Below are positions 1 to 64,000 of a DNA stretch of 64,000 nt, piece by piece. The stretch is from positions 1-64,000 of the forward strand of contig ADNK01000067.1 in NCBI GenBank assembly GCA_000320545.1, given 5' to 3'. Each line of letters opens with the position of its first letter. Position 1 is the first letter of the stretch. The translations under genes and the position numbers were made by a program. Below the pieces are notes generated by a model. It did not search any database and had not been told where the DNA came from. It saw only the letters and a program-made list of their open reading frames with translations. The stretch is from Bigelowiella natans CCMP2755. Its lineage: Eukaryota; Protista; Cercozoa.

Positions 1-83
1 CTAAAAGAGGTGTAACCACCCGCATGCATTCACACCGGTCAAAATCATCATGCATAGATATTTTAATGTAGAAGTGTATAATG

Positions 84-146
<63 letters not shown>

Positions 147-244
147 TGTGTGTGCTTCCTTAATTGACAGTCAGTGGAAATTAGTAAGACAACATACCTT
201 TCTATCAAGACGCTAGCACATGCTCGTACATATAGTAGTAGAAA

Positions 245-276
<32 letters not shown>

Positions 277-750
277 TTGGTAGTACCCCTTTGCTATCTC
301 TATTGACAGTCCCAAGTTCAACGGCGATCTAAACAAAACCATCATTAAAAGTATATGCACTTATCATATACAAGCAGCATCATTCATATCTTAAGCTTAA
401 AACCTAACACAATGATACTGTAGATATTAACGTGCGCGCGCAAACATACACATCCATATAGATATTATATAGATTTTCTTTCTCGCCCTATGTGTGTGGA
501 AGGGGTTGGGAGGGGGGGGAAAGGATATAGACTTCGGCCATCTTTCTAGTCGTTGGAAGAACTAATTTGTTGTAAAACACAAAATAGAGAGGCAGCAATT
601 GAGCAATGACAGCACGATAAGTTAAAGGAAATATGTCATTAAACAAAATGTAGCAATGACAAACAAAGCTTACATATTCTGTTCGTTGTTTCCATATCAT
701 AGGAGTATAGCTTTACAGTATTACAGCTGTATACGCATGCACACCCACAC

Positions 751-793
<43 letters not shown>

Positions 794-812
794 TGATATT
801 GTGCTATAGCAC

Positions 813-3228
813 CTGCGGAACGATTTCGCCTATGCCGTTTAAGAGGCTTGATTCCAGAGACTTCACGGATTGCTCTCCGTTCTCTGCAATTATAAGTGTT
901 AAGATATCAAAATGGAGACATGCGCTGCTTATATATGAGTTGAGCAGTCATCGGTGAGAGTGCTGATATGCGGTAAACATATGCTACACTCATGGGGCAC
1001 CTGCGAGCCAGATCAAAAAGGTACTTGTCGAGGACGCTACCCCCCATATGATGTCTCGTTGCATATAAATCAATATCCGCATCCAACTAGAAAAAAGAAC
1101 AAACCATTTTGGTCAGATACAGCATCATGCCGCATTGTTTCGAGCTATGAAGGTATTGAAGTAACGACCTTTTCTTCCAAGGCCGATTTTGGAATTTGAT
1201 TTAGAATTTTTTCCTAGGTATATATACGTCCTCACACACAAACACGGTTTCATGCATACTTCGCATTACAGAAAGGGAATGCAGAGCATTGAATACTATC
1301 CTGTCTCTTCATCACATGTATACCTTTTTTTCCATCTCTTTCTTCTTCAACATTTTGAAACGAGCCTTATCTATTTTTTACACAGACATACGAATGCATA
1401 TTACTATACATAATTACTGCACATATTCGCAAGTTATGACGACGACTAGAAGTCATCACCTATTGTACCTTGTTTTCTAATAGCTTCTTCTGCATTTCTA
1501 AAAAGCTTCCTAGCTCGATCAGGAGCACGCTGTCTCCTTGTCCGGGATAGACGTTTTGGTGATGGGGTTCTCTCACGCAAGTGAGGCAGCTGCTGAAATA
1601 TATGAGTTTGCTATTGAGTTACATAAGATCATGTGATTATCATTAGATTCTGGGGATAATAAGATTTCCAGAGGAAATAACAACAGGCTTTACGTTGCTA
1701 TCCGTGTCAAAGGTATTAAAGTCTGCATTGCTCGAAATAGTTAATGCCGGTTCAAATGAGGCATTTCATATAACTTGACCTTTGGAAGATTCTTCTTCTT
1801 CACATCGCTCCCCGTCGAATGCCCCTCGGAATCCTATACAAAGGTCATACGAATAATTTAGGAACTACGTCTATACACACCTATGCACAAAACCACGCAC
1901 ACTGAACCTTTTCCTCTCCAAAGACTCCCAGAACTCCATCACGATTTTTTTCTACGAGAGGGGAGCGAGGGGAAGGAAAGTACTTCTTGTCGTTCTTTTG
2001 TACTCTGTGCGTGTTTGTATCATTCTTCAGCAGAGGGGTAGGACTAGTTGAAGCCCCCACACTGATAGGCGATATGACGTTATTCGTATTGCTTTCGTGG
2101 GCTTTTTGGATCTTCTCGTTGTGAGTGTCGTTTTCTCGGCGCAGTTTCAAGGAGCTAGGGACGCTAAAGCTTTCCTTTTTATCGTGTCTCCCTTCTTCCA
2201 AACCGATGATAGCAGGCACTCTGTTTGAATCTACCCCCCCCCCCTGAGTTGATGCTAAACTTGGTGACATATTTGGCTTTTGAATGCTTAGCTTTAGGTC
2301 TGGTTTGCTATTTGTGATGAGACGCCCAAGAGTATTTTCACTGTCTAAGGATGACTGTTGCGTCGTAATCGTCGGTATTACTAATTTGGAAATCCTAGTC
2401 GAAGAAGGAGAGCTGGGCATGCTTAACATCATTTCGGGGAGCTTCTCCCCCATGGAAGGATCATGGAGTTTGGAATCATCACTGTCAGCCATTCTGCACG
2501 ACTGTATTCTCTCAACAAGCGCTGCTGTTTTCACTCCGTCTCTCGGAGCCTCAGTAGACGATTGCCTATTTAACATTTTATGAAGTATCTTCGCATCATC
2601 ATTCTCAATCGGATATTTTTGCACGTCGGACGTGATGAACACTTGTCAAGAATTTTTGAAAAATGGAATGGAAACGAAACCAAGTCGGCCTCTTTCTTCA
2701 CATCTAACTCTCCATATCCATACATTAGGGTATTCGGAAGGGGGGGGGGGCTTAGGTTGAGGGGGCTGAAAGACTTCAACGTTACTTTGATGAACAAGAC
2801 GGAGCTCCTGATCGCCAGATCGTAAAAGGAATCCCGAACCGGCGAGTATTTGTCGAATGTTTTAGCTTATTTATCGTTGTCGCACCACCTAAACGAAAGC
2901 CGTAGATACTAGAAACTAAAGGCACCTATCTATCCAAAACAACACATGACAGCTCACTCACTTTGCCAGCTGCGAGTGCTCGTAGGAAAGTAGAACTTGA
3001 TGTAGTACGAGATTACTACCAAGGCTCTCGTCGCAGAACCAAAATCCTCAGGGTTTTGTTGATTAGATTATTTTTCATGACGCAGACCGAAATATGTAGA
3101 AGTTGAGCCAGGCCGACATAGTTTCAGATGGCATTTCCTAGAATTTCGATTGGAATCTCACATTTGGCATATTTTGTTGTCGCAAGGTATGAATCGTAGG
3201 CATTTTCACGATTGCGCTCGGCGCTCAT
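813..3228 (-). CDS. Hypothetical multi-exon protein: low-complexity Ser/Pro-rich middle and basic coiled-coil C-terminal part (both termini approximate)
   Basis: Long exon 1881-2642, plus GT-AG exons joined in frame by eye: QLPHLRERTPSPKRLSR...IRKQ / DKARFKMLKKKEMEKK / EKILNQIPKSALEEK / LETMRHDA / LDADIDLYATRHHMGGSVLDKYLFDLAR / RERRAIREVSGIKPLKRHRRNRSA. Candidate ATG at 3228 (MSAERNRENAY). No family motif recognised. Confidence 0.55.
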
Positions 3229-3282
3229 AATCCACATATCTCCTCACTCCATCTACCCCGCCCCCTGAATCTATTCTTCAAG

Positions 3283-5268
3283 ATGGGTCTTCGAGAAATA
3301 CTCGGAGCTCTAGCGGATAAAAACTCTAAACTACGATTCTATATCTCAACTGCGGAGCACGCCATCGTGGCTATTGTGTACGCTGCTTTGTCTTTTCACC
3401 CCCTACCGGCCAACTAACCTCACATCCGTATCATGCATGTATTTAGGCTCTACCGTTGGATTAAAAATGCACTACAGGAGGCAAATTTTGATTCCATAAT
3501 AGACTCAGTACCTGGGGCAGCTATGGTTGTGTTAGCATTTAAAAAAGAAACTTTATTGCCAGATACAATTGATCGGCAATTGATTGATAGATTTCTCTAT
3601 TCGGCTATTATTGATATCATTAGGCTATCAAAATGGGCATGCGATCCGAGGCTGATAAGGTGTTCTTGAGTCATAAATGAAATACTTATAAATAGAATGA
3701 ATGGGTTACTATGCCAAACTTTTTGTGCGCATTTTATTCGATTTAGCGTAGATTACACAATCAGTATCGTGTTGTCACCATCATCGTCGTCATTATAACC
3801 ATCAACTCATCAAGACGCCTATTCGTTGAAACTATGCCTTTTCATTATTTCTAGGCTGTTAAAGATTTGTTTCCTAAAGAACTTGCACCTGTGCTAGACA
3901 AGATACCAGGTGGAGTACACGACCTGCATTTTTATGATTGTGAACAGTGTTACAAGTTTCAATGACAACCGCATTAATGACAGCTACCGGCCTACCGCAT
4001 GAAGATGTACTGAAGGCGCTAGATAAAATGCGCAAACAAGATCATTACAGGTAGCTAGAAGAATGAGAAGAATCAAATGAAAAGACTCTTTAATTTGGAT
4101 TCTAATTGAATGTAGTTTCTGTGCATCACGATCTGGAATCATTTTAACCATTCCATACTGCGGATATGCATATGTACATAAAATTATACAAGCACGAACT
4201 TGGAATTAATATTTATTTATGGTGTATTCTAGATTAAGAGTTTTCTCGTAAAATTGTTCTTCACAGAAAAGAGAAGGGATTTGGTCTAATCTACGGCACT
4301 GAGGACAAGAAACATGAGAATTTTACAACCAAGGCTTATAACAAGTGCTCCACAACACACACACGCCGCCGAATTCACAAAACATGACTTACATTCATGT
4401 CGTTTTATTTATTTGTGTGTGTATGTGTGTGTGTGTGTGTGTGTGTAAGGTATATTTCTTCAAATGCTCTTGATCCTACGGCTTTTCCTTCTCTCCGAAA
4501 AATGGAAGTTGAGGTAGTAGCTTGAAAAGGAGTGGGGTGGGGGGGAGGGAATACTACAATAGCATCAAGAATATAGTTACATACATAAGCAATTTTTGTG
4601 ATTGTATGCGTGTGCAACAGGTTGTCAGCATGACTCTCTCGATGCTGCACGCACCTAAAACAGCGTGTGGGGTCATGACCTCTGGAGGTATGTAGTTAGT
4701 GGCAAGAAGAAGAAGAAGAAGAAAGATCTCCTCCTCATAACAAGTGTAGGGTCTTTATTTTATACAATTCTGTTAACGCTATTGCTGTTGGTGTTGTGTT
4801 TTTATTACGTTGATGACGACAGGGACTGAGTCGATTCTTTGCGCTGTAAAGGCTTATCGCGACCGCGCACGCAGCTTATGGCCGCACATTAAGCAGCCTG
4901 AAATGGTAGTTTCACTAGAGCGTAATATAAAGAATCTATGGCTGCTACTTCATGAGATGGAGCTGTCCTAATTCACAACTACTCACACACGCATTTAAAT
5001 AAGTGCTAACACGTAAAGATCTAGCTCCTATATCTTCACCAAATAAAAGTTCCATTTCATGCTTATCACTCTCTTGTTTCGTCGCTGCCACCCCTCCCTA
5101 ATATACCAGGTGCTAGCCAAATCAGCCCATGTTGCTTTTGAAAAGGTAAGATGACGCAAAGCACTAGGAGGAGACATAGTTGGTTGAGTACCGGGGTTGT
5201 GTTGAAGCCCACCTCCCCCCGCCGCCCCTCAATAGAAAGCAGTTTACTATCAACCACCTCAATGTGAG

Positions 5269-5319
<51 letters not shown>

Positions 5320-7059
5320 CACAATCAGGGCGCTCACTACTTCGGGGTGAAGTGCGTGTGGGTCTCCCTCGACGAAAAAACGCAAAATCCAAACCTGGAA
5401 GAGCTGAAGTCCAAGATCACTAAAAACTGCGTCCTCATCGTCGCAAGCGCGGTGCAATATCCTGCTGGCACGGTCGCTTTAAATAGTAGTATGTCGTGAG
5501 AAACTATTGTATATATATATATCTGCAATCGAAGATTGATTCAAATGTGTGTTGTTGTGGCCTTGTCTCTCCCCCCCCCCCTCCCTCCTCTATCAATCAA
5601 TCAGATGGATCCAATCACCCAAATTTCGGACATCGCAATGCAAAATGGGCTGCCGCTGCATGTTGACGGCTGCATTGGAGGGTACTCTCAATCTTCGGAA
5701 ATAAATTAGCTTGTTAAGTTTTGACCATCATACTTCGCAATGAATGCAGCCTGAATTTCGTTCAGCGACACAATCTGGAGAACACAACACGTCTTTGTTT
5801 TATGGTCATTATGTACTCTTATGTATTGTTTTGGAAAGAAGAAGCTACTCTTCATATATACTCGTACATCGCAAGCAGCAACACAAAATCATTGGGATGG
5901 TATCTCCACAAGTGTGACCATCAACAATAAATTATTATTATTATTAATAATAATAATAATAATAATACAATTAAGGTTCATGCTTCCTTGGGTTGAGAAA
6001 CTAGGCTACGAAGTACCGTTGTGGGACTTTCGGGTTGAAGGGGTGACGTCAATATCCGCTGATTGCCACAAATACGGGTATGTTTGTATGCGTATGATGC
6101 CACATACGCTATCCACAGTTTTGAATAGTAGTTATTTTGGACAGCATTCGTTGCTGGTGATTGCAGTCAATGTTATAGAGATCTAGATCTACTACTAATA
6201 CTTCTACAACTGCTACTTCCATTACCACTACTGCTACTACTACTACTACTACTACTACTGCTACTACTATGCTGCTGTGCTGCTGGTGGTGGTGGTGGTG
6301 GTGGTGGTGCTACTGCTTCAGGTATGCTCCGAAGGGAGCATCAGTAATAGCATGGCGGAATCCTGATGATCGTCTCCACCAGTTTCATGCCTTCGCAGGT
6401 TATTACGATTACTTCGTCTTTCTTGTAGTGTAGTACCCAGACATAGCACATAGGCGTCACCCTTCCTCGTCGTTGCCGTGTAAGATGACAAATAGCACAA
6501 CGCGTGGTCATCGTCGTATCATCGTCCTTTAGGTTGGCCGGGGGGGTATTACGCGTCTCCATCTCTTCTAGGAACGCGTGCTGGGGGGGCTATTGCTGCT
6601 GCATGGGCCTCTCTTAATGCTATGGGAGAAAATGGGTGAGTTCTTAAGGGCTGTTAGGAAAGAAGAGGTGGGAGGAAAGGGGAAGGGGGGGGGAGGGAAA
6701 GATCGGCTGGCAATCAGTAGATTCACGTTGTTTACTATATCGTACTATCAAATAATTCTCTCTCCCCCTCCCCCCTCGACATAGATATCTTGACCAAGCA
6801 AAGAAAGCGATGCAAGTGAGCGAGGACTTTAAGGCCGCGATTAATGCCGTCCCTGAGCTCCAAATAGTCGGAAGTCCTTGCATGACGATCGTTTGTTTCA
6901 AGAGCATAAAACCCAAATCGGTGGGCAATTAAACATCTTCTTCAATTTTGTTAGTTTGCTGTACAATGCATTTCGGTGCTTGTTTGTTAATTGTGCAGCA
7001 CAGTTGTTGCCGGGAAGTGTTTCCACGATGATCATGATTTCCGTTGATATATTATATAA

Positions 7060-7098
<39 letters not shown>

Positions 7099-7761
7099 GT
7101 CTCCAATCCTACTGAATGATGGTGAAACTACGACTAGGTAAACGCCTTCGCTCTGGGTGATGCGATGCAGAAGAAGGGCTGGAAGATGTCGCGACAGCAA
7201 AATCCAGACTCTTTGCATGTCACGCTCATGCCGGTATTTGTGTATGCATGTGTGTGCGTGCGTGTGTGTGTGTGTGTGTGTGTGTTTGCGTAATGTGTCA
7301 GAAAGCTTGCTTCACACACGTGTGCTTGTATTCAGGGAAGATCAAGATGATATTTTAATTGTCTTGTTTTGATGTTCCCCAACCCCATTTCAGGTACATT
7401 ATCCGGCGCGGAAAAAGCTCGTCTCTGATCTGAAGGAAGCTGTCGAGGTTGTTTGCAGGATCAAACTAAGAATAGTATTGTTGGGATATAGGAGGATTCT
7501 GAAGGATGACTTTAATCTGAAGGCTCATATTATTTCCTCAGATTTCATAATCAATTTTGACATAAAACAATTGAAAGTTCCTTCGAAAATATATCTTAAA
7601 GATTATGTATGAATAATCAGATTGTCAAGAAGCAGCCCTCTCTCAACCGCGAAGGGACTGCAGCTATGTATGGAATGCTCGCACAGATACCCAGCAACAC
7701 AAAACTTGCTGATTTCCTTAAGATTTTGTTTAGCCGCATGTTCATGAAGAATGGGAATTAG
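3283..7761 (+). CDS. SGPL1: Sphingosine-1-phosphate lyase (PLP-dependent, group II decarboxylase fold), multi-exon
   Basis: Exons give [94 protein letters not shown] (PLP lysine)/[54 protein letters not shown]; stop TAG at 7759-7761. Confidence 0.95.
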
Positions 7762-8899
7762 AAAAAAACGGTGTCATGATAGTTGCAGTTGCAGATGCAA
7801 GTGCATACGTTTTGCGATTTTCATTCGTTCTTAGCTTGGGTACATCAGTGTCGTATCAACGCACGTCCTACGATAGACTCGAGCAAAAATGAAAACTATC
7901 CGCAATGTAATTCATCCTCTTCATACATGCACATTACATCATTCTAACATTGTGGCTCATCATTACACCTTATCGCATCGCCAGCTAGGCATGTACTTAG
8001 CCTTTTGTAGAGCAGTACCACTGATGGGCTGCTCTCTTATGCAATTGTGCAGCATGGATCCTCAATTTTGCATTATTCGCGCTCAGCTCACAGCGCATCG
8101 CAACATGAGCGCAAAATGCACGTGGTTCGATCGAAAGCACGCAACAACAGTTGCTAGCTTGCAAAGTATCAGTACGGCCATCATGCTGTACTTCTAACGC
8201 TAGAACAGTGTAAAGATTAAACACGATGTCTTGTTGCAACAGCAAGGCACAAGAGCCAACAAGCTAGCAAACAGTCGCAGTCCCCATGCGTTGCGCATGT
8301 CTCAATTGGCACGTCTGCTAGTCTGGCTAGATGTGAATTTTCAATTACATCATCGACTTTCTAGCTTTCATTCTCATGAACCGCTAGAAGTATCTAATCC
8401 CATCGAGATGGATTGACGACACTTGTGAGCTCTTCTTTGTTTGTGCAGAAGAGGAACAGAAGGGGCCCATGCAACAGCTTTTCTGGATCAGTTTGGGGTT
8501 TTGAGGACTTTGTCATCGTTTTCTGTTGATTCTTTCCTGATTTTATCAATTTCTGGTCAAAATACAGGGGATTTCCTGATTTGCTTCTAAATTTGCAAAT
8601 CTAGCCCACGCAAATTTATCCACGTTCACTTCCGATTCGCCGGATCCATTTCAATGTAAAGAGTAAAACATCCGGAACTTATCCTGAAAAATACTTATCT
8701 TAAATTCAAGAAACCAAAAAATACTGAAAATATTAAAAAATGGCCTGAATGTTGTAAATTATAGAACATAGTCTTCGCAAAATATCTAAAAAAATCAAAC
8801 ATCTTCACATTTCTCTTGGTTTAGCGAGACTGGCGCTGGGCATCCCAGCGAAGCAACTTCACCCCTCTCCTTTGGGAATTAGTCACCAATTCGTTCGAA

Positions 8900-9028
8900 A
8901 TGGAGCGTGCTCTAGGTCTCAAAGAGGAGGTAGTGGAGTTTGACATTGTGCTTAGTGAAAGGATCTCAAGTTGCTGCTGTTCATTTTTTGCTTTGTCTTA
9001 CTTGCGTCCTTGCTTGAAAATGTGTGCT

Positions 9029-9070
<42 letters not shown>

Positions 9071-9150
9071 TCCTCTTTGTTTGTCGGCAGGGCAACAAGC
9101 TATTCCGAGGGAAAAATTGGTAGAGTTGAGCAACCACAAAGAAACAAATG

Positions 9151-9209
<59 letters not shown>

Positions 9210-12200
9210 ATAGGAGTAAAGCAGCTGGGAAATATACAGAAGCTCTTGATGTCTCCATTCATTTGGGAAAGTAATCGACGACACGGACAAGGCTCTCGCA
9301 TTAATGCCTGGGTTGTAGTAAATTAAAAGCGAACGATATAAATCACATACACACACACACATACACAAGAAATACAATATTATGTTACATGGACCTAAAT
9401 TTCGTGGATATTGACTTGAGTCTGCTCATTAAAACAGGCACATCAAAACGTTGCAGCGAAGGGCGAAGGCGTATCATGTATAAACGACGCATACAAAAAC
9501 ACACACGCACCCCCTCATCGCAAACCATGACCAAAATATCACTGGTGGCGCCAATTCCAGGCACAGGGATTATCCATCAAAAATCCCGAAAAGGCTATGT
9601 CTACGCTTGCTAAAGCCATCAAGGTTGGTGGCCATAGGAATACTCCATCAATTTTTATTTATCTTAAAGACAGCAGAGTTATAGGCTCAATTTGTGGCAT
9701 ATTTGTGGTATATCATTCTCGCGTGGTGTGTGCGGGAGGTGCACAATGTATGGGTTGAATATCTGTGTAATTGCTACTGCCAGGACCTCACATCTCTGCT
9801 CAAAAAAGAACCCAAGCACTTGCCAGCAAGGCAGCTGTTGGAAAAGGTGTGTGATAATCGTATTATTCATAATTGTAGGAATGCATAAGATACCGTAGTT
9901 TTAGTACTTACCGACACTTACACGCTTATGTGCGCGTGCGTGTATGTAATTATTATATATATTTATATATTATTTTTAGTAGCCATACTAATGGATAAGT
10001 CGTATTCCCCCTCCATCTTCTCCTCTTATTCATTCATAATATTCACTCATCTTGAAGGTGCGAGTTGCGGCGAAGTTTGTCGAAAACAACCCCGAAAACT
10101 ACCAATTCTACCTAAATCGTCTTGTAAAGGCTGCTAACTCGAGTATGATTTTACAATATCCTAGAGCATACCCATATTAAGAATTATGTGTGTGAGTGTG
10201 TGTGTATATGTATCATTTGTAATAGTTCTGTTTGCGTGAATCATGTTATATTATTAAATTACGATGGATTTACCCCTCTCCGACAACTTAGAAGTACTTT
10301 GAAAGTACTGAATCGTGTGGACGCAAGATGATAGCAGCACAATAGTCGTCTAGTTTCAGCACGGTTAGGAGCCTTTACATTTGTATTCTCATGCACGTCA
10401 ATCTATTATCATACAGGTTTGAAAAAAGAAGTCGATTATTGCCGGGATATACGACTCGTAATGCAGGCCTTTTTGGCACGTAGGCAAGGTGAATACGTCA
10501 CGTATCTTAATTCATAATCGATTCGGTTGAAGGAAGGGATCTCGCTGTTTCTATCCCCCGTCATCAATGCACTCCCCAATCATCGTGCTTTGCTCTGTGT
10601 GAGGAAGACTCACATTTGGACACCATTCCTAGATAGATCATCGTATTTGAAAGCGATGTGTTTGCCTGTGCTCTTTGTCATCAGCCCGGGGGTTTGTGTT
10701 CCAGAAAGGAGGGGAGGGGCAGACCTTCCTTAGTGTTCTCTCACGTCTGGCTACTGGGGAATTAGAGGGGGGGGGGCACACGCAGTTAAATCTCCAAATA
10801 GAAGCTGCGAAGGCGCTTTCAGTTGTTTTTTCAAAGGACGAAAGCAACGCGTTGGAAACAGGTGAGAGGGGGGACCACGTGGTCTCTTTGGTGGATAGTC
10901 TCCTGACTCGGTTGAAAGCACTAAGGACCACATTGTCGGAGAAGGAAATCGTCGCTCAGAAGCAGCCTGTTGTCAAGCTTGTCGCAGCATTGCTTCGCCT
11001 CGTATGCCGTGCTTTGGAACGTAAATCATGGTAGATTGAATACTTAAGATATCTTCTCTACTGCAGTTCTTCTTATTCTTCTTCTTCTACAACTAATACT
11101 ACTACTAATAATAATACTTCTAGCGTTGGTAAGGCGCGTGAGTCGGCGGTTAATTGCCTCGGGGAGTGGGTTCATATTGACCGCAAATTGAACGTAGCGA
11201 CGCAGATGAGGCTACTTCCAGTGTTCTTTAAGGTTTGTTTTATGGCCTCTTGGAGAAAGGATAAGAGGAGGAGGAGGAGGAGGAGGAAGAAGATGTAGAA
11301 GAAGGGAATCGAAGGAGGAGTACTGACATTATAGTAGCAGGACTATTTAGTGTTTGATAATGTGGGAAATGGTAATGAGCAATGAGCAACATCGACAAGT
11401 TTCTTCTTCCTTCTCTACTACTGCTACTACCACTACTACCACCACTACTACTACTACCACTAACTGCAACTACAACTACAACTAGCTGCTGCATGTGACA
11501 CAAACCAAATAGCGAATGTTACCGTTTCTGCATATATAGGGTTTGAGCTCTCTGGGATCTCTTGAGGATGATGCTGGGACTGTCGCTGCTGCTGCTAGGG
11601 AGATATTGCTGAAAAGTAAGGCTCACCACGCTATTAGAGGAAGAAGAAGGAGAAGATGATGATGATAATCACGACAAAGAAGAGATTTCAGAAATATAAC
11701 AGAATGCCTTCGTATCAGCTTCTACACACACACACACACTGGTACACAAGAGAGAATGAGAAAGAGAGAGAAAGAGAAAGAGGGAACCCTGATTTTCATC
11801 TGACGAACTCACCACCATCGTCTACACACTCATCCATGCACGTATTGTTCATATACGTTCATCTAGGAGTCCTCTTCAGCGAGTATGTGGACGAAGTGAG
11901 GCTACGTGCAAGTATCATTAACACCACGCTGATGCTCACGGGGAAGAAGCAGCAGAAGAATGCCTCCTCTAAATCAAGAAATAATGAGGAAAAGGGGAGA
12001 AGTCACCAGCCAAAGCTTCCCAAGCAGTACTATCACCTCCAATCATTTGCAGCCTCAAATACCAATACCCTATATACTAATGATGCTATTGCCTAGAGTG
12101 CTAATAGGTGAATGGGTGCTTCGTCGTGTCAATTGCTGCCTGATGTTGCCGCTGCTGCGACTTATATATTCTAGGTACTGGGAGGGTGCCGATGTAAAGT

Positions 12201-12277
12201 CAATGGATTTTGCTAAGAAATGGGGTGAGACGATTCAAGGATGATGTGCGCGTCAAGCGTTGTCGCACACACACACA

Positions 12278-12320
<43 letters not shown>

Positions 12321-13691
12321 CGCGCGCACTAATCGGATGTGGAAAGACAGTGATAATAGCACACACTTGTGGTTATTATTCCCAAAGATGTTCAGAATAC
12401 AACTTACTAATTAAATCCCACCCCCTTTTCATACGCTACGTGCTTAGGAATGTACATATCTCAACAACTCTCCACGGGTAGCACCCATCCTCCTCCTCCT
12501 CTCCTCCTCCTCCTCCTCCTCATTATCATCATCATTATCATCATCATCATTATCATCATCATCTCAGTTTGTGCTTCAGTCTCTCTATTCCCTTCTCTCC
12601 CCGCCCCCCCCTTCCCTCTTTCCCTCCCTCTCCAACGCCAGCCATTGATATATAAATTATAAAAGAGAGCTGGTGCTTATTTGCTATGACAAACCACCCA
12701 TCAGGTGAACGCAGCTTCAAAGCTGTGACCAAGGCTCTTATTGCTATATTACAGGCAAATCCCCCTCTGGTAGCTCTGCTTATATTCAACAAGAGTCTGT
12801 ACCATACTTCTGATTCGTCGGCATATATTCTTCTTCTTCTTCTTCTTCTTCTTCTTCTTCTTCTTCTTCAGGGCGTCTTTCTTATTACCAACGGAGGAAT
12901 CCTTACGGTGAGAGATACGATAGAACAGATGATAGCGTGTATGCCAAGGCCGTTTAAACAAAGTATTTTGAATGTATTTCCATTGCTTATATAAGGAGGC
13001 GAAGGCTGCAGAGAAGGGTGATATGAAAGGTATTCCCATCCAATGCCAATGGGATTTGTACGCTGCTCGGGGGAGAAGAAGCGCCGTTGTTTCCAACACG
13101 CACACACAAACACGCATGTGCTATATACGATGAACAACTGACGGAAATCCTTTCATTCGCCTCCGCCATTACAGAGCAAATGAAGCAAATGCTACAACAA
13201 GCGAAAGCAAAGAAGCAGCAGCAGCAGGTAGTGTTTGACTAAGACCAAGATCCTAATAGGAAGAGTCACCATATATCAGGAATCTACATCGCCAACACAC
13301 TCGCGCGCGCGCGCGCACACACACACACATCAATGTGTTTTTCTGTTTTATACTCTGTTTTTACATCAAAAAACCGTTTAAATCAGCAGGGTGAAGAAAC
13401 CGAGAAGCGACCTCCTCCCATCCTGGTATATAATGATGGTCATTTTGGTTCTCTATCATCATCATCATCATCGTCATCATCATCATCATCATCATCATGT
13501 TCTACGTGCCTACATGAATACAGAGCTCCTTGGTTGTGAATGCAGCTCATGGAAGCGAGGAGAACCAACGTTGTGCTCTTGGGGTGATTGACCAACAACA
13601 CCACTTATCGTTCATCCAATACGGTTCAATATGACGACGATATAGTAAAGTAAAGATACACAACGCGTGCATGCTCCGTCTATTGTTTTAT

Positions 13692-13724
<33 letters not shown>

Positions 13725-14597
13725 TATCAGGTATTGGCACTAGCATCACAGGATAAGATCATAAGAACCATGGTACCACAATGCATATGTAGTAATCAAT
13801 AGCACATTGATAATAAGAGTCGTATGTCATCTATGGCACTAGTCGTTCAACCTGTAACAATCCCGTGTCTTCTCATCAATGCTTTCTGGTTATGGTGCCT
13901 GGCTTTTACGATTATATCTCCTCCTCCTCCTCCTCGTCGTCGTCGCTATTGGTGATGTTGATAAGGTGGAGAAGGCAGGGGTTGCAGAGCTGTTCTTGGA
14001 TTTGATCATAGCACACGATTTCTCCTCTCAAAAGGGTGAGATTGATCATGATGATGAAGATGATGAAGAAAGAAGATGATGACAATGATAACGATGATCA
14101 TTTGCGAGGGAACTCATGTAGTATGTATGTGCACGAGGTACATATGCATCTTAATACCACTTCAAATGGTTTTGATATCCTTCTTCGCAGATGACATCGT
14201 TCTTTGCCACGCAATCGTAGCTATGGCAAAGCAGGTCAAGTGACAATATTAGTACACATACAGAGAGTAGCTCCTTCAACACTCAAAATAATCGCAGATT
14301 GCGATTTCGGAGAATGCTCGAAATAAAGCGTTGAAGAACGAAGACGCCAAGGTAATGATACTCCTCACTCTCCCCCCCCCCCTGCTCTACTACTACTACT
14401 ACTACTACTACTATTCTGTTTCTAAAGGCGTGGCGAAATGCAGCTAGACTTCATAAGCTGCTTTTGGTGTTGATAATGCTGCTGCTTCCCTTTGTTCTCA
14501 GCACATGTTGTTTACGATCATCATATCAATAGGGGTTGGATGACACCTCCAGCATCGTTTACGCGACCAAGAGGATGATCATCAAAGCTGCAGGTTA

Positions 14598-14631
<34 letters not shown>

Positions 14632-15104
14632 GGTTATGATTTCAAAGCAAATAAGCTGGAGAACAAAGAGTAATAGTACTGTATCTAGGTGCCGTTGATG
14701 ATTATTGGTCTTTCTCCCTAAGACGTTAACGTTAGACTGACTCGTACAGTTTTGAAAGAAGAGAATTTACATATGCATCCAAGTTATTTCTTACTTAGCG
14801 CGAAGGTTCAATGACTAGAATGAAAAAGGAGTTCTGAGAGTGCATATGCGTGTGCTGTATGTTTCTTCTCCTCCCCCTTCACCTCCTCCTTTCTCCATGT
14901 AGATGCTAGAAAGAATGCAGGCAGTAGTCACAAGGACGGCAGAGGGGGGGATATTGATGATGGTGGTGATGATGAGGATGATGATGGCGGGGTTCTTTCC
15001 GAATTGAAGAAAGACAATGCGCGTATGATGGAGAACTTAGCTTTGGAGGTAGGTGTTGAAGGGTGTATACTAGACGCTATACTGAAGAATGGAGATGATA
15101 GTTA

Positions 15105-15138
<34 letters not shown>

Positions 15139-16795
15139 TAGAAATGTATATGCTGCTACGGAAGTATATTGTGTGTTTGTTGGAATTATTATTTTGCATC
15201 ATCATCCTTGTCACCTTATGCGCCGTTACCACTTTAACATCTCATCACCATCACCATCATCAATATCAATCATCGTCATCATCATCATCATCATCAGCAT
15301 CGTCGTAATTTAGTTTCAGTTGACCTCATCTATATGGCAAGTTTTCCCATCATTACAGCTTTACTCTGCTATATTTTGTCCATGCCTGCAGGGATTGGTG
15401 TTTCTCTCCCTTGTCGGTGAAGCTAAGAGGCAGCTCCTCTTTCCATCTGACAAGGCCAAAAACCAAGCCGAGTTTATCGAAGCTTTGATGAATCTCTGCT
15501 CATCAAAGACGAATCGGGCGGCAAGGTACGATACACATGCATATACGCACATAAACACACAATCTCATTATCATCATCATCGTCATGATTGTTGTTGTTG
15601 TTGTCATCGTCGTCGTCGTCATCGTCAGGTTCGGTGGCGTCCAGGTTTTGGCCTCGTTGATGAGGTAGTTACCTTCGCAACGTAACTGCTGCAGCAAAGA
15701 CGTTGCGAATCGACGCCTTCTATTTTGAATTTTCAAGGAAATGAATGTCCTTTCTCAAATAACACACCTAGCATCAGCAGGGAATATGAAAGGATTAGTG
15801 TCTTTAGTACTAGTATCGTCGTTGCAGCATCTTCATCATTCTTCACGGTGCCATAACTAGATCATCGAAAGACCGAGAAAGAGATTATAACAAAGAACTC
15901 GCAAAATTACGTCAAATGGCCTCAAAAGGTCTCGGCCCAGATCAATCAGCTCAATTAGCAAAGGTAAACACAGGGGGGGACGGGGGGTTACGGCTGGATC
16001 TTGATATCAACGGGATGATAAGTGTACGAGGGGGAGGGGTTAGCAAGGTTTTACGCATGAGCGAAAGTTTCTTCATGATACGCCGTTATATCCCGATTTG
16101 AGTGTGATTTTCTGCCTCGTTTCCTATTCAACTTCACCCAGAAGAATGCTATGTTCAGTTGTTATCGCTCGTATTGCTCTCAACCCCTCATTAGGCGGCT
16201 GGCCCCCCTGCATTAGCGAAAAGGGCTGCTAATTACCTCGTAAAGAAGGGTAAACAACATGGCATTAAACTGCATTATCGGCACAAAAAATAATATATAC
16301 ATTAATTATGCATAACATGATTGTGGAATCTACCCTTTAACCCCCCCTCCCCCTCCCCCTCCCTGTTGGCTCAGGTGTTATATCTGTTCTCGTATGCACG
16401 GCTAGCGCTTACAAGCACGATAGCAATGGCAATGGTGATGAGGGGGAGGAGGACGATCTGTCTATGAAAGAGGGAAAAACCCAGGATGCGACCACTTCAA
16501 GCCGAATGAAAGGTTGGTTAGTGTGTGAGTGTGAAGGTACTCTTTGTTGCGAGCGCATGTTTGAGCAATGGTGCTCCCTCCCCCACTCACCCACTTTCCT
16601 CATTTTCTTTGCAATTAATTGAATCTCTGCTAATTCCACGGAGGCTGCTACTATACTCACTCTTTGCCAATTCTTCTATTCGTCATTTGACTCACTACAC
16701 ACAGCGAGGAGCAAATCCAACACTGGTATGTTAGCTATTGTAGAGATGTAGTAGAAATAGAAACTGCAAAGTCGAGGAAGATCGCTCACATATAT

Positions 16796-16878
<83 letters not shown>

Positions 16879-16923
16879 AAAGGGATGGGGGAGGGGCAGG
16901 CTCACATCCAACACACGCATGCA

Positions 16924-16959
<36 letters not shown>

Positions 16960-17267
16960 ATTTATTATAAAATATGACTATGTCTGTGCACAGGAATGAA
17001 TGAGAAAATGGTTGAAGCCATGGCCTTCTGCTTCAAAGTAACCATTGAATAGTAGCACGCCTAACGAGATAGCGAAATGCAAGATCAGAGAAGTTTTATC
17101 AGACACACACACACACACACTAAAACGTTGTTGATATTCTAACCATCGCTTCGTCTTAGAAAATTGCTCAAGATGAGGCAAATAGAGGCCTTCTAGTGCA
17201 GCAAAAGGGGCTACGACTACTTTCAGAATTGTAAAATATATTTATTTATTTATTTATTTATTTATAT

Positions 17268-17304
<37 letters not shown>

Positions 17305-17461
17305 TAATATCACGTCTAAATCCTTTGTCGTTGTGCATATACAATACAATAATGAAGATACAATCTGGCCGCTGATATCATGGACAAACACGGAGGACCT
17401 GACTCAAAGAAAGGTAGTAGTAGTAGTAGTAGTAGTAGTAGTTGTAGTTGTTTGTTGTCGT

Positions 17462-17496
<35 letters not shown>

Positions 17497-17959
17497 CAGT
17501 AGTGGGAATGAAAGAATAATCCCCATCACCAGCAGCAGCATCAATGTAATATAAATTGTTTTTATAGTAAGGCTACTCATCATTATCATTATCATCATCA
17601 TTATCATCATCACCATCACCAACAACAACGATATTCGCAAGCAAATCGTCCCTGAACCTCTTTCTATTCAAAGGAATGTGGAGAGAAGACTGCGCCGTTG
17701 CACTGGGTATCTCTCTCGACGTGCTTTAATGATGATGAAGAAGAAGAAGAAGAAGATGATGATGATGAAAAATTGCGAGGTCCACGCACCTGCCAAATCA
17801 TCAAATCAAATAAAATCATCATATGAGATATGATACACTGGTAATAATTTGGTACAATTTGCCAAACTCCTCTCCTCTTTATACCGTAAAACGACGCATA
17901 CAACCAGCACGAGTGGCAATAACAACTAATCCCGCGCTCTATCCCACGGTACATATATG

Positions 17960-18006
<47 letters not shown>

Positions 18007-18495
18007 ATCTTCGGTGATATCTGAAAGGAATAAAGGCCATTGTAGGAGACCGAGCTACCAAACAGCTGACTCGAAAATCTGATTTCAATGACGTGAACTT
18101 ACTTCGCTTTACTTCCCTATTTGTGTACATGTCCAAACGGATAGAGAGAGGGAGAGAGAGAGAGAGGATAGATACGTCAGGCGCTACTGCCTCTCTGCCC
18201 TTCTGCAGTATATTGCTACTACTACTACTTCTACTACTAATAATAATAATAATACTCATAATACTGCTACTGCTACTACATGATAGGGTTCAATGTACTC
18301 AATGGTCAGGCCTCTCATATGGCTCTTTAATGGTAAACTTCCTCGCCTCAAATGGCTGATTTAGCAGCAGGAAATCTTGCAAATGTATCATGTCTTTGGG
18401 GTGGTAAGTAAGTAAATTGTAGCAGTCGCTATTGTAGCTTTAATAGCACCATCTGGATTGAAGGAGGAATTTGCTACTGATTGACGGATTCTCAT

Positions 18496-18526
<31 letters not shown>

Positions 18527-19041
18527 AGCAGCAATAGCTTGTTGTTCTTCGATTCTTATTGATTTATATGTATATAATATTGATATATTCTCCAAATGAT
18601 ATTAGATGCAAGCCACGAATTGCATCAATTCGAAGCAGGATTAGGTGGTGGACTCCTCTATTAATTACTATTATTATTAATTACTATTATTATTTTTTTA
18701 TTTTTTATTATTATCATTATTATGATTATGAGCCTTTGTTTTATTTGTCATTCTGAATAATAGTGTGTCATCGTTTCTCCTTATTTGATGTCTTACTTAA
18801 ATTAAAATGCGTGTTATCAGCGTCTGATTCCTTCTTTATATCGGTGTTCTTCTTCGTTGTCCTTCCTCGTGTATTTGCTTGCCTATGTCAGGCTTAACAA
18901 ACATCGCTAGTACTGACACACAAGTGAGAGATTATCTGGTAATAGCACACATGCGTGTGTGAGTGAAAGTGGGAGAGAGAGAGAGAAAGCATTCAATTTT
19001 CCTTCTGGCCACTAATGTAATTAATCGCTCTATTCTTATCC

Positions 19042-19074
<33 letters not shown>

Positions 19075-19163
19075 TGCCTCTACGATTACAATCGAAGGTT
19101 ATGAACGGTGCATGGTCCGCATGTATCAACCTGCTAGCATCCGAAAATCAACAGGTATACACA

Positions 19164-19205
<42 letters not shown>

Positions 19206-19930
19206 CTTCAACGAGTCACTTGACCATTATTTTCATCATCATCATCATCACCACCACCATCATCATATTGCCTGATTGCTTTCTCCCACCGTTCTTCATC
19301 ATATTTCAAGATACAACGCGTTGGTATAGAATGCATGGCCAATTTAGTCGTGTGTGAGAAGTCCTTTGAGGTCGGCAGTAACAGTAATAGTAATAGTAAT
19401 AGTAGTAGTATTGCTGTGCTGCATTGACACTATCTTCTTATATGCCCTTCCTGTTTCCATGAGATATTCGTAAGGATGCACGTGCGTTGTGTTGAATATT
19501 ATCGTATGTATATCAAATATGGTATGCAGCCCTCTGATCTGACCTAGCCCTCCTTCCTCTTCCATGCTCTTGCATCTCAGCGCTTGAAAAAGAGCGAGCA
19601 AGACATCAAGCTGTTCCTGCTGTTTGCCAAAAGCGATGATTTGAAGTGCCAGATGGTACTGCTCTTACTAATACGACTAAAAGGGCTAGCTTGCAAGAGA
19701 ATCTGTCGTGATTATTGTTGTGCGTGCTGTAGGCTGCGAGCGGCGGTCTCGCCATGATGTCGCAAGATCCTGATATCGCCAAGGAAGTTGTTCGTCTGGG
19801 CGGGAAGAAGGTCTTAGAGGAGATCAAGGCAAACGCATCAACGGCCGCCGCCTCTTCTCCCGATCCTTCGCATCAAGCTGTTTTAGCTAGGGTGAATGTC
19901 GCACTTCAATATATCCAGGAGTGCGCATAG
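8900..19930 (+). CDS. UNC45: UNC-45/CRO1/She4 (UCS) myosin chaperone: N-terminal TPR plus armadillo/UCS domain, ~40 exons
   Basis: TPR exons MERALGLKEE/GNKLFRGKN/WSKAAGKYTEAL, IKTLQRRAKAYH...AIK/DLTSLLKKEPKH; UCS-type motifs GLVFLSLVGEAK, IAQDEANRGLLVQQKG, ELHQFEAGL/GLTNIAS, IQRVGIECMANLV, QDIKLFLLF, AASGGLAMMS; stop at 19928-19930. Confidence 0.88.
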
Positions 19931-20523
19931 AATGAAGTCTGACGATGCATCTGGATCAGGAATCAATCGAAGTAAGCAGTGAATGAAGGAGCACAGACGC
20001 AGGCATGAACCTTGCTGCGAAAGATGAGCATAAACACATTGCAAATCGCACTTTGTGCAAAAATATGTGGCTAAGCTAGCTAAGATGTAACCCGCACTGA
20101 CTGTGGCACATGGCACTGCAGCTAGTGATCGCGTACGTGTGCACATGTCAATCAATTGCAATGGCATGCATGATGTGTGAAGAGCTAGAAGGCGTATTTG
20201 AGCAAACATGATAGGTTATGGATGGGTGACGATGATGAGCGACTACACTTCTAGACTTGCTGTCGATGCGCACTAATAGAACATGGACACGCAAACTTGC
20301 GATGTCTTTCTCTCTGTCATCTCTCATGATCTTGTTGCATGACAGCAGGGGTAGGCATGTGTCCGCTGAGCTTGCCAGCTAGCCACGCGTGCACGCATCG
20401 TTAACACAAAGAACAACCGAAAGAATTTATAACAACATTTTATTGATCGAAAGTTGTTCAATGTGTCTTTCCAACGCGAACGCTATGACAGAAACAACCA
20501 AAAACGACGCATCTTCATTACCA

Positions 20524-22815
20524 TTACCATCCTGTGACTTCTCTGAGAATTTTGCCTACGAATCGCATATGAGGTGCAGATTGGAACACGTAGTCGTCGG
20601 ACAACTGTCCATACACATCAAGGAGGCCCCGTTGTACTTCATGGGCTTGAGGAAACCTGCATCAATAAGAATGAAAGAGGAGGAGGAGGAGAATTTGAGG
20701 GGAAATGCTCGATGTAGTTGTTTCTGGGATGCCTTCTCTTTGAACGTGATATATGTTCTACAATAATGAAAACCTTGGTGCGGCATGTACGCTTATTGTT
20801 TTTCAATAGCAGTGAAAGGCGTGCAACACATTTTATTTTGGCACTGCTATTACTACTACTGCTGGTGGTACTACTAGTACTAGTACCTATCCTTGTCCAC
20901 ATAGCCCCCGACGCAAGGCTTTAATATGACGATGCCGTTTGCCTCTCCATACTTTGCAAAATCAATGTCCATCCCCGAAAAATCATGACAGCTGTTGGTC
21001 AAAAGGACCATGTTGCAAGAAGAGGAGGAGGAGGAGGAGGAGGACATCGATGCTGCTTGCTGACACTTATCAGGAATGTAGATGAAACCCTTCTCGTTGA
21101 TGCCGACTCCGAAGTCGTCCATGTACAGCGTCTGGTTGAATTCGAACACGTTCTCAGGCTTGAAGTTCCCCGCCCACTGCACTTTGTCCTCCTTGAAAAC
21201 CCTAATAATTACGAGGAGGTGGAGAGTCATTCGATGATCTATAACAACAAAATCAAAAGAAGAAGATAATAAGGTAGGAGAAGAATCTATTTATGGCGCT
21301 CTTTCTCGTATCTGCCTTATGATGATTGGTTGATTACCATCGAAGGCATTCTCCAGGCCCATCAAATCCAGCAGCTTCGGAGTGGTTGTAATAGGGAGTT
21401 GAGTTGGTAGGGAGAGTGTGGGGGAACGGTTGATCATTCACGAATTTCACTTGAGACTCTGGATCTGTCAACATCTGCGCATATAACGCCTGCACGTTTG
21501 CGACCGCACCTGGCGCATAGGGCATAATGCAAATATTCAATATCTATACTATATACGAGTTTCTCTATCACCGACACACACCGCAATATACTTTATCAAT
21601 TCCATAACATTTCTTGGCCGAGTGACTCTAATGACAGCAATGCATGAAAATGAAATCGTCATTATCATCATCAGTGCTATCTTCTTATGAACTCCTTTAT
21701 ATATTTATTCTTCATACCCTCTAAGTAGCAGCGGTCATGCGTGGGGCGGAACAAGTAGACACGGTCATCGAATAGGTTCTTTACGTCGTCAATGCACTCA
21801 GTGTGCTTAATTGGGTTTTGTCCACACGCCCTGCAAACACAAAGAAGCATTGGCAAAATCATCATCTTTAGAATGTGGTTAGGTGGCGGAGGATGAGAAC
21901 TATTTTCTTCCGCAGATGCTTTTGGAGGGTATTTCTTTGAAAATTGTAAGGGTATTTGTAACAAAGAGAGCACATAGATGATATGTTTTGGCGACAGGTT
22001 TTCCAGCCACATAGCACGGCTACCATCATTCTCATCATCGTCAGCATCATCATCATCATCATCATCATCATATTGCACTCAATACTAACCTTCGAGGATA
22101 ATCGGGCAGCATTCCTACATCGACCCATTGAGGATGATTCTAAGTAAGGAAGGGGCATTCGAATATATGCAAACTTTATCAGAATGACTCTAATTACTAG
22201 TTCCGTTGCCAAAACCGATTGCTACGACAAATCCGACACACACACACACGTATCCTGTCCTCTCACTTTCCACCTTGCAGTGATCATATACGAGCGTCTC
22301 TCCGTCCGGACAACCGTCACAGTTAGGCACAGATGTTTCATTGGTGGCCTTCACAAGTTGGTCTCCAGGAAACTTTGTCACAGCACAGTGGTAAGGCTGG
22401 CCCGAGAACACGCAGGCTCCGTCAACCATCGAGTTGAAGGTGATATGAAACTAATGGGATGTTGTTAAATGATAGGGCATGATGGGTTTGCTTTCAACAA
22501 AAGGCATGGTGGGTTTTGCTTTGACTTTTCAGAGGATTATTATTATTACACCTGATGCGCAAAGTCTCCAGCATGGGAGCAGCCCGCAGTGATAACACCA
22601 CCCTTTGTGATGTTGAGTCTAGGGACTTTGCCACCATCGCTTCGTGCATATCTGATTATGATTTTATGCTCGTTATTATCCCGTCAATATATATTATTCC
22701 AATAAATATCTACAGCTAAATTCTACACGCCTAAACGATTAGTGCTGCAATGGTCTTACAAGGCGAAAGCTGGTACGCTGAGTGCAAGCGAGAGAAGGGA
22801 GAGTGAGGACGGCAT
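20524..22815 (-). CDS. Secreted poly(3-hydroxybutyrate) depolymerase-like alpha/beta hydrolase (fungal PhaZ-like), multi-exon
   Basis: Signal peptide MPSSLSLLSLALSVPAFAL; VITAGCSHAGDFAHQ/FHITFNSMVDGACVFSGQPYHCA; VYLFRPTHDRC (Asp); PFPHTLPTN (His); GFDGPGECLRW; GFIYIPDKC; AKYGEANGIVILKP; C-terminal RFPQAHEVQRGLLDVYGQLSDDY...GW-stop. Confidence 0.8.
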
Positions 22816-23770
22816 CTTTGGAAACATACGTAACCATGAGTTCTCTTAACGCACATCCATGAGCAAAATTGCAATGATACACACAAGCATTAAAAAACGT
22901 AAGAAATATACGCGTTGGTCAACACATAATTTGCTCTTGCAAGGGTAAAGGGGGAGGGTGCTCCGACAGACCTCAATTCTTGATCCAATGACGTAAATGG
23001 GTTGGTTTTACGTACTACGACAACCGAATATGAAGGTAGTTTAGCAAAGTAGGACGTTAATCCAACTTCTTTCTACTGAGTATTCATTTTCTTGTCGAAT
23101 GAATTAAATCTGTTACATTTGGATCGTCTTAGAGATATTGGGGAATTACATCAAATTTATATCTAGCGACATAGGATAACAAGATAAAAAAAAGTACCAG
23201 AAATTCACAGAAATAATGCTTCATTAAAAGTCATTCCTCTGTCATTTTTATTGTCGCGATGTGGTGAGCAAATGGATTTGAATGAAACTCTGTAATATTT
23301 GGGCTGTTATTGTAGATCTTATCGCTTTAATCTTCCAAGGGATCCCCGACACAAAGACGTTAATTCAACAAATGAATGTCGTTTACATGTAAAAATAGCC
23401 TTTTCTTTTGGTGTAGAACAGTTACTGATCAACACTCTGATCAAAATCTGACTAGTGTGACACGTGGCCGGTGAGTGACCCCCCCCTTTACTGCATTTCC
23501 GTACCAGTCCCCTGTTGTTTTACTTTGCAATTCTTTATCACCACCTGAACTAAAATTTAAAACATGAAGCAACGTTTGGCTGATTTGTAGCGATGAATGT
23601 GCACAATGGTCGTTCTGAAGACTCTACGACAATGATAGCACATGAGAACACACAAAAACTACCTGTAGATTTCTAGGCTTTAAACGAGTCCCCACACATT
23701 AAAACAAGGAGCACGATGGCGTGTTCGTTCGTTGAATCAATTCCTATACTGATTGGATGAATAATTTCAG

Positions 23771-23995
23771 ATGTTCAAATCGCTTCTGCTCGCTCGAAGA
23801 GGCATGGCCTCACCTGCCTCCCGCTGTGTGTTTCAACGCTCCGCGCTGTCACCCACTACCCACTCGAGACTCTTCTCTAAGATGCAATCCCCCGCTTCAG
23901 AAAGTAGCTCTGGCGTAGTTGAGAAGCCAGTCATCGTACAGAAATTCGGAGGAACTAGTTTAGGAACCCCGGAGAAACTTGAGAAGGTTTACTCT

Positions 23996-24046
<51 letters not shown>

Positions 24047-24655
24047 TATTGCACACTTCTCGAGCACTGTTTCACCCTCTTATTCATACACACTTCTGTT
24101 GAACTAATGTTCTAATTGTTCTCGTCGTTCCAATTACCATGCTGCTAGGTGAAGAACATCATGTCTGATTGGCATCATAAGGTAGTAAGATAGTAGTGTT
24201 GTTGATGATCTATTAATATTCACTGAGTTTTTTGTTGCGGTTGGGAGGAGATTTAGAAGAGCAAGCATTAACAATCTGGAGAATTATTGATTTTTATGCA
24301 TGCATCTGTTTGTCCACTTACAACTACCTTAAATGATATCAGCCAGCGAAATGTATCGCTGTTGTGAGCGCCATGAGCAGGTACTATCAGTCGTCAGTGT
24401 GTGCATCATTCTAACCAACACTTCTGCCTCGGCACCTATTGGCGCAACATAATAGCGCACAATAGTAATATATTTGCCTTCCTTTATCATCGTTTGATCC
24501 GTGATTATTATCAGCTACACTAAGTCGGAGGGAACGACGTCACGCCTTCTCGCAGCTGCTGATGCTGCGGTACTTGTTTGCTCACTAAACACACACTAAA
24601 CACATACACAGCCGTTTTCACATCTTCTTCTACTGTTCATTTTATCCATATATAA

Positions 24656-24703
<48 letters not shown>

Positions 24704-24830
24704 AAATATTACTATATAGGTAAATCGGGGACGCTTTGGACCGATCATCGATAAAATTGAGGTTAGTTCTGATGATATCCATGATAAATAGTAACACAAA
24801 TGATGGTATGTTGCTCTGGTCCCGCAGTAC

Positions 24831-24881
<51 letters not shown>

Positions 24882-25292
24882 TCTCTGCCTGTGCTTTAAA
24901 GGACACACATTTAGCGATCGTCTTTTCTATGCTTAAAGACCACGCTGTAAAGGTATAAAGGGGGGGGGGGTTGTCCAAGAGGCAGGGAGAGTATCAGTAG
25001 CCTGAGGAGAAATATATCAGAAAAAGAAACATGAGGACGACAGCAACGACGAGATAACAGAAGTAACAGCAGATATTCAATATTCCAGGAAATGGCACGT
25101 GAGCATGTAAATGGCGAGCTTACACATCTGAAAAGATTTCTCGAGTCTCTTACGGTGCTTCTTAGCTACTACTTCTACTACTTTTATAATAGTCACATCG
25201 TCGATTGAACACGTAACAACCCCATAACTCTAATGCTGCATGAAACATCGATTCTTCTCTTTTATAATTTGCTTGTACACACGAACGCTAAG

Positions 25293-25330
<38 letters not shown>

Positions 25331-26266
25331 AGTTTTTGGCAGCAATCATGTACACAGCTTCTTTCTTTTCTTCTCCTTGCCGCTAATATTGCATATTCAA
25401 CAGGTCATCAGAGAGCTCTCTGGAAGGTCAATGGACATGATTGTTGGCACGGGAGAAAGGTGAGCAATACTCTCAATAATGAGGAGATTAGGCTAATGAT
25501 GATGATGATGATGATGATGATAATGATAATAGTAGTACGGTGCAGCATTCCAAAAGGCAACATTTCAACAACACTGCTAAGAAAAGCAGCGTGCAATTCA
25601 TTCTCTCTATCATGCCTTGTATTAAACCACTTCGCAAACACATGCTGCACTACTAGTGTCCCAATAGAATATGTTTACAATCACATTGCGTTGGCTATAA
25701 TACATGCAGATTATCTACTACCTCTCACACTTGATATAACAGCGATGTGGATGTTCTCCCTCTCTCAGCGTATCTTCGTTGTATTCCGTTCATTTTTCTT
25801 CCTAATTTATTGCGTGCCTTAGGTTATCGGCCGGTGTGATCGCAGCCGTGCTGCAGCAGGTATATTTATCGTTGTTTTTCTTCCTTCATGAGTCGAGAGA
25901 AACATGGCCACGATGATAGTAGCAACACTGCTAGTCGTACGTGCTTTGAGCCGTTCAGATTCTCATATGATATGTGTATATTACATATCTTACCCTTTGG
26001 CAGGAGGGAATCCCTGGAGAGTACGTTAATCTCTCGAATCTCTTCGATGGCATTGATGCCTCTCAGACTGGATTTGCAGAGCTTGCGAAGAACCGCATTG
26101 GTGTGTGTCCTCTTACAGTTGTGGCCATTAATAGTGTGTGTATTCTCTAGGAGCTGTTTAGATTGTTGTGAAGTATCTTTTGACAGCAGATATACATATG
26201 ATACATATATTTATACATTTATATATTCTTGCTACACATTTTTGGGGGTGGGGGGGGAGGAATACA

Positions 26267-26299
<33 letters not shown>

Positions 26300-27635
26300 C
26301 ACACGCACACGCACACGTATGTTTACTTAGCTCAAGCTTATATCCTCATGTAAAATATAAAAATTAGCCGAGACTCTGATTCCATTGCTTAACGAGGACA
26401 AAGTGCCGGTGGGTGGCTGTGCTTGCAGCACAACAAAACGATGATAATAATGATTGATTCTTCTCTAATCTCTCTTGAACGATAAATACTAACTTCGTAT
26501 CGTCGCCAACATGTTGGTTATGCAACGCCATCACCACGACATAAAGTCAAAATGCCGGTGATTGTATTCACACACTGCTGCTACTCATGCTATTACTCCT
26601 CCTCCTGCTTTCTTTCAGGTTGTGACTGGATTCCTAGGGCACGTAGATCAAGGCATTTTGGAGGGCATTGGAAGAGGATATTCGGATCTTACGTCAGGAT
26701 TAGTTGCAGTAGCTACTGAGGCAAAAGCTCTACAGGTGATGATGATGATGACGATGATTGTGATGATGATGGTGGTGATGATGATGATGACTTTCATGCT
26801 AGAAATTACGGTTTCACGTGTGTGCGTGTATGTGGTTTGTTGATCCTCCCCCCACCTCTCCTCCTCCTCCTCCTCCTCCTCCTCCTCCTCACTAATCACT
26901 ATCATAGGTATGGAAAGAAAGTGATGGTATTTTCACTGGAAATCCAACCAAGGTACAAACCTACATTCGCACACCTGTTGTTGTTGTGAATGTTGTCCTT
27001 ATTCATCCCCCCCCCTCTTCCTTCCTCTTCAGCTTGACAACGCTCGTCTCGTGTACCATGTGACTCCGAGAGAGGTAATTACTAGCAGTATCACTACACC
27101 TCATCATCGATAAGGCTAGTAGTAGTAGGAGGAGGGATTATGATTGATGATGGTAGAATTGAGGAGGGAGGAAGATGAAGATATTAATCCTTTAAGCACG
27201 TATTTCACGTAAGCATTGCCCTGAAACAAAGACACACATATACTGTACAATTCGGTGATTGATTCAATGATGATAAGGCCGCGGAACTTACGTATTTTGG
27301 CAACGAAGTACTTCACCCCTCCACGATGGGTATAGACAGTAGTACAAGCAGAGGAGGAGGAGGAGGAGGAGGAGGAGGAGGAGGAGGGGAAGAAGGAGAG
27401 TAAGAAGGAGGGATTCAGGGTTGGGCATATTTGTAAGCTTAGATGTTGGTAGTGTTGATATGATGATGATTATTATTATTATTATTATTATTATTCTAAT
27501 TTATGCGATTGGTGACTTCCTACTCGATTGCGCTATGTTAGAATCGACTATCAAGCATAGCGTCCCCGTCCACATCCTCAATACGTTCAAACCGGTAATA
27601 AAAGCAACAAACTTCTCTTCCATCACGTTCGTGCA

Positions 27636-27673
<38 letters not shown>

Positions 27674-27891
27674 AGTGCTTTAGATATATTGTACGTTAAA
27701 AATGTGTATGCTATTCTCAGGAGTCAAAGGGTACAATCGTCGAGCCACGGTCCGAGGTATACCATTACGTATCTATCACACACTGTAATAATATGAGGCG
27801 TGGGTGAGAGTAGCAGCAGTGGAGAAATGATGGCTATGGTACTGTTCGGTGTTTGCGTCGTTGCATTCATAACAATCAATATAATCTCATT

Positions 27892-27922
<31 letters not shown>

Positions 27923-28576
27923 GCTTACAAACATAGATTCACCTTCTACATTCCAACACAGCACCCCTCCCGGGGCGTTCTGGCAATATCATCAAAGAAA
28001 GGCATCACCATGCTCAATATCTCTTCCAACAAAAAACTGGGGTCCACGAGCTTCCTCGGTCGTGTGTTTGCGAGAGCGGAGAAGCACGGCATCAAGGTGC
28101 TGTACTAGTAGCAATAGTAGTAGTATTCATTGTTGTTGTTGTTGTTGTTGTTGTCAAACGCGCGCGCAGTAGCATAAACAATTGTCACCAACGCTGTTCT
28201 CATGCGTCATCGTCGGAACCGTGTATTTCTTCACGTTGTATTCTTAAATCGCGGCAAGAAGAAGTGTGTTGGCGCTTGATTTCAATTGAAACCAAACCAA
28301 TAGAGGCAGAAGAACCTTGCATGCAAATAATGATATCACTACTGCTACTTTTTCGAATAAGAATGATAATAATGATAATAATACTAATAATACTAATATT
28401 AGGTGGATTTGATCTCTACGTCCCTCGTGAATTTGTCCTTCACCGTGCATGAATCGGTAAAAGATAGTAGGCTTCAATCACACCAGCAAACAACAAAAAG
28501 TGATATTTATTAGCTGTGATGATTCGATGAAAAGGGGTAGTACGGCGCATACACACGCACACACACACGCACACAC

Positions 28577-28614
<38 letters not shown>

Positions 28615-28691
28615 GCAGGTCACACAGAAACAAATATCTGAATTCACCGAGGACTTGGGCGACATCGGGTAGTAAATGATGATACTGATAC

Positions 28692-28722
<31 letters not shown>

Positions 28723-29673
28723 AACGTTTTCATTGATTGTAAAAAGCCCGACGCAATGATTCCTTGTGTGTGTAAGACAACACCACCAATCCATTCCTCT
28801 CAATCCAATTACAATGCAATAATTCCAGGAAAGTCTCCGTTAGGAAGGAGAGAGCCATTATCTCCGCCATTGGAGAAGGGATGCGATCTAATAGGTAATA
28901 AACTGTGGCCTAGTACAAATCATAGATACAATTCGTTTCAATAGCTTTAAATCTTTTGATATTTTGGGTCGTCATTATTCTCACCATCATCACCATACCC
29001 ATAACTCGGTGTGCTTTGGCAGGGGGCTTGCTGGCAAAATGTTCACGGTAACAATGACAATATAGGACATGCTTCTTCACTCAGCGATTGTGCGGATAAC
29101 ATCGATTGGCGCATATCTCACAGCTGAATGTTTAAACGTATGGTGGTCGTGTTGCTGCTGTGTTGCGTGCATTTGGCTTTCAGTGTCTTGGACAAGAGGG
29201 CATAAATATCGAGATGATTTCTCAGGTGGTTATCTCCATAGTCTCTATGGGCTGCTGATACACGAATATTTGATGGACCTCATGAATGAAGAATGAAGAA
29301 AACAATATATAGCTCCTGTGCGAGACTGCATATCCACAGTAGCAGCACAGCCGATGTCGAGAGATGTTAATTGTCCACACACACCTGTCCAAACCCCCCC
29401 TTATCCACATGATAGGGAGCGAATGAGATCAATATGTCCGTTGTCATTGACATGCACGAGCAACAAAGAGCATTGGAGGCGGTATTACAGAATGAATGAA
29501 TGAATGAGTGAATGAATGAGTGACGATGATGCACATGCCGTAGCGTGTTGCTTGTTGTTATTGCTGGCAATGCTTACTGACACACCGACTACTGGTACTA
29601 CCACCATATTATGTGAATAACGTGCAACTAGGTTCATAAAACATTCATTGAAGCTGACGGTGAAAGTGTCTAA
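23771..29673 (+). CDS. HOM3: Monofunctional aspartate kinase (kinase domain plus 2 ACT domains) with N-terminal mitochondrial-type presequence
   Basis: VIVQKFGGTSLG, IAVVSAMS, GTTSRLL, DMIVGTGER/LSAG, VVTGFLG, GIGRGYSDLT, VWKESDGIFTGNP, AAELTYFGNEVLHP, VDLISTSLVNLSF, RAIISAIGEGM, GINIEMISQ/GANEINMSVVI; stop TAA at 29671-29673. Confidence 0.95.
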
Positions 29674-30299
29674 GCATCGATATACTGCTAATCCAGCATA
29701 TAGAATGAGAAAATAGTTACACGAGGTTTACAGAGGAGCATTGCTACCTCGCTCATTTTGGACACAAAACATTGCATCCGCATCGATTGCACAATGATTA
29801 CACCTGCTATACATAATCCATATCACAGTAAGCATAGCGTATCTTAGCGGTCATTCAGCATACATACACGCACTGACAAGGATTAGGCTTAATTGACGCC
29901 AGGAGCGGATACATCTAGGAGCAGCTCTTATTGAGCTTTGTCATTTCCTCGTTTCTGAGCATGCTTTATTGTCTAGTTGTACGTTCGTTTGCACCACGCG
30001 TGTTTGCACAGTTGCGCGCATGACTCGCTTCCGCGCTCAGCTTGCCGACAGGCCACAAACAATTGTTTTGCATTCAACTCATCACAACGTACGCAGCGTC
30101 CAACAAGTCATCACGCAGATTTTCGGCTGCCGGCGCGCATTGTTGCAACGAACTGTACGTGAGCACATGGCTATGCACAACAAGAGCTTGTCATATCACG
30201 TAGCTTGATGCAGAAGGCGGGGCAGCTCTTTGAAGCAGAATTGAAAAGGTTTTAGCCAAACCCTACTAATTCGTTGTGTGTGTGTGTGTGTGTGTATAC

Positions 30300-31288
30300 A
30301 TACACATAAATCCTAGTAGTAATATGGTTCTGCGTGGAAATATGATAGCCGTATGCTCAAGCCAATAATGCCGCCTTCGTTCGTCGTCATCAAACTGCGT
30401 CATTCATAGCATATATTGAGAAGCGGTTGCATGTTAGCATGGGCGAACATTGACAAACACGGTCGCAAACTCAATCCAAGCGAAGCTAGCATGTTCAAGA
30501 TGCGAGCCATCGATCAAATGCACTCACCTCATGTCTTTGTTGTTTTTGCAGCTCCACCCTCCTTACCTGCCGTGCTACTGCCATTACTACTACTACTACT
30601 ACTACTACTACTATTATTCTTGCTGCTAGTGCTGCTATTCTGTGTATTGTCTTCGGAAGTAGATGTAGCAGTACGACCGCTACCATCGTTGTTGCTACTT
30701 TTATTGCCGCTTTTCTTTTGGTCAGCGGCCATAGACTTGAGCATGACCCGCCTAACAATGTGCTGCAGCTCGCTCTCCAAAATAGACACCTTCGAGAACG
30801 TCTCCTGGAGGTAGCAATCACACGACAACAGGGAAATTACTCAAAAGAAGAGTGGTTTTGACGGCAGCGAGGGTATATTCAATGTGGGTTGGTGAAAGAG
30901 AGGTGGTGGTGGTGGTGATGGTGATAACAACGGTAGTTTCATTTGACTTAGGAATCACCAAACAACGCAGATTTGAATAATGGTTTCGACATCAACTTGT
31001 GTAAGGCTACTTCTACCTCTTTAGTATGCGTTGTGACTAGCGATCGAAGCACGTCCATATGCCCCGTAACCATCTCGCGTAGCACTTTCATCGTATCCTT
31101 TAGGGAAAGCGAACGGGGGAGGGTTTGATTTCTTGCTCAGTTTCTTCACTGCGTATCATATCGTGTGTAGTACCATGTACATTCGGCAGACATGGCACTA
31201 GTACATATGATACAGAAGTTGATCATCCATACATTGTTGTGCTTCTTTAGCAATTGGCGAATTTTCTGGCGACCCACTTGAATAGGCT

Positions 31289-31339
<51 letters not shown>

Positions 31340-32711
31340 CGTATACTTAATGCAGTTTGTGAGATGGATTATCCCTCCCCCCCCCCTTTAGTAGACAATG
31401 TTCATACTATGCAACCCCACTTTTGTTAGTGTCGGCAGTAGCTGCCTTGGTAGCTTTAGTTTTCTTCTCCTCCTTTTCTTTCTCTGTTTGTTTTACGAGG
31501 CGATTCACTATCTCGGTCTCTGGAGTGTGGAAATCCGTCGTTAACGGAGCGTCGTCTTCGTGCGTGTCCTTCTCAGCTTTTTCTGCTTTTCTGGCCCTCC
31601 GCTCAATATCTGCTACACGCATCTCGTATATCCTATGGATTTATTTCACAAGAAACAACCATGCCCAAAGCTACATCAACCCAGATCTTCTTTGGGATCG
31701 TGGACGACTAATGGTTGTTGGGGGGCTGCTTATCATGTTGAACCAGCCAATAAGATAATATGTGACGACGGAAACTAATGCGTGTGTGCTCGTTGTACTT
31801 CTGCAACAACCTTTTAGCTTTAATCATTGCCTCCTCCTCGTTCGTTCGACCTCGTAGGCAACAATCGCAAACGACCTGTTATTATAATCAATTGCATACA
31901 ACATTCAAGGTTTCAGGGCAAGAGCAAGAAAGTAGAGCTCACCGTCAACAAGACAACCACAATTGCGACCCCAGCGGAAATCTCCCATTCGAAGAACCAC
32001 ATTAATCTTTCTTCTGATAATTGCCTCTCCAGCGTTGAGCGAGAGGGATAACTATGTTCCTCTTCTCCGGATTGATAAGCTTCTACCCTTTTCAATCCTT
32101 TACAACTTAGATTGGGGGGGCGAGAACGTAGTGTCTCCTCACTGATCTCCTGGCAACGCAGCGCTGTTGTTGTTATTGTTGTCCTACATGTCGGAATGGT
32201 AGTCGATATTACTCCGACAAAATTGTTCCTAAAAACGATGATGAATCATGAGTTCTGAGGAAAATAATTAAGCGGCGCTCATAGACTGGAATGACTGACG
32301 TCGTCGCACACGCAGCCAGTTAGTTAATGGCCCCCCGATCAACCGCTGCCTTTCGCCTCCAAACCGTATAACGCCGTTGCTGTTGGGATTTTCTTGCTTT
32401 CGCGATTTTAAGGTAACCGGACATAAGAGTGCCCGAGAGGCTTCGTAACAATAGCTGTCCACCAGCATCGATCTATTATCAGCAGTAGCATATTAACTCA
32501 TCATGAGGAAGACTTGCTGGGATTGTACTTTGCCGATTCCTGTTGTTTTCCATCTTTTGTGTCTTTTCGTTCCAAATATTACACTAGTCGATCAGCTTCA
32601 CTCTCATGTAAATTGTGTCTTCCGTGATGTGTGCAATCTTGCCCCCTCGCAGAAAGTGTGGGCTCGACAACGCCAGCGTGTAAAGGGGGTGGGGGATAAC
32701 TCGGCAGCCAT
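30300..32711 (-). CDS. Hypothetical multi-exon protein with one predicted TM segment and charged/coiled-coil regions (ends approximate)
   Basis: Exons: LERQLSEERLMWFFEWEISAGVAIVVVLLT; ADIERRARKAEKAEKDTHEDD...; DTMKVLREMVTGHMDVLRSLVTTHTKE / ETFSKVSILESELQHIVRRVMLKSM. Candidate ATG at 32711 (MAAELSPPP). Confidence 0.55.
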
Positions 32712-32950
32712 TGAGCCTACAAACTCTCAAAAGGACGAATCTATCAACTGTAAGAAAAATTCAGGTGTCGATTGAACAACGCGGGTTCTGTAAAGTAGTG
32801 CGTATGATGAGTAGGATTCTCCACATTTCAGCCACGTCTCTCCTTGTACGATAATTAGGAAATCTAGTTTTCCATTCAATCCCTCTTGTTGGAGAGCGTG
32901 GGGGTGACTTCGTGTATTGCTCCCCCTGCTCCTCCTCTCTGTGTGGGGTG

Positions 32951-34508
32951 ATGGATGGGAACAGTGAAGCTATCGTAGCATGTATTCTACAGATGGCGAC
33001 GGGTATGTTCCAATACTACCATCTCCCTCCTTTCCCTGCTCCCCTTCTTCTTGTCCACCTTCACACATTCCCCCCCTCCCTACCCCCCTGCCCGCCTACC
33101 ATCCTTCCTTCCTTAATGTCGTTCTAACTCACTGACAAAACTATGGCAACGATAGCTTACATATTGTAACTTGAAAAATACTGTTAATGTTCTTAACACA
33201 GGATCGTCCTTTATCTTCCTCAATGAACGTATAATGAAGGCTGTTGGATTTCCGTAATTTCAAAAGCTGCCCTTTGTAAAGAGAGAAGAAAAAGGGGGAG
33301 GCATGTTTTAAACTTTCATAAATTCAACTGGAACGAGAATATTTCAATATGCGATGCGTGTTTTCAGTGCTGCATGGGCTCTAGTTATCCTCCTCCTCCT
33401 CCTCCTCCTCCTCCTCCTCCTCCTCATTCTTCTTCTTCTTCTTCTTCTTCTTCTTCTTTGTTGTCACCATAGTCATCATCATCGTCATCATCATTGTAAT
33501 CCGCGAACTGTGCGTGCATGCAGGTTCCCGATGATGTTGTCATTCATTGGCTTTTTCGGATCGACGATCATATCGATGGCTTTAGTTTGGGTTTGATATT
33601 ATTCTGGCTGTTGTTGTTGTTGTTATTGTTGGAGGTGGTGGTGTTTATACCAACCCTCTGAATGCTACTGCAACTTGCCCATGCTGCACAGTTCCACCCA
33701 TTAATTGCTAGATGGATTAACTGCGACTTATACTATACATTTTATCGTTGGTCTTTATCCCTAATAGTCGGGCAGGGTAAAAGCAAACCAAAACAACATT
33801 AGAATGTTGGACTTTAACTCTACTAGCATCAAGGTGGTAGCTGCCTAAAGTAGTGTGAGATAGAAAGAAGAACAACGGCGAATTGGTTGGACGAACTAAT
33901 GCATCTATGAAAATTGACTTTTTTACAAGTTTTGCCTTTTCAAGGTGCCATCCCCCCCCTCCCCCTTCCTCTCCTCTCCTTATCCTTCGCCGTAACTTGC
34001 ATTTAACATCTCAGGTATTGATGCTGTCATTATTTGTGACAATGAGTGTAGTCCTCGGCATGGCAGCATATTTGTACCTATCTGTAAGCTTTATCCAGGT
34101 AATCAAAGAATAATAGTAATGATGATGATAATAATAATATTAATATAAAGAAGAAGAAGTTTCAGTTTGTTGTCATTATCATTATCATCTTCTTGTTGTT
34201 GTTGTTGTTGATGCTGTTGCTGTGCACCCCTTCCGTCCTCTTCCCTACTACTACTACTACTACCTCTTCTTCTACTACTTTGTTGTATTCTTCACATGTT
34301 TTGCATCTATCTTCCAATAGATGTTGAAAGCTACAACACCAGGGATGACAATGGCGATCTTACTCATGTACGCTCCTCCCCGTTATTATTTCTCCGTTTC
34401 TTCTTCATCTTACCTTATCCTGATGTTGTCGTATGTCCGTGCTACATGATGGTGATTGTGATGATGATGAGAAGGAGGAGATGGAGGGTGATTTCATGCT
34501 GATGTTCC

Positions 34509-34546
<38 letters not shown>

Positions 34547-34693
34547 GAGAGAGAGAGGGGGGGGGGGGGGAGGGGGCATGTAACCGCTACATTTTTGTTG
34601 TCTTAGCAATATCTGTGATCCACTCTTTGATGTAGGTGCAACATGCTTACTTTCGAGCTTCAACTGGTAGGAGTACATTGCACGCACAACAAA

Positions 34694-34725
<32 letters not shown>

Positions 34726-35155
34726 GAATGACGATGATGATGATGATGGTGATGGGGTCATTAGGGTTGAGAATTACGTGCATGAATCGATAACATCTCG
34801 TTTCGGTACTGCTCTATGGGCCGGTATATCAACGTTGAAGATAGCAGTATTTGACGTCAGTCGCCGTGTACCCTTCTCCATCATTGTTATGAAGCACGAT
34901 ATGTTACAGCAGTAGATTTACTTCCGATTCACTGTTCAATGTTCCCCTCCCCCCTTCCTTCCACCCACCCCCACACAGGTCGCCAGCACCTTCGCTATTG
35001 TTATCGGGGCGGTTATCAGCGGATTTGGAGAGGTAGTAGCATGATGAGATGTGAAGAAGAAGGAGGAGGAGGAGGAGGAGGAGAGAGAGTATACATCAAC
35101 ATACACCGTGAAACAATGTGGGATTTTCATTTAGATCAGGAGTTACACACACACA

Positions 35156-35192
<37 letters not shown>

Positions 35193-35687
35193 GCATATAA
35201 TTATTTGTGTGTACAGGGCGGTCTTTCAACCCTTGGTGTAGTGATCATGCTGTCTTCGTGCTTATCGGAAGCTCTAAGATCTGTCCTTACTCAATCCTTA
35301 CTCTCTGGTGATGAGACGATATAGTAGTGTGATGGGGTTTGGGAGAGGGGGATATCAGTAGTACGGACTACTACTGCTGACTACTACTGCTGCTACTACC
35401 ACGTCAGAAATTCAAATGTGTATAATAGCAAGATTGTGGATCTAGATTACCAGCATCATTTTCATCTTTCAATTTTGCTTCGTCTTTAATTATTCTATCT
35501 CTTCTTCTTCTTCTTCTTCTTCTTCTTCTTCTATCTACACTTCTCCCCCAGGCACTAAGCTCTCTATTATGGAAGGACTTTATCTCATGTCCCCTCCCTG
35601 TGCATTTGCTACTTTTGTGGCGGTCACGTTGTTTGAAACCAACGCTCTTAGCGAGGTGTGCAAGCAACGAAATAGCCATGTGGGGTA

Positions 35688-35729
<42 letters not shown>

Positions 35730-36783
35730 CCATCCTCATCCTCCTCCTCCTCCCCATGATCTTGTGCTTTTGATCTAGGGAGTGGGTACTATTGCTGCAC
35801 ACCCCATAATATTTCTCATCGCTGCGAGTTTGGGCTTTTTCCAGCACCTATGCACATTGTGGGTGGTCCAGGTGTGTGTGTGTGTGTGTGTTTGTGTGTG
35901 TGTACGTTTGCAGTTAGTTGTTTTGTTCCACACACACACGAAGAGAGATGGATGAGTGGGGGGCTGGGTGCGGATATTTTAAAGCATACGCTATAGTAGA
36001 CACTGGCAGTTGTGTCTTTTTTCAATGCTACCAAAACGTTGGGCCTCCCTCCATTCTACAAGCAAGCCCTCAAATCCACCCCCCCCCACTTCCTCTTACA
36101 TTGCATTGATGGTAACAGACGACGAATGCGCTCACCCTCAAAATCCTTGGCCCTTTGAGGTTGGTAGGAGAGGAAACATTTGCTGCTAAGATATCAATGG
36201 GAGTTGAAGAGGGGGAAGGAGAGAGAGAATTTGGTGTCGCAACAATAAATGATAATTGTAAGGATAAAAACCTGAACATCATAAGACGTCCTCGGTCCTA
36301 GAGAGTGATTGTCGCAATGGCCAATGATGATGCTGGTGTGCGGTATGATGTTATATTGTTAATGTATTCGTGTTTTACGGAGTGTATGCGTGTGTGTATG
36401 CGCGCGCGTGTGTGTGTGTGTGTGAGTGTGTGTGTGTGTGTGTGTGTGCGTGAGCGCCTCTTGTTTTCAATATTTTCCCTCTGTTCCTTTTCTATTCCTC
36501 CTCAGGAGTATATTGGTGGTCGCCGTGAGTGTGATGTGCCTGGGAGAGGAGCTGTCTCAACTAAAGGGATGGGTACGTAATAAACACGAGGAGGAGGTTA
36601 AGGAGGAGGAAGAGGAGAGCATGATGCTGACGAGGCTGATAATACGTTCCTAATGTTGACGTTAGTTGGGAACGTAATGGGATGTTTGAGGGGAGAGGGT
36701 GTTGGGGGGTTGATCCTGAAACGTCATCATTGTTGCTAGCCATGTCTAACGGGATATTGTGTTTTCGCTTTACTAAATTGTGA

Positions 36784-36823
<40 letters not shown>

Positions 36824-37135
36824 GATGTGTGTGTGTTTATGTAGAAATATCATATTGATAGCTTGATACGTGGAATACAGGGTTACATAATCTCCCTCCT
36901 CGGCCTATTTTGGTACAATGTGAGTCAAATGTACGGAGGCAAAAACAGAAAGATGGGCGGGGGTAAACACAACAGCGTTGTCCAAGGTTCGGTGTATGAT
37001 GCAGCCCTGAAAAATAATGCTCTCACCAATGCAACTATTCACCCCCGAGTGAGCAGCTATAGCAGCGCAAGACATGGCAGCATGGAGAGAGTGTTTTCAC
37101 TGCTGCAAGAGCTAATCCTCAGTTTAACAACCTAG
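32951..37135 (+). CDS. Triose-phosphate-transporter family / SLC35 nucleotide-sugar-type transporter, multi-exon (C-terminus approximate)
   Basis: GSSFIFLNERIMKAVGFP, FPMMLSFIGFFGS, AAYLYLSVSFIQ/MLKATTP, VASTFAIVIGAVISGFGE, SCLSEALRSVLTQSLL, LYLMSPPC, TTNALTLKILGPL, GYIISLLGLFWYN; matches the TPT/DMT family pattern. Confidence 0.85.
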
Positions 37136-37816
37136 GTGCATCATCACCAGTAAAGAACGGTAGTGGCAAGAGCGTCAAGAGTGGTAGCAGCAGTACCGAC
37201 CAGACCTTCATTAAGATGGAGCGTTTCGGAGGGGGGGAGGGTAGATCATTCGATGGTAATGTCATGTCACCCTAACTCAACCATACATACAGCCCATAGC
37301 AGCGAGCAGTCGCCATAACAGTGAAGGCTGGTGTTTGGTTGCCATCTTATCTTATTAGCAGCAGTGTCTTGCATGCACTAAGTGCATGTGGTAGATAGCA
37401 ATGTAAAATAAAGCTAGCATCATGGTATATATGCGATGGCCACGGGATAAGTGTATAGAATACGTCGATAGCAGCGCAGCTCGCTCGACGTATGCGTTGG
37501 TTTGTCGATCGATTCGCGCACGTGCTGTGTCCATCTAGCATACGGCTTGGTAAGTGACTATCTATGCGCAAGAGTGCTTGGCTGGCGCAAAGTAGATTAT
37601 CTGTACATAAATATATGTAAACGTTTACGCAAAATCGCCAAGTATCAGTGAACAGTCAATCACAGCTAGCCGTGCAACTATAGACAAGCGTGCATACATG
37701 CACGAAGGCGTGGCTATTTATGCAAGCTTACAAATGATCAACGATCATTCATCGAGTTTAATGCGTGATGACTAGTAGCACATATAGCATGTATAGCACA
37801 TGCAGCACACACACAT

Positions 37817-37893
<77 letters not shown>

Positions 37894-37999
37894 TTTGCAC
37901 AGCTACATTAGGATGACAATTGAAAACGTTTAATCATTTTATTACATCCGTCTAATAAATATATATTTATATGCATATTATAATATTGGACACCTATTT

Positions 38000-39330
38000 T
38001 ATCTAATCGGTGTGACAATCTCATTACGAAATAATGTGCACCACCGTAGAATTTTGCCAATGAATAAGGGTGTCCACAATTCCATTTCGAGAACGATGTC
38101 ACGAAGTCGAACCGAAGTTTCCAGTGAACAGCTCACATTGCCGCTTGTACTTCTGAACGCATACATTGTATTGATGTACAAATACCTTCATGGGAGAATG
38201 CGTTGTGTACTCTTCTTACCTCTTGTTATCACGCTCTGTGCGGCCATCATGTTGTCACCCGTATTGCTGTTGATGCCTACCACATGACCGATCAGAACTC
38301 ATCACAGTCTTCGTCGTTCAAAAAATTTCGAGGAAGAAATATATTGAGACAAAGCTACCTCCTTTCGGCTCCTCAACGTAGAAGTCTCGTGCAATGTGTT
38401 TGTCTGTTACCCATCCATGCTCTCCACCGCCCATCACCTCTGTCCAAGCTTGGCGGGTGTTATCGTCCCAGTTATGATTATCCATGAAGTTGTCGCTAAG
38501 ATTGTACGACGCCATAGGCACCAACTCTAGGCCTCCTCCTTCCTGGTTAACCATAATCGTAAGAAAGTCTTAGTAACTTCATTGCCACCATTGTAAAATG
38601 AAGGCTACCTTCTCCTTGAGAAGACCAAGAATCGCCACTTTCTTCGAGGTCTGTGTTACCCATTCTTCCGACGTAACTTTTCTCCCTGTAGCGGCCTCCA
38701 GCAACGATTCACCGGCAACTTCTGCGAATGCACCCATGGCTGCGCCAAGGAAGCCCCCACCCGATTTATTGTCTCCCCCAATTGCTTGGTTGACTTGGTT
38801 TGCGATTTGGTTTCCAGGAGGGCCATCACGTTTTTGATGGTCTTTAGAAATAAACACGAAAGGCTCGCTCCTGATGAAGATTGCCTTGTCACCAGAGCAG
38901 AGATAGAAATCGACCTTCCTTTTTTCGTCTTTTATGGTTTTTGATCTATTCTCGTCCCCATCCTTCCAGTGCTCTTGGACCTAAAAAGGAACTCCATATC
39001 AGCCAATTTTTATTGTCTCCACTGTCCTTCGTGGATAAACATCAATATAGTTTTACATCACGGTGGTACCTTAAGATGGTAAAATACACACTGTCGGGGT
39101 GTTACGGGACAGTTCAGTGGCGTCTGAGTGGTAACCCACCTATGAAGAACACAAAGCTGATCCACCCATTACATGTTCAATGGTATCGAAAGGAGCGAAT
39201 TGTTGTTTCCTTACCCGACAACTTTAACGGCCTCGCCCACCTTCGCGTCCCCCACACGTACACACGGGAACGCGTTAAGAACCAAATCCCGTTTTTGGTA
39301 ATAGTTTAGGCAGCAGTAGCAGTTCCCCAT
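38000..39330 (-). CDS. Putative N-myristoylated/palmitoylated protein with a GIDE-like region (3' end approximate)
   Basis: Starts MGNCYCC. Exons: AFPCVRVGDAKVGEAVKVVG / TQTPLNCPVTPRQCVFYHLK / VQEHWK...KVDFYLCSGDKAIFIRSEP...VAILGLLKEK. The gene is well supported; the GIDE assignment rests on pattern recall only. Confidence 0.55.
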
Positions 39331-39961
39331 TGCTATTAGATGCGCGAGCAAAAAGAGATTAGTATCTTCAGTTTCAGCACAATGACACGAAGGTGTTGAT
39401 CCGCCCCAACCCAAAACATGATTGATTCTCTTCCTGCGGCAAGCACAAATTGTTGTCGCACCTCTCATCACTGGTAGGTGAGATATTTTTGGCTTTTCAA
39501 ATCTAGAAATCTGCGCGAATGATTGCGCACGTCATTGTGAACCAATGATCAGTTGCATGCGTTTCGCACGCTTTGAACGTCTTGCAACGTGCAGTTCATC
39601 GTGCTCGAGTGACCCTCTCGAGTTGCACCCTGCTGCGTGCAAATGCCTGTCTCCCATGTGGTTCTAGCCGGGGATGTTGTGGTGGGCATGAAGTGGACCA
39701 TCAAGGGGGTTTCACATCCCCCGGGTTTTGGTCCGTATCATGCTCGGCGGTTTTGCCCCGGCGTCAGCCGGGAAAATTTTTTCGATTTCACCCAAAAAAA
39801 TGCAAATTTTGTTCAAATTCCTCAATGTTTTCTTCAAAAACCATCCACAAAATGTCTAGTGAAATTACTAGCACCGTGTCATTAGCCCTCTGAGAATTCT
39901 GAAACTCACACCGTCCCAACCAACTTCCCCTTCCTTTCCCGTCCACCTCCAACCCACCACA

Positions 39962-40279
39962 ATGGATGAATCCAACTGGGCAATTGACACAGGGAAACAT
40001 GTTCGTGTGCATTGGAGGCATGATGGCCAGGTGAAATGTTGGACCTGTGTTGTGGGAAAGCAGAAGGGAGCATCATTCTCTGTGCGTGAGGTGGGAGGTA
40101 ATTCTTTTCCTTGGGGCGGTGATGATGAAATCCTTTCGCCCAAACAAGACGAATGGAAATTTGTGAGGCGGACTTGCATCGAAGATGCTGTGAAGGATGC
40201 ATGCAGTGCCTGTTCGGATGGTTCTAGAGGGCGTTGTTCACATGAAGCCATGGAGCATGACCCACAGGACATGGTGAGT

Positions 40280-40314
<35 letters not shown>

Positions 40315-40644
40315 TCTTGACAGCCATCATTTGAACAAACGCATTCGAATCAGAAGGGAGTCGTCACTGAAAACAACAGAAGTGTGGAGGGCATGAGCTT
40401 GGACTGGATCGCTCCTTGTGAATCAAATGAGAGTTGTCACAACCAGAAGGCCAGCAGACCACCTTCAGAATGGCAATTCCCCAGTTTGTTTGCGAAAGAT
40501 TTGTGTGCAATTTGTGTTTTGGTTTTGCAATGGTGGGTGTCCGTGTTGTCAGAAGAAAAACAGGAAGCTCAGATGCTTGCATGTCACGTCTCACAAGGCA
40601 TCAACCAACAGAAAGAGACGATTGAATCCCCGGAGGACTGCTGA
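39962..40644 (+). pseudogene. Probable fossil spliced gene: Tudor/SH3-like first exon, (GT)n intron 40274-40323, second exon
   Basis: DTGKHVRVHWRHDGQVKCWTCVVGKQKG...DEWKFV; gtgag...cag intron with a host-like microsatellite; the reading frame continues in phase. No Tyr, excess His/Cys. Confidence 0.4.
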
Positions 40645-40804
40645 TGCAACTTTGAAATCACATTCACATGATCATGGTGGCATGCATTCATCACACAACA
40701 TCAAAATCGCTTTCCAATTGTCATCATCAACCACGCACACACACACACACACATGCACACACACACACACACGCACGCACATGTGGAGCTCCAAAGATGC
40801 AGTG

Positions 40805-41018
40805 TGCGATGGCATGTGACAGCATGCGACAGTCTGCGATGGCACGTGATGGCATGCGACAGTGCGTGTGCGACAACATGTGCGATGGTGTGTGACAGCG
40901 TGCGACAGTGTGCGAGTGTGCGATGGTGTGTGATGGTGTGTGATGGTGTGCGATGGTGTGCGATGGCATGCGATGGCATGCGATGGTGTGCAACAGCATG
41001 CGATGGCATGCGACAGTC
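40805..41018 (+). repeat. Degenerate 10-bp tandem repeat, ~20 units, pattern YG-YR-A-YR-G-YR
   Basis: Units include tgcgatggca, tgtgacagca, cgtgatggca, tgcgacagtg, tgtgatggtg, tgcaacagca. Confidence 0.9.
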
Positions 41019-42789
41019 GCAAATTGACAGGTCAATGAGCATGCACGCATGATCCAATGTTCAAGTCGTTGATTTGTGTGAATTTTTTGAAAAAGTGAAA
41101 AGTTTCGTCATTTTTTTTTGGTCAAATTCACTTGTTTCACAAACATCATGTCACATCCAGCTTCATTGATTGCCGCATCTGGCCGCTGGGAGGCACACAT
41201 CGAAAACTCACCAAAGTCAAAATCACCAAAAAAAGCACTTTTTTGGCGCGGAAACGTTCAATTTTGCGAATTTTGGAGTGGAACTTCTGGAGGTGATGGA
41301 GTTGCTGTTGACACGGCCTCTGAGCATGTTTTTTTGAGCCAACGCGCAAAGGGGACCCTTTCCGCGGCACCCAAAGTTTTTGCCCTCGATTTTTTTCCTT
41401 GAAAATCCACTTTTTTGCACCCCTTTCTGGACAGTTCTGGACCTTCTCACACGTCCAGAAGTCTTCTGTGGTGCTTCGGAAGAAGTTTGGAGTGGATTCC
41501 GAGCATGACACGGACCAAAACCCGGGGGAGTGAAACCCCCTTGTGGACCATGAAGGTGTGGTCCATGGGATTGTGCTCTTGGGGGTCGCAGGTGTGGTGT
41601 TCTTGCTTGGTGATCTCCAAGCATGAGCAAACCATCACGACAGGATTCAGGGATGCGTGATCCTGAAGTTGGCAAACATCAGGCACTGAAAACAATGAAA
41701 CTAGGAACGGGGGAGTGGCCACAATGCCATTCTTGATTCCTTTTGGTTTCACTGGATGGTCCTCACTGAAGTTGGTTCGAGGCACTGCGTTTCGTGCACT
41801 GCAAGTGTCTTGTTGCACTTTGGAAATGCAGTCGTTCTTTGTCATTGTTCATTGTTCATTGTTCTGGCGCATGTGGTTTTGATCAACGCTTTCTTCATTG
41901 TTCATTGTTCACACGATTGCGCCGATGCGGTGATGGGCGGGGGGGTTTCGGTTGCGAGGGTGGCTTTTCCTCCCATCCCTTCACCACATGCCTGTTCACC
42001 GGTGGGACAGACAGACGTGTCGCCCCAGTGACTTGGTTGCCATTGCATCTGGCTTCGATCACCAGTTTCAGTTGCAACCTGGCCGAGCCGCACTGCGCAC
42101 AACAGTCACAACCTGGACACATTCCAACTGTGCCAACAAATGACAGATGGTTCACTTGGCCTTGACTCATCTTCTTTGGCGTCCTTGGACACAGGTAGCC
42201 ATGGCAACTTCATCCCTTGATGCGGCTCTGGCGCCTCAGATGGGTTGTTAGCTGGTTTTTGTGTCTCATCACCAACAGGGTGCTGACAAGTCCTCACAAC
42301 GAGTGTTGTTGAGGCTCTGCTGCATGCAAACGCCTGTCTCCCATGTGGTTCTGGCGCGTGCAGATTTGATCAACGCTTTGTTCTTTGCACATTGTTCATT
42401 GCCAAACAAAGGTTGTCTTTGTCTGAAAAGCTCAATCCAGGATCAAGCCTTTCTCGACCACGTGCGTGCTGGCGTGTCCTCAATTTGCGTGTCCTGTCCC
42501 TCTCGAATGGATCCATCTCAAGGAGTTTTCACTCCCGGAAAAAACTTTCCGCATTTCCTCTCGGCCACAATGCTTCGGCCACTGATTGTGACAGTCAGAG
42601 ACAATTCTCACCAAAATCAGCAAAACGAAGATGCGGCTCGAAGCCTCGAGAGTCGGTGGGGGAAACGAAGCAAAACTCACAGAGACCTCAAACCAAGTCC
42701 GTGCAGATTTTCGTTGAGATTGGTTGTGGGACGGCACTTCCCCTAGTGACTCTTGAAATACGCGGCACATTGATGATTCCCTGTGTCAA

Positions 42790-43700
42790 TAGATGTAGCA
42801 TGAAAAGGACCAAACATGTTGCACCATGATGCTTCTGTGGGTGGGAAGGTGCTTTTGTGTGCTTGGAGGGTAAGAGCTGGGTGAATGTCATTCACAGACG
42901 TGGAATTGAAAATTTACACAGGGGGGGAAGTAAGCAAAGCTTTCTTTAAGGATGCCTATTCAAGCACCGATGAAGACATGACGGAATGTGTGGTGCAATC
43001 CTTTTCGTGTTTGTGTTTGCATTGAGCAGAATTGACAGGACAGTCCATCGTGTCCTAATTCGCAATTTTGCCTTCGCTGCCTTGTATATTGATTGTATAC
43101 AATGAAATGATGATTTACTCTTAAATCGCATATGTCTTTGACGTTGGTTATCTTTTAGCATCGTACTTGGTTCATGGCCCCATCCGAAGCTAGCATGTTG
43201 ATGCAGAAATTCAGCACCTATGCAGGCACTGTGGTCAACGTCCCAAGGAGCGAGCTCTCTTTTACACTCAAACATGTCTTCCATGACCTGAGGAATCTAC
43301 GCGAGTTTGAAGGGATGGCGACAGAAAAGACAAAGAAAACATCCAGTGTTTGCTCCATTTCTTGACAAAAAGGATGTGCAGCTTCATCTGTCGAATGATC
43401 ATTGACAGCGGCACTGGCAGCAACACATGCACGTACATTCTTAGCCACGTACATTTCATATGATATGCACCGTGGTACGCATAGGTTTATTGGCACCTTG
43501 TACGTACAGTGATAACAGGCACATGGATAGGCACATCGCACACATGCCACACATGCATGTTTTGCACATTTGAATGTTGCAAAGATGGACAAGATGACGT
43601 TCCAAAATGCATGCCGCATGCGACAATGATCGAAGAAAGTGCGATGATTTCTGTATGTGCTATCTTCAATCCCTCTCTCTCTTGAATATTTAGCACCATT
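42790..43700 (+). pseudogene. Possible degraded gene remnant with short gtaag introns, on the right flank of the island
   Basis: Joining gtaag...ag introns at about 42870-42897 and 42930-42950 gives WEGAFVCLEDVELKIYTGGEDAYSSTDEDMTE; a later exon-like stretch reads HRTWFMAPSEASMLMQKFSTYAGTVVNVPRSELSFTLKHVFHDLRNLREFEG. An upstream in-frame stop is present. Confidence 0.25.
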
Positions 43701-44468
43701 CACCGACTAGCCTTGCTGTCACCTAGATGACACAAAACGCACATGCTGTTCGTGCACACATGAGGTATCTAGGCACATGTGCGGGAGTCTCATGTATGCG
43801 GGAGTGATGCATTAGTTAGCACCCTATCTTAACTTTCGATATGATTGTACTGATTAGCAATTAAGTAAATGTCCACTGCATGATGCACAGGCACTGGATT
43901 CAAATTGCCATGGATGCTCACTTCGATTCGCATCCAAACCACCATGTGTAGGCTAGTAGGGGCAATACTTGAGAGCCAACAATTGAGTTTGGGTGCTAAG
44001 TATTTGATGATTAAGGTGAGAGGTATCTTTTGTGCGCGTTAGGCCTCGACCCCGCGTTCTTTTGGGTGGATGATTTCCTTTGCGAAATCGGTTCGACGAC
44101 GTGAAGTCTTCCAGAGATAAAAGCCCTATTCTGCTCTCCTTCTGAAAGTTTTACATGCAGGACAATATCTTTCTCTCATGGGTTCACCCTACCAGCTCGT
44201 ATCACCAGACCCTTTGCATGATCTGGCTGCCTGCCAGCGAACTCTATCAGGCTCTTTCCATCCCGAGCACCACGCGCACAGCTCACAATTCCGGTCACAT
44301 TCCATCTTTCTCTGCCGAATCCCCGTCATTCTTACCGTTACTACCGGTAATTATTAGGAAATTCCCGGTACTGTAGTTGTACCAGCCAACATGGCAAGAG
44401 TAACGCACGGAGGCACTCTCCGCGAGGTCTAGGTCAAGCTCCTACTCATATCCTAACGCTGTCGCGAA

Positions 44469-44867
44469 ATGGCCCCTGGCCTCGCGTCTCCTCGTAGCGC
44501 CTTCGGGTGCCTGCCGTGTCTATCTGTCGGTCTGCTCTGCTTGGGCATTCCATCCGGCGGGGCCGAATCAAGGTTGGACGAGTCTGGTGATTCTAGCTAT
44601 ACGACTGCGGGTGCCTCGTATTCATCGAGTCTCCAGGCTGGAAACAGCTCTTCGAGCATATATCGATCTCCAACCTATCCTACCGAGTACGGGCCTGTTG
44701 TAGGATGGGTGCTGCCCAATGGGGTATTTGCGTTCCATTCGATTCCATACGCTCAGCCCCCAGTTGGCAGAAATCGGTTCGGATTTATATATTGATTTTT
44801 ACCTTTGTATCCTCCCCCCGTCTCTCTCTCTCAATCTCCCAATCTCTCTCTCTCTCTCTCAATCTCC

Positions 44868-44925
<58 letters not shown>

Positions 44926-47309
44926 TTATACATTATATAATATGCCCCTCCCCGCCCCTACCCCTCGAAGATGTCTGTCTCTCATACATCCCCTATCCCC
45001 TATCTTTGTATGTTTGTGTAATAATGTGCTTGTTGGTGTGCACGCTGCTCCTTTATTGCACAACAGCTATTTTCTAATTCGTCAAACCCCCCCCTCCCCT
45101 TACCCCCTCTACAGCTGGACGGATCCTTCGCCCCCCGCTTCATGGACAGAACCTAAGGATGTTACAGCGCTCGCAAACATATGCCCACAGGTATTCTACG
45201 GCATGCCTTTATTCACACGCACACGATCGTAGTAGGCTAATTTTGACCAATAATTCCAGCCAAAAGATCCAGGCGTCACCCGTGCCGTGGTGGGCAAGGA
45301 AGACTGCCTGTATCTTTACGTTTACACTAGTAGCGGTCCCAATCCAGCGAAGTCTGAGCTCAAGCCTGTGATGCTGTGGGTGCACGGAGGGGGGCTGCAG
45401 GTGGGGGATGGGTATCTTGGAGATGCTGGGGGACCGAGTGGGTTTTATGATGGCTCGAATCTCGTCAGGGAGTTTGATGTGGTGGTAGTGTCCATCCAAT
45501 ATCGTCTTGGGACCTTGGGTACTACAATAAGGAGCGAAACTTGCGCGCGACACACGTATACCTGTGCAGATATCCTCAAAAGAAGTTGAACTAGTTACAC
45601 ATATTTTCTCCTGCTGTTGGGTCTCTTAAAAGCATCACTGATACATCTCAAAAGGTTTTCTTGCTTCGGATCTTTTTAAAACGGCTGGAACAACGCCGAG
45701 TGGCCAGGCTGCTGATGGGTTCTTTACATTACATACACACACCAGCAAAATGGATAGTGCCCATGCAACAGTGCTGCATCGACAACACATAAACACACAT
45801 CATGCTTGCATGCAGGTATGGAAACTTCGGTTTCAAAGACCAGCGATACGCCATGCAGTGGGTGCAGAGAAACATCCAAGGATTTGGAGGAGACCCAAAT
45901 CGTGTCATGCTTTTTGGTGAATCTGCTGGTGGAATTAGCATGTGCTATCACCTCACCTCTCCTGCGAGTGCTGGGCTCTTCCAGGCCATCACAATGGAGT
46001 CGGGAAGCTGCTACATGCAGGTGGAAATAATGCCCATGCATCTCTAATTTGGGTCTTTCCTATGTTGATATCGTTTATCCTCATCGATACACCAGATTCA
46101 AAACATGAGCAGCGGATGGGAAATGGCCGAGTCAATTGCAGGGCTCGCGGGCTGCCCAGTCGGGCCAACTGTCGCAGCGAATGACACCAGAGATTGTTTG
46201 CTAAATGCGCCATTACGCGATCTTGTATATCCAATGGGGGACGAGAAGGCTGCTCTTCCTGGAAGCAATTATTGGGCAGCTCCCGATTGGCCGTGGTGCA
46301 TGACAGTTGACGGCACAACGGAGGTCGTAGTAGAAATAATCATGTGTTTCCAAGATGATAAAACGGAATTCATGTTATTTACGCACGCTCGCACACACAC
46401 ACACACATACACACACACACACACACACGCACACACACATAGAACTACACACTTGTATACCGCACCATCAGCAAATGGTAAGATACCGTAGACACACACA
46501 CGCAGTGTACGCCGCTCGTTAATAAATACACGCCCCATGCACATTTGTACCAGGGATTGGTTTCGCCCCCTCACGTGCTCTTGAGCGAAGGAAGTTTTTC
46601 GCGAGTTCCTACAATATTTGGCACCAATACCAACGAATTTAATTGTGACTGTGACGTTACCGATCCAGACAAAGATTGCCTCTTCGCTGATGGCCTTCCA
46701 TCGATGATTCCAGGATTGAGTCCTCCTTATTCTGATGCAGATGTTGCCACTGTCCTTGGGCATTTCCTCGGAAAGAGTCTTAGTCAAGCACAGTTTGATG
46801 AAGCGCTGGCTATGTATCCGATTGAGGAATTCAAGTGGAATAACACGGCGCGCATATCAGCAATGCTTGTAGATACGACTGGATGGATTGGGTCTTGTAG
46901 CACACAGAAGTCCGCACAGATGATGCTGGGCCACGGCCATGCTGATATATGGCTGTACCACTTCGCTCGTCTGGGTGAAATGAGGAGGGTGGGGCACTTC
47001 TCAGAAGTTGGCTACGTCTTCCAGAACTGCTTAGCCTGTGGAACAGACAGTATCACAGATTGCTGCCAAGGTACAAACAATTCAGCTCCGGATCTTGCTC
47101 TCTCGAAACTAATGGGCTCATACTGGTCAACGCATGCTGCAAAGGGCGACCCCAATCGCGTCGGTCTCCCCTTCTGGCCACGCTACAAACACTTTAGCAA
47201 ACTTGTCATGCGTTTCGACATCGAATCGACTGTGACCCTTGGGTATAGGGAACTACACTGTGCATTTTGGGATAAAATCTATGGTGGCGAGAGCGGTAGC
47301 CATACATGA
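44469..47309 (+). CDS. Secreted carboxylesterase type B (alpha/beta hydrolase), multi-exon
   Basis: FHSIPYAQPPVG, GKEDCLYLYVYT, PVMLWVHGGGL, VVVVSIQYRLGTLG, GNFGFKDQRYAMQWVQRNIQGFGGDPNRVMLFGESAGG (Ser), GTNTNEF (Glu), VGHFSEVGYVF (His); hydrophobic N-terminus. Confidence 0.95.
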
Positions 47310-48013
47310 GTATCGTAGCATGCATGGGGGTGTTGAGGTCGATTGCATTTTGCAAAAAATGTTGACAATTCATTGAAGGATTCTGATGCGTGCTACTTAA
47401 GGCGCGACTCTTCAATAGTCCTAGTCCTGTGGCATGCACTTAACATGCAAATCTCGCCGCGCCTACCATGTGCTGTACATGAGTCTAATGCAGCTTTGTG
47501 TGTAAATGCAAATGATAGTGGACAATTGTGTGAACACATGAGACTATGCTTCTTTGGACAGAGTAATTGACAATGTATTCAATCACACACATTGTACGCA
47601 CTGCACACTTAATCGAGCCAGAGTGCGACGCAACTCGTGCCTGTCTAGCTGTGCACGCTAGCACGTACAGAAAACTAGCACGTTGCACAATAAGGCAGCA
47701 TGGAATAGCTGCAGCTCAAATATAGCAGCTATCGCAATATGCGCACTACAACACAGAGTAATTTACGATTTCAGTTAAATTTGTTCATACACCTAGCGAT
47801 TTCCGTTGCAAATTGAAGACTTGACAGGAATCTCGTGCTAATCACGAATTGGAATCCACCGACCGAATAAATGATGCTATTTGCAGAGTAACTTCTAAAT
47901 AAATCGTGTAGGACGCAATGATATCTCGAACGTTGCTCTTTGTATTAAAGCTGATGAATTTATGTGCCTTTTATCACTCATGAATAAATTTACATTGTTG
48001 AATTGCTTTTCTG

Positions 48014-49000
48014 CTACGATTGGGGTGGGGGTAGAAATTTGTTCCAAAGAGATGGCCTCGAAGGAAAGTCTAGCAATTTATTGTTTTTATCGTCATAATT
48101 AGCCTCAAGGCTTTTGACACGAAGTTCAACGTTTCTGAAGCTGAGCGGGCAAGGATAGTTCCGCAGAAGAAACCGAAGCATTCCTTGAGGGTCTCGTACG
48201 GGAGTGGCATTATTGTCAGAACCCTCCTTTAGATCTATTTCCACTGGAATTTCAGCGTTGTAATAGGAGTAGAAAAAGGTCTCACCACTCTTCTTGTGGA
48301 CGAAGGGAGATCTGATCAACCCGAACCGTGTGTTTTTAGCCCTGTACTGGCGAACTTTGCGGAAACTTGGCACCGAGAGAGAAGCAGGGGGGGAATATTT
48401 CTTGTTGGTCTCCTTGAGCGTACGGCAAAGCCTATAATTGAGCTCCAATGCACGTGTGATTGTCGAGGTGGCCTACATAGCATAGTTGGGTGAGTAAGGA
48501 CATGTTCCACACTCCTCCCTCCTCCCTAAAATGCAACGGCAGTACAAAATCCTCGAAATTCTAACTTTCCAAACCTTGTACAGTTCCCTCGGACTATGTG
48601 CAGAGAATACCAGCATGTACGAAAGCGACGCCATTGTTGAACAACAACGGGGAGTAGTGCTCACGGCTGACTGGTCGACTAATGGGGGGAGGCACTGCGC
48701 GACAGCGGGGGGAAGCGTCTAATACCGGTAATCCCGGGTTTAATCGAGGGCATTGTCGGTCATTACCGGTTTGAATCAGATTGCGCAAATTCGGATTACG
48801 ACAATAAAAATAGGTTGTCGCACCGTTAATACACGATTTATTTTTAAACTCTTAGTGCGAACTCCTCGCAAGCACCTCGAGCACAGTCGGCCCCCTCTGG
48901 AATACCAGCACACCACATGGAGAAGAAGCAGAATGAAAAGGTCTTGAATGAGATCCACATCTTACTTTGCAAAACAAGTCCTGCTTCGCAATGCTTGCAT
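48014..49000 (-). CDS. MRPS10: Mitochondrial ribosomal protein uS10m-like, with presequence and extensions
   Basis: uS10 signature LIRSPFVHKKSGETF (compare RSPHVxKKSREQF); start MQALRSRTCFAK/GGRLCSRCLRGVRTK is Arg-rich and presequence-like. Confidence 0.7.
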
Positions 49001-49110
49001 GGCAATAAATCTACGGTTTCCCATCCTAGGGGAAGGCTGAGCTCAACATGTCTCTCGGTAACAATATTGGTCGCCTCATATATGAGTATGCGGCTGATTC
49101 AGACACGGTG

Positions 49111-50530
49111 ATGACAATGACTAAGTTACTGACGACGAGAGATCTTCACAAAATAAAAGAGGTGGACGATGCTTAGATGTTCATTCACATACATACCCCC
49201 CCCCCCCACCCACGCAAAAAAAAAATTACGCAAAATTCACATTTTTACTGCTCATTGTACATGCCATTTAATTCTCCGCAATCGCTCGCAATACAGATCT
49301 TTACCACGTTACTTTTGAAGCAGTCACTCTCTTTTCATGCGATCGGTCTTTTAATCTGTCGCATTAGTCGTACACGCACTGTTAAAGTAAAACTACTGTC
49401 GTAGAGGATCACGGCAGAGATATATGAAAGAGGAATCAAAGAAAATTTGCCTGTATCTCAATCGCTTTTAGATAAAGCTCTAGCTGAATCGAAGGTTGTT
49501 GATCTGGGTGCGGGCCCATACATGTGTACCTGTGGTTGTGGGGACGTTTCGAAAATACCAACATTAAAACAACTCTTGAGCGTATTCATCGACACTAGAC
49601 CGAGATTTTATTACATGAGAAAATCGATGGGAGGCAGATGTAAAGGTGGTGAGAATTCAATAGAAATAGAAATTTAATTAGGAACCTTTGCAGGCAGAGT
49701 GGGCCAAAAAATATCAACTAAAAGTTATCGAGGCTGTCAATCACAAGTAAGAAACTGATCTAATTCGTCTTGTTTTCCTGAGTATATTCCTGTGTTTGCA
49801 TAGTGTGTAGGTGTTCGCAAATTCAGCATTTCGTCTTTTGCTCGCGTTTTTGTTCGTGTTTCCCGCCTTTACCATGTTGTGCAACATAAAAATGTGTTTT
49901 TAGGCTGCCGCAAGCAGTTGATGATTCAACAGATATCGATACGTTTGACTTTTCCTCGACCAAAGTTACGATTGAGTTTCCAACAAAACCTGAGAGAGCA
50001 ATGAATTTCTTTGTCGAAGGTGCATCAGTGCGGATTATTATGTATTATCAAATGTGTGTGTGAACGTGTGTAGCAACAATATCTTTTGAGAGAATTCTAT
50101 TTAAGATTAGATAGAAGTTAAATTGTGTTATTTTGTATCGTGTTGACGAATGAGGACGGAAACACGGAATGATTCTTAATTTGTAGGTGTAGAATGGAGA
50201 TCTATGAATCTCGTCAATCATGCTGAATTGACAATAGAAAATGAGAGCATCTTATTCACTGACAAATGTGGAAAGAACACCGGCATGGCGGAAAAGGTAA
50301 GCGAAGTCATCACACCGAAGTGCTATCTGAAGACGATGCTGAGATCGAAGAAACTGGCTGAAATTGGACAACAAATCACCGAGTCGTCCGAATTCATACA
50401 TGAATTATTCCTAGTGTTGCAATCAGCAGGAGTGATAATAGAGGGGGACACATTCCATCAATCTCTTTATGATAACACGTTTTTCAAGACTGTAGGAGAA
50501 TTTCATCCATCACCTGCAGCCGAACGCTGA
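49111..50530 (+). CDS. Hypothetical multi-exon protein (exon joins partly uncertain)
   Basis: GT-AG-bounded exons EPLQAEWAKKYQLKVIEAVNHK, LPQAVDDSTDIDTFDFSSTKVTIEFPTKPERAMNFFVEG, GVEWRSMNLVNHAELTIENESILFTDKCG, terminal ...HELFLVLQSAGVIIEGDTFHQSLYDNTFFK... Confidence 0.6.
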
Positions 50531-51279
50531 AGTGGAGAGACGATCTATCCTAACATCAGATGACACACGTCCCTTTACAACAGCGTAGTGAATGCAACTT
50601 GGCAGGCGCCAAGCATGCAAGCTTCAAGCTCAACATCGCTGAAATCGTTCGAGTCCAGCCACTGTGGAGTACGTAGAGCGCATTTGCGTACCTTTGCAAA
50701 TGCATTGCCACACCAAGTTATGATGTCGCAACATTTCACTATTCCGCATTTTATTTGATTAACGAACTTGCTTAGATGTGCAGTTTTTGAACACTCGCGC
50801 TGTTTTGAGTGATTTCAAGTCTTCATAGATGGTTTTATTTTCATTTTCATCGGCTGCTGCGCTACACCGCACTCGCCATGTACACATACATGTGTTACAT
50901 CGGGTTTGTTGCGCGCAGGCGATGCATCGTGCAATCAATGACCGTGCTTTCGACACATGTGCTATGCACACGCTGGACAAGCGCATTCTGCATGGTCTAG
51001 ACTACAGTAGATGGTGCTCGGAGTAGCCAATTAAGTATGCACTTACATGATTGAGGCGTAGCCAAACAACTGCTCAGGCGAGTGCAAATGCTAATCTAGT
51101 AATCTTGGTAATTGGTAGCAAATGATAGATATATCACTGGATCGCTTTTACTTCCATACATTCGAACAAGAGGCACGTATCGTACATCTGAAGACGTGCT
51201 TATATAAAACAGTAGAGCAGAGCGTGGTTGTTTTTCTATTTTTTCCCTCCGTTATTTTCTATCATCGCCCATCGAGTTA

Positions 51280-52039
51280 TTAGTCGGAGAAGGGTTTGTC
51301 CAGAGCTTCAAGTTTTTCAACAACGGGAGCAAGCAGGGCCATTCGCGTTGTCAGTGTTGCAGGGGCAGGAAGAGCAAAGAAGTCTTTGAGCCCTACCTCT
51401 GCGCGTGCATCACGGATCGCATGTCGCAATGCCATGAGAACGCTAGAGGCAAGGACAAGTGGGGGTTCTCCTGAGGCCTTACTACTCAATACACGGCCAA
51501 CCTTGTTCCCTTGCAGCAGGTTCAAGTTCCACTCACGGGGGACGTTGATTGCAAGCGGGGGCTTGTACTCCCACGTCCCGTTGGAGATCAATTCTCCGGT
51601 GCCCTCATCGTAGAGCACCTCTTCTTGAATCATCATTCCCAAGCCCTGCATGAAGCCCCCCTCGGCCTGTCCGATGTCGATGGCGGGGTTCAGGCTTTTG
51701 GCGCAGTCGATGATAAGATCCACTCGATCTACTACGATCTCGCCCGTCATCACATCGATCTCAACCTGCAGAGATATCAAATGCAACGAAACCGCAATGC
51801 TGCCTTAGCTGCACTTACAAGCTGCTAAGCCTACAGAAATTCGAGGTAGTGGAACTGACTGATACGTTTCCCCCCCCCCTACTCTTCGTTCCATGGAGAT
51901 GTTATCCAAGGAAAAAAGACATGCGTTGTATCCGGTTATTGATGATACCTCGGAGCATCCAACACCCCAGCAATTGTATGTTGCTTTATCGTTGTCCTTT
52001 GTATCCGACCAATGGCCAAGTGCCTGTCATTACCATTAG

Positions 52040-52084
<45 letters not shown>

Positions 52085-52479
52085 TACACGAATGCACCAA
52101 TCAATCAGCAGGAGCCATCCAGTAGAAGGAAATATGTTGTAACTTTCATTAAAGAATAGGAGAGAAGAGGAGAGATTTCGAGCGCTGTTGCTTTACAGCA
52201 GCGCCTTCCCCCGAGATGCAATGCCGCATTGAAAAACATCGCCACTCCTCACCTGCATCATCATATTAGCCCCCTCCGCAGCGGCACAGACTTGACCAAA
52301 TGAAATGGGCTTCCTATCATCATGCGTAGAGTCTTCTCCCCCCTTCGACTCCGATTTCGCTTTTTCCTCCAACCCGGCCAAGATAGGCCCCATCCTCTTC
52401 ACCAATGCCTCACAAGCGCGGCGAGCAGCCTCACAAGCACCTGGGGCAGGTAGGAGATGAGTATGGTCAGTAAGCTAGA

Positions 52480-52511
<32 letters not shown>

Positions 52512-54809
52512 ATGGTGGTGGTAGTAATAATACCCTCAGTGCCAGTAGAACCACCGGTGAAGACTTGACTGGACAACATACGTGATTGGTACTGCGCGAA
52601 TTTGATCTTGTCGAGAGAGAGGGGCTCTCCCGTTAGCTTGCCTAGCTCATGGGCTACGACTTGCGCGACCTTTACTTGGATTCCTTGTCCCATCGGCGTA
52701 GCGCCGTGCATCACACACACGGTGCCGTCGGTGTACAGATTCACGAGTGCGGAGCGTTTCCAAATGTTCACCTTTGAGGGCGATGATGTGATGATCATGG
52801 TGGTGAATAAGGACGCTGCTGCTGCTGATGATGATGAGCGATAACGGGTGATGATGATGATAATGATTACTGATACTGATTAATGTTATCAACGATTGCA
52901 TTAAAGATAAGCACTATTGGAACAATAAGCAGTGAGAAGGAAATAAATTCCCGGTAGTCTACTTTTTTTGCAGAGAATATTAAGATCATATCGTCGTCAG
53001 CAGCATTTTAATCGAATATGTATATATCTCACTGCTATACCTAACTACTACTGCTGCAACTGTCTGTCAGCATGCCTAGCTGCACCTATTACCTTGTAGC
53101 GCATTGGCACCATACAGATTCCCTTCTTCTTGAGCTTGTTGGTGCTGTTAAAGGCTTTGACCTTTTCACTACGTTTTTTGTAGTCGCAGGACGCCTCTAG
53201 CTCCTCCCAGCATTTCAGTGCCGTGTACTTGTCGAGCTCGGCGAAACCGCAGTCCTTCAGGATCTGTTGTTGTCGTTGAAGGAGAGACGTAAGGTATGGG
53301 CTCGGAGGCTGCGATAGAGCAGCGCTAGCGACACTTATTACAACAAACGCTCATAAATCCATATTATACGTATTTTAGATACTGCGACAGGGCAATTGCG
53401 CCATTGTCCTTGTGTTGTTGTTGTTGTTGTTGTTGTTGTTTCTACTACCTTTTCATCATCCGGAAGCATATTAGTCTTGCGGACTTGATGAGGGTCGAGA
53501 TTGAGCGCGTGGGCGACGTGCTCGATGATGGTTTCAATATGCACAGACGCCTGGATCTCGCCTGGCCCGCGCATCACCTGAGTTTGTGAACAAAGAAACA
53601 ACACCACGAACAAGAAAAGGGTGATTATGCAAAGCAGAACACAGAATTCAATTTAAACCAACTAATTCTAAAGCATATCCGCTCGCAGCAATACCACTGT
53701 CTCTGTTTATGATTTATGGCTAATCGAGAAGCAATCGAATTCACATATTTAGAATTTGTTGTTCTTGCATTGTCGGGAGCGCGGACGCTACGCATTGTAC
53801 ACCGACATTGACAGGAGCTTCGTTGGTGAGACACATGCGCGCTGTGATCTCCCTATTAGGAAGATGATACGCCTGCGTGAGTGCACTCCCAACGGACATG
53901 TTTGTGAACCAGCCGAGGTTGGCAGAGGCACCGCTTGCAAGCATATGCTCGAAGCTGAGCGCTTTGATCTTGCCCTCTTTCCCAGAGGCGACCTGCATTG
54001 TGTACATATGCAAGTTCACCAGGACATGGAGGTAAGCAAGTTGTGTGACAATATCTATGCAAAGGTCATCCACTGTCTCTGCCATTATATTTCATCATCA
54101 TCATCATCGTCATCATCATCGTCATCATCATCATCGACCACCCCCATCCCCACCTTGTAACTAGCTTCGCAGTCTGGTCTCCCCCCTACAAGCTGCATGT
54201 CGCAGTTTCGATCCAGATGCACATACACGGGCGCGTTGAAGCGTGTTGCGGCAATGGCTGTGATCTGTGCGCCGTAGCCGATGTTCTTCCCTCCGAACGA
54301 CCCTCCCATCCGACCATGCACTATATTAATCATGCTCATAGGTTTCTTCACAGCTGCGGCAATGTTGGAATTCGCCCCTTGAGGCCACTGCGAAGAGACC
54401 ACCACCCTGATGCCGCGTTCTTCGTCGGGGACGGCGTAGGCGAAGCACGGATCCATGTAGAAGTGTTTCTGCCTTCCAACTCTGGATTTTCCTTTCAGAA
54501 CTACGCCCTTCCCTTCCTCATCGGCGAATACCTTCTTCGCGTCGCCCGCGTCGTTCTTGAACTCGGTTGGGAGGAAGGGGAGGCTCGGAATGATCTCTTT
54601 GCTTTCTACCGCCTTTGCAATGGAGAGAATAGCCTCCTTGCCGTCAGCCTGCTCTTCGTAGATCACGCGAACGAATCGGATGGCGTTCCGTGCTTGCTCC
54701 AGCGAGTCGGCGATTAGCAGACCCACACATGCACCGCTGAGGTTAGTCGTAGTAGCAGTTGTTGTAGTAGTAGTAGTAGTAGTAGTAGTAGTAACCAAGC
54801 TCGCGTGAG

Positions 54810-54841
<32 letters not shown>

Positions 54842-57800
54842 TGTGTTTGCGAATAAGGAATATAAGATTTGCAGCCGTAATCCCCCCCACCCCCTCATCT
54901 TTACCATTACCATCTCCTTAATAATAAATAATAATAATAATCACAATAAGAAATCAAATCATGGTGGTCATGATACCTGTAAGGCACCTCCTCGCCCTTA
55001 CCGAGGACAGTCGTGGGCTTGTAATAGCACGTAAGCTTATCTCCAAGATCATAGGGTTCGCCAGTAACGGACCAGGTGTTGTCGCCTACCTCTGCTTTGG
55101 CAACGTGCCTACAGTTGGGGAGGAGAAGAGTACAAAGATCATTATTCTCTAATGAATCTACTGCTTCGACTTTAGACACACCATGCATGCATACACGCGA
55201 CAAAAGCAACATCTCCAACTGATAAATAAATAAATAGATGGATAAGCAGTTAATAGATAGCTACCCCCTGACTCCAGGCTGCTTCAGAGCCACAGAGAAG
55301 TCGACGTCTTTGATCACAGCTCGAGCTCGACGTGCGTAGGCAATGGCTCCGAACAGGGTACCGCCCACAGGAGTCGTGTCTGAGTTGAACCTGACAGTTT
55401 TCACCAAAATCACCCATCATGATCATCATCATCATCATTACCACCACCACCATTCACCACCACCACTAGCATTTCGGGTGGTCATCATTTCATGGCGAAT
55501 TTCGGTCCATCGTCCACGCAGGGGTACCAACTTTGCGCTGCCTGAGGAGAGAAGTTTCCCGCTGAGGAGGGGGATTGGAAGAGAGACGGGAGCGTGCTCC
55601 TCACTGAAGCCGAATGACTGTTTGGCGCAGGATACTCTCAATCGCTTTGCATCGATAGTCTCTGCAGCGGACGCGACTGTTTTGTCGCTTTTCGAGGAGA
55701 ACCCCAAACAGAATCTCACGAAAAAACTATCGGCCAATGCCACGCGCGAAGACGCACGGAGGCCTCCTGACAATGGATCGAGATGGTATGTTAGATGATG
55801 ATAAGTGGGTTCATCATAAGAGTTGCAAATAATAACAGTGATAAGACTTAGACTGATGGCGCGTAAAATAATAGTAATAATTTCTAGACTGATGGCGGCA
55901 AAGCCGAGCGTGCATGCGCTTCTTTTCCTACCAGCTTTCTTGACCATTTGCTCCACAGCCTCTCGGAGGGCCTTGCGCGCCTTGCGATATACGCTATTGG
56001 TCAACTTCTTCCCTTCCATGATCTTCTCCACCCCCCCCATCCTGATAGCGTGAGAGCCAGCATCCTCATGCGACATCAGTCCCCCGTACGCTATAGTAAC
56101 TCCTTTCACCACACCGTCGCTCCCGCACGAAGCCTTGAAGGCGGCGTTGACGATAGCATGCGCATTCACGGGGCGAATTGCCGCACGGTAGGTCTTGAAC
56201 ACGGCACCAGCCCCCGCGTGGAAGGGAATGAAAATGGATTCGAGAAGCGTCATGTCTACGGGCAGCTTGGGAGTAGCGAGGAACTCCTCCATCGTCTCCT
56301 TCTTGTCGGTTTTCCCCGCCCATTTTACGATTGCACCAGCTCCGAGAAGGATCGTTGCTAGGTCGGAGAGAAACCTGTGGTGACGGCGTCACCAGTAATG
56401 GAGGCCAGGGCGCGATATTAGTTGGGTTTCGTTTGTGCGTGCATTAAAGGATGATAGTCATGTATTACTCTACGCTAGATATTCACCCCCCCCCCTCCTC
56501 CTCCTCTTCCTTCTTCTTCTTCTCCTCATTCTCTACATCTGCTACAATCATCCTTTGGTTTTTGCGACAACAACAACAACAACAACTACTACTACTACTA
56601 CTATCACTACCCTTTGGTCTTCGCGAGCATGATATTTCCTGCAATACTGCCAGAGTCCCGCACGTGCACATTTGCCACCTTAAAATCACATCACCACCAT
56701 CATCATTATCATTATCGTCCAGGACATTTACCATTATGGCCGGTGACGTAGTACTACTATTTAATACTGCTAGTAAGAGCACACTCGTGGGACAAATACG
56801 CTCTCCTTCACAGTCGCATTTCGTTTTATTGAGAGTGAACAATGCCGTACCTTCTTCATGTGTGCTACAAGCGGTGCAAACGACACGCTCGCGCTGGTGA
56901 TATCGAAGCCATATACGAATGAGCGCAATGATTTTAAGCGACGATGAAGATATTTCGCGGGCGACGATAGAAAGAGCTAATATGCTGCTTCACAGATAAA
57001 TGAGGGAACGAATTTGTTGCTTTCTTTACCTTTTATTTGCGGTGAGGGCATTCATAACGTGTGAGATCTTGGATGCTGCTCCGACAACAATGCCATCGCC
57101 AACCACTGCATCGTGCACATTACAAGTTCAGCACAACCAAACGCAAGTAATCAAAAAATAAAATAGAAAAAATCACACCTTTGACGCCGTTGATTTCAGG
57201 AATATCCGAGATATCAATGAATCTTTTACCAACATTACAGAATAAAACAACCAGTTGAATTAGCCACATAAATGAGTAGTAAAATCATGTACTTCCCAAT
57301 CGATTTTCTCAGGGAATGCATTAGGTTTCTGCTGTCGTCTCATTCGATCCCTCCCTCCCTTAGCTCCATCAATTAAACTACTACCTACACTCTCTGCCAT
57401 CGAGTTTCTTCGCTCTATTGCTCCCTATTTCTAAGCCCTCTCATGGCCCTACGACTCCCTGACAGTTGCTTTTCATCTATGGCCTCCCTCCCTCCCTCCT
57501 CCCCTCCCTGTAACAAGTGAATAAAACTAGACGCACGTTTTGTACTCCTTTGACTCGAGGTGCCAATGATGCGTTCTCTTCAGCCCCTTCTCTTCGGAGG
57601 AATCAGAAACGAATGCGGGCTTGTAGATGCCGTAGCTTGTTTTCCCTGATAGTCGTAACAAATCCCACGCATACGACGCAAAGAGCACACCATGTTGTTA
57701 TTACAAACTCAGGTACACAGCAACGAGGTATGGAGGAGGACTTCTCCCCTTCCTGATGAGATTGTGTTACATACGCACAGAACCGCCAACACGTTATGTT

Positions 57801-59671
57801 CGATATGGGGAAGGAGGGGGGCGGGAGAGAGTACCAACGGTAAGGCGAGCGTCTGGATATGCGGCCATAGCCTTTGCAAGCGCATCCATACTGCTCGCAG
57901 GTTTCACCCTGAGGAGGATTCAGGGAAGGAGAAGATATATATCGTCATCGTTTATTTGCAAATTGTGAACCCTCCTTTTTTCTTCCCTGTCCAAGCGCCT
58001 TCTTTGCTTATCCACCGCCACCATCCGTGAATGCCGAACTACGTACACCTCTGCACTGCTCTACTAGTACTAGTACTAGTCTCTACTAGTTCTAGTACTA
58101 GTACTATTGCTACCAGGTGATTCCGTTTTTACTGAAGGCGATACTTTGCTTACTCTCGAAGCCTTTTAGCTCCTCCGGAAACTTTTGATCCCACTTTTCC
58201 ATATCGTAGCACCCTTTCGTGTAGCTCTGCATTCCAATAAATGCATAAATAAATGCATATGATGTTGTTGTGTAAACGGGCCGCGCAATGGGCAGTGCGG
58301 AATTAAGGGGGGAAAAAAATGATTGGCCCATTTGAGAATCATATTGAATGGAATGGCTTTTTAATGACTGTTTGCCAGTGAGACAAGGCTAGCGCGACAC
58401 TGATAGTGGCGTGGTTACGAATAACCTTTTTGCAGATGTGGTCAACGGTGTCTGAGTCTTTCGCGAATGACTTAGCAGTGTCAAGAATCGGACGGTATCC
58501 TGATGATGAAATGATGTGACGATTGATAGTAATGGTGTGATAGCAAGATTTAACTTTGATGATGATAATCAACGACAAGGACGATGGAGCAGTATAATAA
58601 ATTGTAGGATGAAAACATCCACGTAGGGCTAGAAATACTTGCGATGGCAAAGCGCGTCGCGTGTATGGTAAACATTTCCAATTCCGCTTATCTACCTGTG
58701 CAACGACAGATATTGCCATCCAACTGCGATTCCATGTATGCCATATCAGCACTCGGATTCTTCTTGAGCGCCTGGTACATCGTCATGACCATGCCGGGGG
58801 AACAAAATCCACACTGGAGTCCATTCATCTACGGAAAGTATGATATTATTAGATACTTCTGTTGTCCTCATATGCATGGCTGTCATTACCTGAGCTAGGC
58901 GTTTTTGGATAGGATGGAAGGTATCACCCTCTGGTGTGTCAGCTGTACGGTTTTTGAGAGCTTTTGTTCGAAGCCCCTCGACAGTTGTGATAGCCCAGCC
59001 GTGAGCGGAAGCTAAAGGGGCCAGGCACGAGTTCACTGACTTGAACTCCTCCTTTTAGATTGTGTTATAGTTGGATTCATAATAGTCACATGTGCGCTTT
59101 TTTAAAGAAAAGGCAGGTTTGGTTTCAGAAGTAAGGAGCTGCGTGCGTTCCTTGGTCAAAACATCGGGATAATAAGAACCCGTTTATTTCAAATGGTAAT
59201 ATCTCAGAGTCACCTTTCCATTAACCCAGCGAGAGAGAGTCATAGCGCATGCCCCGCATCCGCCTTCGCCGCAACCGTACTGTGAAGATATATCAATGAT
59301 TCCTAGTGCAGAATAAACTATGCATTCTTTCCCTCAAGTAAATAGTGAAACATTGACTTTTTTTCGATGGGATGGGAGGGCTTAGTTGAAGATCATACTT
59401 TGGTTCCTTTTAGCCCAGCAACGTCACGAACATAAGACTGGAGGCTCATAGTGGGGTCCACCTGTCATCATGTGCTACAGCATAAGTACAAGAGCAAACA
59501 TTGATGGGTGTGTTCCAACGTACCTCTCCACTCGACAAAGTTTTCATCTGCCCATTGAGAGCAAAAACGAGTTCTCCTGCGGTATATATTCACATTCAAC
59601 CTCAAATTGTTCGAGAAATGATTTCTTCCCCGTCCCGTCCCCGATCGAGTAGATCCACCTTTTGAAACCAT
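51280..59671 (-). CDS. Xanthine dehydrogenase/aldehyde oxidase family molybdo-flavoenzyme (aldehyde-oxidase-like active site), multi-exon
   Basis: 2Fe-2S motifs GLKGTK/YGCGEGGCGAC, NSCLAPL, QCGFCSPG, DGNICRCTG; FAD domain AAIRPVNAHAIVNAAF; Moco domain QKHFYMDP, RMGGSFGGK, MRGPGEIQA, MGQGIQVKVAQ, GGSTGTE, SLNPAIDIGQAEGGFMQGLG, SSKASGEPP. Confidence 0.96.
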
Positions 59672-61214
59672 GGTGCGCTGCCTTTTGATTTTTTCTTGTG
59701 CACGCGTGTCCGCATTTTCCTGGAATTTCTTTCTTTTTAGCCCTAGAAAACAAACGAGCGACAAAAAAAAAGTGCTGTCGTTTCCAAAGATTTGGATTGA
59801 CTGCAAACTGCGAGCACCCACTTGATTTAAAATAATTTTTCGTCAATTGGAAACCACATGCATTTTCGTTATAAATTTGCAAAAATCTCTTATTTTCCTG
59901 ACCTCAAGAGCCATTGCGGTGGCCCGAACAACTCGCATGTAATAATTATGTACTCCAAGAATTATTGTTGTCGCACTGTTGTAATTCTATGCAATTTTCG
60001 CCAACTTTTATCCTGTGATTTTACTGATCTGAATTCGGTGGTATGTGCTCCAGCGCCCACCGAGCAGAACCGATCAGATCAGATCACATTGCCAGATAGA
60101 TAGGGGTGGGGAAGAGCCGATGATTCGCATTTTTCCATCTGGAGCCGTGCCATATTTTTTGATTCGTACTGCAGTCAGAAAAGGCGAAGAGTTTTTTACC
60201 TTGCAACTTCTGGAGCTGGTTTGCGCTGCAAATGCTCCGTTGACATAATCCCCACATGCCGACCACAGTACGCCTGCAACGAACAGCCCCTTTCACAACG
60301 CTTTCGAAATGGGGGGCTCGATACACCTTGTGGCTTACAGTTTGTATCGGGCTATTATGGCAGCATTTTCTCCCACCCACAACCGACATTCGCAGGAAGT
60401 TTGCACGCAGCTGCCTCTCTCCCCGACCCATCTTTCGTAACAGAAGGTTCCTAAAGCTATTTATAACGCTTACAGAAAGAATACATTGCCATATCTTCGT
60501 CTGGTTGGGTTATTCATATGACAATACTGTGCAGTAGCACTGAAGCCCTGCAACAGCGACTCGATTATCGTATGAAGGCCTTGTTTTTATCCCCCCCCCC
60601 TAAGGTATGAAGGACCATTTTTTGCTTGTAGCCCAAAAATTGGAACATTGCGGAGTCTCTCTAGGCTATGGAGAATAAGAGGCGGAAGGTACTGCCACTG
60701 TCACGCACTTTTAAGTAGTAATGCATGCTGCGAGTTTTTGTGCGTTTTTGTATGCGCGCGCGTGTGTGTGTGTGTGTGTGGATGTATGTATTACATTACA
60801 CTTAGATCTTCAATATCGCACTGATGATATAAACATTTGTCAGCAACACAGCAGTTATGCATAATGATGCTGGCGATCATAAGGTTGTTCACATTTTCAA
60901 AGCACTGTGATAGAAGGGAGCGGAACTCTCACATTCAGTAGTTTGATAAAACACGAAGCTGGCATAGAAGTGGGAACAATAAGAATGAGTGAATCAGCAC
61001 AGCACATACCAAAATCATACTTTGTAAAAGCCACACCATCAACATGAAAGTGGCACACGATATAGATATAGATATAAATATATATATATTTAATATCCTC
61101 GCTGCAGCAAAAACAAATTACTACTCGATCTCTTCTTGCTCTTCTCCCTCTGCGTCCTTTACAATACTAACTCAAGCTCTCCCCCCCTCCCCCCCCCCCC
61201 TTTAGGAGGACCCT

Positions 61215-61773
61215 ATGATAAATTGCAATTCAAGCTCGAGCATTCGCAATAACAACAGCGGGGGATACATCCCTGCGGATTCTTCATCTTGGATGACTCC
61301 GAATACGATCGATGCTGAAGAGATTGAGCAGCAGATTGAGCAGCAAGCCTGGGCCATCATCGATAGCATTGATGCGCCCGGAGGGGGTTTCGATTACATT
61401 GAAAATTGCGAGGACGGCAAGATAGCCAACGGCAGCGCTGCAGCAGGAAGAGAGGTTCAGTTGTTTTATACCCGCCATTCGTATGAATGCAGCGATAATT
61501 TGACGTATGTAACTGTAAGTTTTATGCGTGTTTTTATGTAACGAAATTCTGTTTTTATTGGCAGCATGATGCAGCAACGTTACTACCCGGAAGCTACCTC
61601 TTTGATGGTCAAAATGATAATGAATATCATCACGAGGTTGGGCATGGCGATGCAGATAATGGAGGAGTCGCTTCTTCAAACCTATCCGTTACGTCACTGC
61701 CTGCATTCGACCGAAGAGTGCCTGTAACCGTCGTTAGCGGCTTCCTTGGATCTGGTAATAAGCTCCAAAATGG

Positions 61774-61807
<34 letters not shown>

Positions 61808-62148
61808 ACTGATGGCGATGATGACAAAACAGAGGACAAAACAGCAGCGTAATATTTGCATATATCCAGGTAAAACAACGCTGATGCGGAATCTATGTCT
61901 GGAGTTATCAGCGAAGCGAAAGCTACGCGTGGGCATTATCGTCAACGATGTCGGTCCATTCAATATGGACGCGCACATCCTAGGGCATGCATCCCGCCAG
62001 ATCACGCAGCAGCCGACATTGACAAGGATTCAGCCGAAGCTTGTTGAGGTAAAGCAAGGGTGTGGTGTCTCAGTGTACGTGCACCTCGCAGTGAAAACTC
62101 CTGATGGTTGGGTGGTGGTGGGGAGCGTGGGTGGGGCGTTGAGAATAA

Positions 62149-62185
<37 letters not shown>

Positions 62186-62370
62186 AATTATGATTATTAT
62201 GACTATGATGAATCAAATATGGAATCGTTGTAGTTCTCGAATGGATGCATCTGCTGTACGCTGAGGGAGGATTTGCTTGTAGAGCTGAAAAGGTAGTCGA
62301 TAGTTGCGTTGCCGTCGGTGATAGCCACGATTCATTTCAAGGGGAATGGATAAGTCATACCGTCTCTCTC

Positions 62371-62409
<39 letters not shown>

Positions 62410-62554
62410 CTCTGAATATGAAACGTATGATAAAGAATTCCTTCGTACATCTCATCCTCCTCAGGATGGGAGCTTCAGGGCAGTTTGACTATATATTGGT
62501 CGAGTCATCAGGTACTTATCTACATTGTTTTCACTCTCCTCCTCCTCCTCCTCC

Positions 62555-62586
<32 letters not shown>

Positions 62587-64000
62587 TTAAGATCCTCATC
62601 ATATTCAAATACAGATCAATATACGAATAGCTACTAACTAATAAGAACAAGCACATCAGCACCACTCACCATCACCATCGATTGGCAAATCATCATCAGG
62701 AGTCTCCGAGCCAATGCCCGTCGCGGAGACCTTCACCTTCCAGGATGTGCCCCTGTCGTCGCAAAATGACGACGAAGGCACCATCGAAGCAGCAACTACA
62801 GAAGAACAACGGGTAGTAGTATCGCTGCATTATGATCTCTCGTGCATGTTACACAATCACTGAACAGTCTAAGAGAAGAGAGTCATGGAGAATAAAGGGA
62901 GGGGGAGGGGGGCGGGGAGGAGTGAAATGGCCAAAATAGTCTTCTTTCCATTCCTTCATTCCTTGCTCCTCTTCACACTGCAACCCTGGGAAGGTTCCCC
63001 TCCTCACTACATTTCTCCACTTTGCAGAGGATGATGAATCTTTCCAGCTTCGTTCGTCTAGACACCCTTGTTACTGTCGTGGACGCGGAAACCTTCCACA
63101 AGTACCAAATCATTGCGCAATAGGAGAATAGAATGCTTTGCCAGAGCAGGATTATCATCGGCCTCCTCATCATCTACCACAACAACGGCAGCGTGGACAA
63201 ACAATTTAATAACGTTACTACTGCTACTATTATAAAAAGTATCACTGTCTTTGATAGTGCGGTGACGTCATCATCATCATCATCAGCATCATCATCGTCA
63301 TCATCATCGTCATCATCACTACTATGTAGGTACCTACCAAACCATCATCGTCATCATCAGCATCATCAGCGGCATTGCCTCAAGAAGCGCAACACCACGA
63401 CGATACAACACAACAGCACTGATCAACTCCTCTATGACAGACTAGAGTCTACGATGATCCCCCCCCCCCCCTCTCCTCGAAAAGACGCTGAATTCCGTCG
63501 CCACCAAGCAGCACCAAGGCATGATGACGACGATTACAATAATGGCTACCGAAACCCTCCTCCTTCCAAACGACGGTAGGGATGATAGTGATAATAATGA
63601 CTTTTAGATTGTACATGGACACGCGCCAACGTTTGAGTATTCCAGTCGGCTCATCCTCCTTTTCCATATTTTTCCTTGCTCCTTTGCGCTGGCCCCAATG
63701 CCCTCCTCTTCGTCAGGAAAAGGGAGGCAGAAAGAGAAGAAGGAGAAGCACATATCCGGGCAAAAACCCTTGGAATCAGCGAAGAAAAGCCCTCTTCTTT
63801 TTATCAGTTCTCCGCGACAAACGAGAGAAATAGCAGCAGCGACGGGAGGGCAATGCCACTGGACAAGCTAATAGTCCAACAGATTGAATTCGCGGATAAA
63901 ATTCTCGTAAACAAGGTGCGTCAGTAAATGCTTTCAATATAGATATTGTAATAGTAGTCGTGGTGGTGGTGGTGGTGGTGGTGGTACTAGTAGTGGGAAA
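61215..64000 (+). CDS. ZNG1: COG0523/CobW-family P-loop GTPase metallochaperone (ZNG1/CBWD-like), 3'-incomplete
   Basis: VPVTVVSGFLGSG/KTTL, IIVNDVG, NGCICCTLREDLL (CxCC), FDYILVESS/GVSEPMPVAETF, RLDTLVTVVDA, QQIEFADKILVNK. Confidence 0.92.

Follow-up and report, generated by a model that had tools for sequence, protein, structure and literature searches.

The locus was identified through a gene model. Splicing the three exons at positions 39962-40097, 40149-40273 and 40324-40644 yields a coding sequence of 582 nt whose translation is identical to the Bigna1 66645 protein (P0002), so the window (the whole stretch of DNA that was analysed, 64 kb) is Bigelowiella natans JGI Bigna1 scaffold_2. 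Its GC content (44.2%) and TpA frequency (6.4%) are near the 44.9% and 6.0% given for the B. natans genome (bioRxiv 10.64898/2026.01.13.699255), as expected for nuclear DNA of this species. The two introns of 66645 (51 and 50 nt) are of the GT-AG type, and its coding sequence holds a single TpA and no Tyr codon. No position within the window was found for the neighbouring gene model 66646. The gene and the other features of the region are as follows.

39364-42743, no strand: whole TpA-depleted island, ~3.38 kb, 14 TpA, 6 of them in CTAG
39885-42743, no strand: strict desert of the original prediction, 5 TpA, TpA observed/expected 0.03
39627-39668, plus strand: short repeat motif, with a second copy at 42314-42355
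39694-39747, plus strand: short family-2 motif copy, inverted relative to 41499-41550
39962-40644, plus strand: gene model jgi|Bigna1|66645 (fgenesh1_pg.2_#_35), exons as above
40281-40313, plus strand: (GT)n microsatellite, in the second intron of 66645
40728-40787, plus strand: (CA)n microsatellite, interrupted by CATG and CG
40806-41018, plus strand: 10-bp minisatellite, 21 units, G[C/T]GA[TG/CA]G[TG/CA]T
41151-41543, minus strand: family-2 repeat core, within the minus-strand ORF 41223-41675
41858-41911: partial third copy of the 39627-39668 motif
42243-42410, plus strand: longer copy of the 39627-39668 motif, resembling the MMETSP transcript ORF P0008

The strict desert (2,859 bp; A 674, C 672, G 753, T 760) contains exactly five TpA, at 40099, 40225, 41702, 42196 and 42249, where its composition predicts 179; the observed/expected ratio of TpA is 0.85 in the background. 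The original prediction had listed these five positions, four of them as TAG, and our recount agrees on every one. It also agrees on the absence of any TpA between 40227 and 41701 (a gap of 1,477 bp from 40225 to 41702, the longest gap elsewhere in the window being 155 bp) and on the five TpA of the comparison line 39001-39060. As had been claimed, AA, TT and AT are retained (AA observed/expected 1.24) and the TG and CA dinucleotides are in excess (CA 1.77 and TG 1.61 vs 1.22 and 1.18 in the background); TC stands at 1.05 and CG at 0.65, vs 0.83 for CG in the background.

The predicted extent held on the right, where the border is sharp at 42743 and TpA is back at 42744, 42759 and 42790. It did not hold on the left: depletion begins at ~39364 and not at 39885, the interval 39364-39884 having nine TpA, four of them in CTAG. 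The whole island has 14 TpA vs ~220 expected by background density. When the sliding-window check proposed with the prediction was run over the 64 kb, no other 500-bp window had a TpA observed/expected ratio below 0.36. At the borders of the island, a transition-tolerant aligner aligned only short internal motifs and revealed neither terminal repeats nor target-site duplications by which transposon ends could be recognised, and a search of the whole 64-kb window against Rfam gave no match.

Dispersed repeat families with spliceosomal introns make up the island, in which no viral genes are recognisable. Two families were found, with at least three and at least five copies. Pfam searches with 26 ORFs and proteins from the island, its flanks and the paralogues returned no domain in the island ORFs or the paralogues; HMMER aligned the N-terminus of 66645 weakly with FG-GAP repeat proteins, at E 2.5e-7 or worse, and we regarded these matches as uninformative. 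The searches gave the island no viral or transposon domain that could illustrate a rule of targeting foreign DNA, and neither protein queries nor a 25-nt DNA pattern turned up relatives among the contigs of IMG/VR and the JGI metagenomes. The family-2 core shares 94% DNA identity with transcript contig L002, a transcribed paralogue whose TA observed/expected ratio is 0.07, and the family has protein paralogues in Bigna1 82810 (scaffold 97) and 80831 (scaffold 74).

Differences between repeat units and between copies are nearly all transitions. In every minisatellite unit two fixed dinucleotides read either TG or CA, all four combinations are present, and self-identity is ~98% once purines and pyrimidines are collapsed. 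This alternation of TG and CA implies GCGATAGTAT as the ancestral unit. Every difference between 39627-39668 and 42314-42355 is likewise a transition, including CTAG vs CTGG, and the short family-2 copy reads TAT at 39736 where the other copy reads TGT at 41515. The paralogue alignment suggested with the prediction gave the same picture in protein: a given codon is Tyr in one copy and His or Cys in another (H20 vs Y; C193 vs Y), or His vs Cys (H94 vs C, that is CA vs TG in one codon), and the motif GFGP[C/Y]HARNP has Cys and Tyr as alternatives. Some copy differences are of the CG vs TG/CA type.

In the paralogues, most converted TG/CA states are common to the copies. Because they are shared in this way, most of the conversion probably preceded copying, and much of the TA-poverty of the island would have been inherited from a converted source copy and not made in situ. 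Transcription of these TpA-exhausted families continues, and on this reading they were duplicated once conversion had taken place.

The excess TG and CA account for the missing TpA. The best-fit reversion of the island calls for 93 TA>TG and 92 TA>CA changes and returns background-like ratios (rho TA 0.83, CA 1.21, TG 1.16), with an ancestral GC of 43.4% vs 44.2% for the window, the present island being at ~50%. A comparison of lost NTAN with gained NTGN and NCAN tetranucleotides was too noisy at 3.4 kb. The reversion, the minisatellite and the paralogue codons together support the predicted local mutator converting TpA to TpG or CpA on both strands. A more ordinary source of the TG/CA excess would be CpG decay in methylated repeats, in keeping with the lowered CpG ratio and the copy differences at CG, or else an assembly or masking artefact. 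We regard either as hardly credible: CpG decay is unable to remove TpA, of which ~185 were lost, and the 115 CpG observed approximate the background prediction at the reconstructed ancestral composition (hand arithmetic), with no extra decay required. As for an artefact, which the prediction itself had named as a way to be wrong, the locus matches the independent JGI gene model exactly, and paralogues and transcripts have the same composition.

A mutator of this kind, of which the prediction knew no described example in genome defence, has in fact been described in B. natans. In a mutation accumulation (MA) experiment, Mettrop et al. found TpA to change to TpG/CpA ~1000-fold faster in integrated viral DNA, recorded 231 de novo mutations in two viral regions and mapped 124 TpA-depleted clusters (bioRxiv 10.64898/2026.01.13.699255). 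By our own tally of their list, 206 of the 211 mutations in the scaffold-10 region hit TpA, 91 as A>G and 115 as T>C. Gene 66645 is entered in their Tables S6 and S8, 66646 in S8, 77467 in both and 80831 in S6 (bioRxiv 10.64898/2026.01.13.699255), so that 66645, its neighbour 66646, the paralogue 77467 and the family-2 paralogue 80831 belong to the low-TpA or high-CpA+TpG coding sequence lists. Inside the island, the cluster thresholds of the preprint are reached in three consecutive windows in 12 of the 20 phases of the 1-kb grid that were tried, and in one or two windows in the others. Table S2 contains no de novo TpA mutation at this locus in the MA lines (the sole scaffold_2 entry is a G>A at 288048), where almost no TpA remains as substrate.

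We thus interpret the island, with a probability of about 85%, as a saturated fossil of B. natans TpA>TpG/CpA hypermutation, a further instance of the system of Mettrop et al. A dispersed-repeat block of 3.4 kb (at least two families, one with GT-AG introns) would have been tagged for mutation. Nearly all of its TpA would then have had the A of the top or of the bottom strand replaced by G, giving TG or CA equally and raising GC from ~43% to 50%, with sites struck independently. At the reported rate of ~1e-5 per TpA per generation (bioRxiv 10.64898/2026.01.13.699255), saturation would take ~3e5 generations. The prediction had placed the target in repeated or silenced DNA. The island is indeed repeat-derived; a dependence on repetition is doubtful, because the main target in the preprint is single-copy.

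The states shared by the paralogues do imply that a TA-poor common ancestor existed, which would also suit a sequence that was TA-free by origin or selection and never mutated, whether drawn from a TA-avoiding foreign source or shaped by selection against TA-targeting nucleases or transposons. This is very improbable. TG and CA alternate at identical sites of the minisatellite units, some copies retain TA or Tyr where others have TG/CA, and reversion of the excess TG/CA gives host-like GC and ratios exactly; in addition, the metagenome and IMG/VR searches gave no relative, and the mutational process has been seen directly in B. natans.

The equality of the TG and CA gains bears on the route by which the changes arose. 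Strand-coordinated patches, seen as runs of TG or of CA, were no more clustered in the island than in the background, and our runs tests of the MA lines, done by hand, agree in finding no strand runs. Hyper-editing of repeat dsRNA by an ADAR-like A-to-I enzyme, followed by reverse transcription back into the genome, could draw on the transcription of the repeat families (L002, P0008) and on the preference of ADAR for an A with U on its 5' side (discussed in bioRxiv 10.64898/2026.01.13.699255). Such a route has very little chance of being correct. Both strands are equally affected, at sites 3 bp apart, with no one-strand A>G bias; conversion is as complete in introns, intergenic DNA and the minisatellite as in exons, and 66645 keeps its introns, so the converted copies are not intronless retrocopies. 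AA is not depleted, though ADAR also edits after A, and in the MA experiment single-copy integrated DNA was mutated in place.

As hypotheses for the chemistry of TpA conversion within the fossil-hypermutation reading, we consider an adenine deaminase or modified-base turnover. Our preference, at even odds, is for enzymatic deamination of adenine to hypoxanthine in chromosomal 5'-TA-3', with a silencing or foreign-DNA mark drawing the enzyme to its target and replication fixing the change as G. A less likely course is that the thymine of TpA is modified by a TET/JBP-type dioxygenase, to 5hmU or a further oxidised base, and is then wrongly read or repaired as C. TpA being palindromic, such a process would also yield TA>CA and TA>TG changes on both strands, and the sequence data fit damage to A and damage to T equally well. 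Oxidised derivatives of thymine pair with G, although 5hmU itself pairs normally with A. In dinoflagellates, 5hmU prefers the T of TA and TC and is concentrated on transposons and integrated viruses, which it silences (PMC11572971); that preference includes TC, yet TC is undepleted in the island.

The few TpA that survive lie mostly in CTAG. In the island and L002 together, 10 of the 18 remaining TpA lie in CTAG vs 3.9% in the background. CTAG occurs 10 times where 11.6 are expected, while other TpA number 8 vs 285 expected, and CTAG appears to have been spared. Half-sites did not share this fate, as TAG beside non-C and CTA beside non-G were converted. A plain rule of T before A does not predict such sparing. 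The pattern of survivors points to recognition of the double strand or to a CTAG-specific protective mark, e.g. N6-methyladenine. We suggest, tentatively and with the odds somewhat against it, that the mutator reads beyond TpA, with the CTAG palindrome fully exempt, and that repeat families, once exhausted of TpA, may escape the defence.

A TpA-erasing, AT>GC genome defence in a eukaryote would be the mirror image of fungal RIP and, if its enzyme were found, the first DNA adenine editor, or else mutagenic thymine modifier, to serve defence in nature. Credit for the system goes to the 2026 preprint and not to this locus. What the locus offers is a clean end-state, in which completion is possible (97% of TpA lost), borders are sharp and non-viral, intron-bearing repeats are hit. 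Its minisatellite and paralogues act as internal controls from which the direction of the change can be read with no outgroup. The apparent exemption of CTAG places a concrete constraint on the enzyme, testable genome-wide and in the mutation list of the preprint, whose text makes no mention of CTAG sparing, minisatellite evidence or post-conversion copying.

Compared with known systems, the island resembles the products of fungal RIP in being a sharp compositional island left by local, dinucleotide-specific transition hypermutation of repeated or invading DNA. RIP, however, is a C>T process that turns CpA into TpA and depresses GC. The island shows the opposite, with TpA lost (0.03), CpA and TpG raised and not depleted, and GC increased; RIP also needs duplication and a sexual cycle, whereas the main target in the preprint is single-copy and mutates in clonal growth. 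APOBEC3/AID enzymes likewise perform context-dependent hypermutation against viruses and retroelements, but their changes are C>T/G>A in TC or CC on ssDNA, usually strand-coordinated, while those of the island are A>G/T>C at TpA, in the AT>GC direction and without strand runs beyond background. ADAR and TadA/ADAT2 share the A>I conversion (read as G) and the 5' U/T preference; their natural substrates are RNA, ADAT2 being a universal tRNA enzyme, and edits by ADAR could enter DNA only through reverse transcription, a route at odds with the kept introns, the equal TG and CA gains and the undepleted AA. ADAT2 is nonetheless the candidate enzyme of the preprint (bioRxiv 10.64898/2026.01.13.699255). 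The 5hmU of dinoflagellates (PMC11572971) is alike in its preference for TA and its presence on transposons and integrated viruses, but it is an epigenetic mark that is not known to be mutagenic, in unrelated organisms, and its TC preference has no counterpart in the island. Closest is the system of Mettrop et al., with the same species and assembly, the same TpA>TpG/CpA change on both strands, low TpA, high CpA+TpG and locally raised GC. Their experiments concerned a virophage insert and a single-copy NCLDV insert that is still mutating, with rho TpA at 0.45, whereas the island is saturated, small, multi-copy and intron-bearing.

The stretch 39885-42743 (2,859 bp, ~25% of each base) contains 5 TpA, at 40099, 40225, 41702, 42196 and 42249, against 179 predicted from composition (observed/expected 0.03); our recount matches the original prediction in number and in all five positions. 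The TG/CA excess noted there was borne out as well, with observed/expected ratios of 1.77 for CpA and 1.61 for TpG in this strict desert, compared to 1.22 and 1.18 in the remainder of the window, where TpA stands at 0.85. The longest gap without TpA measures 1,477 bp in the desert and at most 155 bp elsewhere in the 64 kb, and a sliding-window scan of the 64 kb gave a TpA ratio of at least 0.36 in every other 500-bp window. The right border had been placed correctly, at a sharp transition at 42743, but the start had been set too late: because only 9 TpA occur in 39364-39884, we take the island as 39364-42743, with 14 TpA versus ~220 expected from background density and flanks of normal TpA content.

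The TpA were lost by conversion and not by avoidance, on four independent lines that back the targeted TpA conversion first proposed. Reverting ~93 TG and ~92 CA of the island to TA brings the observed/expected ratios to 0.83 (TA), 1.21 (CA) and 1.16 (TG), all background values, and the GC content from the present 49.8% to 43.4%, the background value. A 10-bp minisatellite of 21 units at 40806-41018, of the form G[C/T]GA[TG|CA]G[TG|CA]T, carries TG or CA at two fixed dinucleotides, with all four combinations present. Since TG and CA differ by two changes and TA is one change from each, the ancestral unit was GCGATAGTAT, and each TpA was resolved on either strand, independently even 3 bp apart. 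With all purines treated as one letter and all pyrimidines as another, self-identity rises to ~98% in the minisatellite and identity to 98-100% among the short internal repeats, so nearly all differences between units or copies are transitions. Finally, TA-type differences separate aligned copies: TAT at 39736 is TGT in an inverted copy of the motif at 41515, and CTAG at 39665 is CTGG in the motif copy at 42352. Among protein paralogues, residue 20 is Tyr or His, residue 193 Cys or Tyr, and residue 94 His or Cys (CA versus TG within one codon), and GFGP[C/Y]HARNP shows a Cys/Tyr alternation.

The island holds 115 CpG, close to the background prediction given the reconstructed ancestral composition; CpG decay is therefore not needed to explain its composition, and it is unable to remove TpA. 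TG and CA are no more clustered along the island than in background DNA, so that long single-strand tracts are not indicated. Microsatellites of the (GT)n/(CA)n type abound across the window, TpA-normal DNA included, so the two such tracts inside the island need not come from (TA)n.

Examples of (GT)n/(CA)n microsatellites in the window
4414-4446
7240-7295
9022-9084
12264-12329
17270-17303
19147-19207
26264-26322
28545-28632
34510-34544
36382-36453
46381-46456

Searched as protein, the ORF at 39962 matched JGI models of B. natans, and the spliced segments 39962-40097, 40149-40273 and 40324-40644 translate identically to jgi|Bigna1|66645 (fgenesh1_pg.2_#_35), with GT-AG introns of 51 and 50 nt; this exact match places the window on Bigelowiella natans scaffold_2. 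The 66645 protein gave no domain in a Pfam search and has no tyrosine, as expected with TAT and TAC erased. Its paralogues are Bigna1 77467 (scaffold 48) and the protein P0001. A distant homologue (P0007, 33% identity) that retains tyrosines is encoded at 74-490 of L001, a 999-bp environmental contig (ENA ERZ4903294, NODE_46306) with partial depletion (observed/expected TpA 0.54, TG 1.69, CA 1.61), which may mean that a relative, or a younger copy, underwent the same process. A second family comprises the minus-strand ORF 41223-41675, Bigna1 82810 (scaffold 97), Bigna1 80831 (scaffold 74) and the JGI transcript contig L002 (sample 3300017095), which is 94% identical to 41151-41543 and has a TpA ratio of 0.07. 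A third repeat, a short motif with three copies in the island, recurs in an MMETSP transcript.

The island is a mosaic of dispersed repeat families, which are transcribed. No transposase, reverse transcriptase, viral gene or recognisable element end was found in it, Rfam gave no family, and IMG/VR and the JGI metagenome contigs held no relatives of its sequences. The target is not always recognisably viral; here it is intron-bearing, multi-copy families. Downstream of the island lie host genes, of which the xanthine dehydrogenase/aldehyde oxidase type gene (51280-56292) has ORFs entering long Thr/Asp homopolymer stretches at exon edges, probably intronic simple repeats.

Exons downstream of the island
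46545-47309 (+), carboxylesterase family, Pfam COesterase (E 4e-14), 3.8 kb downstream, TpA normal
51280-51786, 54085-54798 and 55438-56292 (-), xanthine dehydrogenase type, MoCoBD_1, MoCoBD_2 and CO_deh_flav_C domains

Between window 41151-41543 and L002:205-608 (404 bp), essentially all TG/CA states are common to both, and the 13 mismatches include one TA-type site only (CCCAG versus CCTAG at 41188) and no TG-versus-CA pair. These shared states imply that conversion mostly took place before the copying of the family. As L002 is a transcript contig, TA-free copies are expressed.

Of 302 nuclear point mutations in mutation accumulation (MA) lines of B. natans, 231 were located in an integrated, single-copy NCLDV on scaffold 10 and a virophage on scaffold 146. 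They arose at ~1000 times the genome rate and in some lines only, and almost all were TpA changes of the A>G or T>C type (Mettrop et al., bioRxiv 10.64898/2026.01.13.699255). Our hand tally of Table S2 of this preprint gave 91 A>G and 115 T>C on TpA for scaffold 10, and MA lines 1, 3 and 19 showed no strand runs. The preprint's text places all but one on TpA, versus four T>C in the scaffold_10 NCLDV region with reference triplets off TpA: 402688, 416158, 450385 (ATG) and 431449 (ATT), with 450385 two bases from 450383, another mutation in the same line.

Of the TpA that survive, 14 lie in the island, 6 of them within CTAG, and 4 in L002, every one within CTAG; the total of 10/18 compares with 3.9% of background TpA (p = 3e-10).

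Surviving CTAG
Window: 39504, 39665, 39857, 39869, 40225, 41702
L002: 30, 90, 561, 776

Against background density, the island and L002 together hold 10 CTAG (11.6 expected) and 8 other TpA (285 expected); every other NTAN is down to 0-22%. A 3′ G alone is insufficient, because ATAG in the minisatellite became both ATGG and ACAG, CTAA, CTAC and CTAT were all lost, and 20 of the 206 MA events hit TAG half-sites (9.7%, versus 19.8% of half-sites in the window background, which is no more than a stand-in for the viral region). The mutator seems to leave CTAG alone, and the exemption would belong to the palindrome itself. Alternatively, CTAG could be regenerated from CCAG or CTGG and then persist, which still requires CTAG resistance. 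Flanking context is not taken up in the preprint.

Chromosomal TpA is converted in place to TG or CA, on both strands and site-independently, the de novo evidence being the preprint's. The chemistry we favour, at about even odds (~0.5), is deamination of the adenine of 5′-TA to hypoxanthine; the preprint names ADAT2 as its candidate for the DNA adenine deaminase that it proposes. In the main rival to deamination, a TET/JBP-type dioxygenase would modify the T of TpA, and miscoding would follow. This route is rather doubtful: the 5hmU of dinoflagellates favours TA and TC and serves as a mark on transposons and integrated viruses (PMC11572971), but TC is untouched in the island. RNA editing with subsequent retrocopying is improbable, as the conversion extends to introns and intergenic DNA, affects the two strands equally and leaves AA undepleted. 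With 206 TpA events, 6,169 TpA and 3,132 generations, numbers taken from the preprint, we obtain a rate of ~1.1e-5 per TpA per generation, at which 97% loss corresponds to ~3e5 generations; saturated islands need not be old.

The original observation is confirmed and its interpretation supported, but such a system, of which the original prediction knew no description, has been reported before: the phenomenon, its reading as a RIP-like defence and even gene 66645 are already on record for the B. natans genome. The preprint's 124 TpA-depleted clusters are enriched in transposon/viral domains and unannotated genes. In its supplementary tables, 66645 and the paralogue 77467 appear in both S6 and S8, the neighbouring model 66646 in S8 and the paralogue 80831 in S6 (bioRxiv 10.64898/2026.01.13.699255). 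Under its thresholds, an unbroken run of three qualifying 1-kb windows fell in the island in 12 of 20 phases. This locus is a textbook end-state example of TpA conversion, to which the sparing of CTAG and the copying after conversion are two modest additions.
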